From Microbacterium sp. (GTDB lineage Bacteria; Actinomycetota; Actinomycetes; Actinomycetales; Microbacteriaceae), in contig NZ_DATMIO010000177.1 in the NCBI RefSeq assembly GCF_035554235.1, positions 11,632 through 75,631 on the forward strand: a stretch of DNA of 64,000 nt, given 5' to 3'. How positions within the stretch are numbered: position 1 is the stretch's first letter; each line of letters begins with the position of its first letter. The notes beneath the pieces are model-generated. The model saw only the letters and a program-made list of their open reading frames with translations, was not told the origin of the DNA and searched no databases. Of this stretch, positions 1 to 64,000 are shown piece by piece. The translations under genes and the position numbers were made by a program.

Positions 1-2
1 AC

Positions 3-812
3 AAAACCCCCGCCCAGCTGCGGTCGATGATGGAACCAGGGCTCATCACCGCGGCCGCGCTCGACGCGGTGCGCGCGATGATCGCGCCGGGCGTCACGAC
101 GATCGAACTGGATGCCGCGGCATCCCGGATCATCACCGGCCGCGGTGCGCGATCGAACTTCCAGCTCGTGCGCGGTTATCGCCACACGATCTGCGCCTCG
201 GTCAACGAGCAGGTCGTGCACGGCATCCCCAGCGACCGGGCGCTGCAGCCCGGCGATATCGTCTCGATCGACTGCGGCGCCGAGCGCAGCGGCTGGAACG
301 GCGACTCCGCCGTGACGTTCGTGCTCCCCGACCCCGCGCGGCCGCAGGTCGTCGCCGAGCGCGAGGAGCTCTCCCGCGTGACCGAGGGCTCGCTGTGGGC
401 GGGCATCGCCGCGCTCGCGAGAGCGCGCCATGTGGCGGATGTCGGTGCCGCCGTGCAGGATTACGTCGACGCACAGCCGGGCACCTACGGCATCCTGCGC
501 GACTACGTCGGGCATGGCATCGGGCGCAAGATGCACGAGTCGCCCTCGGTCTTCAACTATCGCGTGCCCGACCCCGGCCCGGAGGTGCGGCCCGGGCTCG
601 TCCTCGCGATCGAGCCCATGGTCGCCGCCGGCGACGAGGCGACGTTCGTCGAGGACGACGGCTGGACGGTCTCGACGCGCGACGGCTCGGCGGGCTCCCA
701 CTGGGAGCACAGCGTGGCCGTGCATGATGACGGAATCTGGGTGCTCACCGCACCCGATGGCGGGGCAGCGGGACTGGCGCCGTTCGGCGTGGTCCCCTCG
801 CCCATTCAATGA
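3..812 (+). CDS. map: Type I methionine aminopeptidase (5' end probably outside window)
   Basis: Motifs SVNEQVVHGIP, SIDCGA, GDSAVT, GHGIG..MHE, AIEPM, HWEHSV; frame open from position 3 (KTPAQLRSM); precedes infA as in other actinobacteria. Confidence 0.95.
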   Translation, partial: KTPAQLRSMMEPGLITAAALDAVRAMIAPGVTTIELDAAASRIITGRGARSNFQLVRGYRHTICASVNEQVVHGIPSDRALQPGDIVSIDCGAERSGWNGDSAVTFVLPDPARPQVVAEREELSRVTEGSLWAGIAALARARHVADVGAAVQDYVDAQPGTYGILRDYVGHGIGRKMHESPSVFNYRVPDPGPEVRPGLVLAIEPMVAAGDEATFVEDDGWTVSTRDGSAGSHWEHSVAVHDDGIWVLTAPDGGAAGLAPFGVVPSPIQ

Positions 813-830
813 CGTGGAGATCGGATAGCA

Positions 831-1514
831 ATGGCAACGGGTGGGCGCAAGACGAACTGGTTCGCGATCTGGGTCAGCGTGGCGGTGGTGGCGGTGCTCG
901 TGGTCGTCGGCGTCGTGGTCGTGGTGCTCAACAACCAGGCGACCGCGCCGGGTGAGCCCCCGCAGTCGGCGAACATCGACGCGAAGACGGGTGCGATCCA
1001 CGTGGGTGACGGGCCGGATGTGGTCGCCACCTATGTCGATTTCATGTGCCCCGTCTGCGGCGCGTTCGAAGAGGCGTACGGCGAGACGCTCGCCGGCCTC
1101 GTGGATGACGGCTCCATCACGCTCGACATCCACCCGATCGCGATCCTTGACTCGAAGTCCCAGGGGACGGCCTTCTCGACGCGCGCCGCGAACGCGATGT
1201 ACTGCGTCGCGGAGTCGTCGCCGGATGCGTCGCTGGCGTTCCTCCAGGAGATGTTCGCCAACCAGCCGCCCGAGCCGTCCGCAGGGCTGACCGACGATCA
1301 GATCATCGCGTTCGCCGAGACCGCCGGCGCGGCCGGCGCGGCCCCCTGTATCGCGGACCAGACGTACGCGAAGTTCGTCACGGCGATGACCCAGTCGACG
1401 CCGCCGGATCCGGCCACAGGCAACATCGGAACGCCCACGGTCGTTGTGAATGGCGAGCGTCTCACCCTGACCGGCGACCCGCAGGTCGACATCGTCGACC
1501 GCCTTCAGGGCTGA
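831..1514 (+). CDS. Membrane-anchored DsbA/thioredoxin-fold protein
   Basis: N-terminal hydrophobic TM segment; YVDFMCPVCGAFE (CxxC); GTPTVVVNG cis-Pro loop. Confidence 0.85.
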   Translation: MATGGRKTNWFAIWVSVAVVAVLVVVGVVVVVLNNQATAPGEPPQSANIDAKTGAIHVGDGPDVVATYVDFMCPVCGAFEEAYGETLAGLVDDGSITLDIHPIAILDSKSQGTAFSTRAANAMYCVAESSPDASLAFLQEMFANQPPEPSAGLTDDQIIAFAETAGAAGAAPCIADQTYAKFVTAMTQSTPPDPATGNIGTPTVVVNGERLTLTGDPQVDIVDRLQG

Positions 1515-1559
1515 GCGGGGCCATCCCTCCGCGATCATGTGAGGGGTTGCGGCAGCGAG

Positions 1560-1602
1560 TTGCCGCGGCATCCACTATCACGTACTATTGATCCTTGGTG
1601 CC
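1560..1602 (+). promoter_or_regulatory. sigmaA-like promoter of infA-rpmJ-rpsM operon
   Basis: TTGCCG (1560-1565), 17 nt, TACTAT (1583-1588), followed by TGATCCTTGGTGCC. Confidence 0.6.
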
Positions 1603-1704
1603 TTGCGCCTCTTTCGGCGTGTCCGCGGTTTCAGCGATCCGGTCGCCCGGCACCACAACCCAACCACCGCAGACCGACCGGTCTGCACAAGCGTTAGCGA
1701 GTGT

Positions 1705-1926
1705 ATGGCGAAGAAAGACGGTGTCATCGAGATCGAAGGCACTATTTCAGAGGCGCTGCCCAACGCGATGTTCCGCGTTGAGCTCACCAATGGACACAAA
1801 GTGCTCGCCACGATCTCCGGCAAGATGCGGCAGAACTACATCCGCATCATCCCCGAAGACCGCGTCGTCGTAGAGCTCAGCCCCTACGACCTCACGCGCG
1901 GTCGCATCGTCTACCGCTACCGCTAG
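1705..1926 (+). CDS. infA: Translation initiation factor IF-1
   Basis: [27 protein letters not shown]...[13 protein letters not shown]; true ATG at 1705 (ORF track start is too far upstream). Confidence 0.98.
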
Positions 1927-2016
1927 ACCGGTCGAGAAGTAACGGCCCGTGATCCGGATGCCGCGGCCCACCGCCGCGCATCCCCACGGGCACGAAGACA
2001 GCGAACAGGAAACATC

Positions 2017-2133
2017 ATGAAGGTAAACCCCAGCGTCAAGCCGATCTGCGATCACTGCAAGGTGATCCGCCGCCACGGCCGCGTGATGGTCATCTGCAAG
2101 TCCAACCCGCGCCACAAGCAGCGCCAGGGTTGA
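2017..2133 (+). CDS. rpmJ: 50S ribosomal protein L36 (Zn-binding form); missing from ORF track
   Basis: [41 protein letters not shown]-like CAGGAA upstream. Confidence 0.97.
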
Positions 2134-2178
2134 TTCGAGTCGAATCACGGCGCGAAGCGCCTGATCCGACTCGAATCA
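2131..2178. repeat. Long inverted repeat/hairpin directly after rpmJ
   Basis: TGATTCGAGTCGAATCA (2131-2147) pairs with TGATCCGACTCGAATCA (2162-2178), 1 mismatch; inner GGCGC-GAA-GCGCC stem. Confidence 0.8.
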
Positions 2179-2180
2179 AG

Positions 2181-2212
2181 ATCGAGTAGGCGCGCAGCGC
2201 CGTACCGAGATC
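2181..2212 (+). repeat. GTAG-type REP-like element, copy 1
   Basis: ATCGAGTAG-GCGC-GCA-GCGC-CGTACCGAGAT; same architecture as 2744-2775 and 50544-50573. Confidence 0.7.
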
Positions 2213-2364
2213 TCCCAGCACTTCTCGCACTTCCCTCCACACAACTGAACACACAAGGCAGATTCAGAACCCGCTCTCCCTTCGGAGCGCGGGGGACACC
2301 CCGGGCTGGAGGCCCGGGCACCGATTCTGCTCCACACCTCCACACCACTCCCAGGAGAACCCGC

Positions 2365-2736
2365 ATGGCACGTCTTGCCGGCGTCGACATCCCGCGCGAT
2401 AAGCGCGTGGTCATCGCCCTCACCTACATCTACGGCATCGGCCGGACTCGCTCCGTCGAGATCCTCACCGCCACCGACATCAGCCCCGATGTGCGCGTCA
2501 AGGACCTGAGCGACGACCAGCTCATCGCCCTTCGCGACAACATCGAGACCTACAAGGTGGAGGGTGACCTCCGCCGTGAGGTGGCCGCCGACATCCGCCG
2601 CAAGGTCGAGATCGGCTCCTACGAGGGCATCCGCCACCGTCGCGGCCTCCCGGTGCGCGGTCAGCGCACGAAGACGAACGCTCGCACCCGCAAGGGCCCG
2701 AAGCGCACCGTCGCCGGCAAGAAGAAGGCGCGCTAG
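2365..2736 (+). CDS. rpsM: 30S ribosomal protein S13
   Basis: [26 protein letters not shown]...[18 protein letters not shown]. Confidence 0.99.
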
Positions 2737-2743
2737 GCGCCTG

Positions 2744-2775
2744 GTTTCGATACGCCGCTTCGCGGCTACTCAACC
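2744..2775 (-). repeat. GTAG-type REP-like element, copy 2
   Basis: + strand GTTTCGATACG-CCGC-TTC-GCGG-CTACTCAAC. Confidence 0.7.
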
Positions 2776-2798
2776 AACGAACATCAGGAGAACCGCAC

Positions 2799-3197
2799 AT
2801 GGCTGCACCCAAGACCGCCGCGCGCAAGCCGCGTCGCAAGGAGAAGAAGAACATCGCGCTGGGCCAGGCCCACATCAAGTCGACGTTCAACAACACGATC
2901 GTCTCGATCACCGACCCGTCCGGCGCTGTGATCAGCTGGGCATCGTCGGGTGGCGTGGGCTTCAAGGGCTCGCGCAAGTCGACGCCCTACGCGGCGGGGA
3001 TGGCCGCCGAGTCGGCCGCCCGTCAGGCGCAGGAGCACGGTGTCAAGAAGGTCGACGTCTTCGTCAAGGGCCCGGGTTCGGGCCGCGAGACGGCGATCCG
3101 CTCGCTTCAGGCCGCCGGCCTCGAGGTGGGCTCGATCAACGATGTGACGCCGCAGGCGCACAACGGCTGCCGTCCCCCCAAGCGCCGCCGCGTCTAG
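2799..3197 (+). CDS. rpsK: 30S ribosomal protein S11
   Basis: [41 protein letters not shown]. Confidence 0.99.
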
Positions 3198-3201
3198 TCT
3201 C

Positions 3202-3301
3202 CGGGTGAGGGCGTCGGATGACGCCCTCACCCGCGGGCCTGCGCACGCCGGTCGCGAAGCGACCACTCAGACATTCCGGATGCCTCGACACGAGGCATCC
3301 G
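3202..3301. repeat. Three consecutive perfect hairpins in rpsK-rpoA spacer
   Basis: CGGGTGAGGGCGTC-ggat-GACGCCCTCACCCG (3202-3233); GGTCGC-gaa-GCGACC (3250-3264); CGGATGCCTCG-aca-CGAGGCATCCG (3277-3301). Confidence 0.85.
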
Positions 3302-3371
3302 TCGACGACAACTCAACACCTCACATCACGCAAGTGTCATATAGCGGGCACTTGATCGAAAGGAACCCATA

Positions 3372-4361
3372 GTGCTGATCGCACAGCGTCCCACACTCAC
3401 CGAGGAAAAGATCGCGGAGTTCCGCAGCCGGTTCATCATCGAACCGCTGGAGCCCGGCTTCGGCTACACGATCGGGAACGCGCTTCGTCGCAGCCTCCTG
3501 TCGTCGATCCCCGGTGCAGCCGTCACCAGCATCCGCATCGATGGCGTGCTGCACGAGTTCAGCACCATCCCGGGTGTGAAGGAGGATGTCACCGAGATCA
3601 TCCTCAACATCAAGCAGCTCGTCGTCTCGAGCGAGCGCGATGAGCCCATCACGGCGTACCTGCGCAAGACGGGCGCCGGCGAGGTCACGGCGGCCGACAT
3701 CTCGGCCCCCGCGGGCGTCGAGGTGCACAACCCCGACCTCGTCATCGCGACGCTGAACGACTCGGCGAAGTTCGAGCTCGAGCTCACGATCGAGCGCGGT
3801 CGCGGCTACGTCTCCGCGACGCAGAACCGCAACGAGTACGCCGAGGCGGGTCAGATCCCGATCGACTCGATCTACTCGCCCGTGCTCAAGGTCAGCTACC
3901 GCGTCGACGCGACGCGTGCCGGTGAGCGCACCGACTTCGACAAGCTCGTGCTGGACGTCGAAAGCAAGTCCTCGATCAGCCCGCGCGACGCCGTCGCGTC
4001 GGCCGGCCGCACCCTGACGGAGCTCTTCGGCCTCGCCCGCGAGCTCAACGTCGAGGCGGAGGGCATCGAGATCGGCCCGGCGCCGGTCGAAACGGTGCTC
4101 ACCAACGAGCTGTCGATGCCGATCGAGGACCTCGACCTGTCGGTCCGCTCGTACAACTGCCTCAAGCGCGAGGGCATCAACACGGTCAGCGAGCTCGTCG
4201 CTCTCTCGGAGACGCAGCTCATGAACATCCGCAACTTCGGTCAGAAGTCCGTGGACGAGGTGCGCGACAAGCTCATCTCGCTCGGTCTGTCGCTCAAGGA
4301 TTCGGTGCCCGGCTTCGACGGCGCCCACTTCTACGGCGGCTACGACGACGAGACCGTCTGA
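3372..4361 (+). CDS. rpoA: RNA polymerase alpha subunit
   Basis: [34 protein letters not shown], alpha[20 protein letters not shown]. Confidence 0.99.
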
Positions 4362-4398
4362 GCCCCTCTTCCCCCTTTGATCCTGGAGACATCCGAAA

Positions 4399-4992
4399 AT
4401 GCCTAAGCCCACGAAGGGTCCCCGCCTCGGAGGCGGCCCCGCACACGAGCGCCTGCTGCTTGCGAACCTCGCCGCTGCCCTCTTCACGCACCGCTCGATC
4501 ACGACGACGGAGACCAAGGCCAAGCGCCTGCGTCCCCTGGCCGAGCGACTGATCACCTTCGGCAAGCGCGGCGACCTGCACGCGCGTCGTCGCGTGCTCT
4601 CGGTGATCGGCGACAAGGAGGTCGTGCACGTTCTCTTCACCGAGATCGCGCCGCTCGTCGCCGACCGTGAGGGTGGCTACACGCGCATCACGAAGGTCGG
4701 CAACCGCAAGGGGGACAACGCACCGATGGCCGTCATCGAGCTCGTGCTCGAGCCGGTCAAGCCGAAGGCAAAGCGCCGTGCTGAGCCCGCCGACGGGTCC
4801 GCCAAGAAGGCCGCCGCTGCCGCGCCGGCCGAGGTCGTCGAGGAGGAGCCGGCCGTCGATGCCGAGGCCGCCTCGGAAGAGGCCGCCGCGCCGGACGAGG
4901 CGGCCGCGACGGATGAGGCCGCTGGGTCGGACGAGGCCGCCACGTCGGATGAGGCGACCGCGTCGGCCGACGCCGAGGCCAAGTCGGAGTAG
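4399..4992 (+). CDS. rplQ: 50S ribosomal protein L17 with long Ala/Glu/Asp-rich repetitive C-terminal tail
   Basis: [46 protein letters not shown]; tail has five 18-bp units [30 protein letters not shown] (4879-4968). Confidence 0.98.
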
Positions 4993-5025
4993 TCCGATCG
5001 CGTCGAGAGGCGCACCCGTACCACC

Positions 5026-5069
5026 GCGAAACCCGCGGCCACGCCTGACGGCGAGGCCGCGGGTTTCGC
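5026..5069 (+). terminator. Probable intrinsic terminator of the rpoA-rplQ operon
   Basis: GCGAAACCCGCGGCC (5026-5040) / GGCCGCGGGTTTCGC (5055-5069) stem with inner CGCC/GGCG stem. Confidence 0.7.
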
Positions 5070-5140
5070 CGTTCCCCCGCCGGCTCGGATTTCGCCGTTC
5101 CCCCTGACGCCTCGGGTTTCGCCGTTCCCCCGCCGGCCTC
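5061..5140. repeat. Tandem repeat, 3 x 26-27 bp
   Basis: GG(G/A)TTTCGCCGTTCCCCC... units at 5061, 5087, 5114; first unit is the 3' arm of the terminator. Confidence 0.9.
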
Positions 5141-5153
5141 GGGTCCTGGCCAG

Positions 5154-5252
5154 TGCGCATAACTCCTGCAATCCGCGATGCGCGGCCCTTGGCGCCCGCG
5201 GAACGGCGGCGGCCGGGGCGGGATCGGCCTGTGAATGCAGGAGTTGTGCGCG
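5154..5252. repeat. REPIN-like inverted-repeat doublet left of DUF559 gene
   Basis: TGCGCATAACTCCTGCA (5154-5170) and inverted TGCAGGAGTTGTGCGCG (5236-5252), 65-nt spacer. Confidence 0.85.
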
Positions 5253-5393
5253 CGAGTGTTCGCCGGCCCCCATATCTCGTGCCGCCGGCTCCTCCAGGTG
5301 ACCATCTCCTCCACAGATCGGGTGGCCCGGCGGAGGTTCACAGATATCGATGGTCGCGGTCTGCGGGTGTGAGCAACCTGTCACGGTCCGTCT

Positions 5394-6284
5394 ATGGGAT
5401 CAGCCGCAGCACTCGCCAAGAGCATCGATGAACGGGTCCTCACCCGAGCCGACCTTCTCGCGATGGGCATGCGGCCCAGGCAGATCACCACGGCGGTCCG
5501 GTCCGGGAGGCTCACGCGTCTCCGCCGCGATCGGTATGTCGCCGCGACCGTCGACGACGGATCCGACGTCGCGGTGAGGGTCGGGGGGAGATTGACCTGC
5601 GTCAGCGCGGTGGCGACTACGGGCGCGTTCGTGATGGAAGATTCTCGGACGCACGTGCACGTCGACCGTGCGATGTCGCGTCTGCGCTCTCCGCACGCGA
5701 ACGCCAGGGTGAAACGCTGGCTTCGGGGCCGCGACGATCGGAGCGTCCGCCTGCACTGGGGGCACCTCCGCGACCCGGCGGAAGCGCGGCACGTCGTGTC
5801 GTTGCGCGACGCCCTGATGACGCTGATCAGGTGTCAGCCGGCGCGAGCAGTGGTCGCGACCCTCGACAACCTTCTGTTCCTCGCCGTCATTACGATGGAC
5901 GAGTTGCGGGATGTCTTCGCCGCGCTCCCCGCGCGCTACGACGTGCTGCTGCGACTCGTGGACGGGCGCTGCGAGTCGGGACCCGAGTCTCTCCTACGCC
6001 TGACGCTCCGACAGATGGGGCTTCGATTCGAGGTGCAGGCGGAGATCGATGGTGTCGGCCGCGTGGACTTCCTGGTCGAGGGCTGCCTGATAATCGAGTG
6101 CGACAGCAAGGCCTTTCACGAAGGATGGGCGGCGCAGAAGCGCGACAGGCGGCGGGATCTCGCGGCGGCATCACGTGGGTTGATGACGCTGCGCCTCCTC
6201 GCAGAGGACATCATGTACCACCCTGGAGTGATCGCGCCTGCCATCCGTGAGCTGCTCGCCGCACACGTGCACTGCCGGGTCTAG
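5394..6284 (+). CDS. AbiEi-like N-terminal wHTH + DUF559/Vsr-like PD-(D/E)xK endonuclease domain protein
   Basis: N-term LTRADLLAMGM..ITTAVRSGRLTRLRRDRY; C-term ESGPESLLR..GRVDFLVEGCLIIECDSKAFH..RDRRRD..GLMTLR. Confidence 0.8.
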   Translation: MGSAAALAKSIDERVLTRADLLAMGMRPRQITTAVRSGRLTRLRRDRYVAATVDDGSDVAVRVGGRLTCVSAVATTGAFVMEDSRTHVHVDRAMSRLRSPHANARVKRWLRGRDDRSVRLHWGHLRDPAEARHVVSLRDALMTLIRCQPARAVVATLDNLLFLAVITMDELRDVFAALPARYDVLLRLVDGRCESGPESLLRLTLRQMGLRFEVQAEIDGVGRVDFLVEGCLIIECDSKAFHEGWAAQKRDRRRDLAAASRGLMTLRLLAEDIMYHPGVIAPAIRELLAAHVHCRV

Positions 6285-6323
6285 GTCGCTCGTTCGAGTG
6301 GCTGGCTCTCCGTGTTGACGAGA

Positions 6324-6423
6324 TGCGCACAACTCCTGCATTCCGCGCGGCGGCGCGGCGCGGGTCGGCACGTTTCCGCACATTGAGTGGTGGGCTGGCT
6401 CCGGTTTGCAGGAGTTATGCGCA
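6324..6423. repeat. REPIN-like inverted-repeat doublet right of DUF559 gene
   Basis: TGCGCACAACTCCTGCA (6324-6340) and inverted TGCAGGAGTTATGCGCA (6407-6423), 66-nt spacer. Confidence 0.85.
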
Positions 6424-6454
6424 CGGGAAATCGCGGTCTGGCTAGGCTGGGCCG

Positions 6455-7531
6455 GTGAGCGAGACCGAGCTGCCGCCCCTCGACGAGCGGATCACCGCAC
6501 CCGCGCGGCCGACCGTGCCCGAACACCCGGATGTGGCGGTGTGGAGGCCCGCGGCCGAGGCCGACATCGACGCCCTCATGGTGCTGGCGCGGGCCATGGA
6601 CCGCGCCGACCACCCGACCTGGGTGACGGCACGCGAAGAGGTCGCCGATCAGTTCGACACCCCCTACCTCGATCCCGCGACCGACTCGCTCGTGGGACTG
6701 GATGCCGACGGCAGGGCGGTCGCGACCGCCTGGGCGAGCCTCGCCCCCGGCCGCGAGACCCGGGTGCAGGCCTACGCCATGGGCGGCGTGCATCCCGAAC
6801 TGCGCGCGCGGGGGATCGGCCGGCAGGTTCTGCGCTGGTCGGCCGAGCGGTGCCTGCAGCTGATGGCGGCAACGCGCAGCACGCTGCCCGCCTGGCTCCT
6901 GGTGTATGCGGATGAACCCAACACGGCGGCGATCCGGCTCGCGGAGCGCCGGGGGATGAGGATCGAGCGCTATTTCGCCGGAATGGCGCGACCGCTGTCC
7001 GATCCGATTCCCGACATCGCCATCGCGGAGAACATGCGCGTCGTGGCATATGCGCCTGAGTTCGCTGATGCCGCCCGGTTCGCGCGGAACGATGCCTTTC
7101 GTGATCACTGGGGCAGTCAGCCGAGCGCACCCGAGCGCTGGCAGCAGTTCGTGGGCGGCGAGCTGTTCCGCGGCGATCTGTCGTTCGTCATCGTCGAGAA
7201 CGTGGATGCCGGTGCACCCGGTGCGACGGACGCGCTCGGCGATCCCGTGCGCGTCGTCGCGTTCGCACTGGGCTCCGTGAACGAGGAGGACTGGGCCGCC
7301 CAGGGATTCTCGAGCGTCTACATCGACCTGATCGGTGTGGTTCGCGACCGGCGCGGACAGCGTCTGGCTCCCGCCGTGATCGCGGCCCTGTTGCGGGCCG
7401 CGCGCGACGCCGGGCTCGAGCGGGCGATCCTCGACGTCGACACCGCGAGCCCGACAGGCGCCAACACGCTGTACGAGGGGATGGGGTTCTCCGCCGTCGA
7501 GCGATCCGTCGCCCTCGTCGAGGAGTTCTGA
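6455..7531 (+). CDS. Tandem-domain GNAT family N-acetyltransferase
   Basis: Two acetyl-CoA motifs: GGVHPELRARGIGRQVL and IGVVRDRRGQRLA; LYEGMGF; leaderless-type TAGGCT-N6-GTG start. Confidence 0.85.
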   Translation: MSETELPPLDERITAPARPTVPEHPDVAVWRPAAEADIDALMVLARAMDRADHPTWVTAREEVADQFDTPYLDPATDSLVGLDADGRAVATAWASLAPGRETRVQAYAMGGVHPELRARGIGRQVLRWSAERCLQLMAATRSTLPAWLLVYADEPNTAAIRLAERRGMRIERYFAGMARPLSDPIPDIAIAENMRVVAYAPEFADAARFARNDAFRDHWGSQPSAPERWQQFVGGELFRGDLSFVIVENVDAGAPGATDALGDPVRVVAFALGSVNEEDWAAQGFSSVYIDLIGVVRDRRGQRLAPAVIAALLRAARDAGLERAILDVDTASPTGANTLYEGMGFSAVERSVALVEEF

Positions 7532-7568
7532 CGTTCCACGACGCCCATGCCGCGCGCCCCGCGCCCGG

Positions 7569-9503
7569 CTACGGCGATGTCGTGCCTCGGAGCTTCTCCG
7601 CGACCCCCAGGGCGAAGACCTCGCGTGCGCGCGCGTGCTCGGCACGCTCGTACTCGATCCTCTGCACGGTCGTATCGATCGCCTGGGCGAAGACATCCCC
7701 ACCACCCTGAGTGGGGTGGATGCGATCGCCGGCCAGCAGATCTTCGTGCCCGGCGATCGCGGTCGCCCAATCCGCGACCGCGACGCCCTGATGCGTCGTT
7801 GCAAAGGCGAGCAGATCGGCGTTGACGCCGGCGATCCAATCGCGCGGGGCATGCGCGTTCACGAGCACGAGGTGGCGGTCGGGGCCGACGATGCGCGCCA
7901 TCTCTTCGAGGGATTCGGCGTTCACCGGTCCGTTGGTGCCCAGGGCGACGACGACGTAGGGGCGCAGCTGCCCGCTGTCGGCGAGCCCGCGGATGATGTC
8001 GGGCCCGGCCCAGATCGACCGCGAGACCGCCGCGTCGATTGCTATGCCCGGGAATCTCTGCATCAGTGCGGGGGTGGCGGCCAGCATCACGGAGTCACCG
8101 ACTGCACTGATCTCCGCCCCCGTGACCGGCGTCGGCGACGCGGACGGAGCACCGGCGGCGGAAGGCGAAGCCGCGAGGGGCACAGGCGGAGGGGCAGGGG
8201 CCGCGGGCGATTCTGCGGCCTCGAGCGCGGCCTGCCCGGCAGCGATGGAGGACTCGGCGGATGTCTCGGCCGGCGCCGCCGCGATGGCCGCCGTCGTTCC
8301 GCCCACCCCGAGCGCCGCGATCGCGACGAGCGCGAGCGCGGCCAGGCGACTGCGCGGTGTGCCCGCCAGTCCCCGGCCGACGGCACCCGCGATGGCGCGG
8401 AACCCGCGACGGCGGAAGGGCATTTCGACGATCCGATACGAGAGGGTCGCCGCGATGAAGGTCAGGGCGAGCGCCGCGAGCGAGACGCCGAGCGGTACGC
8501 CCGCCTCGGGACCGCTTCCCTCCAGGCCCGCCATGAGAAGCACGAGGAGTGGCCAGTGCCACAGGTAGATGCCGTACGAGCGATCGCCGACCCACTTGAG
8601 CAGGGGGTTGTCGAGGGCGCGTCCGAACCACGACCCGGGCCACACGCCGCAGAAGATGGCGAGCGCCGAGAGCAGGCTCGCGGCCAGCAGGGCGCCGGGG
8701 AAGGTGGCCGTCGCATCGGCCGGAGTGAGGCACGCCACGACGAGCAGCCCGAGGAGGGCTGCGGCCCCGACGACGACGATCAGACGCCGCACGGCATGCT
8801 TCGTCATCCAGGCCCGGCGCGGCATCCTGGCCACCATGAAGGCGAGCGCGACGCCGATCAGGATGCCGAAGGCATGGGTGTCGGTTCCGAAGTACGCGCG
8901 CGTGAGGTCGCCGCCGCCACCCACCACGGCGGCCATCAGGGCGGCCGATCCGGCCGCGGCCGCGAGCGCCACGAGCACGCGCACCCACACCGCACGGATC
9001 ACGAGCACGAGCGGCAGCGCGAGCGGCCAGAGCACGTAGAACTGCTCCTCGACCGCGAGCGACCACAGATTGCGGAACAGCTCGGGCGCTGTCGCGCTGA
9101 AGTAGTCCGCACCGACGGCCATCGACACCCAGTTGTAGCTGAACGTCAGCGCACCGACGACCTGCCGCCCGAGATCCACGAGCACATCACCGCCGATGAG
9201 CCACGCGACCGTGCAGCACACGGCCAGCAGCAGGCCGAGGGCCGGGAGGAGCCGGCGTGCGCGGCGTCGCCAGAAGTCGGCGAGCCCCGGACCCGTGCCC
9301 AGCGCGGCCTCGGGGCGCATCAGGAGCGAGGTGATCAGGAACCCGCTGATCACGAAGAAGACATCGACGCCGAGGAAGCCGCTCGCGAACCACCAGCCGG
9401 GGAACAGGTGGTAGGCAACGACGACGGCGACGGCGATTGCGCGCATGCCGTCCAGACCCGCGTAGCGGGTCTGGGGCTGGGTGGTTGCGGCGAGGTGGGT
9501 CAT
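7569..9503 (-). CDS. OafA/YrhL-type acyltransferase-3 with C-terminal SGNH domain
   Basis: GLDGMRAIAV, GVDVFFVISGFLI, RRARRLLP, NLWSLAVEEQFY, SYGIYLWHWP; C-term VGDSVM, GTNG, DRIHP; real start MTHLAA at 9503. Confidence 0.9.
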   Translation of the reverse strand: MTHLAATTQPQTRYAGLDGMRAIAVAVVVAYHLFPGWWFASGFLGVDVFFVISGFLITSLLMRPEAALGTGPGLADFWRRRARRLLPALGLLLAVCCTVAWLIGGDVLVDLGRQVVGALTFSYNWVSMAVGADYFSATAPELFRNLWSLAVEEQFYVLWPLALPLVLVIRAVWVRVLVALAAAAGSAALMAAVVGGGGDLTRAYFGTDTHAFGILIGVALAFMVARMPRRAWMTKHAVRRLIVVVGAAALLGLLVVACLTPADATATFPGALLAASLLSALAIFCGVWPGSWFGRALDNPLLKWVGDRSYGIYLWHWPLLVLLMAGLEGSGPEAGVPLGVSLAALALTFIAATLSYRIVEMPFRRRGFRAIAGAVGRGLAGTPRSRLAALALVAIAALGVGGTTAAIAAAPAETSAESSIAAGQAALEAAESPAAPAPPPVPLAASPSAAGAPSASPTPVTGAEISAVGDSVMLAATPALMQRFPGIAIDAAVSRSIWAGPDIIRGLADSGQLRPYVVVALGTNGPVNAESLEEMARIVGPDRHLVLVNAHAPRDWIAGVNADLLAFATTHQGVAVADWATAIAGHEDLLAGDRIHPTQGGGDVFAQAIDTTVQRIEYERAEHARAREVFALGVAEKLRGTTSP

Positions 9504-9670
9504 GGGAGACGGCGCCCGTGAAAACGCGGGCCGGTGAAGGCGGAGGAGGGGGATGCCGCGTCGGACGCCGTACCAGTGTACGAGCGGTCGGCGGCATCCG
9601 ATGCATCGTGAGCGTGCCCGTCGAGGTGCCCGTCGAGGTGCTCGGCTGACGCGCTCGGTAGGCTGGGCCT

Positions 9671-10516
9671 GTGCGGATCCGGCTCGACATCGCCTACGAC
9701 GGGACGCACTTCCGCGGATGGGCCCGGCAGCCGGGGCTGCGCACCGTGCAGGGCACCCTCGAGGACGGCCTCGCCCGCATCGTCGGATCGCGCGTCGCGC
9801 TGACGGTCGCCGGACGGACGGATGCCGGGGTTCACGCACGCGGGCAGGTCGCCCATGCCGACCTCGACGATGCTCAGTTCGGCCGCCTCGCGGCGACGCG
9901 GCGCGGGGACGCGGCATCCGACCCCATCGCGGGGCTTGCGCTCCGCTTACGCGGTGTGCTCGGCGCGTACTCGGATGTCGCGGTCACGGCGACGCGACTC
10001 GCGCCTGAGGGTTTCGACGCGCGCTTCTCGGCGGTGTGGCGCCGGTACGAGTACCGCGTGGCCGATGCCGTGAGCGGCTATGACCCGCTCGAGCGGCACC
10101 GGACGACGACCGTGCGCGCCGCGCTCGATGTCGAGCTGATGGATGCCGGGGCGCGGTCGCTGCGGGGACTGCACGACTTCGCCGCCTACTGCAAGCCCCG
10201 CGACGAGGCTACGACGATCCGCACACTGCTCGATTTCGGGTGGCACCGCGACACCGAGGGCGTGCTGATCGCGAGCGTCTGCGCGGATGCGTTCTGCCAC
10301 AGCATGGTGCGGGCGCTCGTCGGCGGATGCGTCGCGGTGGGACAGGGGCGGCTGGATGTCGAGGACCTCGCGGCGCTGCGCGACGCCGGCGAGCGGACGA
10401 GCGAGTTCACGGTGCTCGCCGCGCGCGGCCTGACGCTGACCGAGGTCGGCTACCCGGCGGACGCGGAGCTGGCGACCCGCGCGGAGCAGACCCGGGCGCG
10501 GCGGCTGGCGGACTGA
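9671..10516 (+). CDS. truA: tRNA pseudouridine(38-40) synthase
   Basis: IAYDGTHFRGW, AGRTDAGVHARGQ, FDARFSA, FCHSMVR; TAGGCT-N6-GTG leaderless start. Confidence 0.97.
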   Translation: MRIRLDIAYDGTHFRGWARQPGLRTVQGTLEDGLARIVGSRVALTVAGRTDAGVHARGQVAHADLDDAQFGRLAATRRGDAASDPIAGLALRLRGVLGAYSDVAVTATRLAPEGFDARFSAVWRRYEYRVADAVSGYDPLERHRTTTVRAALDVELMDAGARSLRGLHDFAAYCKPRDEATTIRTLLDFGWHRDTEGVLIASVCADAFCHSMVRALVGGCVAVGQGRLDVEDLAALRDAGERTSEFTVLAARGLTLTEVGYPADAELATRAEQTRARRLAD

Positions 10517-10538
10517 CCCGGGGTGACGATCGCGTGCG

Positions 10539-11267
10539 TCACGCGCTCTCGGCGCTGACGGGATGCAGGGGAGATCGGCTCAGGCCCACGCGACGCGCGG
10601 GGGATAGCTCTGCGTCGATCAGGATCGGCAGGTGATCGGACCGGCCCTGCGGGAGTGTCGTCACTCGAGCGATGTCGAACCCGACGGACGTCGCGAAGTC
10701 GTAGTGCCCCCGGAAGAACTTGTAGCGCGTGTACGTGCGCGCATCGCTGAGGGTCAGCTCGTAGCCCTGGTCGCGCACCTTCTGGCCGAGGTGCTCCTTG
10801 AAGACGGGATAGTTGTAGTCGCCCACCATGAGGGCGGGCAGGCCGGGGCCGAGCTGCTGCAGCTCGGAGAGCGCCGCCCGGATCTGGTGGCGGCGCAGCG
10901 AGTTGAGCGCCGTGAGGGGCGCGGCGTGGAACGAGGCGACGATGAGCTCACGGTTCTCGTCGATGTCGTGCAGTCGCACGCCGAGCATGCGCTCGTGGGC
11001 GGGCTTGAGCACGCGGTCGTGCAGCGACTTCTTCAGGGCGATCGCACGCACCTCATTGGCGCGGTACTGATTCTCGCGGTAGTACAGCGCCAGCCCGAGC
11101 CGGTTGCCCTGCGTCGCCTCGGCGAGGCGCAGCCCGGCGATCTCGTCGGGAAGGTCCTTGGTGTCGCATTCCTGCAGGCACAGGATGTCGGGTGCATGGC
11201 GTTCGGCGAGCCCCACGAGCTCGGTGGCCGCTCGATGTTTGCGGAGGTTGTACGAGATGACCTTCAT
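10539..11267 (-). CDS. Endonuclease/exonuclease/phosphatase family protein
   Basis: MKVISYNL, DILCLQE, MVGDYN, RSDHLPI; start at 11267. Confidence 0.85.
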   Translation of the reverse strand: MKVISYNLRKHRAATELVGLAERHAPDILCLQECDTKDLPDEIAGLRLAEATQGNRLGLALYYRENQYRANEVRAIALKKSLHDRVLKPAHERMLGVRLHDIDENRELIVASFHAAPLTALNSLRRHQIRAALSELQQLGPGLPALMVGDYNYPVFKEHLGQKVRDQGYELTLSDARTYTRYKFFRGHYDFATSVGFDIARVTTLPQGRSDHLPILIDAELSPARRVGLSRSPLHPVSAESA

Positions 11268-11326
11268 AGCGACCACCAGCCTAGGATGACTGCGTTTCCG
11301 GCGGGTATCCCCCATGTGGATGCGGG

Positions 11327-11374
11327 GTCGATGCCCAGTAAATCCGATGCCCAGTAAAGTCGATGCCCAGTAAA
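11327..11374. repeat. Tandem repeat, 3 x 16 bp
   Basis: GTCGATGCCCAGTAAA / TCCGATGCCCAGTAAA / GTCGATGCCCAGTAAA, no spacers. Confidence 0.95.
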
Positions 11375-11400
11375 GGGCTGTCAGCCCGTGGCAGGTGACG

Positions 11401-12711
11401 TCACGGGCGGCCCATTCCGTAGTACGTCCACCCGGCCCGGCGCCACGCGGCGGCGTCGAGGCAATTGCGGCCGTCCACCACGACGCGCCCGCTCACGAGC
11501 GCGCCCGCCGCCTCGGGGCTCAGCTGGCGCCGGTACTCGTCCCATTCGGTGACGACGATCACGGCATCCGCCCCCCGCAGCGCCTCGTCGCGGTCCTCGA
11601 CGTACGTCAGCTGGGGATGGATGCGGCGGGCGTTCTCGATCGCGGCGGGGTCGGTGATCGTCACCGCCGCGCCGAGGCCGTACAGGCGCACCGCCACATC
11701 GAGCGCAGGCGAGTCGCGGATGTCGTCGGAGTGCGGCTTGAACGCCGCGCCGAGCACGGTGACGTTCTTCTCGAATACCGAGCCGCCGAGGGCCTGCACG
11801 ACGAGCTCGACCGCGCGGTCCCGGCGGCGCAGGTTGATGGCATCCATCTCGCGCAGGAAGGCGACGGACTCGCCGCGGCCGAGTTCCTCCGCCCGCGCGG
11901 AGAACGCCCGGATGTCCTTCGGCAGGCAACCGCCGCCGAAGCCGATGCCGGCGCCCAGGAAGCGGCGCCCGATGCGTGCATCGTGCCCGATCGCGTCGGC
12001 CAGCTGGGTGACGTCTGCTCCCGTCACCTCCGCGATCTCGGCCATCGCGTTGATGAACGAGATCTTCGTGGCGAGGAAGGCATTGGCTGCGACCTTGACC
12101 AGCTCGGCCGTCGCGTAGTCGGTGACGATGAAGGGGGTCTGCTTCGCGACGGCGGGGTGGTAGACCTCGCGCAGCACATCCGCGGCGCGGACGCCGTCGT
12201 CGCCCTCCGGAACGCCCGCGACGAGGCGGTCGGGGTCGATCGTGTCCTTCACGGCCCAGCCCTCGCGGAGGAACTCCGGATTCCAGACCAGGGTCGCGCC
12301 CTTGGCGCCGATGCGGGGCGCCAGGGTCGCGGCGGTCCCCACCGGGACCGTCGACTTGCCCGCCACGATGTCGCCCGGGGAGAGGTACGGCAGCAGGCCG
12401 TCGACGGCGGCGTCGACGTACGTCAGGTCAGCGGCGTAGCCGCCCTTCTGCTGTGGCGTGCCGACGCCGATGAAGTGCACGCTCGCTCCGAACGCCGCGG
12501 ACGTGTCGGTCGTGAACCGCAGCCGGCCCGACTGGACACCCTCGACGAGCAGCTCCTCGAGGCCCGGTTCGAAGAAGGGCGCCTTGCCTGCGGCGAGTTG
12601 AGCGACCTTCCGCTCGTCGACGTCGATGCCGACGACGTCGTGCCCGATGGAGGCCATGGCTGCGGCATGAACGGCACCGAGGTACCCACAACCGATTACT
12701 GACAGACGCAT
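11401..12711 (-). CDS. ugd: UDP-glucose/GDP-mannose dehydrogenase family protein
   Basis: IGCGYLG, GVGTP, NPEFLREG, GFGGGCLPKD, AFKP..DDIRDSP; AGGAG RBS before ATG 12711. Confidence 0.92.
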   Translation of the reverse strand: MRLSVIGCGYLGAVHAAAMASIGHDVVGIDVDERKVAQLAAGKAPFFEPGLEELLVEGVQSGRLRFTTDTSAAFGASVHFIGVGTPQQKGGYAADLTYVDAAVDGLLPYLSPGDIVAGKSTVPVGTAATLAPRIGAKGATLVWNPEFLREGWAVKDTIDPDRLVAGVPEGDDGVRAADVLREVYHPAVAKQTPFIVTDYATAELVKVAANAFLATKISFINAMAEIAEVTGADVTQLADAIGHDARIGRRFLGAGIGFGGGCLPKDIRAFSARAEELGRGESVAFLREMDAINLRRRDRAVELVVQALGGSVFEKNVTVLGAAFKPHSDDIRDSPALDVAVRLYGLGAAVTITDPAAIENARRIHPQLTYVEDRDEALRGADAVIVVTEWDEYRRQLSPEAAGALVSGRVVVDGRNCLDAAAWRRAGWTYYGMGRP

Positions 12712-12821
12712 ACTGCTCCTCACGTCGCGACCCGGGCGTTATCCCTTACTACCAGAGTTGCGTTACCGGAATTGGTCAGGGGGTATGCCCGCGGCCCCGT
12801 GGGCGAAGGCGACACGCGAGC

Positions 12822-13859
12822 CTAGCGTGCGGGCGCCTTGGCGGGAACGCGCAGGGTCGGGGCGAGCAGCCACGGCGCCCGCGTGGCGAGCGCGGCCAGC
12901 CCGAAGCCGGCGACCACGGCGAACGCGGTGACCGCGATGGCGATCGCGATGTTCATGGCGGCAGGCCCGTGCGCGCCGAGGGCTCCGAGCACCAGCACGA
13001 TCGGCGGGATGACGAGGATGTGCACGAGGTAGATCGGCAGCGACTGCCTGCCCGAATGCGAGACGAAACCGAGCGCGGGCACGCGCGCCAGCTGCTTCGA
13101 TGCCATCAGCAGCGCGGCGACCCCGATGCACTGCCCCACGAGCACGACGAACGGCACGCGGCCCGCTCCGCGGAACATGAACAGCAGCACGACGATGCCC
13201 GCGTACGCGACCAGCGCGATCGCGAGGTGGCGCGGCCGCGAGACGCGCATCGCGGCGACGATCTCGCGGCTGAAGCACACTCCGATGGCGAAGAAGAAGA
13301 GCAGCGCGCCGATGCGGTTCCAGGCGATCGTGTGCGTATTGACGATGCCCGCGGTGAAGAGGGTCGAAAGCACCGCCGAACCGGCCACGAGAACCCAGCG
13401 GGGAACGCGGCGGAGCGCCCACACGACGAGCGTGAACAGGGCGAGCGCATAGAGGAACCAGTACAGGCTGGCAGGCAGCACCGGCAGCATCACGAGCGAC
13501 AGGGGATCGCCGGGTGGGATGTCGGTGTCACGCGAGGGAAGCGCGGGGAACAGCGCGAACATCGCGAAGCGCAGCAGCGACCACAGGGCATAGATGTAGG
13601 CGAGGGGGATGAGTCGCTTGGCGGCGAGCTCGCGAAAGGAGCCGTCCAGAATGCCGCGTGCCCCGAAGACGCCCGCGATCAGGAAGAACGCGGGGAGCGG
13701 GAAGAGCTCGAACGCGAGCTTCGCTCGGCCCAGCGTGTGGTCGATGCCGACGACGCCGAGAAACAGGCTGGCGTGGAAGTAGACCACGCACAGGATCGCC
13801 GCGCCGCGGGCGAAATCCGCCCAACCCAGTCTGCTCGGGCCCTCCGCGACGATGGTCAT
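12822..13859 (-). CDS. Acyltransferase-3 family membrane protein
   Basis: GWADFARGAAILCVVYFH, PAFFLIAG, SLYWFLYAL, SLPIYLVH; start overlaps the stop of the upstream gene (ATGA). Confidence 0.85.
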   Translation of the reverse strand: MTIVAEGPSRLGWADFARGAAILCVVYFHASLFLGVVGIDHTLGRAKLAFELFPLPAFFLIAGVFGARGILDGSFRELAAKRLIPLAYIYALWSLLRFAMFALFPALPSRDTDIPPGDPLSLVMLPVLPASLYWFLYALALFTLVVWALRRVPRWVLVAGSAVLSTLFTAGIVNTHTIAWNRIGALLFFFAIGVCFSREIVAAMRVSRPRHLAIALVAYAGIVVLLFMFRGAGRVPFVVLVGQCIGVAALLMASKQLARVPALGFVSHSGRQSLPIYLVHILVIPPIVLVLGALGAHGPAAMNIAIAIAVTAFAVVAGFGLAALATRAPWLLAPTLRVPAKAPAR

Positions 13860-14896
13860 GGCCGGCCGCTGCTGCTCGCGTGCACCCGCGCGGGGACAGC
13901 TCGGGAGGACGCTCGGCGGGGCATTCCGGTGAGCAGCGGGGAGGCGCGCGTGTGCCGCACGACCAGAGCCGCGCCCCACGGCACGAACAGCGCCAAGGCG
14001 AACTGGAGGATCGGCGGGAGGGCCAGCGGGTCGAGAGCCCACAGGATGCCGGCATGCGTCAGGGTGACCATGAACGTGGATTCCGCCAAGAGGCTCAGCG
14101 CAGGCGCCGAGTGCAAGCGGGTCGCATCGACGACGGCGCGCAGCATCCATGCCAGCCCCGTGACGATCGCGATCGCCAGGAGCACTCCTAGGACGGGACT
14201 GCCGAAGTCCACGAGCTTGAGGTCGACGGGGTGGACGAGGCCCGTCGCGAAGGCGGTGAACGACACGATCGCCATTGCCGCCCCGATGAGCGGGCGCGCG
14301 AGCGCGCCGAGTTTTCCCTCGTAGCGGCGCACGGTGCGGCCGGCCATGAGGAACACCAGGCAGCACACGCCGGTCGCCGCGGCCCACGGTGCCATCCGCA
14401 CGAGGTCCGGGGCGACGTAGGCCGGCACCAGAAGCGCCAGTGCGATCGCCCACTGGGCCCAGAACGGGAGCCGGCGGATGAGCCAGTACGCGATCACGAG
14501 CACGAACAGCGCGGTCGAGAACCAGAAGGCCCAGAACGGCTTGCCGTACATGTAGCGGCCGCCGAGCAGCTGGCCGACGACGAACCTGACGGTCAGGTCG
14601 CCGGTCACGCCCACGAAGACGGCGCTCCACACGACGAGCCAGAACGCGTACGGCAGCAGCAGCATCTCCGCCCGGCGGCGGAGCATGACCGGAAAGGGAC
14701 GGTCTTTCCACAGGTATCCGGTGAGAAAGAAGAACAGCGGCATGTTCCAGCTGAAGATGAACGCATGCGCCCATTCCTCGCGGAACCAGACGTGCGCCAC
14801 GACCACCGCGGCGATTCCGACGACGCGCAGCACGTCGAGCGTGACGTCCCGCCGCGGTACCGCCGCAGCTCGCGGCGGTGCTGAGTGCTCGGTCAT
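13856..14896 (-). CDS. Acyltransferase-3 family membrane protein
   Basis: LDVLRVVGIAAVVVAH, WNMPLFFFLTGY, PFWAFWF. Confidence 0.85.
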   Translation of the reverse strand: MTEHSAPPRAAAVPRRDVTLDVLRVVGIAAVVVAHVWFREEWAHAFIFSWNMPLFFFLTGYLWKDRPFPVMLRRRAEMLLLPYAFWLVVWSAVFVGVTGDLTVRFVVGQLLGGRYMYGKPFWAFWFSTALFVLVIAYWLIRRLPFWAQWAIALALLVPAYVAPDLVRMAPWAAATGVCCLVFLMAGRTVRRYEGKLGALARPLIGAAMAIVSFTAFATGLVHPVDLKLVDFGSPVLGVLLAIAIVTGLAWMLRAVVDATRLHSAPALSLLAESTFMVTLTHAGILWALDPLALPPILQFALALFVPWGAALVVRHTRASPLLTGMPRRASSRAVPARVHASSSGRP

Positions 14897-14961
14897 GCAG
14901 GCGAGGATAGGCGCGCGCCGCCGCCTCCCGCGGCCGGTTCATCGAGAATTTACACAGACGC

Positions 14962-14975
14962 AATCCCGCGGGATT
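14962..14975. promoter_or_regulatory. Perfect 14-bp palindrome in divergent promoter region (candidate operator)
   Basis: AATCCCGCGGGATT between the acyltransferase and wzy-like transcription units. Confidence 0.3.
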
Positions 14976-15137
14976 CGGGTGATTTCCGCCGCCATGGGAG
15001 CATCGGGAGCCGGGGCGCGGCGCCGCCCCCAGGATTAATCGTCCCGAAACAGGGCCTTCACGTTCGGCGGCTAGCGTCGCTGACATGGGGAGCGTTCTGT
15101 GCAGGTCCACGCGCGGCGCCGACGGGGCCGACTGCGG

Positions 15138-16556
15138 ATGAGGGCGCGCGGACACCTGGTCGCCCTGCGGTCCGGGCGCGACGCGCGGCGCATCACGCTG
15201 CTGCTCGTGCTGGGCGCGATCGGCGTCGCCGCGGTCACCGCCGTGCTGCTCCGGGTCATCGACCCCTCGATCGGGGCGGCGCTGGCGCTGCCCGCCATCG
15301 CCGCGGGGGCCGTGGCCGTCTTCCTCGTGCCGGTGCACTGGATTCCCACGATCACGCTCGGCGTGCTGGCACTCTTCCCGACGCGGCTGATCCCGAACGA
15401 CGGCCCGTTCAATGCGCTTCCGCCCCTCGCGATCCTCCTGGGCATCTGGGTCCTCCGCCGTGTCGTGCTCGGCCAGCGGCCTCCGGGCGACGTGGGGGAT
15501 CCGCCGGAGACGGCGCGCATGGGACCGCGGTTCGCCGTCTACGCGACGGCTGGTCTCCTCGCGATCTGGCTTGTGGTCAGCGTCGTCACCACAGGGGGCA
15601 CCGAGACCTCGCTCGGCTGGACGATGAGCTTTCTCGCCGGCGCGCTCCTGCCCATCCTGGTCTTCGACGCCCGGGCCGAGGCGCGACTGCTTTCGACCGC
15701 CTTCCTCGTGCTCGGTGCGCTCGTCGGTGCCTACACCGTGCTCGAGATGCTGCTCGGCGGGTCGCCGATCTATGGGTCGATCTCGGCGGCGCTGGGCGTC
15801 ACCCAGGAGTTCGGCTTCTCGGTCTACCGGGCGCGCGCGGCGTTCACGCACCCGCTCTTCGCCGCGGCGTTCCTCTGCATCCCCGCGGCGATGGGCATCG
15901 GTCGCTGGCTCACGTCGGGGAAGAGGTGGGCGCTCGTCTGCGGCCTCCTCTCCACCGCCGGCGTCGTCGCCACGGTCTCGCGCGGATCGATCGTCGCCAT
16001 CGGCGTGATGGTCGGCTTCGCGCTCCTGGTGAGTCCCGTGTTCATCGGCTGGCAGAACATCTCCCGGTGGCTGCAGCTGCTCGCGATGACGGTGATCGGC
16101 GGCATCGCCGTGCTCAACTTCGGCCCGCTCATGGAACGGGCGGAATCGATCGAGTCGCAGCTGTCGGCCGGCGTTCGCGAGCGGGCCGTCACGGTCGCCC
16201 TGGATGCCGCCGCCTACTCCGGCTGGCTGGGCACAGGTCCGGGCACGTCGGGGGAGACCGGCCGGCTCTTCGACACGATCATCATCGAGAACTCGATGCT
16301 GCAGCTGCTCGTCAGCATCGGCTTGCCTGGGCTGCTGCTGTTCGTGCTCCTCCTGGGCTCCCTCGTCTGGAGCGCGTGGTCTCACAACGACCTCGGCGTC
16401 ATCCTCGCCCTCGTCGCGTACAGCGTCGCGATCTCCGGCTTCAACTCGCTCGATGGTGTGCGCAACATGCACATCATCATCGGGTTCCTTGTCATCCTCT
16501 CCCTGCACGCCGGCACGTCCGCGCCGGCGTCCGTGCTCTCGCCGGCGACCGCATGA
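15138..16556 (+). CDS. O-antigen ligase / Wzy-like polysaccharide polymerase (start uncertain)
   Basis: About 12 hydrophobic segments, YRARAAFTHP, VATVSRGS, IIENSMLQLLVSIGLPG; sits next to a flippase. Confidence 0.75.
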   Translation: MRARGHLVALRSGRDARRITLLLVLGAIGVAAVTAVLLRVIDPSIGAALALPAIAAGAVAVFLVPVHWIPTITLGVLALFPTRLIPNDGPFNALPPLAILLGIWVLRRVVLGQRPPGDVGDPPETARMGPRFAVYATAGLLAIWLVVSVVTTGGTETSLGWTMSFLAGALLPILVFDARAEARLLSTAFLVLGALVGAYTVLEMLLGGSPIYGSISAALGVTQEFGFSVYRARAAFTHPLFAAAFLCIPAAMGIGRWLTSGKRWALVCGLLSTAGVVATVSRGSIVAIGVMVGFALLVSPVFIGWQNISRWLQLLAMTVIGGIAVLNFGPLMERAESIESQLSAGVRERAVTVALDAAAYSGWLGTGPGTSGETGRLFDTIIIENSMLQLLVSIGLPGLLLFVLLLGSLVWSAWSHNDLGVILALVAYSVAISGFNSLDGVRNMHIIIGFLVILSLHAGTSAPASVLSPATA

Positions 16557-18085
16557 CGACGACGCAGAGCAAGAAGGGCCTCGGCGCGGTCGCGACCCGC
16601 GGCGCCGCCGTGACCTTCTCGGGGCAGATCATCCGCATCACCGTCCAGCTGGCCGGGATCGTGCTGCTCGCCCGGCTGCTCTCGCCGGTGGACTACGGCG
16701 TCACGACGATGGTGATCGCCATCATCGGCGTCGGCGAGATCCTGCGCGACTTCGGCCTGTCCAGCGCCGCGATCCAGGCGAAGACCCTGTCGGCCGGCCA
16801 GCGGGGGAACCTGTTCTGGATCAACGTCGGCATCGGCGCCGCGCTCACGCTCGTGGTCGCCGTGCTCGCCGTGCCGATCGCGAACTTCTACGACGATGAC
16901 CGTCTGATCGCCATCACGCTCGTGCTGTCTTCGACGTTCCTCTTCAACGGCATCGCGACGCAGTACCGGGCGGACCTCAACCGCAGATTCAGGTTCGGGC
17001 GGCTCGCCGGCCTGGAGATCTTCGCCCAGGTCGTCGCGCTCGGTGTCGCCCTGGTCCTGGCGCTGTGGGGCTGGGGATACTGGGCGCTCGTGGCGCAGCA
17101 GGTGCTGCAGGCACTGCTCCAGGTGCTCGTCCTGCCGTTCATCGGCGGATGGTGGCCGGGCCTCCCGAAGCGCGGCGAGCAGATGAAGCCGCTGCTGACC
17201 TTCGGCGGCGGCCTCGTCGGGGCACAGGTTCTGAACTACGCGAGCCGCAACGTCGACTCGCTCGTCATCGGGCGGATGTTCGGGGCGCAGAGCCTCGGCT
17301 TCTACAACCGGGCGTTCCAGCTGATGCTGCTGCCGCTCAACCAGATCAACGCGCCCTCGACCCGGGTGGCGCTCCCGACGCTCTCGCGCCTCGGGGAGCA
17401 GCCCGCCCGCTACGCGGAGTTCATCGCCTTCGGTCAGACCATCATGCTGAACCTCGTCAGCTTCGTTCTGGCCCTCTCCGTCGCTCAGGCGCCCGCGGTC
17501 ATCGCGATCTCGCTCGGTCCCCAGTGGGGTCCGTCGGTGCCGATCTTCCAGATCCTCGCCGTCGCGGGCTTCTTCCAGGCGGCCGCCTACTCGACCTATT
17601 GGGTCTTCCTCTCGCAGGGGCTCACGACGCCGTACCTCTGGTACACGCTCGCCACCCGCCCGCTCGTCATCGGCCTGATCATCGTGGGCTCGCTCTGGGG
17701 CGTGAACGGGGTGGCGATCGCCTATGCGGTCGGGGCCGCCCTGATGTGGCCCGTCGGCTGCCTGTGGATCGCCAGATACTCGACGGCACCCGTGATGCGG
17801 CTCTTCCTCAACGGCCTCCGCATCCTCGTGGTGTACGGCTTCGCGGCCGCCGCGTCGTTCGCCGCGACCTTCGCGATCCCCGAGGAGCAGACGCTCGTCC
17901 GCATCCTGCTCGGGCTCGCCGCGCTCGTCGCCGCCCTGGGTCTGGCGGCGCTCGTCTTCCCTCCTTTCCGCAGGGACGTGATGGGGATGCTCTCCGCACG
18001 ACGCTTCTTCCGGCGGAGCGCTGCCGCCGACGCACCCCGAGCCGAAACACTCGATGACCCCGAGACTCCCCTGGAGGAACGATGA
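16553..18085 (+). CDS. Wzx/PST-family polysaccharide flippase
   Basis: ARLLSPVDYG, RDFGLSSAAIQ, LGFYNRAFQL, LPTLSRL; ATGA overlap with upstream gene. Confidence 0.9.
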   Translation: MTTTQSKKGLGAVATRGAAVTFSGQIIRITVQLAGIVLLARLLSPVDYGVTTMVIAIIGVGEILRDFGLSSAAIQAKTLSAGQRGNLFWINVGIGAALTLVVAVLAVPIANFYDDDRLIAITLVLSSTFLFNGIATQYRADLNRRFRFGRLAGLEIFAQVVALGVALVLALWGWGYWALVAQQVLQALLQVLVLPFIGGWWPGLPKRGEQMKPLLTFGGGLVGAQVLNYASRNVDSLVIGRMFGAQSLGFYNRAFQLMLLPLNQINAPSTRVALPTLSRLGEQPARYAEFIAFGQTIMLNLVSFVLALSVAQAPAVIAISLGPQWGPSVPIFQILAVAGFFQAAAYSTYWVFLSQGLTTPYLWYTLATRPLVIGLIIVGSLWGVNGVAIAYAVGAALMWPVGCLWIARYSTAPVMRLFLNGLRILVVYGFAAAASFAATFAIPEEQTLVRILLGLAALVAALGLAALVFPPFRRDVMGMLSARRFFRRSAAADAPRAETLDDPETPLEER

Positions 18086-19365
18086 GATTGCGCAGACTCA
18101 CCCGGCGATTCCGCAGTCTGCGGCGGGATGTCGTGGACTGGACGGGGTGGACTTCGCGTCGCTTCCGCAGCGATTTCGCGGCATCCGTGGGCCTTCCGGG
18201 CAACGAGCGACACGTGCTGATCGCGCCGCCGGGCGCGGGCAACATCGGCGACCAGGCGATGGTCGAGGCATTCCTGGCCGCGGCCGACCTGCCGGTGACC
18301 GTCGTCACCCGCGGCGCCGATGACTTCGCACTTCCGGTCGACCTCGCCCCGCGGGCGACGATCCTGCCCCTGGCCGATCTGTTCTATGGCCAGGGCGCCG
18401 CCCACCGCGACGACGTCGTCAGGCTGGCCTGCGCCGTCGACGGTGCGGCGACCGTGTCGATCGTCGGCGCCGACATCATGGACGGCGTGTACGTCCTGCG
18501 GCCGTCGCTGCGCCGCTCGAGCCTCGCCGCCGCCGCCGCGAAGGCGGGGTTCGACTCCACCGTGCTCGGCTTCAGCTGGAACAGCGCCGCCCCCCGGCCC
18601 GCATGGGCCTCGTTGCGGCGGGCGGGCGCGGCGGGCGCGCGCCTGCTCCTGCGCGATCCGGCATCGGCCGCCCGCGTGCGGGATGCCGGCATCCAGGGCG
18701 CGATCGAGACGGCCGACATCGTCTTCACCGACGACCGAGTGGATGCCGCGGCCGCCGCTGCCGTGCTCGCTCCGGTGAGCGGCCCCTACGTGCTGGTGAA
18801 CTGCAGCGGACTGATCGCGCGCAAGCTCGACCAGGTGCCCGAGTACGTCGCCGTCATCGGCCACTTCCGCGCCCGCGGCCTGCATGTCGTGCTGCTTCCG
18901 CACGTCGTCCGCAGCACGGCCGATGACCTCACCGCCTGCCGCGCCGTCTTCGACGCGGTCGGGGCGGACGGCGTCACCTTCGTGCAGGAGGTGCTGGCGC
19001 CCTCGACGATCCGTGCGCTCGCCCAGGGCGCGTCGCTGACGGTCACGGGACGCATGCACCTCGCCGTCATGTCCCTGTCCCAAGGCATCCCGTCCATCAC
19101 CCTCGCGACGCAGGGCAAGGTCGAGGGACTCATGAGACTTTTCGGCTGGCCCGAGCTGTGCGTGACTCCGCGCGCCGGCATGGCCGACGAGATCGTCCGG
19201 GTGGCGGACGCCGCCCTGGATGGCCCGGACACGAGCGAGCGGATCCGTCGGGGGGCGGCATCCGCTCGAGAACTCGCCGGGCGGAACATCGTCCGTATCG
19301 GCGGTCCGACACAGAAAGCGATGTCACCGACCGCGCTATCAGGAACTGGGGCAAGAGATGGCTGA
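18082..19365 (+). CDS. Polysaccharide pyruvyl transferase family protein
   Basis: GAGNIGDQAM, LRDPAS, ADIVF, TGRMHLAV. Confidence 0.8.
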   Translation: MRLRRLTRRFRSLRRDVVDWTGWTSRRFRSDFAASVGLPGNERHVLIAPPGAGNIGDQAMVEAFLAAADLPVTVVTRGADDFALPVDLAPRATILPLADLFYGQGAAHRDDVVRLACAVDGAATVSIVGADIMDGVYVLRPSLRRSSLAAAAAKAGFDSTVLGFSWNSAAPRPAWASLRRAGAAGARLLLRDPASAARVRDAGIQGAIETADIVFTDDRVDAAAAAAVLAPVSGPYVLVNCSGLIARKLDQVPEYVAVIGHFRARGLHVVLLPHVVRSTADDLTACRAVFDAVGADGVTFVQEVLAPSTIRALAQGASLTVTGRMHLAVMSLSQGIPSITLATQGKVEGLMRLFGWPELCVTPRAGMADEIVRVADAALDGPDTSERIRRGAASARELAGRNIVRIGGPTQKAMSPTALSGTGARDG

Positions 19366-20476
19366 ATTCGTGAGGCCGGGGGGCTTCATCCGTCAGGATG
19401 TCGGCAAGCGAGAGTGGGTCGACTTCGTCAAGGGCGTCGCGATCATTCTGATCGTGGCTTACCACACCACGCTGTTTCTCAATTCGATCGAATTCGACGC
19501 GGCGGGCATCGGACGCATCAAGCTCGTTCTCGAGCTCTTCCCGATGCCGGCATTCTTCCTGATCTCCGGGATGTTCCACACGAGGGTCGCCGACTGGTCG
19601 TTCGCCGATCTGTGGCGCCGCCGGCTGAGGCAGTACCTCTACCTCTACATCCTGTGGTCCGTGATCCGCTACGTCTTCTATCTGGTTGCACCGAACGTGC
19701 GCGAGGACGGAGCTGGGCAGTCCGCGCAGGATCCCCTGGCGCTGCTGGGCATCCTGTTCTGGCCGATCAGCTCGTACTGGTTCATCTACGCGCTGTTCAT
19801 CTTCACGCTCGTGCTCTGGCTGTTCCGCAAGGCGCCGCCGTGGGTGCTGCTCGCGCTCGCCGCCGTGCTCTCGGTGCTCTCGTCGTCGGGCATCCTCGAT
19901 TCGCGGAACGTCGGCATCAACCGCATGACGGAGTACCTGATCTTCTTCGCGATCGGCGCGATGTTCCACCGCAGGGTGTACAGCGCCGTCGATGCCGTGA
20001 CGCCGTGGAAGGCGATCGCCCTCGTCGGCGGGTTCTGCGGCTTCGGCCTGCTCGCGACGCTGCTCCCCGTCGTGAACCGCGTTCCGGGCATCGCGTTCGC
20101 CGGCCAACTGCTCGCGATCGCGACCGGGTTCGCCCTCGCCTACTACCTCGTGCGGCTGGCGGTGCTGGAGTGGGTGCTGTACGTCGGCGTCCGCACGCTC
20201 AACATCTACCTCGTGCATGTGTTCGTGATCGCGATGCTCGTGGCACCGCTCACGCTCTTCCCGCAGCTCGATTACCTCCTGCCGGGCCGTGGCCTGCTGC
20301 TGATCGCCGTCCTGGTGGCGCTGGTCGTGGTGCTCTCGATCGTGCTCACGCGCTACCTGACGCGTATCACGTGGCTCTTCGTCTATCCCTTCGGCAGGAA
20401 GAAGAGGACGGGTGCCGCGGCCGCGCCGGCCGGGGCGGTGCGCCCCGAGGCCCACACCCCGGGGGAGGTCCCCTGA
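19358..20476 (+). CDS. Acyltransferase-3 family membrane protein
   Basis: EWVDFVKGVAIILIVAYH, MPAFFLISG, SYWFIYAL, TLNIYLVH. Confidence 0.85.
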   Translation: MAEFVRPGGFIRQDVGKREWVDFVKGVAIILIVAYHTTLFLNSIEFDAAGIGRIKLVLELFPMPAFFLISGMFHTRVADWSFADLWRRRLRQYLYLYILWSVIRYVFYLVAPNVREDGAGQSAQDPLALLGILFWPISSYWFIYALFIFTLVLWLFRKAPPWVLLALAAVLSVLSSSGILDSRNVGINRMTEYLIFFAIGAMFHRRVYSAVDAVTPWKAIALVGGFCGFGLLATLLPVVNRVPGIAFAGQLLAIATGFALAYYLVRLAVLEWVLYVGVRTLNIYLVHVFVIAMLVAPLTLFPQLDYLLPGRGLLLIAVLVALVVVLSIVLTRYLTRITWLFVYPFGRKKRTGAAAAPAGAVRPEAHTPGEVP

Positions 20477-21486
20477 TGGCGGGCGCGCGGCTCGACTGGG
20501 CCGACGTCGCACGCGGCGGAGCGATGATCCTGGTGGTCTTCGCCCACACGCTGCAGCTGATGGATGTCGGTGGCTGGCAGCTCGGATGGCTCGACTCGCT
20601 CAACCTATACCTCACCGCCATCCGCATGCCCCTGTTCTTCCTGATCTCGGGGGTGTTCGCGGCGTCCGCGATCAGGCGGACGTGGGGCGGGCTCTTCGCG
20701 TCGAGACTCGCGCTGCTGCTCTACATGTACTTCGCCTGGATGCTGCTGCGCGCCGTGTGGTTCAGCGTCGTGCCGTGGCCGCTGAGCGACACGCACCCGT
20801 GGTCGGCGCTGCTCATCTCGCCGGTGTGGCCGACCAACGGGCTGTGGTTCCTCTACGCCCTCATCGTCTACCTCGTGATCGGGCGCCTGACCGCCCGCTG
20901 GCCGGCCTGGATCCCGCTGTCGATCTCGGGAGTCGTCGCCGTGCTGGCGGCGTCCGACCTGATCCCGACGGGCGGGAACGGCGTGTGGCGATCGGTCGCG
21001 CTGTACCTCTTCTTCTTCCTGCTCGGCGCCCGGCTGTCGGATCTCTGGAAGGGCGTCGCCGCTCGCGCGAACGTCGTGCTGCTCGTGGTCGCGGTCGTCG
21101 CGATCCCGGCCGGCATCCTGGCATTCACGCTCATCGACGATCCGTTCCGCGGCGCGTCGCGCGTCGCGCTGTCGGTGCTGTGCGTCGCTGCCTGCCTCGT
21201 GATCGCGGCGATGGCGGCCAAGGTGCGCCCGCTCGCCCGTCCCTTCCTCTATGTCGGCTCGCGGACGCTTCCGGTCTACGTGATGCACGCGATGCTGCTC
21301 GCGGTGCTCGTGCCGCTCGTGCCGGTCGGGCTGACCTCCGCCCTGCTGATCTCCGTGGCCCTGACCCTTCTCGCGACGGTGATCCCGCTCGCCCTGTACC
21401 GCGTGCTCGGGCCTATCGGAGGCATCTTCAACCTTCCCCACGCATTCGAGCGGCGACTTGCCGCCAGACGGACGGAGAGCGCATGA
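20476..21486 (+). CDS. Acyltransferase-3 family membrane protein
   Basis: DWADVARGGAMILVVFAH, RMPLFFLISG, GLWFLYAL, TLPVYVMH. Confidence 0.85.
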   Translation: MAGARLDWADVARGGAMILVVFAHTLQLMDVGGWQLGWLDSLNLYLTAIRMPLFFLISGVFAASAIRRTWGGLFASRLALLLYMYFAWMLLRAVWFSVVPWPLSDTHPWSALLISPVWPTNGLWFLYALIVYLVIGRLTARWPAWIPLSISGVVAVLAASDLIPTGGNGVWRSVALYLFFFLLGARLSDLWKGVAARANVVLLVVAVVAIPAGILAFTLIDDPFRGASRVALSVLCVAACLVIAAMAAKVRPLARPFLYVGSRTLPVYVMHAMLLAVLVPLVPVGLTSALLISVALTLLATVIPLALYRVLGPIGGIFNLPHAFERRLAARRTESA

Positions 21487-22916
21487 CCGACCAGACCATG
21501 ACCCCCCGCGATGGTCGGCCGGTCGCCTCCGGCGCCATCGCGCCGGAACCGGGAGGGCCCATGCACACGATCGAAGACGTCGTGGGGCGCGGCATGTGCG
21601 TGGGATGCGGGGCGTGCGCGGCGCGCACCGGCGGGGCGGTGCGGGTGCAGATCGGAACCCGGCGCTCGTACGAGGCCGACCTCACCGGAGCAACCCCCGC
21701 GGCGGTGCGCGAAGCGAGCCGGGTGTGCCCGTTCTCGGACGAATCCCGCAACGAGGACGCGATCGCGAACGACCGCTTCGCCGGCCTGCGGCACGACCCG
21801 CGCGTCGGCTACTTCTCGACGCTCAAGGCGGCGCGCCTCAACGACGAGAGCCGCCTGATGGGCAGCAGCTCCGGCGGGCTGACGAGCTGGGTGGCCGAGC
21901 AGCTGCTGCGTCGGGACAGGGTGGATGCAGTCATCCACGTCACGCCCACGCACACCGAGTCGGGTCCGATGTTCTCCTACACGACGTCGGACACACCCGA
22001 GGCCTTCGCCGCGGAGCGCAAGTCGATGTACACCGCGACCACGATGGCCGACATCCTGCAGGCCGTCCGAGGCAACGGCAAGCGGTACGCCGTCATCGGA
22101 GTGCCGTGCTTCCTTCGCGCGGCCCGCCTGCTCTCGGAGCAGGATGCGGTGTTCGGCGGGCAGCTGAAGTACTTCCTCGGGCTGGTGTGCGGCCACCTCA
22201 AGTCGCAGGCGTTCGCCGAGTCGCTCGCGTGGCAGGCGGGCGTCGAGCCCGACGACCTCGAGGCGGTCGATTTCCGCATCAAGGTGCCCGGCCGGCTCTC
22301 GAGCCACTACGACGTACAGGCCACGGCCAAGGACGGCACTACGAAGACCGCGCACACCCACGACCTCGTGGGCGGCAACTGGGGTCACGCGATGTTTCAG
22401 GCGAACGCCTGCAACTTCTGCGACGACATCTTCGCCGAGACCGCCGACGTCGCCTTCGGCGACGGCTGGCTGCCGGAGTACAAGGAGGAGTGGCGGGGCA
22501 CGAACGTCGTCGTGAGCAGGCATCCCGACATCGACGAGATCTTCGCCGACGAGGCGGCCGTCTGGTCGGTGCCGCTGACCGTCGAGCAGGTCGCCGCCAC
22601 CCAGGGGGGCAATTTCCGGCACCGCCGGATCGGGCTGTCGGTGCGCCTGCACGACGATGTCGCGGCGGGGCTCTCCGTGCCCCGCAAGCGAGTTGCGGCA
22701 TCGCTGGAGGGCATCGACCCGCAGCGCGTCGAGCTGATCCGGCTGCGTCGGCGGATGTCGGAGGAGAGCCACGAGGCGTTCGCCGAGGCACGCCGACGGG
22801 GATCGCTCGCCTACTTCCTGCGCCGCATGCGGCCGTTCCTCCGTCGCTACGACAACGTATCGCGCGGAAACCGCCTCACACGCCTGCGTCAGCGCGTGCG
22901 GCGGATGCTGCGCTGA
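21483..22916 (+). CDS. FrhB/FdhB-like (F420 hydrogenase beta-subunit family) Fe-S protein
   Basis: CVGCGACAA, RVCPF, SSGGLTS, S.YT, VIGVPCF, LGLVCGH, ACNFCDD..AETADVAFGDGW; alternative start 21561. Confidence 0.8.
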   Translation: MTDQTMTPRDGRPVASGAIAPEPGGPMHTIEDVVGRGMCVGCGACAARTGGAVRVQIGTRRSYEADLTGATPAAVREASRVCPFSDESRNEDAIANDRFAGLRHDPRVGYFSTLKAARLNDESRLMGSSSGGLTSWVAEQLLRRDRVDAVIHVTPTHTESGPMFSYTTSDTPEAFAAERKSMYTATTMADILQAVRGNGKRYAVIGVPCFLRAARLLSEQDAVFGGQLKYFLGLVCGHLKSQAFAESLAWQAGVEPDDLEAVDFRIKVPGRLSSHYDVQATAKDGTTKTAHTHDLVGGNWGHAMFQANACNFCDDIFAETADVAFGDGWLPEYKEEWRGTNVVVSRHPDIDEIFADEAAVWSVPLTVEQVAATQGGNFRHRRIGLSVRLHDDVAAGLSVPRKRVAASLEGIDPQRVELIRLRRRMSEESHEAFAEARRRGSLAYFLRRMRPFLRRYDNVSRGNRLTRLRQRVRRMLR

Positions 22917-23958
22917 CGCGCTCGCGTTCGGGAATCTCCCCCAGAGCCTCGAGCCAGATGCTCTCGACGCGGGGGAAGACCGCTTGAGCCGAGTAGGACA
23001 GCAAGAAGCGGTCGTGACCGCGCGCGGCGATCGCGGCGCGCTCGGCGGCGTCGCCGAGCACCCTGCGGAAGGCCGCCGCGAGGGCGGCGGCGTCGCCCGG
23101 AGCGACGAGCACACCGTGCCCCTCGCCCAGCACCGCCGGGATTCCGCCGACCGTCGTCGAGATGACGCAGGACCGGCGCGCCATGGCCTCGAGGATGAAC
23201 ATCGGCATGGCCTCGTCGCGTGAGGGGAGCACCGCCACGGATGCGTGCTCCAGAAGCTCCATCAGGTCTTTGTGGCCGACGCTCCCCAAGAACCGTGCGC
23301 CCGCGATGTCCTTGTCCACGAGGTGCTCGTCGCGGAGCGGCCCCGCGATGACGAGCGCCCAACCGGGGAATTCGGGACCGACCTCGCGCCAGGCATCCTG
23401 CAGCACGTCGATGCCCTTGCGGTGCGAGACGACGCCGCCGAACACGATCGTGCGCTCCTTCTGGACGCCGATGCCGTCGGGGATCGCGTTGGGGACGAGC
23501 GATACGCGGTCGGCGCCGACGTGGCGGGCGCTGATCTCGCTCGATTCCTCCGAAAGCGTGATCACCCGGGCGCACGCGCCGAGCACCGCTCCGACGGACT
23601 TGGGGTGCTCGCGCTCGTGCACGGCGAACTCGCTGCCGTGCAGGTGGGCGATGACGGGTAGGCCGAGCCGGGCCGCGTACCTCGCGAGGCTGCCCTCGCG
23701 GACGAACGAGCCGCGCTCCGAGAGGTGGACCACGATGACCGCGCGCTCGCCGCGGCGCTTGATCGCCCGCAGCCGGCCGAGCGCACGCGTGAAGCGGCGC
23801 AGCGCGGTCACGTGATCGCCGGGATCGCCGCGCGATTCGATGACCTCGACCGCGACCTGCTCGAAGGGCCACGCAAGATACGCGTTCACGACCTGCGTCA
23901 TGCCGCCGGGGATGTCTCCCGCACGGCCGACGTGGTAGACGGTCGGCCGGTCACCCAC
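22876..23958 (-). CDS. GT4 glycosyltransferase
   Basis: GGMTQV, HLHGSEF, VLPSRDEAMPMFILEAMA. Confidence 0.88.
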   Translation of the reverse strand: MGDRPTVYHVGRAGDIPGGMTQVVNAYLAWPFEQVAVEVIESRGDPGDHVTALRRFTRALGRLRAIKRRGERAVIVVHLSERGSFVREGSLARYAARLGLPVIAHLHGSEFAVHEREHPKSVGAVLGACARVITLSEESSEISARHVGADRVSLVPNAIPDGIGVQKERTIVFGGVVSHRKGIDVLQDAWREVGPEFPGWALVIAGPLRDEHLVDKDIAGARFLGSVGHKDLMELLEHASVAVLPSRDEAMPMFILEAMARRSCVISTTVGGIPAVLGEGHGVLVAPGDAAALAAAFRRVLGDAAERAAIAARGHDRFLLSYSAQAVFPRVESIWLEALGEIPERERVSAASAARADAGV

Positions 23959-25141
23959 GGGATGCTCCCACCAGATCGCGGGCGTCGCTGCGCGTCAGCA
24001 GCGCGAGGAGGTCGTCGCGCACCTCACGCAGGCGCGCCCGCGCGCCGATGAGGGCGCGTATCGCGACGGGCCGCTTCGCGGCGATCGTCACGATGTTCTC
24101 CGCGATGTCTTCGCCGCTGAGGTCGATGGCATTGAAGGCGACTCCCTCGACGCCGATCGTGGCGAAGTGGCGGGCGATCTTGTCGTCGTCGTCGAGAAGC
24201 AGCCCCACGGGGGCCGCGCCCTCGGTCAGGCCGGCGATGATGACGTGGAGCCGATCGCTGGCGACCACGCGGGCGCGGCGATACACGGCCCGAAGGGCCT
24301 CCTCCTGCGGAGCGTGGTTGACGGGCTCCGGCCACGAGACGAGTTCGGCCTCGAGCTCGGCAGCGAGGCGCCGCGAGCGGTCATCGTCCACCGAGACCTG
24401 GGTCACGACGCAGATGTCCAGGCCCATCCGGGCGGCCGCCTCGCGGACACCCTCGAACCAGGACTCGCCGGGGTATGGCCGGGGCGCCACCTCCACGTCC
24501 TCCCGAAGCGACACGACGAGCAGATCCCGTTCGCGGCCGGCGCCCTCAAGGGATGCCAGCAGCTCGTCATCCGCCATGCCGTCGGTGTAACCGAGATCCG
24601 GCATCGCCGGGCCGAAGCCGAGGTAGTCGGCCGTTCCCTGGTCGCGCCACCGGGTCATGCTGCTGAGGGCGTTCGACGGCCACATGAGCGCCCTCGGGAG
24701 CGGAGCGAAGTTTCGCGCCCCCGCCCCGATGCGGGCGACCTTTCCGCCGCGCAGTCGCACGAGCGCGACGGCCGGGAGCATCGCGATGTGCTCCTTCATG
24801 CCGACGAGCGTCAGCTGGATCTCCCCGGGTTTGTAGAGCGAATCCGCCGTGCCGGCCGCCGCGGCCTTGAGGAGGGCGGCGTACCACGACGACAACGACC
24901 GGTATACGACGTCCTCGGGCCGGACCCCCAGGCTCTCGTCGTAGCCCTCCGGCGAGTTGCCCACGTATACGTGAAGCCGGCCTGCCGCGCGGGCCCAGTC
25001 GAGCAGGGGGCGTCGAAGGAGCCCGTCGCCGATGTTCTCGTACTGTCCCCGTCCGACCGCGAAGACGTCGCGTGGTTGTGGCATTTCACTTCCCATTCGT
25101 GTGCTTCCCTCGACGGTGGCGGACTCCGGATCTCCCGTCAT
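23951..25141 (-). CDS. Divergent polysaccharide pyruvyl transferase-like protein
   Basis: GQYENIGDGLL, RWRDQGT, PDLGY, ASDRLHVII; start 25141 or 25084. Confidence 0.65.
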   Translation of the reverse strand: MTGDPESATVEGSTRMGSEMPQPRDVFAVGRGQYENIGDGLLRRPLLDWARAAGRLHVYVGNSPEGYDESLGVRPEDVVYRSLSSWYAALLKAAAAGTADSLYKPGEIQLTLVGMKEHIAMLPAVALVRLRGGKVARIGAGARNFAPLPRALMWPSNALSSMTRWRDQGTADYLGFGPAMPDLGYTDGMADDELLASLEGAGRERDLLVVSLREDVEVAPRPYPGESWFEGVREAAARMGLDICVVTQVSVDDDRSRRLAAELEAELVSWPEPVNHAPQEEALRAVYRRARVVASDRLHVIIAGLTEGAAPVGLLLDDDDKIARHFATIGVEGVAFNAIDLSGEDIAENIVTIAAKRPVAIRALIGARARLREVRDDLLALLTRSDARDLVGASRG

Positions 25142-25143
25142 CC

Positions 25144-26118
25144 TCAGACCAGCGCCGACGGGCGCGGAACGCGAAGACCGTCGATGATCCGCCTCTGCGC
25201 GGCGTGTTCGAGCGCCGCCACGCTGAGCGCGGGCCCCTCGACGGCGATGCCGATGTCTGTCGCGTTGACGAGATCGGCGATCTGCGTCTGATGGTCGTCG
25301 ATGTGCTCCCCACGCGAGGCGCGGCGCACGGCCTGCACGGGGTAGATCCCCAACCCGAGCATCTCGAGCAGCGTGCCGACACCGGCGTGGGTCACGACCA
25401 CATCGGCTTCGCGAGCGGCGAGAGCGAACTCGCTCGGCGACATGTAGTCGAAGACCCGGCCGGGCAGAGCATCCGTTCGTTTCGTATCGCCCAGCTGCCA
25501 CACCGTGTGCTCGTTCGCCAGCCCCGTTGCCAGGAACGCGTCGACGACCGAGTCGAAGCGGTAGCCGCGAATCGTGCCCAGGGTGATGAAGACGCTCTGT
25601 ATGGGTCGCGGCTCCGGCGAGACCTCGCTCCGGAAATCGGTGAGGATGCTCGCGCAGGACTTCCATCGTCCATCGGCCCAGCCGCCGTGCTGCGTCCGCA
25701 GGTGCATCCCCGGCACCCGCTGCAGCAGGCGTCCCGTCGCCGACGGTCCGCGCAGACGGCACACGCTCTCGATGTAGGTGCTCGGCACCTTCGACAGGAC
25801 GGCGGTCGGGAGCGCCGCGACGGCGACGGCGGCGCCCGTGCTGATCGCGGCGTCGAACCGCTCGCCGCGCACCAGGCGCCTGAGGGCAGGCGCGGCCTTC
25901 ACCGTCTCCTTGAGGTCGCGCGGACCGATGTACGGCAGGTGGTGCACGCGGCGCCCCTCGAGGAGCTGCCTGCTCTGCGGGGTGTCGAATGTCACCCAGA
26001 GGCTGTCCGGGTGGGCGCCCATCCGGGATTCGAGCCTCACCAGCTCGGAGAGATGGCCGCCCGTCGAGCAGACGAGAAGGGACTTGGCTCCGGCACCGGG
26101 GATATCTGCATGTGACAT
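25144..26118 (-). CDS. Fused Alg14-like + Alg13-like (PssD/PssE, CpsF/G type) glycosyltransferase
   Basis: CSTGGHLSEL, ISTGAAVAV, YIES; second half VFITLGT, VVTHAGVGT, GEHIDDHQ. Confidence 0.8.
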   Translation of the reverse strand: MSHADIPGAGAKSLLVCSTGGHLSELVRLESRMGAHPDSLWVTFDTPQSRQLLEGRRVHHLPYIGPRDLKETVKAAPALRRLVRGERFDAAISTGAAVAVAALPTAVLSKVPSTYIESVCRLRGPSATGRLLQRVPGMHLRTQHGGWADGRWKSCASILTDFRSEVSPEPRPIQSVFITLGTIRGYRFDSVVDAFLATGLANEHTVWQLGDTKRTDALPGRVFDYMSPSEFALAAREADVVVTHAGVGTLLEMLGLGIYPVQAVRRASRGEHIDDHQTQIADLVNATDIGIAVEGPALSVAALEHAAQRRIIDGLRVPRPSALV

Positions 26119-26364
26119 GTGATCGTTCCTCGCGTCGGGTGCGAGGGGTGACCCGGTCGCACTGTACGTGGAGCCGACACGCCATTGGCGACTGCCCATT
26201 CACGGGCTACAGTAACGCCCGGCGTGCGTGGACCGCAGGGGAATCGACGGGGCTTAACCCGCCCGTAACGACTCTTCATGCGGCGTTCATACGGGCACCG
26301 TAGTCTCGGCCTCACGGTCCAGGCGCGCGATTTCGTGCGGACTCCTTCAGAGCGGGGACGGCAC

Positions 26365-27600
26365 ATGATGGACGAAGTCGAGCACGACGCACGCTCCCCC
26401 AAGGAGCTCTCGCGTCGAGGGTTCATGACGATCGCCGCGGGCGGGGTGGGCGGTCTGCTGCTCGCGTCCGCGGGTGCCCCCGCGTGGGCGGCCACGCCCT
26501 CCCCGACCCCGAAGCTGCCGGGCGAGTACTTCCGCAGGGCGAATCAGGTGACGACGGGAGGCACGCTCTTCGACAACGTCTGCGTGCGCATCGACGGCGA
26601 TGCCGCGCGCATCTACGTCCCGCAGTCCGTGAAGCCGTACTCGGGCGTGCCGGTGCCGGTCGTGTGGTTCTTCCACGGATCGGGCAGCGATCACAACGCG
26701 CTCGACGGCGGATTCAAATCGAGCTCGCAAGCCGTCGTCGATCGCGGCGCGATCGCGATCTGCCAGACGGCGGGCGGAACCCTCTACTCCCACCCCACCG
26801 CCGTCGCCCTCCAGGTGGCGGGCTACTCGTACATGTCGGGGCTCTTCACGATCTCGACCAACACCCTGCGCTCGACGTCGGGCGGGGGTGCCCTCTGCAT
26901 CGAGACGTACGCGACAGGGCTGCTGCCGAACATCGCGGGCATGTACAACGTCAATTCGTCCTACAACCTCCGCGCCCACTACGACCAGGGCGGCAGCGGC
27001 CAGGCCTCCATCATCGCGGCTTTCGGCGACGACCTTGCCGCGATCGAGGCGGCCAATCCCGCACGCCACCCGGCGGCGTCGTGGACCGCGGCGAAGATGC
27101 GGATCGTGGTGTCGCAGCCGAATGAGAGCGACACGGTGGTGCCGCCGCAGGACCACGGGCTCGCGCTGCTGGCCCTCGCGGCTCCTGTCGCGGCCGAGGC
27201 GTCGCTGCGCACGCATGCGAACGGGCACAGCACCCCCGGCTTCGCCACCGCGGACTTCCTGGCGGCGGCGGAGCGCTGGAGCGCCTTCGGCTCGACGCCC
27301 CCGCCCGACACCCAGCAGCCCGTGGTGAGCTTCGTGCAGCCCGTGAGCGGTGCCACGCTCTCGGGCACGACGACCGTGATCATCAACGCCACCGACAACG
27401 TGGGCGTCGTCGATGTCGGCATCTACGTCGGCACCCGCCGGATGGGTACTGCGGCGTTCACGGGGTCGGACTACCGGCTGACGTTCAACACCAACACGTC
27501 CGCGACGCCGAACGGCACCTACGTCGCGACGGCGCGGGCGACGGACGCCGCGGGCAACGTGGGCGTCAGCGCGCCGATCACCGTCACTGTGGCGAACTGA
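26365..27600 (+). CDS. Tat-exported alpha/beta-hydrolase-like protein with C-terminal bacterial Ig-like domain
   Basis: LSRRGFM Tat motif and AWA cleavage site; WFFHGSG, STSGGG elbow, DTVVP, NGHS; C-term ATDNVGV..ARATDAAGN. Confidence 0.7.
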   Translation: MMDEVEHDARSPKELSRRGFMTIAAGGVGGLLLASAGAPAWAATPSPTPKLPGEYFRRANQVTTGGTLFDNVCVRIDGDAARIYVPQSVKPYSGVPVPVVWFFHGSGSDHNALDGGFKSSSQAVVDRGAIAICQTAGGTLYSHPTAVALQVAGYSYMSGLFTISTNTLRSTSGGGALCIETYATGLLPNIAGMYNVNSSYNLRAHYDQGGSGQASIIAAFGDDLAAIEAANPARHPAASWTAAKMRIVVSQPNESDTVVPPQDHGLALLALAAPVAAEASLRTHANGHSTPGFATADFLAAAERWSAFGSTPPPDTQQPVVSFVQPVSGATLSGTTTVIINATDNVGVVDVGIYVGTRRMGTAAFTGSDYRLTFNTNTSATPNGTYVATARATDAAGNVGVSAPITVTVAN

Positions 27601-28837
27601 GTCCGCTCTCTTCAGAGGGGCGCGATGGATGCCGCTCGATGACCTCCGCCTGCGAGAGAGCCGTGTCGATTCCGCTGGGTGAGGGGAGGCCGGGTTCGCT
27701 CCCGACGTACGCCAGCAGCGTTCCCACCTGTTTGACGCTGGATGCCGCGAAATACGTGACGTCGAGCTCGTACTCGTCGGCGATCGCGTAGAACCGCTCG
27801 AACAGGTCGTTCCACGCCTCGCCGGATTCCGCGGTCTGCACCCCGCCGGCGCCGCCGGACGGCCAGCCCACTTCGCCCACCGAGCAGCGCACCGCCCACT
27901 CACGGCACCACCGGGCGAAGGTGCTGAGCCGTTCGAGCACGCGGGTGTGGTCCACCCCGGGGTCGAACGAATCGCCCGCCTCGTTGTCGTAGAAATGCTC
28001 TGAGTACATCACCTTGCCGAGCGGGTCGGCGATCCATGGTCCGTCCGGCGCGATCGCGGCGACCCGGCCGCGCGTGTCGCTGAGGATGCCTTCCACCCAC
28101 AGCGTGTGCTGATCACCGGTGGCGCGAATCGCGTCGACGGCCACTTGGGCATACCGCTTGTAGACGTCGACGCCGACCGACCACCGCGGTTCGTTGAAGA
28201 TGTCGAAGGCGGCGACCCGTTCGTCGCCGCGGAAGCGCTCCGCGATGCTGGTCCAGATCGTGCTGACGTGCGCTTCGCTGATGCCGTCGCCGCAGCGCAC
28301 GCTGCCCTCGACGAACGCGCCGGCACCCCACGGGTAGGTGCACCCGTTGTGCAGGTCGATGATCGTGCGGATGCCGGCGGCGGCGGCCCTGCGCACCTGC
28401 TCCTCGACCGCATCGAGGTACGGGGTGCTCACCGGGGCGGCGAGTCCATCGAGGGCCCCGCCCCCCTCGGGAATCTCCTGCAGCCTCTGCCACGGCACGG
28501 CGAGACGGACGATGCTCACGCCCCGCGAGGCGAGGTAGTCGTAACTCGACTGCGGTTCGCCGAGGGCCGTCGGGTCTGCCTGCTTGCCGGCGAAGACGAG
28601 GCTGTAGATGTTCACCCCCCGCAGATAGTCGTGGCCGTTCAGATAGCTCCCGTCGCCGAAGCGGAGCGCCTCGTCGTCCGTGCGCGCGCCGGCCGTCGTG
28701 CCGCCGGAGGGGTCCTCGATGCCCGGCGGAACGACCGGCGCATGCGCGGGGATCGCCACGAGCATGGCGAGCACGGCGACCAGCGCGGCCGTGGAGCCCG
28801 CCACCGCCGCCACGATCCCCAGACGCGGCCGACGCAC
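27584..28837 (-). CDS. GH5 (cellulase-family) glycoside hydrolase with N-terminal anchor
   Basis: IVRLAVPW, IIDLHN, FDIFNEP (acid/base), SEHFY, VGEVGW (nucleophile). Confidence 0.85.
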   Translation of the reverse strand: MRRPRLGIVAAVAGSTAALVAVLAMLVAIPAHAPVVPPGIEDPSGGTTAGARTDDEALRFGDGSYLNGHDYLRGVNIYSLVFAGKQADPTALGEPQSSYDYLASRGVSIVRLAVPWQRLQEIPEGGGALDGLAAPVSTPYLDAVEEQVRRAAAAGIRTIIDLHNGCTYPWGAGAFVEGSVRCGDGISEAHVSTIWTSIAERFRGDERVAAFDIFNEPRWSVGVDVYKRYAQVAVDAIRATGDQHTLWVEGILSDTRGRVAAIAPDGPWIADPLGKVMYSEHFYDNEAGDSFDPGVDHTRVLERLSTFARWCREWAVRCSVGEVGWPSGGAGGVQTAESGEAWNDLFERFYAIADEYELDVTYFAASSVKQVGTLLAYVGSEPGLPSPSGIDTALSQAEVIERHPSRPSEESGLSSPQ

Positions 28838-28840
28838 GAT

Positions 28841-29983
28841 CTATCTCGCCGCCCGGATGAGGTGGGCGTAGTCGATCGTCTGCTGAAGGAGGGATCCGCT
28901 CGAGTCGGCGCTGAAGCGTTCGAGCCAGTCGTCGACACCGCTCACGTCGAGCCACGCGGCGCGCTCGACCGCATCGGCGATGGACTCCGGATCGTCATCG
29001 AGCGCCAGCTCACCGGTGACGCCCGGGATGATCGCGTCGGCGACGCCGAGGGCCGTCGACACCGCGACGGACGGGACGCCCCGCGCCGCCGCTTCGACGA
29101 GCACGTTGCCGAGCCCCTCGCGGTGCGAGGGGAGGATGACGACGGAGTTCTCCGCGAAGTGCTCGAACCAGTCCTCGACCCACCCGTGGGGCGTGAACGG
29201 CACGCCCAGCCGATCGGCGAGGGCGACGAGCTCATCCTGCAGCGGGCCGCCGCCGAACGAGACGACCTCGGTGCGGATGCCCCGGGCCGCGAGGGCGCGA
29301 GCGGTGTGCAGGGCCAGGTGAGGGCTCTTCTGCGGAACGAGCCGGCAGGCGAGCACGAGCTGGACGCCCGCCTCCGTGCCCGGCACACGGGCGACCGGCG
29401 TCCGGTCGGTGACCTTCGCCAGCGCGGGGTTCGGCACGACGAGGCTGCGGCTCGGCGGGACGCCGAAGGCGGCCGCCATCTCGGCGCCCACGGGGTGCGA
29501 CGCCGAGGTGACGGCATCCGCCCGCCGGTACCAGCGCTTCGCGAGCCACACCTTGGCGCGGTGCGACGGCGACGAACCCGCGAGCCCGAGGCTGATCAGG
29601 TTGTGCTCGGTGACGACGAGCGTGGGCCCGCTCTGCGACCGACCGCGGGCCGCGATCGCCAGCAGGTTCGGGTACGTCTGCAGCGCCACCGCGGCGTCGT
29701 ACGCCTCAGCTCGGAAGAGCCGGCGCAGGGCGCTCACCTTGGCGCCGTGCCCGCGGAGCGTGCCGAGGCGATGCACCGTGACGCTGGAGGGCACGAGCTC
29801 GGACACCGGCTTGTCGGAGACCATGATCGCGCTGACATCGTGGCCCGCGTCGATGAACCACGTCATCCAGGCGATGCCCACCGCCTCGGCGCCGCCGCCG
29901 TGCAGCGAGGTGACGACGAACGCCACGCGCGGGCGGCCGCGGCGGGGCGCCGCCTCGGTGAGCTCAGGGAGTGCAGAAGACAT
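28841..29983 (-). CDS. GT4 glycosyltransferase
   Basis: SLHGGGAE, RLVPQK, ILPSHREGLGNVLVEAAA. Confidence 0.88.
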   Translation of the reverse strand: MSSALPELTEAAPRRGRPRVAFVVTSLHGGGAEAVGIAWMTWFIDAGHDVSAIMVSDKPVSELVPSSVTVHRLGTLRGHGAKVSALRRLFRAEAYDAAVALQTYPNLLAIAARGRSQSGPTLVVTEHNLISLGLAGSSPSHRAKVWLAKRWYRRADAVTSASHPVGAEMAAAFGVPPSRSLVVPNPALAKVTDRTPVARVPGTEAGVQLVLACRLVPQKSPHLALHTARALAARGIRTEVVSFGGGPLQDELVALADRLGVPFTPHGWVEDWFEHFAENSVVILPSHREGLGNVLVEAAARGVPSVAVSTALGVADAIIPGVTGELALDDDPESIADAVERAAWLDVSGVDDWLERFSADSSGSLLQQTIDYAHLIRAAR

Positions 29984-31388
29984 TCGTCAGCCCTCCCGCG
30001 GCACCGGTGACGCGGTTATCGCAGCCGACGAGCACGCCTCGATCCGCGCCATGCACCCAGACGCCGTTGCCGCTCGCGTCCACCGCGCCGGTGTTCCGGA
30101 CGAACTGGTTGCGATAGCCCCATGTGTCCCAGTACATCGACGCATAGCCGTTGGTGACGGCATCCGTGCCGGTGTTGCCGGCCACGAGCCAGTCATTGCC
30201 GGTGACCAGGATCCAGCCGATGGCCCGCGAGCCGCTCAGCCGGCCGGTGATCGTGTTGCCTTCGATGCGCCCGGCGCTGGTGCCTTCCTTCGCCTCGATC
30301 GGCTCGGCGCCGGCGTCGATGATCGTGTTGTAGATGATCGTGTTGCGGTCGGAGCGATCCGCCGCACCGCCGGTGACCTCCGCCCACCGGCGCTGCGAAG
30401 TGCCGATATAGATGCCCTCCCCGAACGCGACGTCGTGGCTGCCGGTGCGGGCGACGGTGTTGTACAGCACGCCGCTGTCGGTGGTGTTGCCGTACAGGTG
30501 GATCCCCTCGTAGCCCGTGTCCTTCACGACCAGATCGGCCACGGTCACATACCTGCTCTGCTTGACCATCACGCCCTGGAGCGCCCCCGAGACCGTGAAC
30601 CCGGCGAGGCGCACGTGCTCGGTGCCTGTCACGCGAAGCGCCGTGCCCGAGGACGTCGACGTGGCCTGGACGACCGCGCTGCGCGGACCGCAGACCCAGA
30701 TCGGCGCGCTCGCAGTGCCGGAGGCGGTCAGCTGGAAGCCGCCGCGATACGTCCCCGGTGCGAGGGAGATGACGCTGCCGGGCCGCGCCGCGGCGAGGGC
30801 CGCGGTCAGCTGCGTCGCCGTCGCGACGGTGACGGTCGCCGCGGGACACGCGTCGTAGCGGTAGGCGTCGGTGGGGGTCGTGTCGGGTGAGCGGTTCTCG
30901 CCGACGACGAAGGAGTCGAGGTGGGTGACCTTGCCCGATGAGGCGGGGTTCGCGCGGCCGGTCGCGCGGATGCTGATCGTGTGCGCTCCGGCGGACAGGT
31001 CATGCGCGCTGAAGGCGAGCACGCCGTAAGTGGTGGAGCGCGAGTAGTTGTCGACGCTGGTGCGGTACTCGCCGTCGACGTACACGTCGACGATTCCGGC
31101 GGTGGGAGAGTTCCAGGTGTACCAGGTGATGTTCGGCCCGGTGAAGGTGAGCGTCGCGGACGCCGTCGCTGAGCTCGAGTATCGGATGTAGCCCCCGCTC
31201 GACGCGGACGAGCGCAGCGTGCTCCAGCTGCCCGCATAGGCGATCGCGGCGGATGTCTCCTGGTAGGTGCCCGCGCCGACGGTGGTGGCGGCCCGGGCGG
31301 GCGATGGCACCGTCACCGCGGCCGCTGACAGCAGCAGGGTCGCCAGGACGGTCAGAGCGGCGTTCGGGAGGAGCGGTGATCGTGTCAT
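29964..31388 (-). CDS. Secreted protein: galactose-binding-like beta-sandwich + right-handed parallel beta-helix (pectin-lyase-like)
   Basis: Signal peptide ending PARA; LTFTG..VDVYVDG..GAHTISI; AALAAARPGSVISLAPGTY, GEGIYIG, NTII.N repeats; RBS AAGGAA before ATG 31388. Confidence 0.72.
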   Translation of the reverse strand: MTRSPLLPNAALTVLATLLLSAAAVTVPSPARAATTVGAGTYQETSAAIAYAGSWSTLRSSASSGGYIRYSSSATASATLTFTGPNITWYTWNSPTAGIVDVYVDGEYRTSVDNYSRSTTYGVLAFSAHDLSAGAHTISIRATGRANPASSGKVTHLDSFVVGENRSPDTTPTDAYRYDACPAATVTVATATQLTAALAAARPGSVISLAPGTYRGGFQLTASGTASAPIWVCGPRSAVVQATSTSSGTALRVTGTEHVRLAGFTVSGALQGVMVKQSRYVTVADLVVKDTGYEGIHLYGNTTDSGVLYNTVARTGSHDVAFGEGIYIGTSQRRWAEVTGGAADRSDRNTIIYNTIIDAGAEPIEAKEGTSAGRIEGNTITGRLSGSRAIGWILVTGNDWLVAGNTGTDAVTNGYASMYWDTWGYRNQFVRNTGAVDASGNGVWVHGADRGVLVGCDNRVTGAAGGLTNVFCTP

Positions 31389-31588
31389 CAGCAGATTCCT
31401 TCGATGGCGCCCGCGTCGCGCGGTTCCCGGCCGGCGACGACGTGGCTCTGGCAATGTCCGCCCCCAGTGCACTCCGAGGAATGCGTGCCGACCCGATGTC
31501 GCCTCCCATGCTAGGTCAGGCATGCAGGCGGCTCCTCCGTGCGCGTGCGATGTTTCACGCGATCGTCGCTGTCGCGTAACACGCGTGT

Positions 31589-32557
31589 TCACCGCTCGGC
31601 CGCTTTCAGGAGTGCGCGGTGCGCACGCACGGACGTCTTGGCGGTCGCGGCGAGGGCGAAGCGTCGCGCGTCGCGGCGCCGGGCGAAGAGCCACACGTCC
31701 GCAGCGGTCAGGCTGCGACGCCGGGCGCTGAGGTGCGCAGCGCGTTCGACGGGGTCGTAGGGGGCGAGCAGGGCATCCTTGATGCCGGAGAGCTGGATGT
31801 AGCGGGCGCGGAAGTAGCGGTAGTCCTCGGATGCGGTCAGGCCGAGGCGCTCGGCATCCGCCCGCACCGCCTCGTCGATGATGGCGAGCGATTCGGCGCG
31901 CTTGGATGTCGAGGTGATGATCGATCCCGGCCGAAGCCGGTACTCGTAGACCGAGCTCGGGGAGAACACGACGCGATCGGCGTGGGACAGGGCATCGGCC
32001 ACCATGATGAGATCGGACTGCACCCGCGCGGGAGCGAAAGAGCACTGCTGCATGACGCTGCGGCGGAACAGCTTGTTCCAGAGGTGACCCGTGAGCTCGC
32101 CGCGCAGCAGCATGCCGAATGCCTCGGGCCCTGTCACCGGGGCCGACTGCGGGGCCGCGATCGGGCGACGCCCGCCGTCCTGGTAGACGAACTCCGCACC
32201 TGCCACGACGACATCGGCGCGCGACTCGCGTGCGAGGTCGGCCAGGATGACGAGGGCGTCGTCGGGCCAAGTGTCGTCGGCATCCACGAACCACAGATAT
32301 TCACCCGTCGCCTCATCGACCGCGCGCCGGCGGGCGCGGGCGACTCCGCCGTTCACGGACAGCACGATCGCGCGCACCCGTTCGTAGCGGCGATCGAGCC
32401 CACGCGCGACGTCGGCGGTCTCATCGCCCGATCCGTCCTCCACGATCACGACCTCGAAGTCGGCGAACTCCTGCCGGGCGAGACGGGCGACGGTGTCGGG
32501 GAGATACTCCGCCGCGCGGTAGGCCGGGATGACGACCGTGACGAGCGGGCCGTTCAC
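31589..32557 (-). CDS. GT2 glycosyltransferase
   Basis: VTVVIPAY, EDGSGD, NGGVARAR, FVDADD, HLWNKLFRR. Confidence 0.9.
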   Translation of the reverse strand: MNGPLVTVVIPAYRAAEYLPDTVARLARQEFADFEVVIVEDGSGDETADVARGLDRRYERVRAIVLSVNGGVARARRRAVDEATGEYLWFVDADDTWPDDALVILADLARESRADVVVAGAEFVYQDGGRRPIAAPQSAPVTGPEAFGMLLRGELTGHLWNKLFRRSVMQQCSFAPARVQSDLIMVADALSHADRVVFSPSSVYEYRLRPGSIITSTSKRAESLAIIDEAVRADAERLGLTASEDYRYFRARYIQLSGIKDALLAPYDPVERAAHLSARRRSLTAADVWLFARRRDARRFALAATAKTSVRAHRALLKAAER

Positions 32558-33654
32558 GCCGCCTTCTCCTTGCGGTGCACCCGTGCCGTGCGGTGCACCC
32601 GTGCGCGGAGGGTGTCGGTGACGGCGGCCAGCCGGGTGCGGGCGGTCGTGACCGCCACCATGATCGCGGACCTTCGGCCGAGGGCGTCACGGATGGTCGC
32701 GAGGGCGGCGTCGCGATCGCCGAGGTCGCGGGCAACGCTCGTACGCGGGATGCCCGCCCCCTCGAGCGTTCGGGTGACCTTGTCCATCGGCCCGCTGCTC
32801 AGGGCGATCGGCACCGCTCCCTCGGTCGCGGCGATCACGACCGCGTGGAGGCGATCGCTCAGCACGATGGCGCTGTCGCGATAGACGGCGCGAAGCCGCT
32901 CCTCCTGGCGCGCGTGATTATCATCGAGCCACACGACCGCATCGCACCCCAGCCGGGCGGCGAGTTCGCGGGCCAGCGGGCCGTCGCGCTCGATCTGGGC
33001 GAGCACCACCGGCCGCAGGCCGAGCTGTTCGGCGAGCCACGCGACGGCGTCGATCCACTCGGTGCTCGGCTTCTCTCTGGCCGCGTGGCTGAGCCCCTGA
33101 CGGACGGCGATGGCGAGCAGCGGCCGCGGGCGTTCGGCATCGGCGAGGAGCTCGTCCGGCGACCCGAGCGCGAACGCCCAGTCCGGGGTGACGGTGCCGA
33201 GGTTCATGATGCTGCGGCTCGGGGAGTCCCGCCAAGAGACCATGTGGCAGAGCCGGAGGACGGCCGCGATGGGGTGGCGCCACACGGTGGATTCCCGCAC
33301 ACCGACGCCGAGCTGCACCGCGACGCCGCCGCGAAGCCGGTTCACGACGAGCAGCGGCGCGAGCTTCAGGTAGCGCTTGGCGAATGCCGCCTGCACCTCC
33401 GTCTCGCCCGTGTCGAACGCGTAGACCCCGCTGCCGGTCAGCAGCTGCTTCGACACCGCGCGGCGCCACTCCTTCGAGTCGCGGACGGGGATGTCGTCGG
33501 CGTGGAGGCCGAGACCGCTGATGTAGTCGTCGGTCTTGTCGCCGACGTAGACCCGCAGGGGCGCGATCGTTCGGAGGTGATCGAGGAACCCTCGTCGCAG
33601 CACGGTGTCACCCACGTTGTCGTACTGGCCCACGGCCGATGCCAGGATTCTCAT
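32554..33654 (-). CDS. Divergent polysaccharide pyruvyl transferase-like protein
   Basis: GQYDNVGDTVL, SWRDSPS, PDWAF, LSDRLHAVV; paralogue of 23951-25141. Confidence 0.65.
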   Translation of the reverse strand: MRILASAVGQYDNVGDTVLRRGFLDHLRTIAPLRVYVGDKTDDYISGLGLHADDIPVRDSKEWRRAVSKQLLTGSGVYAFDTGETEVQAAFAKRYLKLAPLLVVNRLRGGVAVQLGVGVRESTVWRHPIAAVLRLCHMVSWRDSPSRSIMNLGTVTPDWAFALGSPDELLADAERPRPLLAIAVRQGLSHAAREKPSTEWIDAVAWLAEQLGLRPVVLAQIERDGPLARELAARLGCDAVVWLDDNHARQEERLRAVYRDSAIVLSDRLHAVVIAATEGAVPIALSSGPMDKVTRTLEGAGIPRTSVARDLGDRDAALATIRDALGRRSAIMVAVTTARTRLAAVTDTLRARVHRTARVHRKEKAA

Positions 33655-34808
33655 GCGCGGTCTCTCCTCGCTATTGCCTTGTGCAGGGACGCCACGAGCA
33701 GGCGGCCGCTCTCGTCGGTCGAGAAGCGCTGGGCCCAGCCGCTGACGTGTCGCATCGACGAGCTCCGCGCGCGGAGGACTGCGGCCGCGACGGCCTCGGG
33801 GGTGCCGGTCAGGGCCAGCTCGCCCGTGATGCTCGGAACGAGCGCGTCGGCGACGCCGTAGGAATTGGAGATCGCGACGCTCGGGATGCCGCCGAGGGCG
33901 GCCTCGACGAGCACATTGCCGAAACCCTCCCGGTACGACGGCAGCACGACGATCGAGCCCGGCGGGGTCTCGGCCACCCAATCCTCGACCCAGCCGCGAA
34001 GAGACAGCGGCACAGCGGCGGCGTGCGCCGACGCTTCCAGGGCCGGCCGGCCGGGGCCCTGGCCGAAGCACAGCAGGCGGGCGTCGGCACCGCCGGCGCG
34101 CAACAGCGCGGCGGCCGTTACCGCCAGCTCCACCCGCTTCTGCGGTACGAGGCGGAGGGGCAGCACGAGATGCAGTGGGATGCCGTCGGCCTCGCGCACT
34201 TCTGTCCGCGGTGCGTCGGCGCCCGGTGCTTCGGCCCGCCGCATCTCAGACCCCCGTACCTCCGCGCCCCGTACCTCCGCCGCCCGCACTTCAGCAGAGT
34301 GCGCTGACGGGTTGGGAACCACGACGACCTGACCGCCGCGCATACCGAACGCGCTCACGAGCTGTGCGGCCACCGGATGGGAGACCGCGATGCCCAGGTC
34401 GGCGCGGTGGTACAGGCGCCGGGCGAGCCACATCTTCAGCCGCTCGCCGAGGCCGACCGGCTCGTGTTCGCGGGTGGTGATGTTGCGCTCGCTCACGATC
34501 AGGGCGGGACGGCTCCGGCGTGCGCCAAGCGCGGCGATCGCGACGAGGTTGGGGTAGCTCTGCAGCGCGAGGACCACGTCGGCGCTTTCGCGGGTGAGCT
34601 CCGCGCGGAGCGCACGGACGGCACCGAGATGCCCCCGGCCCTCGAGGGCGCGGGCGCGCGCGCCGCCCTCCAGCGTGCGCGCGGTGCACCCCGAGGTGGT
34701 GAGCACGCGCACGTCGTGGCCGCGGGCGCCGAGCCAGCTCGCCCACGTGCGGGCGACGAACTCGGCACCGCCGCCGGAGAGCGAGGTGGTGAGGATGAGG
34801 ACTCGCAC
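33651..34808 (-). CDS. GT4 glycosyltransferase with internal AEVRG pentapeptide-repeat insertion
   Basis: SLSGGGAE, RLVPQK, VLPSYREGFGNVLVEAAL; paralogue of 28841-29983; GTG start 34808. Confidence 0.85.
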   Translation of the reverse strand: MRVLILTTSLSGGGAEFVARTWASWLGARGHDVRVLTTSGCTARTLEGGARARALEGRGHLGAVRALRAELTRESADVVLALQSYPNLVAIAALGARRSRPALIVSERNITTREHEPVGLGERLKMWLARRLYHRADLGIAVSHPVAAQLVSAFGMRGGQVVVVPNPSAHSAEVRAAEVRGAEVRGSEMRRAEAPGADAPRTEVREADGIPLHLVLPLRLVPQKRVELAVTAAALLRAGGADARLLCFGQGPGRPALEASAHAAAVPLSLRGWVEDWVAETPPGSIVVLPSYREGFGNVLVEAALGGIPSVAISNSYGVADALVPSITGELALTGTPEAVAAAVLRARSSSMRHVSGWAQRFSTDESGRLLVASLHKAIARRDRA

Positions 34809-34833
34809 GGCATCGACCTGGTGCCCCGCGATG

Positions 34834-36195
34834 CTAAACCCCGGCGGGTCGCAGGTCGCGGTACATCGATGCCGCTGGGTCGGCATCCACACCCGACACG
34901 GCGGCATCCAGCACCACGACGCCGATGACATCGGCGTTCACGGCTGCCAGCGCGTCCACCGCGGCGGTGACCTCTGACGAAGTGACCCGGCCGGCCGAGA
35001 CTGCGAGAACGGTGGAATCGGCGGCGGTCGCCGCGAACAGCGTGTCGCTCAGCGGAAGCGCGGGCGCGGCATCCACGAGCACCATGTCGAACTGCGACCT
35101 GAGCGTCTTCAGGATCTCCTCGAAGCGGCGTCCCGAGAACAGTTCCGCCGGGCTCTCGGTCGGGGCGCCTGAGGGAAGGACAGTCAGCCCGTTCACCGTC
35201 TGCAGCGCGTTCGCGACGGTCGACGTGCCCGTCAGGCACTCGGCGAGGCCGGGACCGGTCAGCCCGAGCGAGGATGAGATCGTGCCGGAGCGGAGGTTGG
35301 CATCGACGAGCACGGTGCGCACACCGAACTCCTGCATCGCGAGGGCGAGATTGCCGGTGAGGGCCGATGTGCTGTCGCGAGGGGTCGCCGATGCGACCGC
35401 GACGATGCCCAGCCGCGCGCCGGGAGTGTGCCCGAGTGTGGCGGCGACGGTGCGGTAGGCCTCGGCGACCCGACTCAGCGGTTGATCGTAGACCTCGGTG
35501 ACGGAGGAGGCGCCGGATGGCGCGGGCACGGTGCCGAGGCTTCGGATCGACTCGTGGCGGCCCGCGAGGCTGGCCGATGAATAGACGCGGCGGTCGGAGA
35601 CGGCCGCGACGGCGATCCAGATCACGCCGGCGGCGAGACCCACGAAGAGGCCGAGTGCGATGTTGAGCAGGACGTTGGGCGACGAGGGGTCCTCGGCGGG
35701 GATCGGGTCCTGCAGTGATTCGATGCGCACGGGCGGCACGCCGCCGCCGGAGGGCGTCTCGAGCTCCCGCACGGTGTCGCTGAACGACTCGACGACAGCG
35801 GTCGTCAGCGTCGCGGCATCCTGCGGGTTCGCGGCCGTGGCGCTGATCTGCATGACGGCGCTGTTCGCGGGCACCGAGACCGAGACGTCGCGGGCGAGCT
35901 CGTCGGTCGTCGTGTCGAGTCCGAGCGTGTCGATCACGTCGGCCAGAACGCGGGGAGAGTCGACGACCTCCTGGTAGGAATACACCTTCTGGATCGCGAA
36001 GTTGTTGGCCTGCACGAGCTCGGCCGAGCCCGCTCCCGTCGGTGCGTCGAATGCGACGAAGATCTGGCTGCTCGACGAGTACTCGGGAGTCATCAGCAGC
36101 GTGCTGGCCGCACCGGCGAGGCCGCCCGCGAGGGTGAGGGCGATGACGGCCCACCACCACTTCTTGATTGATCGGATCAGTGTCGTGGAGCTCAT
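34834..36195 (-). CDS. Wzz/Wzc-like chain-length determinant fused to a degenerate BY-kinase domain
   Basis: KKWWWAVI..TM..TPEYSS, SYQEVVDSPRVL, PSSPNVLLNIALG; AEAYRT, LVDANLR, DMVLVDAAP; Walker A replaced by ATPRDSTS. Confidence 0.82.
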   Translation of the reverse strand: MSSTTLIRSIKKWWWAVIALTLAGGLAGAASTLLMTPEYSSSSQIFVAFDAPTGAGSAELVQANNFAIQKVYSYQEVVDSPRVLADVIDTLGLDTTTDELARDVSVSVPANSAVMQISATAANPQDAATLTTAVVESFSDTVRELETPSGGGVPPVRIESLQDPIPAEDPSSPNVLLNIALGLFVGLAAGVIWIAVAAVSDRRVYSSASLAGRHESIRSLGTVPAPSGASSVTEVYDQPLSRVAEAYRTVAATLGHTPGARLGIVAVASATPRDSTSALTGNLALAMQEFGVRTVLVDANLRSGTISSSLGLTGPGLAECLTGTSTVANALQTVNGLTVLPSGAPTESPAELFSGRRFEEILKTLRSQFDMVLVDAAPALPLSDTLFAATAADSTVLAVSAGRVTSSEVTAAVDALAAVNADVIGVVVLDAAVSGVDADPAASMYRDLRPAGV

Positions 36196-36354
36196 ACGGT
36201 GTCCGTTCGTCGGTGCCTGACGGTCAGTCCAGGACTCGTGCTCCGGATCCACGACGCCACGCAACGGAACGCCACGCTCCGGTTGCGAGTGAACACGTCG
36301 AACCTATCGAGGTCATGTTGCGTGCTTGTTGCGTTCGATGAGCGTTGTGTGAAG

Positions 36355-37215
36355 TCATGGTGACGAGTTCGAGTCGAGGAAGGCGAGGATCGCGGCCCGT
36401 GTCTTGCTGTTGAGAAGCTGCAGACCGTGCCGGTCGCCGTGCACGACGATCAGCTCGTGCTCGACCCCGGCGGCATCGAGCGCCCCGTCGAGCGCTTCGG
36501 CCTGCTCGATCGGGATGATCTCGTCGGAGCCGTGCACGAGGAGGGTGCGCGGCAGGCGGGCGGCCACAGTGAGCGGGGATGCCTCGCCCGCCACCGCGCA
36601 GTCCTCCGGTCTCTTGCATCCGAGGTAGGCCAGCACGACCTTCTCCAGGGCGGCCGAGGGGTGTCCGAGCGCCGCGGCGTCGGCCGTCAGGTCGCCGGCG
36701 GCCGAGAGGGTCACGACCGATGTCACGGGCACGGGGGCGGCCGCGGCCGCGCTGAGTGCGATGATCCCGCCCGCGGAGCTGCCGAGCAGCGACAGCTGAT
36801 CGCCGAGCCCGAAGGCCTCGACCTGGGCGGGCTCGCGCAGCCACGCCACCGCGGCGCTCACGTCGTCGACCTGCGCCGGGTAGGTGTCGGGGATGAGCCG
36901 GTAGTCCACGGCGAACGCCGCGAATCCGCCGGCGGCGAGCATCTCGCACACGCCGAGCATCGTCGACCGGTCGCCGGTCTCGAACGCCCCGCCGTGGACG
37001 AGGACGAGCGTCTGGAGCGGCCGCTCGTGGTCGCCCGGCAGGCAGGCGTCCAGCTGCAGCTCCTGCCCGTCCACCTCCCGGTAGGTGATGTCCCGCTCGA
37101 CATCGACGCCGGGGGCGGACGTCGACGGCGCGGACGCGGGCGTCGCCGCGCAGCCGGTCAAGGCGAGCGCGGCGATCGCAACCACGGCCGCGATGCGGCC
37201 CAGTCGCGTCGTCAT
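36355..37215 (-). CDS. Lipoprotein alpha/beta hydrolase (esterase/lipase)
   Basis: Lipobox LTGC; VLVHGGAF, VDYRL, LGSSAGG, LVHGSDEIIP, RHG. Confidence 0.85.
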   Translation of the reverse strand: MTTRLGRIAAVVAIAALALTGCAATPASAPSTSAPGVDVERDITYREVDGQELQLDACLPGDHERPLQTLVLVHGGAFETGDRSTMLGVCEMLAAGGFAAFAVDYRLIPDTYPAQVDDVSAAVAWLREPAQVEAFGLGDQLSLLGSSAGGIIALSAAAAAPVPVTSVVTLSAAGDLTADAAALGHPSAALEKVVLAYLGCKRPEDCAVAGEASPLTVAARLPRTLLVHGSDEIIPIEQAEALDGALDAAGVEHELIVVHGDRHGLQLLNSKTRAAILAFLDSNSSP

Positions 37216-38270
37216 CGGGCTCTCATCCTTCCGCTTCCGGCGGCGATCATCGCGTCGCGATAGACCGCCCGATGCCGCCTGCCCACCTCGTCCCAGTCGC
37301 GGCCGTCGAGCCGGGGGCGGGACGAAGGGTCGATCGTGCGAGCGGATTCGAGGGCGGCCGACAGGGCGGCATCCGTCAGCTCCCCGTCGTACTCGATGAC
37401 CCAGCCCGGTCCCGCCTCCGCGGAGAGCGCGGAATTCGATGCGCTCCGCGGCACGAGGATCGGGCGATCGAGCGAGAGGGCCACGAGCGCCGCGCCGGAG
37501 TTGTGCATCTCGGCGTACGGGAGCACGACGAGCGAGGCCCGGCTGATCTCGCGCACGAGCTCGTCGTCGTCGACGAACGCGAGGCGCGTCGTGACGTCGG
37601 GCGTATCGGCGGTGAGCGAGGCGATCCGCTCGCTCAGCTCGGGAGTGGGCGAGCCGACGATGCGAAGGCGCTGCCCGGGCCGGTCGCGCGATGTGAAGAC
37701 GTCGATGAGCTTCTCGACGCCCTTGTACGGCCGGATGATGCCGAAGTAGAGCACCAGGCCCGCTTCGCGCGCCTCGCGCGGGTGTTCCGCGAAGCGGTCG
37801 CGGTAGTGGCCGTGCAGGATCGTGACGGCATCCATCCACGGCTCGACCTCGGTCGTGGGGTTGAGCCGGATGAACGTCGTCGTCCGCCGGTCGATCTTCG
37901 CCAGCAGCCGCCGCTCGCCGCGGCCGCCCCGCTCGTGCGGGTGCAGGTTGTGCACCGTGCGGACGATCGGGATGCGGCGCACCCGCGTGACGAGCAGCGT
38001 GGCGCGCATCGCCTGTCGCTTGCCGAAGCGCGTGCGGCCCGACTTCGCACGGAGCAGGAACTCGGGCCAGTGGAGGTGCAGCACGTCGTAGTCGCCCGCG
38101 AGGGCCCGCTTCCAGGAGAAGTACGACACCTCGACGTCGTCGGGTGCGCCCTCCGTCATCTGGTCGACGTATTTCGTGGTGCCGTCCGGGGGAGCGAGCG
38201 AGTGCAGGACGCGAACCGTGTCTCTCGTCGTGCCGCTGGTGGTCGCCGTTTCGGTGGTCACGCGCCGCAT
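37212..38270 (-). CDS. GT4-like glycosyltransferase (GumI-like)
   Basis: LHLHWPE, RTVHNLHPHE, FGIIRPYKGVE, VLPY..MHNSG. Confidence 0.75.
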   Translation of the reverse strand: MRRVTTETATTSGTTRDTVRVLHSLAPPDGTTKYVDQMTEGAPDDVEVSYFSWKRALAGDYDVLHLHWPEFLLRAKSGRTRFGKRQAMRATLLVTRVRRIPIVRTVHNLHPHERGGRGERRLLAKIDRRTTTFIRLNPTTEVEPWMDAVTILHGHYRDRFAEHPREAREAGLVLYFGIIRPYKGVEKLIDVFTSRDRPGQRLRIVGSPTPELSERIASLTADTPDVTTRLAFVDDDELVREISRASLVVLPYAEMHNSGAALVALSLDRPILVPRSASNSALSAEAGPGWVIEYDGELTDAALSAALESARTIDPSSRPRLDGRDWDEVGRRHRAVYRDAMIAAGSGRMRAR

Positions 38271-39166
38271 CCTTCCGCGAAGCCGAGCAGATCATCGGGC
38301 TCGATGGCGACGGCGGCGTCGGCCGGGGCGGTGGGGGTTGTCGTCGTGACGGTGTGACCGGATGACTCCAGCCCCGAGACGAGCGCGGCCGAGTTCTCGG
38401 CGAGCAGCTCGGGCGAGCCCTCCGGCGGCGCGATCACCCGGTACGCGGTCTCCGTCGGCAGCGAGCCGATCGAGGCCAGCGGCGTCTCGTCGGTGCCCGG
38501 CGCCCGGCCCCAGGCCTCGAGGATCTGATCCTGGACGGCGGGCTCGGTCTCGACCTGCGAGACGAGGTCGACGACGGGCGCTGCCGAATACCAGCAGGCG
38601 ACCGGTTCGAGGGGCTGGCGAGCGATGGCCGCGAGGCTGGTCGTCGCTCCCATGCCGGTGGACACGAAGAGCAGCGGCGATGCGTCGGTCTGCGTTCGGA
38701 CCCACGTCAGGAGCGCCTGCAGGTCGGTCGTCGACGAGGGCGATCCCCAGCTCGTGCCATGGAAGTCACTCGTCGCGACCGCCCAGCCGGCTGCCCCGAG
38801 CTCGAGCGCCCAGGGCTCAGCGAGGAGCGCGGCGGGGTCGTCGGCCGCGCCGGGGAAGAGCACGGCGATCCCGACGGCATCCCCCGCCGGCAGCTCGAGC
38901 CGCACGGTCTGCCCGTCGATCACGTCGGTGAGGCTGTCTTCGACGCCCGCCGGGGCGGGTTCGATCGTGCCCGTTGCCGAGGGCGACGCTTGAGGCGCCG
39001 GAGTCAGCGACGCGGGCGGCGGAGCGGCGCCCTGTCGGAATGCCGCGACCGCGACGGCGCCGAACGAGACGGCCAGGACGACGATGACGAGACTCGCCCA
39101 GAGCACCCCCCTTCGCCGAGGAACGCGGCGCTTGGGCGGGACGATCAGGCGGCCCTGCTGAGTCAC
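38258..39166 (-). CDS. Membrane-anchored protein with degenerate alpha/beta-hydrolase-like domain
   Basis: N-terminal TM, Pro/Ala linker, DFHGTSWGSP, STGMG at the expected nucleophile elbow. Confidence 0.5.
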   Translation of the reverse strand: MTQQGRLIVPPKRRVPRRRGVLWASLVIVVLAVSFGAVAVAAFRQGAAPPPASLTPAPQASPSATGTIEPAPAGVEDSLTDVIDGQTVRLELPAGDAVGIAVLFPGAADDPAALLAEPWALELGAAGWAVATSDFHGTSWGSPSSTTDLQALLTWVRTQTDASPLLFVSTGMGATTSLAAIARQPLEPVACWYSAAPVVDLVSQVETEPAVQDQILEAWGRAPGTDETPLASIGSLPTETAYRVIAPPEGSPELLAENSAALVSGLESSGHTVTTTTPTAPADAAVAIEPDDLLGFAEGCGA

Positions 39167-39464
39167 GGGACCTCCAGGTGGGGCGAGAGCATGACTGGCA
39201 ACATAGTCGGCCCACGTGAAGACACTGTTTCCCGGGTGTAACCGCCCAGCGCTCGCTGACGGCGAAAAGACGCGCGACGGCGGGCCGGCCCGGTGCGCGG
39301 GCGAAGACAGACGGCCATGCAGATGTAACAGAGAGGTAACTCAGGGGGTGATCCCGACGTCCATGATGAGAGTGGATCTGTTGCGGGGGAGCAACGACGT
39401 CGCCCGTCGACGCCCTCGCTGCGGCCCCCGGGGTAACCCATGACCATCCGGAGGTACGCAGCAC

Positions 39465-40985
39465 ATGGCGGTCATCACGGCAACCGAGGACAGGATGCAA
39501 GTGCCCGAGGAGCCGCCGAGCGCTCTCGCCCCCCTTGAGGAGGCGACGACGACGTCCTACCGCGATCGCTGGGAGAAGGCGTACGCGCGTCTGCTCGTCG
39601 TGACAGACACGCTGGTCATCATCGCGTGCCTCCTGACCGTCACGATCGCAGGATCGCAGCCCTACACGCTCCCGTTCCTCCATGGGCGGGGAGAGGTCTC
39701 GGTGTGGCTCATCGTGGGGGCGCTGATCGCGACGCTCCTCGTGCTGCTCTCACTCAGCGGCAGCCGCAGCCCGCGGGTCGTCGGCGTGGGGAGCCAGGAG
39801 TACCGGGCCATCGTGCAGTCCAGCTTCCTGGCCTTCACGACGCTCGCGCTGCTCGCGTATGTCACGAGCCTGGCCGGGCTGCACTTCATCCTCGCCGCCG
39901 GGCTTCTCGCGACGATGCCGAGCCTGATCCTGTCGCGCTGGCTGTGCCGGCGCTGGCTCGTCACTCAGCGCCGGGCGGGGCGGATGTCGCACCGCGTCCT
40001 TCTCATCGGCGCCGAGGATTCCATCGCCGCCACGGCGCGCGACCTGAAGCGCACGCCGGCGGCCGGCCTGCTCGTGGTGGGCGCCTGCACGCCGAGCGGA
40101 CGCGTGGCCGACCACATCCCCGGCACCGACATCGCGATCTCGGGGTCGGTGACCAACGTCCTGGAGGCGCTGCAGCGCGTCGAGGCGGACACCGTGCTCA
40201 TCACGAGCGCCAACGAGCTGTCTGCCGAGACGGTCCGCTGGCTGAGCTGGCAGTTGGAGCCGGGGCGCCAGCACCTCATCGTCGCCCCCAGCCTGACCGA
40301 CATCGGCGGTCCGCGTCTGCACACCCGACCCGTGGCCGGCCTGCCCCTGGTGCACGTCGAGACCCCGCGCTACGGCGGCGGAAAGCTCGTCACGAAGCGA
40401 GCCTTCGACCTCGTCGCGTCGGGCGTGCTGATCGTGCTCCTGGCGCCGGTGCTGCTCATCTCCGCGGTCATGGTGAAGTTCACCAGTCCCGGCGGCGTCT
40501 TCTTCCGTCAGGACCGCGTGGGCCTGAGCGGGGACCACTTCGACATGCTGAAGTTCCGCTCGATGTACGTCGACGCGGAGGATCGGCTCGCGGAACTGCA
40601 GCACGAGGCGCGGGATCGCGGCAACGACGTCATGTTCAAGATGAAGGACGATCCGCGTGTCACCCCGGTGGGCAGGTTCCTGCGCCGCTTCAGCCTCGAC
40701 GAGCTTCCCCAGCTCTTCAACGTGCTGATGGGAAAGATGTCACTCGTCGGCCCTCGCCCGCCGCTCGATCGCGAGGTGCGCCAGTACTCGAAGTCGGTGC
40801 ACCGCCGCTTCCTGGTCAAGCCCGGCATCACGGGACTGTGGCAGGTGAGCGGCCGCTCCGACCTCGACTGGGACGAGACGGTGCGCCTGGATCTGTTCTA
40901 CGTCGAGAACTGGACGCTCACGGGCGACCTGATGATCCTGCTCAAGACCGTCAAGGCCGTGCTGCAGAGCGACGGCGCGTACTGA
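39465..40985 (+). CDS. Polyprenyl-phosphate glycosyl-1-phosphate (priming) transferase, WcaJ/GumD type
   Basis: KRAFDL, KFRSM, DDPRVT, SLDELPQLFNVL..MSLVGPRP, KPGITGLWQV; GGAGG RBS. Confidence 0.93.
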   Translation: MAVITATEDRMQVPEEPPSALAPLEEATTTSYRDRWEKAYARLLVVTDTLVIIACLLTVTIAGSQPYTLPFLHGRGEVSVWLIVGALIATLLVLLSLSGSRSPRVVGVGSQEYRAIVQSSFLAFTTLALLAYVTSLAGLHFILAAGLLATMPSLILSRWLCRRWLVTQRRAGRMSHRVLLIGAEDSIAATARDLKRTPAAGLLVVGACTPSGRVADHIPGTDIAISGSVTNVLEALQRVEADTVLITSANELSAETVRWLSWQLEPGRQHLIVAPSLTDIGGPRLHTRPVAGLPLVHVETPRYGGGKLVTKRAFDLVASGVLIVLLAPVLLISAVMVKFTSPGGVFFRQDRVGLSGDHFDMLKFRSMYVDAEDRLAELQHEARDRGNDVMFKMKDDPRVTPVGRFLRRFSLDELPQLFNVLMGKMSLVGPRPPLDREVRQYSKSVHRRFLVKPGITGLWQVSGRSDLDWDETVRLDLFYVENWTLTGDLMILLKTVKAVLQSDGAY

Positions 40986-41023
40986 CGCACTCGTGAGGCC
41001 GGTGGTTCACGAGGCGGGGTGCT

Positions 41024-41227
41024 TCAGCGCAGCCGCTCGTCGCGCACGGCGCGCATGCCGGCGCGTGCGGCCACCGCCCTCGCATCCGCGGCCAGCACCT
41101 CGCGGGTCATCGCACCCATTTCGCCGTCGTGATCGGCGCGCGCGACGATGCGCCCGAAGAGGACGGCGATGACGGCGGCGACGGCCGCCCAGGCCGCGAC
41201 GAGCGGCAAGACAGGGGTGAGGTCCAT
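41024..41227 (-). CDS. Small single-TM hypothetical protein (67 aa)
   Basis: MDLTPVLPLVAAWAAVAAVIAVLFGRIVARAD...; GGAG RBS upstream. Confidence 0.55.
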   Translation of the reverse strand: MDLTPVLPLVAAWAAVAAVIAVLFGRIVARADHDGEMGAMTREVLAADARAVAARAGMRAVRDERLR

Positions 41228-41330
41228 GTGACTCTCCATCGAGTGCACTCGGTGCCGTACGGCAGGATCTGGTGGGTTCGTGCAGGGCGTGAAACCCACC
41301 CAGTATAGCGATCGTGGCAAGCGATCGCGA

Positions 41331-42218
41331 TCAGAGCGTCGGCGTCAGCTCCTTCAGGAACGACGAGAGGTCGGGCCCCAGATCGTGGCGGTCGAGGGCG
41401 AGCAGAATCGTCGATTTGAGGTAGTCGAGGCGATCGCCGGTGTCGTAGCGTCGCCCGCGGAAGATCACGCCGAGAACGGGGCCCGCGAGCTGCTCGTCGG
41501 CCGCGAGCGCCTCGAGCGCGTCGGTGAGCTGGATCTCGCCGCCCTTGCCCGGCTCCGTGGCCTCCAGCACATCGAAGATCTGCGGCTTCAGCACGTAGCG
41601 CCCGATGATCGCGAGGTTGGAGGGCGCATCCGCCGCGGAGGGCTTCTCGACGAGCCCGGTGACCCGCACGACATCGCTCTCGTCCGTCGTCTCGACGGCG
41701 GCGCATCCGTAGAGGTGGATCTGCGAGGGGTCGACCTCCATCAGCGCGACGACCGTCGCCGACCGGGCACGGCTGACGTCGATCATCCGCGTCAGCAGGG
41801 GATCCCGCGCATCGATGAGATCGTCGCCGAGCATGACGGCGAAGGTCTCGTTGCCGACGTGCTTCTTGGCGCGCAGCACGGCGTGCCCGAGTCCCTTCGG
41901 GTCTCCCTGGCGAACGAAGTGGATGTCGGCGAGCGAACTGGTCTCGACGACCCGGGCGAGCTTGGCGTCGTCTCCCTTTCGCTCCAGGGTGTGCTCGAGT
42001 TCGGTGACCCTGTCGAAGTGGTTCGCCAGCGCGTTCTTGTTGCGGCCGATGATCACGAGCACGTCGTCGATGCCGGCCGCGACGGCCTCTTCGACGACGT
42101 ACTGGATAGCGGGCTTGTCGACGACGGGGAGCATCTCCTTCGGCATCGCCTTCGTCGCGGGGAGGAAGCGCGTGCCGAGGCCCGCTGCGGGGATGACTGC
42201 CTTGATGGGAGTGTCCAT
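41331..42218 (-). CDS. galU: UTP-glucose-1-phosphate uridylyltransferase
   Basis: PAAGLGTRFLPATKAMPKEML, RQGDPKGLGHAV, LVEKP, GEIQLTDA; TAGCGT-N6-ATG leaderless start. Confidence 0.97.
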   Translation of the reverse strand: MDTPIKAVIPAAGLGTRFLPATKAMPKEMLPVVDKPAIQYVVEEAVAAGIDDVLVIIGRNKNALANHFDRVTELEHTLERKGDDAKLARVVETSSLADIHFVRQGDPKGLGHAVLRAKKHVGNETFAVMLGDDLIDARDPLLTRMIDVSRARSATVVALMEVDPSQIHLYGCAAVETTDESDVVRVTGLVEKPSAADAPSNLAIIGRYVLKPQIFDVLEATEPGKGGEIQLTDALEALAADEQLAGPVLGVIFRGRRYDTGDRLDYLKSTILLALDRHDLGPDLSSFLKELTPTL

Positions 42219-42486
42219 GCCCCGACGCTAGGGGAATCGCGTTAAGCGGCGATTACGCGCGCGTGACCCGAGCGTGCCACGGGACGCCCCATCGCCGCGA
42301 ATCGGCGCGGGTTCGATGCCGCATCCTTTCCAGCGGCAAGGATGGATGTCGTGACCGCCCGCCGCGACACCAACGCGAGTGGCAGCCGTGGTCGCTTCCC
42401 GCGCCCGTATCCGGCGCCACCTGCCACCTGAAGCGGCACGGAGCCGGCAGAGGGGGATGGGGGGCGGACCGCGCCAGGCGCGAGGT

Positions 42487-42529
42487 TTGGCCGATGCTTC
42501 CGCATGCCGTAAGCTTGACCCTTGGTGCC
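42487..42529 (+). promoter_or_regulatory. sigmaA-like promoter of rplM-rpsI
   Basis: TTGGCC (42487-42492), 17 nt, TAAGCT (42510-42515), followed by TGACCCTTGGTGCC. Confidence 0.6.
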
Positions 42530-42659
42530 CGCGCCCCTGCTGGCCGGCCACCGCGAACGTGAGCCCTCCACTGGTGTGTTTCCTCCGACATCCGTCGGTG
42601 AAACCCCCCGGAGCGGGATTCACGAACCTCTCCGTTCGAATCAAGAAAGCAGCACTATT

Positions 42660-43106
42660 GTGACGCGCACGTACACCCCCAAGGCTGGCGAAGCCCAGCG
42701 CGAGTGGCACATCATCGATGCGACCGACGTCGTGCTCGGCCGCCTCGCGAGCCACACCGCGGTTCTGCTCCGCGGCAAGCACAAGCCGACCTTCGCCAAC
42801 CACATGGACATGGGCGACTTCGTGATCATCATCAACGCCGAGAAGGTGGCGCTGACCGGTCAGAAGCTCCAGAAGAAGAAGGCCTACCGCCACTCGGGCT
42901 ACCCGGGCGGCCTCAAGTCGGTCACCTACGAAGAGCTCCTCGCGAAGAACCCTGAGCGCGCCGTCGAGAAGGCCGTGCGCGGCATGCTCCCCAAGAACAG
43001 CCTGGGCGCTCAGCAGCTCCGCAAGCTCAAGGTCTACCGCGGCGCCGAGCACCCCCACGCCGCTCAGCTGCCCAAGGCCTTCACCCTCGACCAGGTCGCC
43101 CAGTAA
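42660..43106 (+). CDS. rplM: 50S ribosomal protein L13
   Basis: [38 protein letters not shown]; GTG start 42660. Confidence 0.99.
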
Positions 43107-43136
43107 GCGCCTCCCAGACTGACTAAGGACACACTC

Positions 43137-43622
43137 GTGGCGAAGATCGAAGAATCCACCGACATCCCTCAGACGTTCACGACCGAGACCCCGGCCGCCC
43201 AGGCCGTGGAAGCGGCCCCGCGTCCCGTTCTCAGCGTTCCCGGCGCAGCCGTCGGCCGTCGCAAGCAGGCCATCGCCCGCGTGCGCATCGTCCCCGGCTC
43301 GGGCGTCATCACGGTCAACGGCCGTACGTTCGAGGACTACTTCCCGAACAAGCTGCACCAGCAGCTCGTGAAGGACCCCTTCACCGTGCTCAACCTCACC
43401 GACGCCTACGACGTCATCGCGCGCATCTCGGGCGGTGGCCCGTCGGGTCAGGCCGGCGCGCTGCGCCTCGGCATCGCCCGTTCGCTGAACGGCATCGATG
43501 AGGAGAACAACCGCCCGACCCTCAAGAAGTCCGGCTTCCTCTCGCGCGACGCGCGCGTCAAGGAGCGCAAGAAGGCCGGTCTCAAGAAGGCCCGCAAGGC
43601 TCCTCAGTACTCGAAGCGCTAG
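43137..43622 (+). CDS. rpsI: 30S ribosomal protein S9
   Basis: [39 protein letters not shown]. Confidence 0.99.
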
Positions 43623-43636
43623 GTCGCAACGTCCCG

Positions 43637-44995
43637 ATGCCGCTCTTCGGCACGGACGGGGTCCGGGGGCTGGCCAACGGCCCCCTGACCGCCGACCTCG
43701 CGCTCACCCTGGCCCAGGCGACCGCTGTCGTCCTGGGCCAGGGCCGTACCGCCGACGCCCGCCGCGCGGCGGGCAAACGCCTCACGGCGGTCGTCGCCCG
43801 CGACCCGAGGGTCTCCGGTGAGTTCCTCGCCGCGGCCGTCTCGGCGGGCCTCGCGTCATCCGGTGTCGACGTACTCGACGCGGGGGTGCTCCCCACGCCG
43901 GCCACCGCGTACCTCATCGCCGACATCGACGCCGACTTCGGGGTCATGGTCTCGGCGTCGCACAACCCGGCGCCCGACAACGGGATCAAGATCTTCGCGC
44001 GCGGGGGAGTGAAGCTCCCCGACGTCGTCGAGCAGCGCATCGAGGCGGCCATGGCCGCCCCCAAGCTGCAGCCGACGGGCGGCGGTGTCGGCCGCATCCG
44101 CCGATTCGCCGACGCCGAGGACCGCTACGTCGTGCACCTCCTCGGGTCGCTGCCGCACAGGCTCGACGGCCTGCACGTCGTGCTCGACTGCGCCCACGGT
44201 GCGGCATCCGGCGTCTCCCCGGAGACGTTCCGCGACGCCGGTGCGAAGGTGACCGTCATCGGCGCCGATCCCGACGGGCTCAACATCAACGACGGCGTCG
44301 GTTCGACGCACCTCGACCAGCTGGCGGATGCCGTGCTCGCGCACGGCGCCGACGTCGGCATCGCGCACGACGGCGACGCCGACCGGTGCCTCGCCGTGGA
44401 TGCCGCAGGCAAGGTCGTCGACGGCGACCAGATCATGGCGATCCTCGCGGTCGCGATGAAGAGCCGCGGGCGCCTGGTCGACGACACGCTCGTCGCGACG
44501 GTCATGAGCAACCTCGGGCTGCATGTCGCGATGCGACAGGAGGGCATCCGCCTCCTGCAGACCGCCGTGGGCGACCGCTACGTGCTCGAGTCGATGAACG
44601 AGGGCGGCTACTCCCTCGGCGGCGAGCAGTCCGGCCACGTCATCATGAGCGAGTACGCGACCACCGGCGACGGATTGCTCACGGGCCTGCACCTGATGGC
44701 CGAGATGGCACGCTCGGGCCGCACGCTGGCAGAGCTCGCATCGGTCATGACCGTGTTCCCGCAGGTGCTGTTGAACGTGCGCGGCGTGGATCGCACTGGC
44801 GTGGCCTCGGACGACGTGCTCGCCGCGGCGGTCGCCGAGGTCGAGGCGGAGCTCGGCGACACCGGTCGCGTGCTGCTGCGAGCCTCCGGCACCGAGCAGC
44901 TCGTGCGCGTCATGGTCGAGGCCGCCGATCCCGAGTCCGCGCAGTCCTATGCCGACCGGCTCGCCGCCGTCGTCAGCGAGCGACTCGCCCTCTAG
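43637..44995 (+). CDS. glmM: Phosphoglucosamine mutase
   Basis: [40 protein letters not shown]. Confidence 0.98.
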
Positions 44996-45867
44996 GCCTG
45001 CCGATCGACGGCGCGCTCGCCCGCTCGCGCGGCGCGCCGCATCCGCCGCTCCGCCCATACCGCGAGGCCGCCGTAGCATCCGAGGGCCATCACCAGCAGG
45101 GCCACGAACCCCCACGCGGCGGGGCGCTCCCATTGCACGTCGGCGCGACCCACCCAGATCGCCGTGAGCACGAAGGCGATGCTCACGAGCTGGGCGGCGT
45201 ACAGGATGCGAAAGCTCGTCCATCGGCGATCGATGATCATCGACGCGTTCACGAACCCCGTGAGGCTGAGGATCGCGCCGAGCGTACGGGCCGTGAGCGG
45301 GGTGAGATCCCATCCCCAGACTCCGATGAACGCCGCCGGCGACACGAACATGGTGAGGCCCGTCAGGGTCGCGATGCCGCCCACGACCACGAGTGTCCAC
45401 GCCACGGGGGCGGGGATGATGGTCTCCCGCGACGCGGGTGTGCCGGGGTCCGCGGATCGCTGGGCGACGGCGGCCGCCGCGATCAGGAACGGCGTCGTTG
45501 CGTACAGCACGGACCACACGACGAACGACAGGTTGGGAGTGAACCTGTCGGCGTGCAGCGCCGTCGCGATTCCGAGCAGGCTCGAGAACACGAAGACCGG
45601 CAGGAGGCCGCGCCGCACGCGGTGCCACTCGGCGGTGAACAGCACGCCGGCGAAGTAGACGATCCCCCCGAGGTAGGCGGCGCCGAGGATCATGCCCGTG
45701 ATCGGCGGTTCGATCGGCCAGGCGAACAGGTCGGCGACGCGCGCGGGCAGGAGAATCAGGATGCCGGCGGCGATCAGCAGGAACGGCAGCAGCACGACTG
45801 CCAGCCACCGCACCGGCAGCAGTACCCGATCGGTACCGGCTATTCCGACGCGCTCACGTGCGGGCAT
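44992..45867 (-). CDS. Multi-pass membrane protein (~8 TM, two internally similar halves)
   Basis: Hydrophobic segments; [16 protein letters not shown] vs [15 protein letters not shown]; start overlaps the stop of the upstream STAND gene by 14 nt. Confidence 0.7.
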
Positions 45868-48430
45868 GGGCAAGCACCTCCGTGAGCGGCAGGGCGCGAC
45901 CCTTTGCGGAGCCGGCATCGAACTCGTCGGCGAGCCCCGCGGAGCGCAGCCCCTCCACCGCGGGTGCGTGGAACGAGAAGGCGGCGGCGTTGAACAGCCC
46001 CGTGCGCTGGCGGAGCGCCTCGGCCGCCCCGGCGAGCTCGCCGGCGCGGTCGGCGTCGCCGCGCTTCGCGGCGATGGCGACGAGCCCCTCGAGGCCGTAT
46101 GCGACGCCTTCGTCATGTCCGAGCGCGGCCGAGATGTCGAGACCCCGGGCGAAGTCGCCCTCGGCGTCCTCGACGTCGCCGGCGAGCAGTCGCACCCATC
46201 CGCGGTGGTGCAAGGCGATCGCGATGCCGAGGGGTTCCCCTTCGGCGCTCGCGAGCGCCAGGCTCTCCTCGAAGCGGAGGGCTGCGGCATCCGCCTGCCC
46301 CGCGACCATCAGCACGCGACCCATCGTGACCAGTGCCATCGCCTCGCCCCAGCGGTCGTGGGCGGCCGTGAAGCGATCCCGGCTTCGCTCGAGGTCGGCG
46401 ATGGCGCCGGGCACATCGGGCGTCTCCGCCGCGAGCCGGGCGAGCGCGCACGAGACGAGGGCGAGCGCCTCGCCGGTGTCGTCCCCCGATTCCGCGAAGA
46501 GCTCGGCGCTGCGGGTCAGGCCCCCGACCAGGTCGACGTCCTGCTGCTGCCAGAACGCGATCGCCCTCGTGAAGTACAGCGCGATCGCCTCCGCACGGTG
46601 CGACAGGGTGCTCCCGCGCGCCGCCACCTCGTCCAGCAGCCGCGTCATCCAGATCCGCACCTGTCCGAGCAGGCCGCCGAGCCACAGGTAGAGCCAGAGC
46701 GACCACGCCAGCTCGGCCGCCCGGTCCCCGTCGCCGCGGTCGGTGAGCCACGCCACGGCGGAGGCGAGATCGGCGCGCTGGAGATTGAGCGCCGACAGCC
46801 AGCCCACCTGGTCGCCGGTGCGCAGCCCCACGGCCGCGGCGCGCGCCAGCTCGAAGAAGTACCGCGCGTGCGTCTCGCGGGCGGCATCCCATTCCTCGGC
46901 CGTGCTCAGGGCGGCCGAGTACGAGCGAACCGTGCCGAGCATGCTGAACACGCTCTGGCCCGCGACATCGTGCTGGCTCACGAGACTCGACTCCACGAGC
47001 GCGTCGAGCGAGTCCAGGGCGCCCGGGCCGACCAGGGCCTCCGCGCCGTCGAGCGTGAAGGGCCCCGCGAACACGGCGAGTCGCGCGAGGCTCGCGCGGG
47101 CCGACGGCTCGAGCAGATCGACGCTCCACTGGATGGTGCTCGCCAGGGTCCGCTGGCGTGCCGGCAGGTCGCGGGCGCCTCCGGAGAGCAGGCTCAGCCC
47201 GTCGGCCAGCCGTCCGAGGATGCTCTCGGGCGACAGCGTCCGCACACGCGCCGCGGCGAGCTCGAGGGCGAGGGGCACGCCTTCGAGCGTGCGGCAGATG
47301 GCCACGACGGCGGCGCTGTTGGCCGGAGTCAGCTCGAAGTCGGGCTGGACCGCACGCGCGCGCTCGACGAAGAGCGCAACGGAGGGGATGCCGGAGGCGG
47401 CCTCCGGCGTCGGCTCGAGGTCGTCGGCGGGAACTTCGAGGGGCGGCACGTCGAAGGTGCGCTCGGGGCGCACGCGCAGGGGCGACCGACTCGTGACGAG
47501 GACGGTGAGCTCCGGCAGCGCGGAGATGAGCGCAACGATGACCGGCGCGGCATCCAGGACGTGCTCCATGTTGTCGAGCACCATCACGAGACGGCGCCCA
47601 TCCAGCGCCGTCACGACCTTGTCTTCGAGCGGGCCTTCGCCCGAGTCCCGGACCCCCAGCTCGTGCGCGATCGCGGGAAGCACGAACGGCGCCGATCGCA
47701 CGGGCTCGAGCATCACGAAGACGACCTCGGTGCCTTCGCCGGCGATCGCGGTCGCGACCTCGATGGCGAGGCGGGACTTGCCGATGCCGCCCGGCCCGGT
47801 GAGCGTGACGAGGCGCACATCGCTCCGCGCCAGCAGCTCGCGAACGCTCGCGATGGCCCCGCCGCGGCCCACGATCGCGGTGAAGGGGGCGGGCACGCGC
47901 CCGCCGGCGGGCTCGTGGGCCGACAGAGACTGCTCCTCCGGCGACGGGCGGCTCGCGTCGAAGCGTTCGGCGAACAGCACCGCGAGGTCGACCGTGATGA
48001 GCTCGCGTAGCTCGTCCGGGTCGGAGAACCGCTTGTACGACGCGTCGTCGTCGTCGCGGATGCGCTCGAGCAGCGCGTCGAGCCGGGGCTCGCGAGCGTC
48101 GTCGAGCTGCTTGACGTAGATCAGCTTCGGGATGCCGCCGGCGAGCGCATACTCGTCTTCGAGCCCCGACGTGTCCTCCCCGGGGGCGATCCAGCCGTAG
48201 CTCGCGCCGTAGATCCCCACGAAGACATCGCTCTGGGCGAGGTACGAGCGGTAGAGCGAGCGCGGCGGATGCGGCCGTGCCCCGAGCTCGAACATGACCG
48301 GCGCGAGCTGCAGCGACTCGATCGCCGCGCGCGCGGCGCGGCGCTCGGCCTCGAGCTCGCGCAGGGTGGAACTCACGAAGACTCGAATGCGCTGGTCGGG
48401 AGTTCGGATCGCCGCCGCGGGTGCATCCAT
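45854..48430 (-). CDS. DUF4062 (TIR/NDT-like) + STAND/NB-ARC ATPase + TPR protein
   Basis: IRVFVSST..LEAER, SDVFVGIYGASYG, GLEDEY; Walker A GPGGIGKS, Walker B MVLDNMEHV, VTSR, LEGVPLALELAA; C-terminal helical repeats. Confidence 0.85.
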   Translation of the reverse strand: MDAPAAAIRTPDQRIRVFVSSTLRELEAERRAARAAIESLQLAPVMFELGARPHPPRSLYRSYLAQSDVFVGIYGASYGWIAPGEDTSGLEDEYALAGGIPKLIYVKQLDDAREPRLDALLERIRDDDDASYKRFSDPDELRELITVDLAVLFAERFDASRPSPEEQSLSAHEPAGGRVPAPFTAIVGRGGAIASVRELLARSDVRLVTLTGPGGIGKSRLAIEVATAIAGEGTEVVFVMLEPVRSAPFVLPAIAHELGVRDSGEGPLEDKVVTALDGRRLVMVLDNMEHVLDAAPVIVALISALPELTVLVTSRSPLRVRPERTFDVPPLEVPADDLEPTPEAASGIPSVALFVERARAVQPDFELTPANSAAVVAICRTLEGVPLALELAAARVRTLSPESILGRLADGLSLLSGGARDLPARQRTLASTIQWSVDLLEPSARASLARLAVFAGPFTLDGAEALVGPGALDSLDALVESSLVSQHDVAGQSVFSMLGTVRSYSAALSTAEEWDAARETHARYFFELARAAAVGLRTGDQVGWLSALNLQRADLASAVAWLTDRGDGDRAAELAWSLWLYLWLGGLLGQVRIWMTRLLDEVAARGSTLSHRAEAIALYFTRAIAFWQQQDVDLVGGLTRSAELFAESGDDTGEALALVSCALARLAAETPDVPGAIADLERSRDRFTAAHDRWGEAMALVTMGRVLMVAGQADAAALRFEESLALASAEGEPLGIAIALHHRGWVRLLAGDVEDAEGDFARGLDISAALGHDEGVAYGLEGLVAIAAKRGDADRAGELAGAAEALRQRTGLFNAAAFSFHAPAVEGLRSAGLADEFDAGSAKGRALPLTEVLAHART

Positions 48431-48484
48431 CTACGAAGTGTGGACCCAGCAGGCCGGGGTCGTCCACCCTCCGCGCCCGAGGAT

Positions 48485-49429
48485 TCAGGCCTGGGGCGCG
48501 CTCCACGACAGCGACTCGATGTAGCGCAGCAGCACGCCCTCGCGCAGGGCCCAGGGAGAGACCTCGAGCTCCTCGACATCCATCGCCTTCATCGCCTGGT
48601 GCAGCACGACCGCCCCGGCGACGATCTGGAAGGTGCGGTCGGGGGTGATGCCCGGCAGCTCCTGCCGCGCCTCGGCGGGGATGCGCGCGAGGCGCGGGAT
48701 CCACGCCTTCAGCGACGCGCGGGGAAGCACCATGCGCTCGATCCCTGTCCAGCCGGGCATCGGATAGCCGGCGAGCTTCGCGAGCGAACGGATCGCTTTG
48801 GACGATCCGACGACGTGGTCGGGGCGCGGCTGCGACGAGAAGAGGCTCGCGACGGGCGCGAGAACCTCGGCGGCGTGAGCGCGGAGCGCGTCGATCTCGG
48901 CGTCTCCCGGAGGGTCGTGCGGCAGGTACTCCACCGTCATCCGGCCGGCCCCGAGCGGAACCGACTCGGCCACGTCGGGCAGTTCCTCCGAGCCCGCCGC
49001 GAGCTCGAGCGAGCCGCCGCCGATGTCGAACAGCAGGATCTGACCCGCCGACCATCCGAACCAGCGGCGCACGGCCAGGAACGTGAAGCGCGCCTCGGTC
49101 TCGCCGCCCAGCACCTGCAGGGGCTGGCCGAGGGCGGTCTCGATGCGGGCGATGACATCGGCGCCGTTGGTCGCCTCCCGCACGGCGGATGTCGCGGTCG
49201 CGAGCAGTTCGTCGACACCCTCGTCGGCGGCGACCCGGCGCGCTTGCGCGACGGCGGCCTCGAGCGCGCGGACGCCGTCTTCGGTGATCGAGCCGTCGGG
49301 CGCGAGGTAGCGCATGAGCCGCAGCACCGTGCGCTGGCTCGTCGTCGCGAGCGGGCGTCCACCCGGCAGCACATCCGCGACGAGCAGATGCACGGTGTTC
49401 GAACCGATGTCGAGGACTCCCAGACGCAC
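48485..49429 (-). CDS. Ppx/GppA family phosphatase
   Basis: LGVLDIGSNTVHL, ATSAVREA, DIGGGSLEL, ALREG; TAGTCT-N6-GTG start. Confidence 0.9.
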   Translation of the reverse strand: MRLGVLDIGSNTVHLLVADVLPGGRPLATTSQRTVLRLMRYLAPDGSITEDGVRALEAAVAQARRVAADEGVDELLATATSAVREATNGADVIARIETALGQPLQVLGGETEARFTFLAVRRWFGWSAGQILLFDIGGGSLELAAGSEELPDVAESVPLGAGRMTVEYLPHDPPGDAEIDALRAHAAEVLAPVASLFSSQPRPDHVVGSSKAIRSLAKLAGYPMPGWTGIERMVLPRASLKAWIPRLARIPAEARQELPGITPDRTFQIVAGAVVLHQAMKAMDVEELEVSPWALREGVLLRYIESLSWSAPQA

Positions 49430-49529
49430 CCGATGAGACTATCGCGGGCGGGGTGGCCGCCCCGCCCCGCCCGCATCCACGGGCGACCCTCGCCGTCGCC
49501 CTCACCGGGGCGGCGATACGATGGGGCCG

Positions 49530-50486
49530 ATGTCCGCCGCCGACCCCGTGATCCCCAGCACGTCGACGCTCTCCCCGTATCGCGAGATCGATCGTGCCGA
49601 CTGGGCGCGGCTGGCGCCGGAGGTGCAGCAGCCCCTCGCCGAGACCGAGATCGTGCAGATCCGGGGCCTCGGTGACCGCCTCGACATGCTCGAGGTCGCG
49701 GAGGTGTACCGGCCGCTGAGCCGGCTGCTGAGCCTCTACGCGACGGCGACGAAGCGGCTCGGGGCGGCGACGAGCGAGTTCCTGCACGAGCCCGACACGA
49801 CCACGCCGTTCGTCGTGGGCGTGGCCGGGTCGGTCGCCGTCGGCAAATCGACGATCGCGCGCCTGCTGCGCGAGCTCATGAGCAGGTGGGCCGACACGCC
49901 TCGCGTCGAGCTCGTCACGACCGACGGCTTCCTCTATCCCAACGCGGAGCTCGAGCGCCGCGGCCTCATGGACCGGAAGGGATTTCCGGAGTCGTACGAC
50001 CGCCGCGGGCTGCTCGATTTCCTGACCGAGGTCAAGAGCGGAGCACCCGAGGTGCGGGCACCCTTCTATTCGCACATGCGGTACGACATCGTCCCCGACG
50101 CGCACGTCGTGGTGCGCCGGCCGGATGTCGTGATCGTCGAGGGCCTCAACGTGCTGGCCCCGCCGCCGACGCCGAACGACGTCTCGGTCGGCGATCTGTT
50201 CGACTTCTCGATCTACGTCGACGCCGAGACGGCGCACATCGAGCAGTGGTTCATCGACCGGTTCCTCGCCCTCAAGCGGGGGGCCTTCGCCAACCCGTCG
50301 TCGTTCTTCAACGTCTTCGCCCACCTCGACGACGCCGAGGCCACGCGCACGGCCCTCGGTTACTGGAACGACATCAACCTCCCGAACCTGGTCGAGAACG
50401 TGCTGCCGACCAAGCGGCGTGCCACGCTCATCCTCCAGAAGGGTGCCGACCACTCGGTCGAGCGGGTGCGTCTGCGCAAGCTTTGA
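49530..50486 (+). CDS. coaA: Type I pantothenate kinase
   Basis: [34 protein letters not shown]; TACGAT-N7-ATG suggests start 49530. Confidence 0.96.
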
Positions 50487-50601
50487 CCTGATCCGGATCA
50501 ATGCGAGCGAAGCACGCGTTGATGCGGATCGCGTCAAGGTCGTGTCTCGATACGCGCTGGCGCGCTACTCGACAACCGGCGAGCTTGCGAGCGTCGAGAC
50601 C
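50483..50601. repeat. Imperfect hairpin plus GTAG-type REP-like copy 3 and a partner half-element
   Basis: TTGAC..GATCC..ATCAA/TTGAT..GGATC..GTCAA stem (50483-50537); GTCTCGATACG-CGC-TG-GCG-CGCTACTCGAC (50544-50573); GAGCTTGCGAGCGTCGAGACC (50581-50601). Confidence 0.65.
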
Positions 50602-50652
50602 TAGCCGGTTCGTACAGCCTTCTTGCATACCTCCCGCCTTAAGCTGGGAGGC

Positions 50653-52506
50653 ATGTGTGGAATCGTCGGATACGTTGGCCCCCGCGACAGCCAGGCCATC
50701 CTCCTCGCCGGCCTGGCCCGGCTCGAGTACCGGGGCTACGACTCCGCAGGCGTCGCGGTCATCGACGGCGACGGCGGGCTCGGCATGCGCAAGCGCGCCG
50801 GCAAGCTCAAGGTGCTGCGCGACGACCTCGCCGCCAACCCGCTCGGCGACGGCAAGAGCGGTATCGGGCACACGCGCTGGGCCACGCACGGCGGCCCGAC
50901 CGACACCAACGCGCACCCGCACCTGGCCGACGACGACAAGCTCGCCGTCATCCACAACGGCATCATCGAGAACTTCGCCGAGATCAAGGCAGACCTGCTG
51001 GCCCAGGGCTACGCCTTCCGCAGCGAGACCGACACCGAGGCCGCGGCCGTGCTGCTCGGTCGCGAGTACCGCGCGGCGGGCGGAGACCTCGAGGCGGCGT
51101 TCCGCTCGGTGGTGAGCCGCCTCGACGGCGCCTTCACCCTGCTCGCGATGCACGAGGACCACCCCGGGCTGGTCGTCGGCGCGCGCCGCAACTCCCCGCT
51201 GGTGATCGGTCTCGGCGAGGGCGAGAACTTCCTCGGCTCGGATGTCGCTGCCTTCGTCGAGCACACGCGCAACGCGCTCGCGATCGGACAGGATCAGATC
51301 GTCTCCATCACTCCCGGCGGTGTGCGGGTGACCGACTTCACCGGGGCGGAGGTCGAGGTCGAGCCCTTCGAGGTGCTGTGGGATGCCGCCGCCGCCGACA
51401 AGGGCGGCTGGTCGAGCTTCATGGCCAAGGAGATCAGCGAGGAGCCCGAAGCCGTTCACAACACGATCCTCGGCCGCATTCGCGACGGCCACGTCGTCAT
51501 CCCCGAACTCGACGGACTCGACGAGCTGCTCGTCGGCATCTCCCGCATCGTCATCGTGGCGTGCGGCACGGCGGCCTACGCCGGGTCGGTCGGCAAGTAC
51601 GCGATCGAGCAGTGGGCACGGGTGCCGGTGGATGTCGAGCTCGCGCACGAGTTCCGCTACCGCAATCCCGTCATCGGCCCCGGCACCCTCGTCGTCTCCA
51701 TCAGCCAGTCGGGCGAGACGATGGACACGCTGATGGCCGTCAAGTACGCCCGCGAGCACGGGGCGCGCACGCTGTCGATCTGCAACACGCAGGGGGCGAC
51801 CATCCCGCGCGAGTCCGACGCGATCGTCTACACCCACGCCGGCCCCGAGGTCGCGGTGGCCTCGACCAAGGCTTTCGTCGCGCAGATCACCGCCCTCTAC
51901 CTGTTCGGCCTGCACCTCGGCCGGGTGCGCGGCACGCTCGACGCCGTCGAGGGCGCGCAGCACGTGATCGAGCTCGAGAGCATTCCCGGCAAGATCCGGC
52001 GGATCCTCGAGACCGAGCAGGAGCGCATCGAGCAGTTCGCGCACTGGATGGCCGACACGCGCTCGGTGCTCTTCCTCGGCCGCCACGTGGGCTATCCGAT
52101 CGCGATGGAGGGCGCGCTGAAGCTCAAGGAGCTCGCGTACATCCACGCCGAGGGCTTCGCCGCGGGCGAGCTCAAGCACGGCCCCATCGCGCTCATCGAG
52201 GCCGGTCAGCCCGTGTTCGTGATCGTGCCCTCGCCGCGGGAGTCGGGGGAGCTGCACCGCAAGGTCGTCTCGAACATCGAGGAGATCCGTGCGCGCGGTG
52301 CCCGCGTGATCGCGATCGCCGAAGAGGGCGACGTCTCCGTGCTGCCGCACGCCGACGAGGTGCTGCGCATCCCCCTCGCCGGCCCGCTCTTCGAGCCCCT
52401 GCTCGCGGTGGTTCCCCTGCACATCTTCGCCATGGGCCTCTCCGTCGCGAAGGGCCTCGACGTCGACCAGCCGCGGAACCTCGCGAAGTCGGTCACGGTA
52501 GAGTAG
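50653..52506 (+). CDS. glmS: Glutamine-fructose-6-phosphate transaminase
   Basis: MCGIVG, LEYRGYDSAG, HTRWATHG, HNGIIEN, SQSGET, ELKHGP, PRNLAKSVTVE; GGAGG RBS. Confidence 0.99.
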   Translation: MCGIVGYVGPRDSQAILLAGLARLEYRGYDSAGVAVIDGDGGLGMRKRAGKLKVLRDDLAANPLGDGKSGIGHTRWATHGGPTDTNAHPHLADDDKLAVIHNGIIENFAEIKADLLAQGYAFRSETDTEAAAVLLGREYRAAGGDLEAAFRSVVSRLDGAFTLLAMHEDHPGLVVGARRNSPLVIGLGEGENFLGSDVAAFVEHTRNALAIGQDQIVSITPGGVRVTDFTGAEVEVEPFEVLWDAAAADKGGWSSFMAKEISEEPEAVHNTILGRIRDGHVVIPELDGLDELLVGISRIVIVACGTAAYAGSVGKYAIEQWARVPVDVELAHEFRYRNPVIGPGTLVVSISQSGETMDTLMAVKYAREHGARTLSICNTQGATIPRESDAIVYTHAGPEVAVASTKAFVAQITALYLFGLHLGRVRGTLDAVEGAQHVIELESIPGKIRRILETEQERIEQFAHWMADTRSVLFLGRHVGYPIAMEGALKLKELAYIHAEGFAAGELKHGPIALIEAGQPVFVIVPSPRESGELHRKVVSNIEEIRARGARVIAIAEEGDVSVLPHADEVLRIPLAGPLFEPLLAVVPLHIFAMGLSVAKGLDVDQPRNLAKSVTVE

Positions 52507-52544
52507 CCGCGGTCCGCGCCCGTGCGGCCGGTGAGGAAGAGCGC

Positions 52545-52940
52545 GTGATCGTCGGCATCGGCGTCGACCTCGTCGACATCCCTCGCTTCGAGCGCGCGAT
52601 CGAGCGCACGCCGCGACTGCTCGAGCGGCTCTTCTCCCCGGGCGAGCGGGTTCTGCCCCTCCGGTCCCTCGCCGCGCGGTACGCCGCCAAGGAGGCGCTG
52701 ATCAAGGCGCTCGGGGGTTCGGACGGCGTGCACTGGACCGAGATCGAGATTACCCCCGAGGACTCCGGGCGCCCGTGGTTCACGCTGGGCGGCTCGACCG
52801 CCGCCGTCGTCGCTGCACGGGGAATCACCCAGATCCACCTGTCGATGACGCACGACGGGGGATTCGCCGCCGCCTATGTGGTCGCGGAGTCCGCCGACGG
52901 GGCGGCAACGGCGCAGTCCGCCGACGGGGCGGCATGGTGA
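52545..52940 (+). CDS. acpS: Holo-ACP synthase
   Basis: IVGIGVDLVDI, AARYAAKEALIKA, HLSMTHD; C-term 27-bp duplication AESADGAAT/AQSADGAAW. Confidence 0.93.
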   Translation: MIVGIGVDLVDIPRFERAIERTPRLLERLFSPGERVLPLRSLAARYAAKEALIKALGGSDGVHWTEIEITPEDSGRPWFTLGGSTAAVVAARGITQIHLSMTHDGGFAAAYVVAESADGAATAQSADGAAW

Positions 52941-54061
52941 CGCGTCTTCCGCTCGGGGTCATGCGGGAGGCGCTCATCGACGTCTCCGCCATCACGGCGA
53001 ACACCCGCCACCTCCGGCGGCTCACCGGCTCGGAGGTGATCGCGGTCGTCAAGGCCGACGGCTACGGCCACGGCGCCGTGCGAGCGGCCGTCGCGGCGCT
53101 CGAGGGCGGCGCGGCGCGCCTGGGCGTCGCCGATACGACGGAGGCGCTCGCGCTGCGCACCGCAGGGATCACGAGCCCGATCGTGGCGTGGCTGCATGCC
53201 CCCGGGGCCTCGTTCGCGGAGGCCGCCTCGGTCGGTGTCGAGCTCGGCATCTCGAGCTTCGAGCAGCTGCTCGCCGCGGCGGCCGCGGCATCCATGGATC
53301 GCCCCGTGAGCGTTCACCTCAAACTCGAGACGGGACTCTCGCGCAACGGCGTCTCGGCCGCCGACTGGCCCATGCTCTGCGCGGAGGCGGCGCGGCTGGA
53401 GCGCATCGGCAAGCTGCGGGTCATCGGCCTCTTCAGCCACCTCTCCAACGCGTCGGCGGACGATGACCGTGTCGCCCTGCGCGCGTTCGAGCGCGGCATC
53501 CGCGTCGCCGCGTCGGCGGGGCTCCGCCCGCCGCTGACCCACCTCGCCGCGACGCACGCGGCGATCGACCTGCCCGAGGCCCGCCTCGGCTGCGTTCGCC
53601 TCGGCATCGGACTCTACGGGCTCTCTCCGTTCGCCGATCGCTCGTCCGCCTCCCTGGGCCTCGTCCCCGCCATGACCCTTCGCGGCGCCGTGGCGGCGGT
53701 GCGACGGGTCCCCGCCGGCCAGGGCGTGTCGTACGGCTACGACCACCGCACCGAGCGCGATACGACGCTGGCGCTCGTGCCCCTCGGCTACGCCGACGGG
53801 GTGCCGCGGCAGGCCTCCAGTGCGGGACCCGTGTCGATCGGGGGGGCCCGGTTCACCGTCGCCGGCCGCATCGCGATGGACCAGTTCGTGGTGGATGTCG
53901 GCGACCACCCGGTCGCCGTCGGCGATGAGGTCGTGCTCTTCGGCGACCCGACGCTCGGAACCCCCGCGGCCGATGACTGGGCCGCCGCCGCCGGCACCAT
54001 CAACTACGAGATCGTGACCCGCATCGGCCCTCGTGTGGCGCGGAGGCAGGTGTCGTCGTGA
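52934..54061 (+). CDS. alr: Alanine racemase
   Basis: VVKADGYGHG, HLKLETGLSRNG, RLGIGLYG, VSYG, PLGYADG, GRIAMDQ, TINYEI. Confidence 0.97.
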   Translation: MVTRLPLGVMREALIDVSAITANTRHLRRLTGSEVIAVVKADGYGHGAVRAAVAALEGGAARLGVADTTEALALRTAGITSPIVAWLHAPGASFAEAASVGVELGISSFEQLLAAAAAASMDRPVSVHLKLETGLSRNGVSAADWPMLCAEAARLERIGKLRVIGLFSHLSNASADDDRVALRAFERGIRVAASAGLRPPLTHLAATHAAIDLPEARLGCVRLGIGLYGLSPFADRSSASLGLVPAMTLRGAVAAVRRVPAGQGVSYGYDHRTERDTTLALVPLGYADGVPRQASSAGPVSIGGARFTVAGRIAMDQFVVDVGDHPVAVGDEVVLFGDPTLGTPAADDWAAAAGTINYEIVTRIGPRVARRQVSS

Positions 54062-54561
54062 GCGGGCTCGATGCGCTCACCGGCCGTCATGTGCTGAGCA
54101 CCGCGGATGACACCGAGGCGTTCGGCGAGAAGGTCGGCCGGATGCTGCGTCCCGGCGACCTGATCGTGCTGACGGGCCCGCTCGGGGCGGGGAAGACGAC
54201 CCTGACGCGCGGGATCGCCGCCGGGCTGGGGGTGCGCGGGCCGGTGCAGAGCCCGACGTTCGTGATCGCCCGGACGCACCCGTCGCTCGTCGGCGGGACC
54301 CCCCTTGTGCACGTCGACGCCTACCGCCTGGGATCAGCGCTCGAGCTCGACGACCTCGACATCGATGTGGACGGGTCTGCCGTCGTGGTGGAGTGGGGCC
54401 GCGGCATGGTCGACGGGCTGCGGGAGAGCTGGTGGGAGATCGAGCTCGAGCGCCCGATGGGTGGCCGCGGCGCCGACACGGCCTGTGGGGGACCCTCCCG
54501 CGCGGCGCTCGAGCTGGACATCGAGGCGCCGCGCACCGTGACGCTGTCCCGCCGGCCGTAG
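54058..54561 (+). CDS. tsaE: t6A biosynthesis ATPase
   Basis: GPLGAGKTT, VQSPTF, HVDAYRL, VVEWG. Confidence 0.95.
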   Translation: MSGLDALTGRHVLSTADDTEAFGEKVGRMLRPGDLIVLTGPLGAGKTTLTRGIAAGLGVRGPVQSPTFVIARTHPSLVGGTPLVHVDAYRLGSALELDDLDIDVDGSAVVVEWGRGMVDGLRESWWEIELERPMGGRGADTACGGPSRAALELDIEAPRTVTLSRRP

Positions 54562-54569
54562 GACGGGCC

Positions 54570-54897
54570 GCTCGGTCGGTGGCGGTGCCCCGGGGGTGGG
54601 TGGGTGCTCGGTCGGTGGCGGTGCCCCGGGTGGGTGCTCGGTCGGTGCCCTCCGGCGTGTCGCGGCATTGCCGGTGTTCCCGTTCGACGTACTCAAGTCT
54701 GCGTGTGCCCAAGCGCAGACTTGAGTACCCGATTCGTCGACAGCGAAACCCCGGGAATGGGCGCGGGGTGGGTTGGGAGGGCGGGTTGGGTTGGGAGCCC
54801 GGGGGCGCGGGTTGGGTTGGGAGCCCAGGGTGCGTCAGAGAGTCGGGGGTGCGTCAGAGAGCCCAGCGTGCGTCAGAGAGTCCAGGGTGCGTCAGCG
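54570..54897. repeat. Composite repeat region in tsaE-tsaB spacer
   Basis: 3 x GCTCGGTCGGTG.. (54570-54650); 15-bp perfect stem GTACTCAAGTCTGCG/CGCAGACTTGAGTAC (54689-54728); (GGGTT)n G-tracts (54765-54830); 4 x 19-bp GTGCGTCAGAGAG units (54830-54897). Confidence 0.9.
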
Positions 54898-54940
54898 GTG
54901 CCCGCGACCGGCCGATCTTGCGCGCGACTAACCTGGAAAG

Positions 54941-55648
54941 GTGATCCTGGCCGTCGACACCTCCATCGGCTCGACCGTCGTCGTGGTCGATGCGGACGGC
55001 GTCGTGCACGGCTCCGCCGTCAGCGAGACCCGCCTCGGCCACGCCGAGGCGATCGGCCTGCTCCTCGAGCAGGCGCTCGCCCAGGCGGCCGTGGCGCCGA
55101 GCGACATCACGCATGTCGTCGCCGGCATGGGACCGGGACCGTTCACCGGCCTGCGCATCGGCATCGCCGCGGCGCGCGTGTTCGCGCTCGCTCGCGCCGT
55201 GCCGTTCGTGCCGGTCGTGAGCCACGACGCCGTCGCTCTCGCGGGCGGCGCTGACGCCGCACCCGCTCACGCCGCACCCGCTCGCGCCGCACCCGTTGAC
55301 GCCGCACTCGCGGGCCCCGCACCCGCTGACGCCGCGCGGTCGGGCCGGTTCGCCGTCGTCACCGATGCGCGCCGGCGCGAGATCGCGGTCACTCTCTACG
55401 ACGGTGTCGACGACGACGGGATGCCGCGCAGAATCGAGGGGCCGAAACTCCAGGCGGCCGGCACGATCGGCGGGGTCGCGCTCGACCACGACTCGCTGCG
55501 CGTCGTCGCGTCGATCGATCCGGAGGGCCTGGGCCTTCTCGCCGCCCGCGCGATCGCGTCGGGGCGCGGCGCAGCGACATCCGAACCGCTCTACCTGCGC
55601 GCCCCCGACGTGACCCTCGGGCACACCCCGAAGCGGGTGCGGGCATGA
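54941..55648 (+). CDS. tsaB: t6A biosynthesis protein TsaB with internal 15-bp repeat insertion
   Basis: [35 protein letters not shown]; six 15-bp units at 55253-55342; TAACCT-N6-GTG start. Confidence 0.93.
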
Positions 55649-56139
55649 GCATCCGACCAGCGACCGGGGCAGACCTCGAGCCGATCATGGCGCTCGAGAA
55701 CGCCTCCTTTCCCGCCGACGCGTGGTCGGGTGCCATGATGCGCGAGGAACTCGCCAGCCCGCACGGCCACTACATCGTGCTCGAGAGCGCGGGCCGCGTC
55801 GTCGGCTACGCGGGACTGCGCGCCCCGCGGGGGGCGGCGGATGCCGACATCCAGACGATCGCGATCGCCGAAGCCGCCCGCGGACGCGGGTATGGCCGCG
55901 CACTTCTCGGCGCGCTGCTCGCGGAGGCGGTGTCGCGCGGCGTGCGGGACGTCTTCCTCGAGGTGCGCGCCGACAACCCCGTCGCGCACGCGCTGTACGT
56001 CTCGGAGGGATTCGCCGAGGTCGGCCGTCGCCCCCGGTACTACCAGCCCGACGACGTCGACGCCGTCGTGATGAAGCTCGACGTGCCCGGCTGGGTGGCC
56101 GCCCGCGGCGCCGCGCCCCAGGCGGAGGTGTGCACGTGA
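55645..56139 (+). CDS. rimI: Ribosomal-protein-alanine N-acetyltransferase
   Basis: [27 protein letters not shown]; between tsaB and tsaD. Confidence 0.92.
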
Positions 56140-57221
56140 ACCGCACCGACCCTCTCGTGCTCGGCATCGAGACGAGCTGCGACGAGACCGGCATCGGCAT
56201 CGTCCGCGGCCGCACGCTGCTGAGCAACACGATCGCCAGCAGTATGGACGAGCACGCGCGGTACGGCGGTGTCGTGCCCGAGGTCGCTGCGCGCGCCCAC
56301 CTCGAAGCGCTGCAGCCCGCGATCGAGGCGGCGCTCGCCGAGGCGGGCGTCACGCTCGATGAGCTCGACGCGATCGCGGTGACGAGCGGGCCCGGGCTCG
56401 CCGGAGCGCTGATGGTCGGCATCGGTGCCGCGAAGGCCCTGGCCGTCGCGCTCGGCAAGCCGCTCTATGCCGTCAACCACCTCGTCGGGCACATCGCCGC
56501 CGACATCGTGTCGCCGTCGGGCCGTCGCGACGGCGTGGCACCGCCCCTCGAGTACCCCACGGTCGCGCTCCTGGTCTCGGGCGGTCACACGTCCCTCCTG
56601 CTCGTGCGCGACCTCACGAGCGACGTCGAGCTGCTGGGCGAGACCGTCGACGACGCCGCCGGCGAGGCCTTCGACAAGGTCGCCCGGCTGCTGGGCCTGC
56701 CATACCCCGGCGGTCCCGAGATCGACCGGGCTGCGGCATCCGGAGACGCCACCGCCATCCGCTTCCCCCGTGGCCTCTCGCGGGCCTCCGACATGGACAA
56801 GCACCGCTACGACTTCTCGTTCTCGGGCGTCAAGACCGCCGTCGCGCGCTGGGTCGAGCAGCAGGACGGGGCAGAGATCCCCGTGGCCGACGTGGCAGCG
56901 AGCTTCCGGGAGTCGGTCGTGGACGTGCTCGTCACGAAGGCCCTCGACGCGTGCGCCCGGTACGACGTGCCGCGCCTGCTGCTCGGGGGCGGGGTCATCG
57001 CGAACAAGCGCCTGCGCGACGTCGCGATCGAGCGGGCGGATGCCGCGGGCGTGACCGTGCGGATCCCACCCCTTTCTCTGTGCACCGACAACGGCGCCAT
57101 GATCGCCGCGCTCGCGGCCGAGCTGATCAGGGCCGGTCGCCCGCCGTCGACGCTCGGCTTCGGCGCAGACTCCACGCTGCCGGTGACCGAGATCCAGATC
57201 GATGAGGCGGTGCCGGTATGA
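56136..57221 (+). CDS. tsaD: t6A biosynthesis protein TsaD
   Basis: [62 protein letters not shown]. Confidence 0.98.
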
Positions 57222-57682
57222 GCGGGACCGCGCCCGAGGGGCCGCTGCCGCGCCAGGAGCCGCCGACCCCGGATGTCGACCTCGACCACGCGATGCAGCC
57301 CGAGGCGCGCGTGCCGGGTGTGCCCGCGCCGACGTTCTCGCGCCTGCCCACCGGGCCGGTCGACGCGGTCACCGCCTCGCACGCGGAACCCGACCCCACG
57401 GCACCGCTGCCGCAGTGGATGGTGACCCCGCCGATCGCACCGCACCGCGGCCTCGGCGCGTGGGCGCTGGGTTTCGCGGTCGTCGGGCTCGTGGCATCCC
57501 TCTTCGTCGGCTGGGGCTTTCCCGTCTCGCTGGTGGGCGTCGTCGTGGCCGTGGTTGCGCTCCGGCGTCCCCTCGAGAGCCGTACGGTCGCGGCGTGGGC
57601 GCTGGCCCTCGGCATCCTCGGCCTGCTCTACAGCGCCGGATGGCTCGTGTGGGCCGCGAGCCGGATGAACGTCCTCGGCTGA
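57218..57682 (+). CDS. Membrane protein with Pro-rich N-terminus and two C-terminal TM helices (DUF4190-like)
   Basis: Hydrophobic [27 protein letters not shown] and [12 protein letters not shown]. Confidence 0.6.
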
Positions 57683-57705
57683 GGGACGCCCCCGGCGCGA
57701 AGCCG

Positions 57706-58893
57706 TCAGCGGGGGACGCGATCGGCGAGCACGGTCAGGCGCCGATCGCCGATGCGCGTCAGGATGAGCGTCGCCTGCCCGGGCCCACGGAGCGCCAGGC
57801 GCTTCCGGAGGGCCGCGGGGTCGACATCCACCCCTCGTTTCTTGATCTCGAGCGTTCCGATTCCGCGCTGTCGCAGCTCCTTGGCGAGCGCCTTCACATC
57901 GCTCGGCAGCACCTCGCGCACCCGGAAGCTCGAGACGAACGGGCTCGTCAGGGCCGCATCCCCCGTCAGGTAGGCGATGCCGGGGGAGAGCATGCCGGCA
58001 TCGAGGGCGCGGCCGACCTCGCCGATGAGGCGGGCGCGGATGACGGAGCCATCCGGCTCGTGGATGAACGCGCCGAGCTCGCGGGGCTCCGCGTCGGGGG
58101 CGTCGTCGGCTGCGGTCAGTTCGGCCGCCTCGTCCCCGCGCACGACGAGCGCCGCCCGGCGCACCCCCGGCCGGGCGAGTGCGCCGAACCAGAGCGCAAG
58201 CTCGACGACTGACCCGTCGACGCTCACCCACTGCGCCTCCGCTTCGTCGGGCACGGCCGACCGATCGAACCCCGGACCGAGCTTGATCCCGAGCGGCCGC
58301 TCCGCGCTCAGCCCGAAGGCCCACTCCAGCGCGGGCGAGTAGTCCTCGCTGCGCGTCAGCCTCGTCGTCTCGGTGTGTCCCGCCGTCCGTCGGGCCGGAT
58401 CGAGCCACACCGCATCCCAGCCCGTGAGGTCGACATCCTCCGCCCGGGCGTGTCGCACCTGTGCGCCCGGGCGGAAGGGCGCGAGGTTGTACGCGGCCAT
58501 CGCGGCCGTCACCTCGTCGGCGTCGACGGCGAGCACGTCGAGCCCCACCCCGGAGAACCCCATCGCATCGCCGCCGATGCCGCAGCCGAGATCGGCGACG
58601 CGCGCGAGCCCGGCATCGCGGAATCGCCGGGCGTGGAGCGCGGCGACCGGAAGCCGGGTCGCCTGCTCGAGGCCGGACGCGGTGAAGAGCATGCCGCCGG
58701 CGAAGTCGCCGAACTTCGCCCGGGCCCTGGCCCTCAGCCGGGCCTGCCCGACGACGGCGGAGACGAGCTCGGGCGAGTGCCCGGCCGCGCGGAGGCGTGA
58801 CACCTCGTGCGCGACGTCCGCGGTCGCCGAGGTCTCATCGAGCAGCCGCAGACCATCGGGGGTCAGCAGCGCCACGAGCTCGGCCATCTCCAC
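57706..58893 (-). CDS. Class I SAM-dependent methyltransferase with THUMP-like C-terminal domain
   Basis: LEQATR, ADLGCGIGGD, WLDPARR, EIKKRGV; leaderless-type TAGGTT-N5-GTG start. Confidence 0.85.
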   Translation of the reverse strand: MEMAELVALLTPDGLRLLDETSATADVAHEVSRLRAAGHSPELVSAVVGQARLRARARAKFGDFAGGMLFTASGLEQATRLPVAALHARRFRDAGLARVADLGCGIGGDAMGFSGVGLDVLAVDADEVTAAMAAYNLAPFRPGAQVRHARAEDVDLTGWDAVWLDPARRTAGHTETTRLTRSEDYSPALEWAFGLSAERPLGIKLGPGFDRSAVPDEAEAQWVSVDGSVVELALWFGALARPGVRRAALVVRGDEAAELTAADDAPDAEPRELGAFIHEPDGSVIRARLIGEVGRALDAGMLSPGIAYLTGDAALTSPFVSSFRVREVLPSDVKALAKELRQRGIGTLEIKKRGVDVDPAALRKRLALRGPGQATLILTRIGDRRLTVLADRVPR

Positions 58894-58896
58894 TGT

Positions 58897-58945
58897 GCAA
58901 CCTAACCACGCCGGGCAACCTAACCACGCCGGGCAACCCGACCAC
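58897..58945. repeat. Tandem repeat 2 x 18 bp plus partial third copy
   Basis: GCAACCTAACCACGCCGG x2, then GCAACCCGACCAC; the unit contains the -10 hexamer (TAGGTT, minus strand) of the methyltransferase gene. Confidence 0.9.
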
Positions 58946-59094
58946 CCCCTCCCGCTAGGGGATCCGCACCACGAACCCCCGTATCGATCCCGCAGTTACC
59001 GGGAGGCATCCCCGATGTGGTGGCCGCCGCGCATTCGTACTGTGAAGCGAAACACAAACGTCGGGGCGAATCGCCCCGGGATTGGGAAGCGCTC

Positions 59095-59988
59095 ATGGCT
59101 ATCGAGATCGATGACATCGACGACTCGTTCAACTCGCGAGTCCGTGATGTGACGAACACCGCAAACAGCAACAACACGGCCAATCTCGCCGTGGACATCG
59201 ACGATGTCGGCAACACCGACAACTCTGTCAACGACAGTGGCAACCTCGACGTCGCCGTCGCGGACTCCTTCAACGAGGACTCCCACGACGTGGATGTCGA
59301 CACGGACGTCGACCTCGACGACTCGTTCAACGACAACTCGGACAACTCGACGGACGATGACACCGACAACTCGACCGACGACTCGTACAACGACAACTCC
59401 GACAACTCGACCGACGACTCCTACAACGACAACTCCGACCACTCGGTCGACGATCACTCGGTCAACGCCGGGGTGCGCAGTTACAGCACCGGTTTCAACG
59501 ACCTCAACCTCGGCGGGGCGGCCGGCGGCGGCGGAGACATCACGGTCGATAACCGCGCCACGATCGTCGACCAGTCGGTCAACGCGAATGTCGACGGCGG
59601 GGGAGCCTACGGGCACTACAGCCCCGACGCGGTGGTGGCCTCGGGCGATGACGCCATCGCGGCGGGCGACGATGTCGATCTCTACACGTATGTCGACAAC
59701 TCCACCAACATCTCCGGCGAAGGCGACGTGAACGTCGGCAACGAGACGGAGATCACGACGGTCGTCGACTCCTTCAACACGTACACCGACAACTCGACGT
59801 ACGAGGACAACTCGGTCGACGTCGACATCGAGGACTCGTGGAACGACGAGTCCGAGACCTGGACAGCGACGGACTCGTTCAACGAGACGACCGACCTGTT
59901 CGCCGACACGGACGTCGATGTGGACGTCAACGCGATCGTCGACAGTTCGGACTCGGCCATCGTCGAAGACCTGGACGTCAGCTTCTGA
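59095..59988 (+). CDS. Highly acidic Asp/Asn/Ser-rich DS[FYW]N-repeat protein, paralogue 1 (IniB position)
   Basis: GC-rich-type codon usage, GGGAAG RBS; 297 aa with 66 D + 11 E, 4 R, no K, no C (manual count); 8 DS[FYW]N motifs; no signal peptide visible. Confidence 0.85.
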   Translation: MAIEIDDIDDSFNSRVRDVTNTANSNNTANLAVDIDDVGNTDNSVNDSGNLDVAVADSFNEDSHDVDVDTDVDLDDSFNDNSDNSTDDDTDNSTDDSYNDNSDNSTDDSYNDNSDHSVDDHSVNAGVRSYSTGFNDLNLGGAAGGGGDITVDNRATIVDQSVNANVDGGGAYGHYSPDAVVASGDDAIAAGDDVDLYTYVDNSTNISGEGDVNVGNETEITTVVDSFNTYTDNSTYEDNSVDVDIEDSWNDESETWTATDSFNETTDLFADTDVDVDVNAIVDSSDSAIVEDLDVSF

Positions 59989-59999
59989 CCTCTCTGCGC

Positions 60000-60054
60000 C
60001 CGGTCCCGTCGGTGGCCGCCTACGGGACCGGGTCCCACTGCTCCCGTGGAGCAG
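60000..60054 (+). terminator. Hairpins between the two acidic paralogues (terminator or mRNA-stabilising)
   Basis: CCGGTCCCGT/ACGGGACCGG stem (60000-60031); CTGCTCC-cgt-GGAGCAG (60038-60054); no U-tract. Confidence 0.45.
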
Positions 60055-60090
60055 GCCCCCTGAACATCCGAGAGAAAGTGATACCCCCTC

Positions 60091-60993
60091 ATGGCTCTGG
60101 AAATCGATGACATCGACGACTCGTTCAACTCGCGGGTCCGCGACGTGACGAATACCACAAGCAGCAACAACACCGCGAACCTGGCGGTCGACATCGACGA
60201 TGTCGGCAACACCGACAACTCGGTCAACGACAGCGGCAACGTCGGAGTCGATGTCGCGGACTCCTTCAACGAGGACTCCCACGACGTGGATGTCGAGACG
60301 GATGTCGAGATCGACGACTCGTTCAACGACAACTCCGACAATTCGACCGACGACGACACCGACAACTCGGTCGATGACTCGTACAACGACAACTCCGACA
60401 ACTCGGTGGACGACTCATACAACGACAACTCCGACCACTCTGTCGATGACCACTCGATCAACGCCGGGGCTCGCAGCTACAGCACCGGGTTCAACGACCT
60501 CACCCTCGGCGGCGCCGCCGGTGACGGAGACGTCTGGGTCGACAACCGGGCCACCATCGTCGATCAATCGGTCAACGCGAACGTCGCCGCGCACGGTCCC
60601 GTGGGGGCGGGATCGGGCGCGGACGCCGTGGTCGCGTCGGGGGATGACTCGATCGCCGCGGGCGACGATATCGACATCGACCAGACCCTGGACGAATCGA
60701 CGACGATCACCGGTGGGGGCGATGTCAACGTCGGGAACGAGACGGAGATCACCACCGTCATCGGCTCCTTCAACACCTGGACGGACAACTCGGTCGAGAC
60801 CGACGGCTCCATCGAGGTGGATATCGAGGACTCTTGGAATGACGAATCCGAGAGCTACACGGCGGACAACTCGTTCAACGAGGAGCTCGTCTCGGTGAGC
60901 GAAAACGACTGGGACATCGACGCCAACGTCATCTGGGGGAGCGATGACAGCGCCATCGTTCAAGACGTTGCCGTGGATCTTCCACCGGCGTGA
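60091..60993 (+). CDS. Highly acidic Asp/Asn/Ser-rich DS[FYW]N-repeat protein, paralogue 2
   Basis: Collinear with 59095-59988 (near-identical N-terminal half, diverged C-terminal half); no K or C. Confidence 0.85.
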   Translation: MALEIDDIDDSFNSRVRDVTNTTSSNNTANLAVDIDDVGNTDNSVNDSGNVGVDVADSFNEDSHDVDVETDVEIDDSFNDNSDNSTDDDTDNSVDDSYNDNSDNSVDDSYNDNSDHSVDDHSINAGARSYSTGFNDLTLGGAAGDGDVWVDNRATIVDQSVNANVAAHGPVGAGSGADAVVASGDDSIAAGDDIDIDQTLDESTTITGGGDVNVGNETEITTVIGSFNTWTDNSVETDGSIEVDIEDSWNDESESYTADNSFNEELVSVSENDWDIDANVIWGSDDSAIVQDVAVDLPPA

Positions 60994-61141
60994 TCCGAGC
61001 GTGCTGACCCCGCAGCGGGACTCCGCGGCCTTGTGGCCCCGAACCGGTCGATCCGGTCCGGGGCCATCGGGCTGAGAACGACCAGGTGTGACGAGAACCA
61101 CGACACGACCGAAGGACACGACACGACCGAAGGAAGAGACG

Positions 61142-63034
61142 TTGAATCCGACCGCACGGCCCACCGCAATCGCCACCACCCCGCCGAGTCCTCAACCTCG
61201 AGGCTCGGACTCCGGGCCTGGCGCGTTCGACCTCGTCACGCTCGTGGAGAAGGCCAGGGGCCTCTCTCGAAGCCTGGGTCGCGCCGATCTCGTGAAACGG
61301 CTCGAGCAGACCCGTTCCCGGCTGGTCGATCCGCATGTGCGGGTGATCATCGTCGGTCAGTTCAAGCAAGGCAAGAGCAAGCTCGTCAACGCCCTGATCA
61401 ACGCGCCGGCGTGCCCGGTGGACGATGATGTGGCCACGAGCGTCCCGACGTCGGTGGGGTACGCGCAAGAGGCTTCCGCGGTCGTTCTGGTGCGCCACGA
61501 GAACGGCCCGGACGCCAGCATCGAGCGGATCCCGATCCCTCTCGAGAGCCTCGCGGAGTACGTATCCGAACGCGGCAGCCGTGACGACGAGCGCGACATC
61601 GTCGGAGCCGAGGTGCTCCTCCCGCGGGAGCTGCTCAAGGGCGGCCTGAGGCTGATCGACTCGCCGGGTGTCGGCGGCCTCGAATCGACACGTTCGCTGA
61701 GCACCCTCGCGGCCCTCTCGACGGCGCACGCCGTGCTGCTCGTGTCGGATGCCTCGCAGGAGTACACCGAGCCGGAGGTGCAGTTTCTGCGCCATGCGAT
61801 GCGCATCTCCCCCAACGTCGCCGCGGTCCTCTCCAAGACCGACATCTACCCCGAGTGGCGTCAGATCGAGCAGATCGACCGAACCCATCTGGGAGACGTC
61901 GGCGAGGTTCCGATCTTCGCCGTGTCGAGCGATCTGCGGATGCTGGCCGCCGGGCAGCAGGATCGAGACCTCAACGAAGAATCCGGCTTCCCTGCACTCA
62001 TCGCGCACCTCAAGCGCGACGTCGTCGGGCAGGCGGAGACCATCAATCGACGCGCCGCCGTGCACGATCTCGGATCCGTCGTCGACCAGCTGTCGATGTC
62101 GCTGCAGACCGAGCTGAACGCCCTCCTGCACCCGGAGGACACCCCGCGTCTCATCGCCCAGCTCGAAGAGGCCAAGAGCCGCGCGGACGAGTTCCGCAGC
62201 CGGTCATCGCGGTGGCAGGTCACCCTGAGCGACGGCATCGCCGACCTCATCTCCGACACCGAGCACGACCTCCGCGATCGGCTCCGCAAGGTGCAGCGCG
62301 AGGCGGAGAGCTCCATCGAAGAGGGTGATCCGGGCCCCATCTGGGACCAGATCGCCGAGTGGCTCGACGAGCGCGTGTCTGCGGCGGTGGCCGAGACCTT
62401 CGTGTGGACCAACGAACGATCCCAGTGGCTCGCCGAGCAGGTGGCGGTGGAGTTCTCGGAGGGGGAGTCCGCCATCCCGCTCATCGACGTCGCCGACACG
62501 GAGGGGCTGCTCGATCCGGTGGAGCAGCTGCAGAGCCTCGATGAGGGTCGGCTGGGTGCCGCCGAGAAGATCTACATCGGGGTGCGCGGTTCGTACGGCG
62601 GCGTCCTGATGGTCGGACTCGCGACGAGTCTCATCGGGCTCTCGCTCGTGAACCCCCTGTCGCTGCTGGCGGGAGTGATCGTGGGGCGTCGCGCCTATCG
62701 AGAAGACATGTCCTCGCGCCTCACCCGCCGTCAGCTCGAGGCGAAGAACCTCGTGCGCCGGCACATCGAGGATGTCGTGTTCCAGGTCGGGAAGCAGCTG
62801 AAGGATCGGCTGCGGTTCGTTCAGCGGGTGGCCAGGGATCACTTCGGCACCCTCGCCGACCAGCTCCACCGCTCGCTCTCCGACGCGGTCCTCGCCACCA
62901 AGCAGGCCGCCGCCACCTACACGGCCGACCGCGATGGGCGCGTCAGGGAGCTGCAGCTGCAGCTGCGACGGATCGAGGCGCTCCGCGACGAGATCCCCGA
63001 ACTGCTGGCGCTCGATGCGAAGGCCTCGCGGTGA
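61142..63034 (+). CDS. Dynamin-like GTPase, IniA-like (start 61142 TTG or 61088 GTG)
   Basis: G1 GQFKQGKS, G3 DSPG, G4 SKTD; coiled-coil stalk; hydrophobic hairpin GGVLMVGLATSLIGLSLVNPLSLLAGVIVG; 18-bp duplication of the RBS region at 61099-61134. Confidence 0.88.
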   Translation: MNPTARPTAIATTPPSPQPRGSDSGPGAFDLVTLVEKARGLSRSLGRADLVKRLEQTRSRLVDPHVRVIIVGQFKQGKSKLVNALINAPACPVDDDVATSVPTSVGYAQEASAVVLVRHENGPDASIERIPIPLESLAEYVSERGSRDDERDIVGAEVLLPRELLKGGLRLIDSPGVGGLESTRSLSTLAALSTAHAVLLVSDASQEYTEPEVQFLRHAMRISPNVAAVLSKTDIYPEWRQIEQIDRTHLGDVGEVPIFAVSSDLRMLAAGQQDRDLNEESGFPALIAHLKRDVVGQAETINRRAAVHDLGSVVDQLSMSLQTELNALLHPEDTPRLIAQLEEAKSRADEFRSRSSRWQVTLSDGIADLISDTEHDLRDRLRKVQREAESSIEEGDPGPIWDQIAEWLDERVSAAVAETFVWTNERSQWLAEQVAVEFSEGESAIPLIDVADTEGLLDPVEQLQSLDEGRLGAAEKIYIGVRGSYGGVLMVGLATSLIGLSLVNPLSLLAGVIVGRRAYREDMSSRLTRRQLEAKNLVRRHIEDVVFQVGKQLKDRLRFVQRVARDHFGTLADQLHRSLSDAVLATKQAAATYTADRDGRVRELQLQLRRIEALRDEIPELLALDAKASR

Positions 63035-64000
63035 AGCGCGGAGAACTCGACGAGGTCGGCGACCTGGTGGAGCTCGCGCGGGATCTCTACGGCGATGATC
63101 CCGCGGCGTCGGAGGAGCTCGACGCCTACAGCCGACGGCTGCAGGAGCCGCTGCGCCTCGCGGTCGCCGGGGTGGTCAAGGCAGGCAAATCCACCCTCCT
63201 GAACGCGATGATCGGCGAGCAGATCGCGCCGACCGACGCCGGCGAGTGCACGCGCACGGTCACGTGGTATCGCCACTCCCGCACGGCCCAGATCACCGTG
63301 CACAGAAGCGACGGCGGCGTGGAGCGGATGCCGGTGCGGCGCGACGGGAGTCACCTCGTGCTCGACATCGGCAACCTGACCGCCGACGAGGTGGAGTGGA
63401 TCGACGTGGCGTGGCCGGCGGAGAACCTTCGCTCCACGGTGCTCATCGACACCCCCGGTATCGCCTCGCTCTCGGTCGAGACGTCGGCGAAGTCCACGAG
63501 GTTCCTGACCCCGGAGAACACCCACTCGGCGGCGGATGCCATCATCTACCTTCTGCGCCACATCCACGCGGCCGATGTGAAATTCCTGCAGGCGTTCCGC
63601 GACACGGCCGCCGGGGCGTCCGAGACGGTGAACGCCGTGGCGGTGCTCTCCCGAGCCGATGAGATCGGCTCGGGCCGGATCGACTCGCTGCTCTCCGCCG
63701 CCCGGATCGCGGAGCGCTACCGCCAGGACGGCGAGCTGCGCGCCCTCACGCTCGGAGTGATCCCGGTGGCGGGGCTCGTCGCAGAGGGAGCGCGCACCCT
63801 GCGCGAGAGCGAGTTCATCGCGTTCCGCTCGCTGGCGGCTCTCGACCGGACGGTGAGGGAGCGGCTGCTCGTCTCGGTCGACAGGTTCACCCGTCCCACG
63901 AACGAGACGGCACTGAGTGTGGCGGTCCGGCAGGATCTGCTGCGCCGCTTTGGGATCTTCGGTGTGCGCCTCGGTGCCGCCCTCGTGCGTGCGGGCGCCG
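63031..64000 (+). CDS. Second dynamin-like GTPase, IniC-like (3'-truncated; absent from ORF track)
   Basis: GTGA overlap; VKRGELDEVG..PLRLAVAGVVKAGKSTLLNA (G1), LIDTPG (G3), LSRADEIG (G4); open to window end. Confidence 0.88.
   Translation, partial: MKRGELDEVGDLVELARDLYGDDPAASEELDAYSRRLQEPLRLAVAGVVKAGKSTLLNAMIGEQIAPTDAGECTRTVTWYRHSRTAQITVHRSDGGVERMPVRRDGSHLVLDIGNLTADEVEWIDVAWPAENLRSTVLIDTPGIASLSVETSAKSTRFLTPENTHSAADAIIYLLRHIHAADVKFLQAFRDTAAGASETVNAVAVLSRADEIGSGRIDSLLSAARIAERYRQDGELRALTLGVIPVAGLVAEGARTLRESEFIAFRSLAALDRTVRERLLVSVDRFTRPTNETALSVAVRQDLLRRFGIFGVRLGAALVRAGA

Follow-up and report, generated by a model that had tools for sequence, protein, structure and literature searches.

A DUF559-type nuclease gene and its cognate palindromic doublets in Microbacterium sp.: a candidate analogue of the REPIN-RAYT system

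The textbook case of a vertically inherited, single-copy enzyme with a repeat family linked to it is so far REPIN-RAYT, and DUF559 is one of the larger bacterial families without known function. In the window, the 64,000-nt stretch of Microbacterium sp. DNA that was analysed, positions 5154-6423 probably represent one copy of a family-wide system consisting of a DUF559-type nuclease and its cognate palindromic doublets. The best reading of the data is a mostly vertical nuclease-plus-cognate-repeat system, which is REPIN/RAYT-like but not a member of that group. More tentatively, we propose that AbiEi-headed DUF559 nucleases are the partners of private palindromic-doublet families and form a second, independently evolved, vertically inherited enzyme-and-repeat partnership, an analogue of REPIN-RAYT that would work by duplex half-site binding and cutting together with host repair and not by HUH transposition.

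If this is true, a REPIN-RAYT-like lifestyle evolved more than once, the second time on an unrelated nuclease, part of the very large DUF559 family gains a concrete, testable function, and actinobacterial intergenic palindromes gain a partner protein. The arm variants, which number dozens at a single orthologous locus, would also provide a natural set of diverged protein-DNA-site pairs, suitable for the study of how DNA-reading specificity co-evolves. In our literature search no published description of an AbiEi-headed DUF559 nuclease with cognate repeats was found; DUF559 and AbiEi were not treated together in any paper of the literature searched, where DUF559 appeared only as a table row (PMC9881135).

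The unit and its insertion site

The 17-mer TGCGCAYAACTCCTGCA occurs at 5154+, 5236-, 6324+ and 6407-, the 5236 copy having C as its first base. When up to two mismatches were allowed, these four matches were obtained in the window compared to 0.00 expected from 100 dinucleotide-preserving shuffles. The copies make up two inverted-repeat doublets of about 100 nt, one on each side of a 296-aa ORF. The left doublet (5154..5252, 99 nt) has its arm at 5154-5170, a 65-nt spacer (5171-5235) and the inverted arm at 5236-5252, and the right doublet (6324..6423, 100 nt) has its arm at 6324-6340, a 66-nt spacer (6341-6406) and the inverted arm at 6407-6423. The spacers start with ATCCGCG and TTCCGCG, respectively, and the remainder of their sequence is dissimilar. 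The centre of the left doublet is GGAAC at 5200-5204, mirrored by GTTTCC at 6372-6377 in the centre of the right one. All four copies, arranged as one inverted pair per side with spacers of 65 and 66 nt, were thus recovered as described in the original prediction.

The nuclease ORF is located at 5394..6284 on the + strand. Its product begins with an AbiEi-like wHTH head and ends in a Vsr/DUF559-type PD-(D/E)xK domain, with a middle domain between them. The start codon is separated from the left doublet by a 141-nt gap (5253..5393, + strand), which presumably contains the promoter and 5' leader; no match to the sigma-70 consensus was found there. According to Pfam and the ORF list, the neighbours of the nuclease gene are rplQ and a double-GNAT gene. 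The rplQ gene (ribosomal protein L17; 4399..4992, + strand; Pfam Ribosomal_L17, E 1e-37) lies upstream and outside the unit. It is followed by a terminator-type hairpin at 5023..5072 (+ strand), an inverted repeat with 23-nt arms and a 4-nt loop that delimits the insertion site on the left, and the predicted position of the unit directly after the rplQ terminator agrees with this hairpin and with the rplQ end at 4992. The right edge is marked by a TAGGCT -10-like box and the GTG start of the downstream GNAT gene (6443..6457, + strand).

Several other candidates for the nature of the repeats were rejected. The arms are fully complementary, without bulged bases, and each core mismatches the RYYYAAC...GTTRRRY consensus of attC sites; no integrase gene was found among the genes adjoining the unit. 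Strand-specific wobble pairing in the arms gave opposite answers for the two window doublets. A structured RNA was also rejected, Rfam giving just two chance-level miRNA matches, both at the rplQ terminator.

Homologues of the nuclease gene are found at few fixed sites, including 26 trpS-site loci and 5 rplQ-site loci. The comparison of filled and empty sites envisaged in the original prediction was clear-cut, the rplQ-GNAT site being filled in five species (G000, the source genome, and G329, G289, G322 and G021, the gene being inverted in G289) and cleanly empty in six (G012, G018, G020, G023, G001 and G002). In the sister pair G329 and G018 the whole block is present in the former and absent in the latter. 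Empty-site species have an equivalent terminator hairpin directly 3' of rplQ, and in most of those shown TAGGCT-then-GTG follows directly after it. No target-site duplication was detected at the seven elements of the source genome or at the filled/empty junction. In G006 the arms are partly decayed; the G006 assembly is without the whole rplQ region, and this genome was therefore set aside as a case of decay after gene loss.

Both the whole unit and solo copies of the doublet are gained and lost between species, as judged from a species tree of only about 760 nt. In the protein tree the rplQ-site clade is the sister of a trpS-site clade, which implies at least one relocation. The family was present in 3 of 72,556 plasmid records and in 0 phage records. 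The gene is mostly vertically inherited, chromosomal and located at few fixed sites rather than freely mobile. The predicted mobile or repeat-propagating unit was therefore upheld only in part: the unit and the solo copies do come and go, but the gene itself is mostly vertical and stays at fixed sites.

The reversed orientation of the gene relative to rplQ and GNAT in G289 could point to an invertible cassette, in which the inverted arms would serve programmed gene inversion as a phase-variation switch, and a published table of predicted inversion targets names DUF559 proteins as enriched (PMC9881135). However, only 1 of the 5 rplQ-site loci and 0 of the 26 trpS-site loci are inverted, no recombinase gene was found among the immediate neighbours checked, and every doublet is already a complete inverted pair. 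Since the dispersed solo copies would also be left unexplained, we regard such a switch as extremely improbable.

Doublets in the source genome and at homologue loci

Seven doublets with conserved arms and unrelated interiors are present in the source genome, two of them flanking the gene and five solo. Three paralogues of the nuclease gene were found in this genome (C177, C21 and C30), each with distinct flanking arms and with its own dispersed copies, and reversed-sequence controls for the paralogue arm families gave 0-2 matches. For the C21 arm family a degenerate scan with 2 mismatches was not stringent enough, most of its 94 single arms being spurious, so paired matches alone were used. 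The expectation that each DUF559 paralogue would carry its own cognate flanking repeat family was thereby borne out, dispersed copies included.

A flanking doublet was present at 64 of 66 Microbacterium homologue loci (both sides at 45, one side at 19 and none at 2), compared to a background of 0.19 comparable hairpins per 480-nt flank. The arms match left to right at 41 of the 45 two-sided loci, and the upstream doublet ends mostly 100-190 nt before the aligned start. A Plantibacter homologue, checked apart from the 66, has a doublet on each side as well. Median arm identity was 0.93 within a locus and 0.57 between loci (p 1e-14); within the 26 orthologous trpS-site loci alone the same comparison gave p 1e-8. 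The interiors were near random, with an identity of 0.56 within a locus and 0.52 between loci. At orthologous loci all four arms change in concert, and orthologues thus keep their flanking repeats, a further point on which the original prediction held.

The pattern ACTCCTGCA-N40-80-TGCAGGAGT was detected in 46 of 401 genomes with 1-28 copies each, and its reversed control gave 0. In every CTCCTGCA-rich genome examined, a homologue has such doublets next to it, either on both sides or on one. Four genomes were checked for the arms of their solo copies, and in each these arms were of the species-specific variant found around the gene of that genome. The outer-arm variants common to solo copies and gene were GTCCCSA in G171 and G373, GCACA in G312, TGCGCAYA in G000 and CTGAAYA in G322. 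The CTCCTGCA arm type occurs at five or more places on the protein tree, indicating that arms and protein do not track one another one to one.

Solo copies outnumber gene-linked doublets. They are intergenic; most lie within 6-40 nt of a stop codon, typically just 3' of it, or occupy a convergent gap, and promoters are not their usual location. Solo sites are filled in some species and empty in others, and one promoter gap holds different length classes or arm families depending on the species. Interiors are not common to the dispersed copies within a genome, only local tandem duplicates being alike, and there is thus no sign of simple recent copy-and-paste of whole elements. In G021 the gene has a frameshift in its catalytic motif, yet this genome contains 17 doublets with intact arms.

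Some of these observations would be compatible with a passenger role of the gene. The doublets would then resemble MITEs or terminators and owe their spread to processes of the host or to some enzyme that escaped recognition, and the DUF559 gene would either sit where they gather or travel with one on each side, as in a composite element. Such a role would suit the excess of solo copies, the intact arms of G021 despite its frameshifted gene, the gathering of elements of several families in the same permissive intergenic gaps, and a nuclease without strand-transfer chemistry. It is nevertheless quite unlikely in our view, because the three paralogues of a single genome use three different private arm families, because at the 26 trpS-site loci the left and right arms of a locus agree although they vary from species to species, and because the solo copies follow the gene-linked variant of their own genome. 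In addition, 10 genomes with doublets gave no match to the Y1/HUH transposase family PF01797, whereas the positive controls did.

The elements fall into length classes of 61.2, 71.9, 83.8 and 95.0 nt with a slope of 11.3 nt; the arms measure 17-25 bp and the interior, which is quantised, 43-77 bp. Whole elements fold well because of their arms. The interiors alone, with a z of -0.44 compared to -0.06 for shuffled or random DNA, are barely more stable than either, and a long covarying hairpin was dropped on these grounds. The earlier suggestion of a hairpin or cruciform substrate accordingly found little support. Judged from the sequences, the length steps of about 11.3 nt would fit two half-sites phased on duplex DNA better than a hairpin or cruciform.

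Phased duplex binding, which these steps suit, would also be a property of a regulator and its operators. AbiEi binds paired inverted repeats in its own promoter, and the N-terminal half of the protein is AbiEi-like, so it could be an AbiEi-type DNA-binding regulator with an autoregulatory upstream doublet; the dispersed copies would be other regulated or structural sites, and the nuclease would have an unrelated role, e.g. in repair. Vertical inheritance of the gene at fixed sites would be in keeping with this. However, at most loci a doublet also follows the gene, and the solo copies, up to 28 in number, lie mostly near stop codons or in convergent gaps instead of at promoters and come and go between species. 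A regulator would moreover need a private regulon of 3'-end sites for each paralogue, and the invariance of the nuclease residues also argues against this explanation, which we consider unlikely.

The nuclease, its relatives and a proposed mechanism

Pfam analysis of the 296-aa ORF gave weak matches to AbiEi_4 (residues 15-45), MTES_1575 and DUF559 (residues 204-286). The DUF559 profile score of 21.3 bits passes the cut-off of 20.6 marginally, whereas MTES_1575 (23.7 vs 38.2) and AbiEi_4 (22.1 bits vs 25; PADLOC E-values 0.002-0.008) remain below theirs. PF04480 and PF18741 were the DUF559/Vsr-like family ids tested, and both DUF559 and MTES_1575 annotations are present on homologues. The full-length family (E <= 1e-30) comprises 979 clusters at 50% identity. 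Among 34 homologues, residues G38, R42, R44, R45 and Y48 of the wHTH and residues E198, D225, E235, D237, H242, D251, R254 and D255 of the nuclease domain are invariant. No wHTH residue code for arm type and no residue-to-base recognition code was visible by eye.

The AF2 model of the 296-aa protein had a pLDDT of 91.9. With this model, Foldseek retrieved AbiEi (6Y8Q, E 4e-4), I-Bth0305I (3R3P, TM 0.83), 3HRL (TM 0.78) and 1VSR, and the rmsd of the catalytic domain to 3R3P and 3HRL was 2.6-2.7 Å. Pfam, Foldseek and residue conservation support a Vsr/DUF559 nuclease with a probable AbiEi-like wHTH fused to it and no HUH motif, as had been read from the sequence at the outset. Residues 85-87 are H-V-H, but the first His alone is invariant among homologues and the fold is not HUH. 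No transposase domain of a known class was found in the unit.

The structural match to the I-Bth0305I homing endonuclease raises the question of a homing-type selfish gene, for which the doublet would be the cleavage target and repair of cut solo doublets would copy the gene unit in, as with free-standing homing endonucleases. That the rplQ-site unit is present or absent as one block and that the tree implies at least one relocation would also be expected of such a gene. At the loci examined, however, only one gene per arm family is flanked, the many solo doublets of the family being uninterrupted, and the gene lies between two complete doublets instead of splitting one. Together with the restriction to few fixed sites across hundreds of species, this makes homing very unlikely. 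The unit further differs from homing endonuclease genes in its intergenic location: it is not part of an intron, an intein or a host gene but lies 3' of the rplQ terminator and 5' of the GNAT promoter.

The preferred reading of a nuclease with cognate repeats is best compared with REPIN-RAYT, which combines REP doublets with a REP-associated tyrosine transposase (Bertels & Rainey, PMC3116915; bioRxiv 10.1101/2021.07.10.451892). In both, copies of the gene's own repeat lie on either side of it (matching arms on both sides at 41 of 66 loci here), the repeats are extragenic, dispersed inverted doublets of about 100 nt with a less conserved spacer, each gene lineage has one cognate repeat population, and the gene stays in the same intergenic space across species, mostly vertical and rare on plasmids. 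The enzyme, however, is an AbiEi-like wHTH joined to a Vsr-type PD-(D/E)xK nuclease and not an HUH/Tyr transposase, the doublets have 17-25-bp arms at a quantised spacing of 43-77 bp, the interiors are unrelated between copies, and copy numbers are low (1-28). The paralogue, orthologue, filled/empty and HUH checks all being favourable, the original description of a "RAYT-like architecture without a RAYT" stands.

The N-terminal wHTH and the next domain bear a resemblance to AbiEi, an antitoxin/regulator of a type IV toxin-antitoxin system (6Y8Q), in the Foldseek match and in the weak Pfam and PADLOC matches, and AbiEi binds inverted-repeat pairs such as those formed by the arms. Unlike AbiE, the locus has no adjacent AbiEii nucleotidyltransferase toxin gene, the neighbours being rplQ and the GNAT gene; unlike AbiEi, the protein has a C-terminal nuclease domain, and its inverted repeats occur throughout the genome with tens of bp between them. 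The catalytic fold and the acidic and His residues are those of Vsr-like (EDxHD-type) nucleases (E. coli Vsr, NGO0050 3HRL and I-Bth0305I 3R3P), from which the protein is set apart by its large sequence-reading head and the cognate repeats around its gene; in contrast to Vsr, there is no sign of a T:G-repair context. Like MITEs and their parent insertion sequences, the doublets are short non-coding elements whose terminal inverted repeats match those around a protein-coding copy and whose insertion differs between species. Unlike MITEs, they lack target-site duplications and a transposase of a known class and do not share interiors between copies, and the gene unit has two complete doublets instead of the single terminal repeats of a MITE parent.

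We infer recognition and cutting of the arms by the protein, as well as a mechanism of copying. On duplex DNA, each arm of a doublet would be read by one protein molecule, and the two molecules would touch over the 43-77-bp interior. Such contact would account for lengths that are conserved in increments of roughly one helical turn even as the sequence of the interior drifts. The nuclease may nick or cut at the arms, and host repair of the breaks would keep the arms alike through gene conversion and might occasionally duplicate, delete or relocate doublets and, rarely, the whole unit. A PD-(D/E)xK nuclease is by itself incapable of strand transfer, so any copying would have to rely on host repair. 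The host may tolerate the doublets or use them as terminator-like spacers at 3' ends.

The idea that the interior is a host terminator wrapped by added arms, taken from site A in G000 and G006, is not general because G322 has a separate terminator beside the element. The public gene call for the nuclease ORF is 191 aa only; it begins at an internal GTG start and leaves out the wHTH head.

Window locus and encoded nuclease

The nuclease ORF (5394-6284, 296 aa) lies between two doublets, each made of an inverted pair of arms and an interior. Its upstream neighbour is rplQ, which ends at 4992 and is followed by a terminator hairpin (5023-5072), and a double-GNAT gene starts downstream at 6455. 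The original prediction described four 17-mers in two inverted pairs with a gene between them, and this description was accurate. The 17-mer TGCGCAYAACTCCTGCA was found at 5154(+), 5236(-), 6324(+) and 6407(-), with 0 copies expected from 100 shuffles, and forms inverted pairs of 99 and 100 nt (5154-5252 and 6324-6423) whose spacers, 65 and 66 nt long, are alike in their first bases only. An Rfam search at the window doublets returned nothing. Immediately 5' of the left doublet, at 5053-5137, GGGTTTCGCCGTTCCCCC(GCCGGC) occurs three times in tandem with a 26-27-nt period. These copies duplicate the rplQ terminator from its 3' half through its tail, and may have been left behind by successive rounds of repair or slippage at the insertion site.

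The 296-aa protein gave weak Pfam matches to AbiEi_4 (residues 15-45) and to MTES_1575 and DUF559 (204-286), only weak AbiEi matches in PADLOC, and no NCBIfam model. The AlphaFold model was confident (pLDDT 91.9). In structure comparisons, the N-terminal half of this model resembled the AbiEi antitoxin 6Y8Q, while the last ~96 residues of the prediction superposed on the catalytic domain of the homing endonuclease I-Bth0305I (TM 0.83) and on the DUF559 protein 3HRL (TM 0.78), with Vsr also matched. In an alignment of 34 homologues, G38, R42, R44, R45 and Y48 of the head and E198, D225, E235, D237, H242, D251, R254 and D255 of the tail were invariant. The public annotation of this ORF (P0001) is a 191-aa fragment starting at an internal GTG, which leaves out the wHTH head; homologues can be aligned to the 296-aa ORF from residue ~14 onward. 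Their public names vary (DUF559, endonuclease-domain, AbiEi-family-antitoxin-domain and vsr proteins). A profile search with the family gave 979 clusters (50% identity, E <= 1e-30). Among 72,556 plasmid records the family was present in 3, which share a single Tsukamurella strain as source; phage records had no member.

Arms and interiors of the doublets

The genome holding the window (G000; 2.88 Mb in 282 contigs) contains seven doublets of the window arm type, two in the window and five solo copies away from the gene, with almost identical arms and unrelated interiors. By themselves the interiors are barely more foldable than random DNA. Two further paralogues were found by tblastn, on contigs C21 (50% identity) and C30 (27%), flanked by doublets with arms of their own, GCCGSATWCAGGCT and AACTTCGGAGAATGTC; dispersed copies exist for each of these arms, against 0-2 matches in reversed-sequence controls. 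Under a rough gene model, most solo copies are 6-40 nt away from a stop codon or sit between convergent genes. One of them (C104:7855-7954) extends into the 3' end of the upstream gene, whose last codons and TAA stop are encoded by the doublet's left arm GGGGCATAACTCCTGCA; the orthologue in G021 has a different ending, then a plain terminator hairpin.

With one genome per species, homologues (E <= 1e-20) were present in 323 of 401 Microbacterium genomes, usually in 1-5 copies. The 480-nt flanks of 66 homologue loci were scanned for elements, taken as inverted repeats of 55-125 nt, which have a background rate of 0.19 per flank. Elements were found on both sides in 45 loci (with matching arms in 41), on one side only in 19 and on neither in 2. 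Upstream and downstream arms had a median identity of 0.93 within a locus versus 0.57 between loci (p 1e-14), and interior identity was near random (0.56 versus 0.52). The arms diverge widely among lineages (CTCCTGCA, CTCAGGCAG, GTACCGATTGCAGGA, ATGCCGTAYTCAGGC, CACAACGTCGGCG, CTCCTGAA, CTCCGGAG and others), and a homologue from Plantibacter is laid out in the same way, its arms being GCGCACAACTCCTTCGA.

The pattern ACTCCTGCA-N40-80-TGCAGGAGT of the CTCCTGCA family occurred in 46 of the 401 genomes (1-28 copies), and was absent from the reversed control and from 16 other genera of the same order. Each copy-rich genome examined has a homologue flanked on one or both sides by CTCCTGCA-type doublets, often in tandem arrays of 2-4. 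The outer arm segment is species-specific and common to solo and gene-linked copies: GTCCCSA in G171 and G373, GCACA in G312, TGCGCAYA in G000 and CTGAAYA in G322. The lengths of 113 elements fell into four tight classes of 61.2, 71.9, 83.8 and 95.0 nt (slope 11.3 nt), using 11 of 41 allowed lengths. Both window doublets belong to the 84-nt class, which is also the main carrier of an enriched central GGAA/TTCC mini-palindrome (24% versus ~6%); read relative to the gene in G000 and G289, the upstream doublet has GGAA and the downstream one TTCC.

The gene and its doublets are a coupled system. They have population features in common with published descriptions of REPIN-RAYT, but the enzymes are unrelated, and the system is therefore not a member of that family. 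No Y1/HUH transposase was encoded in 10 doublet-bearing genomes, in searches that detected the positive controls. In the likeliest working model, two protomers would read the two arms on duplex DNA, in phase, and the nuclease would nick or cut at the arms; host repair would then homogenise the arms and occasionally duplicate, delete or relocate elements. Four features point to this model: a head like that of AbiEi, nuclease residues without variation among homologues, arms that stay conserved while interiors drift, and lengths stepped by ~11.3 nt. DNA looping in vivo (lac, ara) has a periodicity of about 11 bp. Counting against the model, dispersed copies never share interiors. Shared interiors were seen only in tandem gene-adjacent copies, a frequent duplication with a ~125-155-nt period whose neighbours are ~85-90% alike, interiors included (L020 in G329, upstream of the gene; G000 C21:6088-6294; G125:C4:203333-203548).

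Gene sites and protein tree

At the trpS site, 26 loci have trpS on one side and a RimJ-like GNAT gene on the other, in constant orientation. Their arms are unlike between species, yet left equals right within a locus (p 1e-8). At this vertically inherited locus the arms change in concert, and it is difficult to account for that without something that reads all four of them. Five loci occupy the rplQ site (G000, G329, G289, G322 and G021), with the gene inverted in G289; their proteins cluster in the protein tree, where they and a third-site group together form the sister of one trpS-site clade. On this tree the arm types were clustered (27 changes versus 44.7 when shuffled; none of 200 shuffles gave so few). 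Against the model, arm types reappear in unrelated protein clades, CTCCTGCA at at least five places.

Also against it, G021 holds 17 intact doublets despite a frameshift in its rplQ-site homologue (L036, G021:C1, ~204188-205000) just after IIECDSRA in the catalytic motif. A near-identical protein from another strain (P0038) is intact; the frameshift reflects recent inactivation or else an error in sequencing.

A GNAT acetyltransferase gene adjoins family members at three sites, namely rplQ (window 6455-7531), trpS (L013 2640-3074) and the C30 paralogue (L007 1643-2185). This could be target preference or coincidence. Since the rplQ-site GNAT gene also occurs in empty species, it is not part of the unit.

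Gain and loss between species

Among 22 close relatives, only G021 has a filled rplQ site. In six relatives (G012, G018, G020, G023, G001 and G002) the GNAT gene directly follows the rplQ terminator, with no arm remnant at the empty site. Filled and empty species are interleaved in a short rpoA-rplQ tree of weak resolution. Filled G329 and its empty neighbour G018 can be aligned on the left up to the terminator and on the right from a -10-like box, and differ by one ~1.5-kb block, in which the gene has two doublets upstream and one downstream, with short additional flanks. No target duplication was found at this junction, and its absence counts against the model.

The flanks of five solo-copy sites were searched in 18 genomes and the junctions read. 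The gap upstream of purD holds a CTCCTGCA element in G000, G312 and G021, at differing offsets and in differing length classes; in G322 and G372 the elements there belong to other arm families, and ten more genomes, the closest relative G006 among them, have a short gap with no element. The G372 gap (L140, G372:C1:1047320-1047790) is occupied by six or more degenerate CTCAG-type arm pairs in array, where a different arm family has piled up locally. The gap 3' of a DEAD-helicase gene carries an element in G000, G006 and G322, with plain terminators in the other genomes; the orthologous G000 and G006 elements both have 54-nt interiors, only ~41% identical. In the same gap of G009 (L054, G009:C3, ~40525-40910), three tandem ~75-nt repeats beginning GTTCGGGACCGGGCGGCTCCGTGTGCCAGACC follow the terminator and are unrelated to the doublets under study.

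Follow-up and report, generated by a model that had tools for sequence, protein, structure and literature searches.

Two tandem genes that head a dynamin-pair operon in the Microbacterium sp. DNA analyzed here (a stretch of 64,000 nucleotides, hereafter the window) appear, from comparison of protein sequences, to encode paralogues of the IniB-type protein found at this very locus, with its N-terminal head lost, and they represent an unannotated variant of a known, functionally unexplained stress module. The complete explanation, which we regard as fairly probable rather than secure, is that these headless IniB paralogues are produced from a co-regulated ini operon and act as cytoplasmic polyanions that modulate IniA and IniC at the membrane. 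In mycobacteria, iniBAC is the classic reporter operon for drugs that act on the cell wall, and the Gly/Ala-rich sequence of mycobacterial IniB is difficult to analyze. The Microbacterium locus separates the parts of IniB, with one head-bearing copy and two headless copies that contain a well-conserved 100-residue core, all linked by a compact, genome-unique promoter signature, and it provides a genetically simpler system, free of pathogenicity, in which to study the core contacts (IniB-IniB and IniB-dynamin), the role of the head and the polyanionic repeats. Furthermore, a few hundred 'hypothetical proteins' (316 matches) can be assigned to the ini system and annotated accordingly.

Two Acidic Repeat Proteins

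The first acidic gene (59095..59988, forward strand) encodes a protein of 297 amino acids and the second (60091..60993, forward strand) its 300-amino-acid paralogue; the two are 77% identical overall, with the C-terminal halves more diverged than the rest, as the earlier note had it. The description of both proteins as free of Lys and Cys and about one-quarter acidic is borne out as well: there is no Lys and no Cys in either, acidic residues make up about 26% of the sequence (66 Asp and 11 Glu in protein 1, 61 Asp and 15 Glu in protein 2) and, with 4 Arg each, the net charges are -73 and -72, respectively. The recurring DS[FYW]N motif is found 8 times in protein 1 and 6 times in protein 2, compared to 0.06 times on average and at most 2 times in 20,000 composition-preserving shuffles, and the 12-residue repeat DDSYNDNSDNST is genuine, the DNA repeats being spaced 12, 24 and 36 nt. 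Along protein 1, a region of DS[FYW]N and D-[DN]-S-x repeats (residues 1-125) gives way to a conserved NAGxRxYxTGF-Gly hinge (residues 120-148), the IniB-type core (residues 149-215) and an acidic DSFN/DSWN tail (residues 216-297).

The acidic proteins have homologues (316 matches) with conserved aromatic motifs and with positions at which Gly, Arg or Asp is invariant. The absence of Lys is not a fixed family trait and is part of a general depletion of basic residues: 37 of 61 homologues are Lys-free and the other 24 contain 1-3 Lys. Avoidance of pupylation was rejected as the explanation of this feature because Arg is equally depleted and because of those 24 homologues.

Relationship to IniB

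The earlier note assigned the acidic proteins to the IniB slot as a 'different IniB'. The position is as claimed, that is, on the same strand as iniA-iniC and immediately upstream. The implied lack of kinship with IniB does not hold, given that the core is homologous to that of headed IniB and that the locus also retains a headed IniB. Membership in the IniB family is supported by the core and the slot and is not supported by the N-terminal head. Specifically, residues ~149-252 of the tandem proteins are homologous to the post-head core of IniB-N-domain proteins (hhalign 99.7%, E 1.3e-25), and residues 151-293 of the tandem proteins align at 50% identity with the C-terminal half of a third paralogue, located just beyond the window (BLASTP, 143 residues, E 7e-26). 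This third paralogue carries the head, an N-terminal domain of ~49 residues (IniB_NTERM, 69.2 bits against a cut-off of 40), for which neither tandem protein gives a match at E <= 1 (NCBIfam NF038175). Profile searches identify IniB_NTERM in 63 of the 64 distant relatives that share the core, and a local HMM of the head detects it in 63 of these 64 headed relatives and in none of the 61 close family members; it is the shared core together with this distribution that argues for headless paralogues of IniB. Headed IniBs of sister genera bear identical DDSFN repeats, and what the headless proteins keep of Microbacteriaceae IniBs is their conserved core and their acidic DS[FYW]N body, with extra acidic repeats replacing the head. 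Scans of both acidic proteins against Pfam, NCBIfam (both at E <= 1) and PADLOC produced no match, and a literature search uncovered no account of an acidic or headless protein of the IniB type outside mycobacteria; the database copies of the headless family are named 'hypothetical protein', save for one automatic 'Fibrinogen-binding protein'.

Similarly to IniB (Rv0341) and IniB* (Rv0340) of the mycobacterial iniR-iniB*-iniBAC locus, the tandem genes head an operon that runs into iniA and iniC, and in both pairs of proteins the body is low-complexity, nearly devoid of basic residues and variable in length. Both loci also encompass an adjacent regulator (IniR in mycobacteria, an IniR-like protein in Microbacterium) and two IniB-type genes with one common domain. 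The differences are that the tandem proteins lack the family-defining N-terminal domain and have an Asp/Asn/Ser-rich body, whereas that of mycobacterial IniB is Gly/Ala-rich; that in Microbacterium the tandem proteins have the central core, not the head, in common with the other IniB-type gene of their locus; and that the Microbacterium headed gene is convergent and lies across the dynamins. Among the IniB N-terminal domain-containing proteins of Microbacteriaceae and other Actinomycetota (NF038175 / PF27122), exemplified by the third paralogue and by IniR-adjacent genes in loci L010-L012, there is a TIVDQSVNxN...VVASGDxxIAAGDD...GDVNxGN core homologous to that of the tandem proteins, along with identical acidic DDSFN-repeat tails and a similar linkage to IniA/IniC. 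Compared to these proteins, the tandem proteins have neither the head nor the Gly- or Pro-rich linker, and their core comes after added DS[FYW]N repeats and the conserved NAGxRxYNTGFG hinge.

The ini Neighborhood

The two acidic genes are followed by two dynamin-family GTPase genes that overlap by 4 nt. The first (61088..63034, forward strand; Pfam Dynamin_N, E 1.3e-16) encodes a full-length homologue of Mycobacterium smegmatis IniA (PDB 6J72; E 2.5e-130, residues 49-640 against 4-596); its start codon is uncertain because the homology to IniA begins at residue ~49. The second, IniC-like GTPase (63031..64000, forward strand; Dynamin_N, E 3e-13), with weak matches to BDLP and IniA, is 507 amino acids long and extends 554 nt past the end of the window (full open reading frame, L008:5663-7186). 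The region just past the window encodes an IniR-like regulator, an Hsp70-like ATPase anchored in the membrane and the headed paralogue. The 848-amino-acid regulator, of the STAND/LuxR type with a GerE helix-turn-helix domain, is, judging from its profile match, a homologue and putative equivalent of IniR (NF038181, E 1.1e-98 over profile positions 290-826, with 331.7 bits, below the equivalog cut-off of 750). In the Hsp70-like protein, the Hsp70 nucleotide-binding domain is followed by a transmembrane segment and an extracytoplasmic Pro/Thr-rich tail. The headed iniB gene is convergent to the acidic-gene operon, across the dynamins from it, and is followed by a gene for a small membrane protein. 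A 178-amino-acid open reading frame beyond the Hsp70-like gene appears to be an antisense artefact and was discarded.

This gene content agrees with the proposal that the operon is part of an iniBAC-like module, and so does the linkage of the acidic genes to the dynamin pair: wherever the flank of a related locus is long enough, an IniA homologue comes directly after them. Among 301 genomes of the genus, the acidic family is present in 84, IniA in 85 and both in 83. The locus is patchy, being found in about 28% of the species of the genus, and this distribution, together with the matches of the PADLOC LeoBC and LeoA models to both GTPases (E 3e-17 and 3e-8), could suggest that the cassette is a dynamin-based anti-phage defense system akin to LeoA/LeoBC or Bacillus subtilis DynA, with the acidic proteins as a sensor or decoy. 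We consider this scenario highly unlikely inasmuch as the GTPase is much closer to IniA than to the Leo proteins, the locus bears the IniR- and IniB-type signature of the envelope-stress module, none of the PADLOC models matches the acidic proteins and, in aligned related species, the locus adjoins one conserved upstream gene and does not lie within a mobile island. Two adjacent, translationally coupled genes for dynamin-like GTPases are also present in Campylobacter (DLP1/DLP2), Streptomyces (DynA/DynB) and Escherichia coli (LeoABC); none of these systems is known to include an acidic repeat protein, a regulator of the IniR type or an Hsp70-like ATPase.

Selection and Duplication History

Could the acidic open reading frames be low-complexity artefacts or functionless, decaying duplicates? 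The low-complexity composition, the lack of a database domain and the local G+C content of 0.61-0.62, compared to ~0.73 in the flanks, could be taken to suggest so. However, the lower G+C is explained by the Asp, Asn and Ser codons, and the GC3 of the acidic genes (0.87-0.91) matches that of the neighboring genes, which is also the reason to reject a foreign origin. The dN/dS ratio between the paralogues is 0.26 at a dS of 0.66, with purifying selection in both the N-terminal half (0.11) and the C-terminal half (0.35), and the promoter and ribosome-binding context is conserved, as are positions in hundreds of intact homologues. From the dN/dS and dS values, the host-like GC3 and the 316 homologues with invariant positions, we conclude that these are real genes; the artefact or decay reading retains next to no probability and is already effectively refuted.

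The tandem duplication is kept in at least 23 sampled species. Nevertheless, the tree of the paralogues requires 11 changes between the distal and proximal labels, copies from the same genome often pair, and dS is lower in the N-terminal half than in the C-terminal half (0.47 vs 0.88). These observations argue against two ancient paralogue lineages and point to gene conversion or repeated duplication.

Structural Predictions

The acidic proteins had been proposed to form a cation-binding beta-solenoid, an amyloid or a condensate, with the two paralogues making up a heteropolymeric scaffold for the dynamins. This idea is compatible with the alternating hydrophobic and acidic strands of the core (VDVDTDVDL) and its turn-like G-D/N motifs, the regular repeats of 12-20 residues, the retention of the duplication and a better-predicted part at residues 170-215, where two short strands are modeled with moderate AlphaFold confidence (pLDDT 70-78). 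However, AlphaFold2 yielded mean pLDDT values of 47.7 and 53.8 in two runs (with 61 sequences and then with 148, including headed relatives) and next to no secondary structure; when the better model was compared with the PDB by Foldseek, no match reached E <= 0.001 (best E 4.1), and a PDB profile search with the acidic proteins gave none at E <= 1. The Pfam search, negative at E <= 1 for all families, amyloid and RTX ones included, fails to support the suggested likeness to Fap amyloid repeats. Moreover, the number of repeats varies freely across the homologues, and the repeated homogenization or re-duplication of the paralogues would not be expected of two fixed, distinct subunits. Taken together, these findings lend no support to a solenoid, amyloid or condensate and leave the solenoid or amyloid scaffold quite improbable; the two paralogues might still form a heteropolymer. 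The acidic proteins fall on the disordered side of the charge-hydropathy plot, and yet the conserved aromatics and invariant Gly, Arg and Asp point to a specific structure or mode of binding and not to a plain disordered brush.

Proposed Regulation and Function

The promoter signature of the acidic-protein/iniA/iniC operon, CCCCGATGTG-N18-TACTGT (59010..59043, forward strand), has the short inverted repeat CCCGCAGTTACCGGG directly ahead of it. Conservation of the box and of the -10 element (TANNNT type) in front of the distal acidic gene, the first of the two, extends over an alignment of 11 species and to further loci, and the complete signature occurs at only two sites in the 2.88-Mb genome, both within the locus, one in front of this operon and the other in front of headed iniB. 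This exclusive pairing and the conservation of the signature across species argue for co-regulation of the two transcription units.

Under the explanation that we favor, an operon that opens with the two acidic cistrons would run on into the iniA-like and iniC-like genes, and it shares its genome-unique promoter signature with the separately transcribed headed iniB. The best candidate for the regulator would be the neighboring IniR-like STAND/LuxR protein and, for the trigger, envelope stress, although the connection between the box and IniR is one that we infer, and an alternative sigma factor suits the box equally well. In mycobacteria, IniR is reported to bind the iniBAC promoter, and the IniB transcripts to exceed those of IniA and IniC (PMC5760070); the acidic proteins, too, might be produced in excess over the dynamins. 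They would remain in the cytoplasm as polyanionic chains, largely unfolded or folding only with cations, as suggested by the lack of a signal peptide or transmembrane segment, the net charge of -73, the charge-hydropathy position and the low AlphaFold confidence outside the core. Through the core in common with headed IniB, the acidic proteins could join an assembly of IniB, dynamins and the Hsp70-like ATPase at the membrane, and there modulate the engagement of IniA/IniC or the remodeling of damaged membrane. Simply stating that they work like IniB explains little.

An alternative to the cytoplasmic location is that the acidic proteins exit the cell by a non-classical route or in dynamin-dependent vesicles and serve in the envelope as polyanions that bind cations, much like teichoic acids but made of protein. 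Descriptions of mycobacterial IniB place it in the membrane or cell wall and report it among the vesicle cargo, and IniA and IniC are required for vesicle release (PMC10240201, PMC7350357), which fits an exported role and counts against the cytoplasmic model. The Cys-free composition rich in Asp, Asn, Ser and Thr is common among Gram-positive surface proteins, and the neighboring Hsp70-like protein has its extracytoplasmic tail. Against export, the acidic proteins contain no hydrophobic stretch fit for a signal peptide (in agreement with the earlier note) or a transmembrane segment, the highest 19-residue Kyte-Doolittle mean being 0.5-0.85, and neither sequence has a sortase motif or a lipobox; no secretion genes were observed at the locus, and all assignable partner domains (the dynamins, the Hsp70 nucleotide-binding domain and IniR) are cytoplasmic. 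On this evidence, we deem export unlikely.

The cytoplasmic polyanion model can be extended further. Headed IniB might seed or anchor, and the abundant headless copies extend, a cation-switched polyanionic coat on the inner face of the membrane that IniA/IniC would recognize or remodel upon envelope damage; the core would then be the co-assembling part, and the head would dock at the Hsp70-like ATPase and the small transmembrane protein. This extension is a long shot; if true, it would provide the first mechanistic role for IniB proteins.

Predicted RNA Elements

GC-rich stem-loops are predicted at three places along the operon. A 5'-UTR hairpin, CGGGGCGAATCGCCCCG (59062..59078, forward strand; stem-loop scan), lies just before the ribosome-binding site, and a GGGG...CCCC hairpin occupies the matching position in most of the aligned species. 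A long stem-loop (61024..61075, forward strand; -51.9 kcal/mol, z -2.41) lies between the second acidic gene and the iniA-like one. The spacer between the two acidic genes contains two stem-loops (59998..60054, forward strand; -47.4 kcal/mol, z -2.55), possibly an attenuator or an mRNA-stabilizing element, and a GC-rich hairpin right behind the stop codon of the distal gene recurs in many related species.

The acidic genes

The iniA-like/iniC-like operon is headed by two open reading frames on the plus strand, acidic gene 1 (59095-59988; 297 aa), which is the copy distal to the dynamin genes, and acidic gene 2 (60091-60993; 300 aa), the products of which are 77% identical. As the earlier note maintained, and as the reading frames, the composition and a shuffle test bear out, these are paralogues free of Lys and Cys: protein 1 contains 66 Asp and 11 Glu, protein 2 contains 61 Asp and 15 Glu, each has four Arg and neither a single Lys nor Cys, and the net charges are -73 and -72, respectively. 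There are 8 copies of the DS[FYW]N motif in protein 1 and 6 in protein 2, compared with an average of 0.06 and never more than 2 over 20,000 shuffles; the spacing of DNA repeats in the genes (12, 24 and 36 nt) fits both the 12-residue unit DDSYNDNSDNST and the quartet D-[DN]-S-x. The local G+C content of 0.61-0.62, compared to about 0.73, is an amino-acid effect because GC3 (0.87-0.91) is like that of the dynamin gene. Between genes 1 and 2, dN/dS is 0.26 at a dS of 0.66, with values of 0.11 for the N-terminal half and 0.35 for the C-terminal half. The motif excess, GC3 and dN/dS therefore indicate that the acidic genes are constrained, under purifying selection that we regard as established, and are not low-complexity noise.

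Headless paralogues of IniB

So what are these proteins? No Pfam or NCBIfam domain is found in them and the databases name them 'hypothetical proteins', unlike the third paralogue and its kind, which are annotated. This third paralogue, found with protein 1 in a whole-genome search, is the headed IniB itself, that is, the protein with the N-terminal IniB domain of ~49 residues (NF038175; the head); over its C-terminal 143 residues it shares 50% identity with protein 1 (residues 151-293; E 7e-26). An exhaustive profile search of the kind envisaged in the earlier note, run against 1.84 billion representative proteins, yielded no more than 168 matches, among which all full-length ones are Microbacterium-type proteins and the distant ones align from profile position ~145 onward only, starting ~100 residues into the target. 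The IniB N-terminal domain is present in 63 of the 64 distant relatives that share this core, an IniB-type segment of ~100 residues that spans positions 149-252 of the acidic proteins, and an HMM of the head built from the distant relatives matches 0 of 61 close family members. When the headless and headed sets are compared profile to profile, the core aligns with a probability of 99.7% along the consensus TIVDQSVNxN...VVASGDxxIAAGDD...GDVNxGN. Homology to the IniB body and loss of the head are thus established, and the supposed 'different IniB' turns out to be two headless IniB paralogues, which form a so far unannotated version of the ini system, itself known but mechanistically unexplained.

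In sister genera of Microbacteriaceae (loci L010 and L012), a headed protein fills the IniB slot, with iniR and iniA as immediate neighbours; behind the head come a Gly-rich linker, the core described above and a tail containing eight DDSFN[DE] repeats. A Pseudonocardia locus is similar. Therefore the DS[FYW]N repeats and the extreme acidity are features of the normal IniB body in this family. What is special to the window copies is that they lost the head, gained instead the acidic repeats and a conserved hinge (the NAGxRxYNTGFG-Gly stretch preceding the core), and became duplicated.

Two relatives show how far IniB architecture varies. At L009, in genome G043 from another genus of the family, the headless homologue that precedes an IniA gene contains dozens of near-perfect repeats of the tripeptide DNS (DNSDNSDNS...) before the hinge and core, taking the repeat expansion of the window's proteins to an extreme. 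In the headed IniB of L010 (genome G072), a Gly-rich linker of the GGAGGNGG type connects head and acidic body, so that a single protein unites the Gly-rich IniB style of mycobacteria with the acidic one.

The ini locus

The iniA-like gene (61088-63034, plus strand) encodes a full-length homologue of M. smegmatis IniA (PDB 6J72; E 2.5e-130, residues 49-640 against 4-596) and overlaps by 4 nt the iniC-like gene, whose product, a dynamin-family GTPase of 507 aa, would take the IniC role in the operon. The window ends within the iniC-like gene, and the rest of the contig was examined as locus L008, where this gene spans 5663-7186 (plus strand) and four genes on the opposite strand converge on it: those for a multi-pass membrane protein of 217 aa (L008:7115-7768, minus strand), the headed IniB (249 aa; N-terminus 69.2 bits against NF038175, cut-off 40), an 848-aa LuxR-type protein, and a 700-aa Hsp70-like ATPase (L008:11233-13335, minus strand, about 4.6 kb past the window end). 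Most of the LuxR-type protein aligns with the IniR model (E 1.1e-98), with a score under the equivalog cut-off. The Hsp70-like ATPase comprises a nucleotide-binding domain, one transmembrane segment and a long Pro/Thr/Glu-rich tail, presumably extracytoplasmic, and is devoid of a substrate-binding domain. The presence of an IniA homologue, an IniB-N-domain protein and an IniR-like gene supports the earlier reading as an ini module, and in its gene content the region is a genuine ini locus like those of mycobacteria (PMC5760070, PMC6715688, PMC10240201).

Distribution and duplication

The linkage to dynamin genes withstands a neighbourhood check: wherever a related locus has enough flanking sequence, the headless gene or gene pair is followed directly by an IniA homologue, and among 301 species genomes of the genus Microbacterium, the family or its core is present in 84, IniA in 85 and both in 83. 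Both the position before iniA/iniC and the strict co-occurrence with IniA are accordingly established. The usual layout consists of one or two headless genes, iniA and iniC, with the headed gene 4-6 kb away on the opposite strand.

Only about 28% of the 301 sampled species carry the ini locus, an accessory trait of the genus, and in the 11 species for which the upstream sequence was aligned, that sequence covers the beginning of one and the same conserved gene (the one for a THUMP-like methyltransferase in the window), which suggests that the patchy distribution reflects repeated loss rather than mobility.

At least 23 of the sampled species have two headless genes in tandem. In the maximum-likelihood tree, some clades separate the distal from the proximal copies as distinct orthologous groups, and in others, including that of the window genome, both copies of one genome are mutual closest relatives. 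The tree requires 11 distal/proximal label changes and does not resolve into two clean ancient paralogue lineages. Combined with a lower dS in the N-terminal half than in the C-terminal half (gene 1 versus gene 2), this pattern suggests gene conversion or repeated duplication. Of the heteropolymer proposed earlier, the retained duplication stands, and the notion of fixed, distinct subunits is therefore weakened.

Regulation and possible function

Upstream of the distal gene, alignment of 11 species reveals an invariant CCCCGATG box preceded by a short inverted repeat and followed, after 17-19 nt, by a TANNNT-type -10 element and, downstream of the latter, a GGGG...CCCC hairpin in the 5'-UTR. 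The corresponding pattern CCCCGAYGYG-N17-19-TANNKT also lies upstream of the distal gene in other related loci, and a pattern search of the 2.88-Mb genome finds exactly two sites, one in front of acidic gene 1 (window 59010-59043), the second in front of the headed iniB; as a control, the pattern in reversed form has no match in that genome. With this genome-unique signature established for both transcription units, the acidic-gene operon and the headed iniB therefore share a dedicated predicted promoter signal. The IniR-like neighbour is the obvious candidate for its reader, and a dedicated sigma factor would fit equally. We propose that IniR controls the acidic genes, with envelope stress as the likely inducer. 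Stable GC-rich stem-loops follow each acidic gene and recur in relatives; they would fit expression of the acidic genes above the dynamins, as in M. marinum, where iniB expression is reported to be higher than that of iniA/iniC (PMC5760070), and the acidic proteins may thus outnumber the dynamins.

AlphaFold2 modelling yields a mean pLDDT of 47.7 with 61 homologues and 53.8 with 148 sequences including headed relatives, reaching 70-78 only at residues ~170-215, a stretch modelled with two short strands. A Foldseek search of the model against the PDB gives nothing below E 4, a profile search of PDB sequences finds nothing, and a charge-hydropathy plot places both proteins on the disordered side. 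Thus, the beta-solenoid and amyloid ideas, including the likeness to Fap repeats, gain no support from these tools. Conservation of aromatic motifs and of invariant Gly, Arg and Asp positions in the family suggests more than a featureless polyanion, perhaps one whose folding depends on a cation or a partner.

Reports on the localisation of mycobacterial IniB point to an extracytoplasmic or vesicle role (PMC10240201, PMC7350357), and the main rival explanation is that the acidic proteins are extracytoplasmic or vesicle cargo. In neither protein is any 19-residue window hydrophobic enough for a signal peptide or transmembrane helix, and we favor a cytoplasmic location, where the acidic proteins would act as a polyanionic partner joining the headed IniB, the dynamins and the Hsp70-like machinery via the shared core. 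A role of the cassette in phage defence is read solely from weak matches to Leo models.

Other features of the locus

The gene for the membrane protein shares 14 nt with the headed iniB and, where its 3' end meets that of the convergent iniC-like gene, 72 nt with the latter; it is kept beside the headed iniB at L004, L005, L006 and L013. Homologues of the Hsp70-like gene adjoin ini genes at L004 and L006 (Microbacterium) and L007 (Pseudonocardia). By-eye reading of translations suggests a putative conserved alr - tsaE - tsaB - rimI - tsaD string upstream of the locus (window 52775-57221), after which come a small ORF for a membrane protein (57218-57682) and, on the minus strand, the gene of the THUMP-like methyltransferase (57706-58893). 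Between the latter, divergent gene and the operon promoter lies an exact 18-nt tandem duplication (GCAACCTAACCACGCCGG x2, 58897-58932). A second one (CACGACACGACCGAAGGA x2, 61099-61134), encoding TTRPKD/TTRPKE, is located in the 5' extension of the iniA-like ORF, upstream of the point where IniA homology begins, so the true start codon of this gene may be further downstream.
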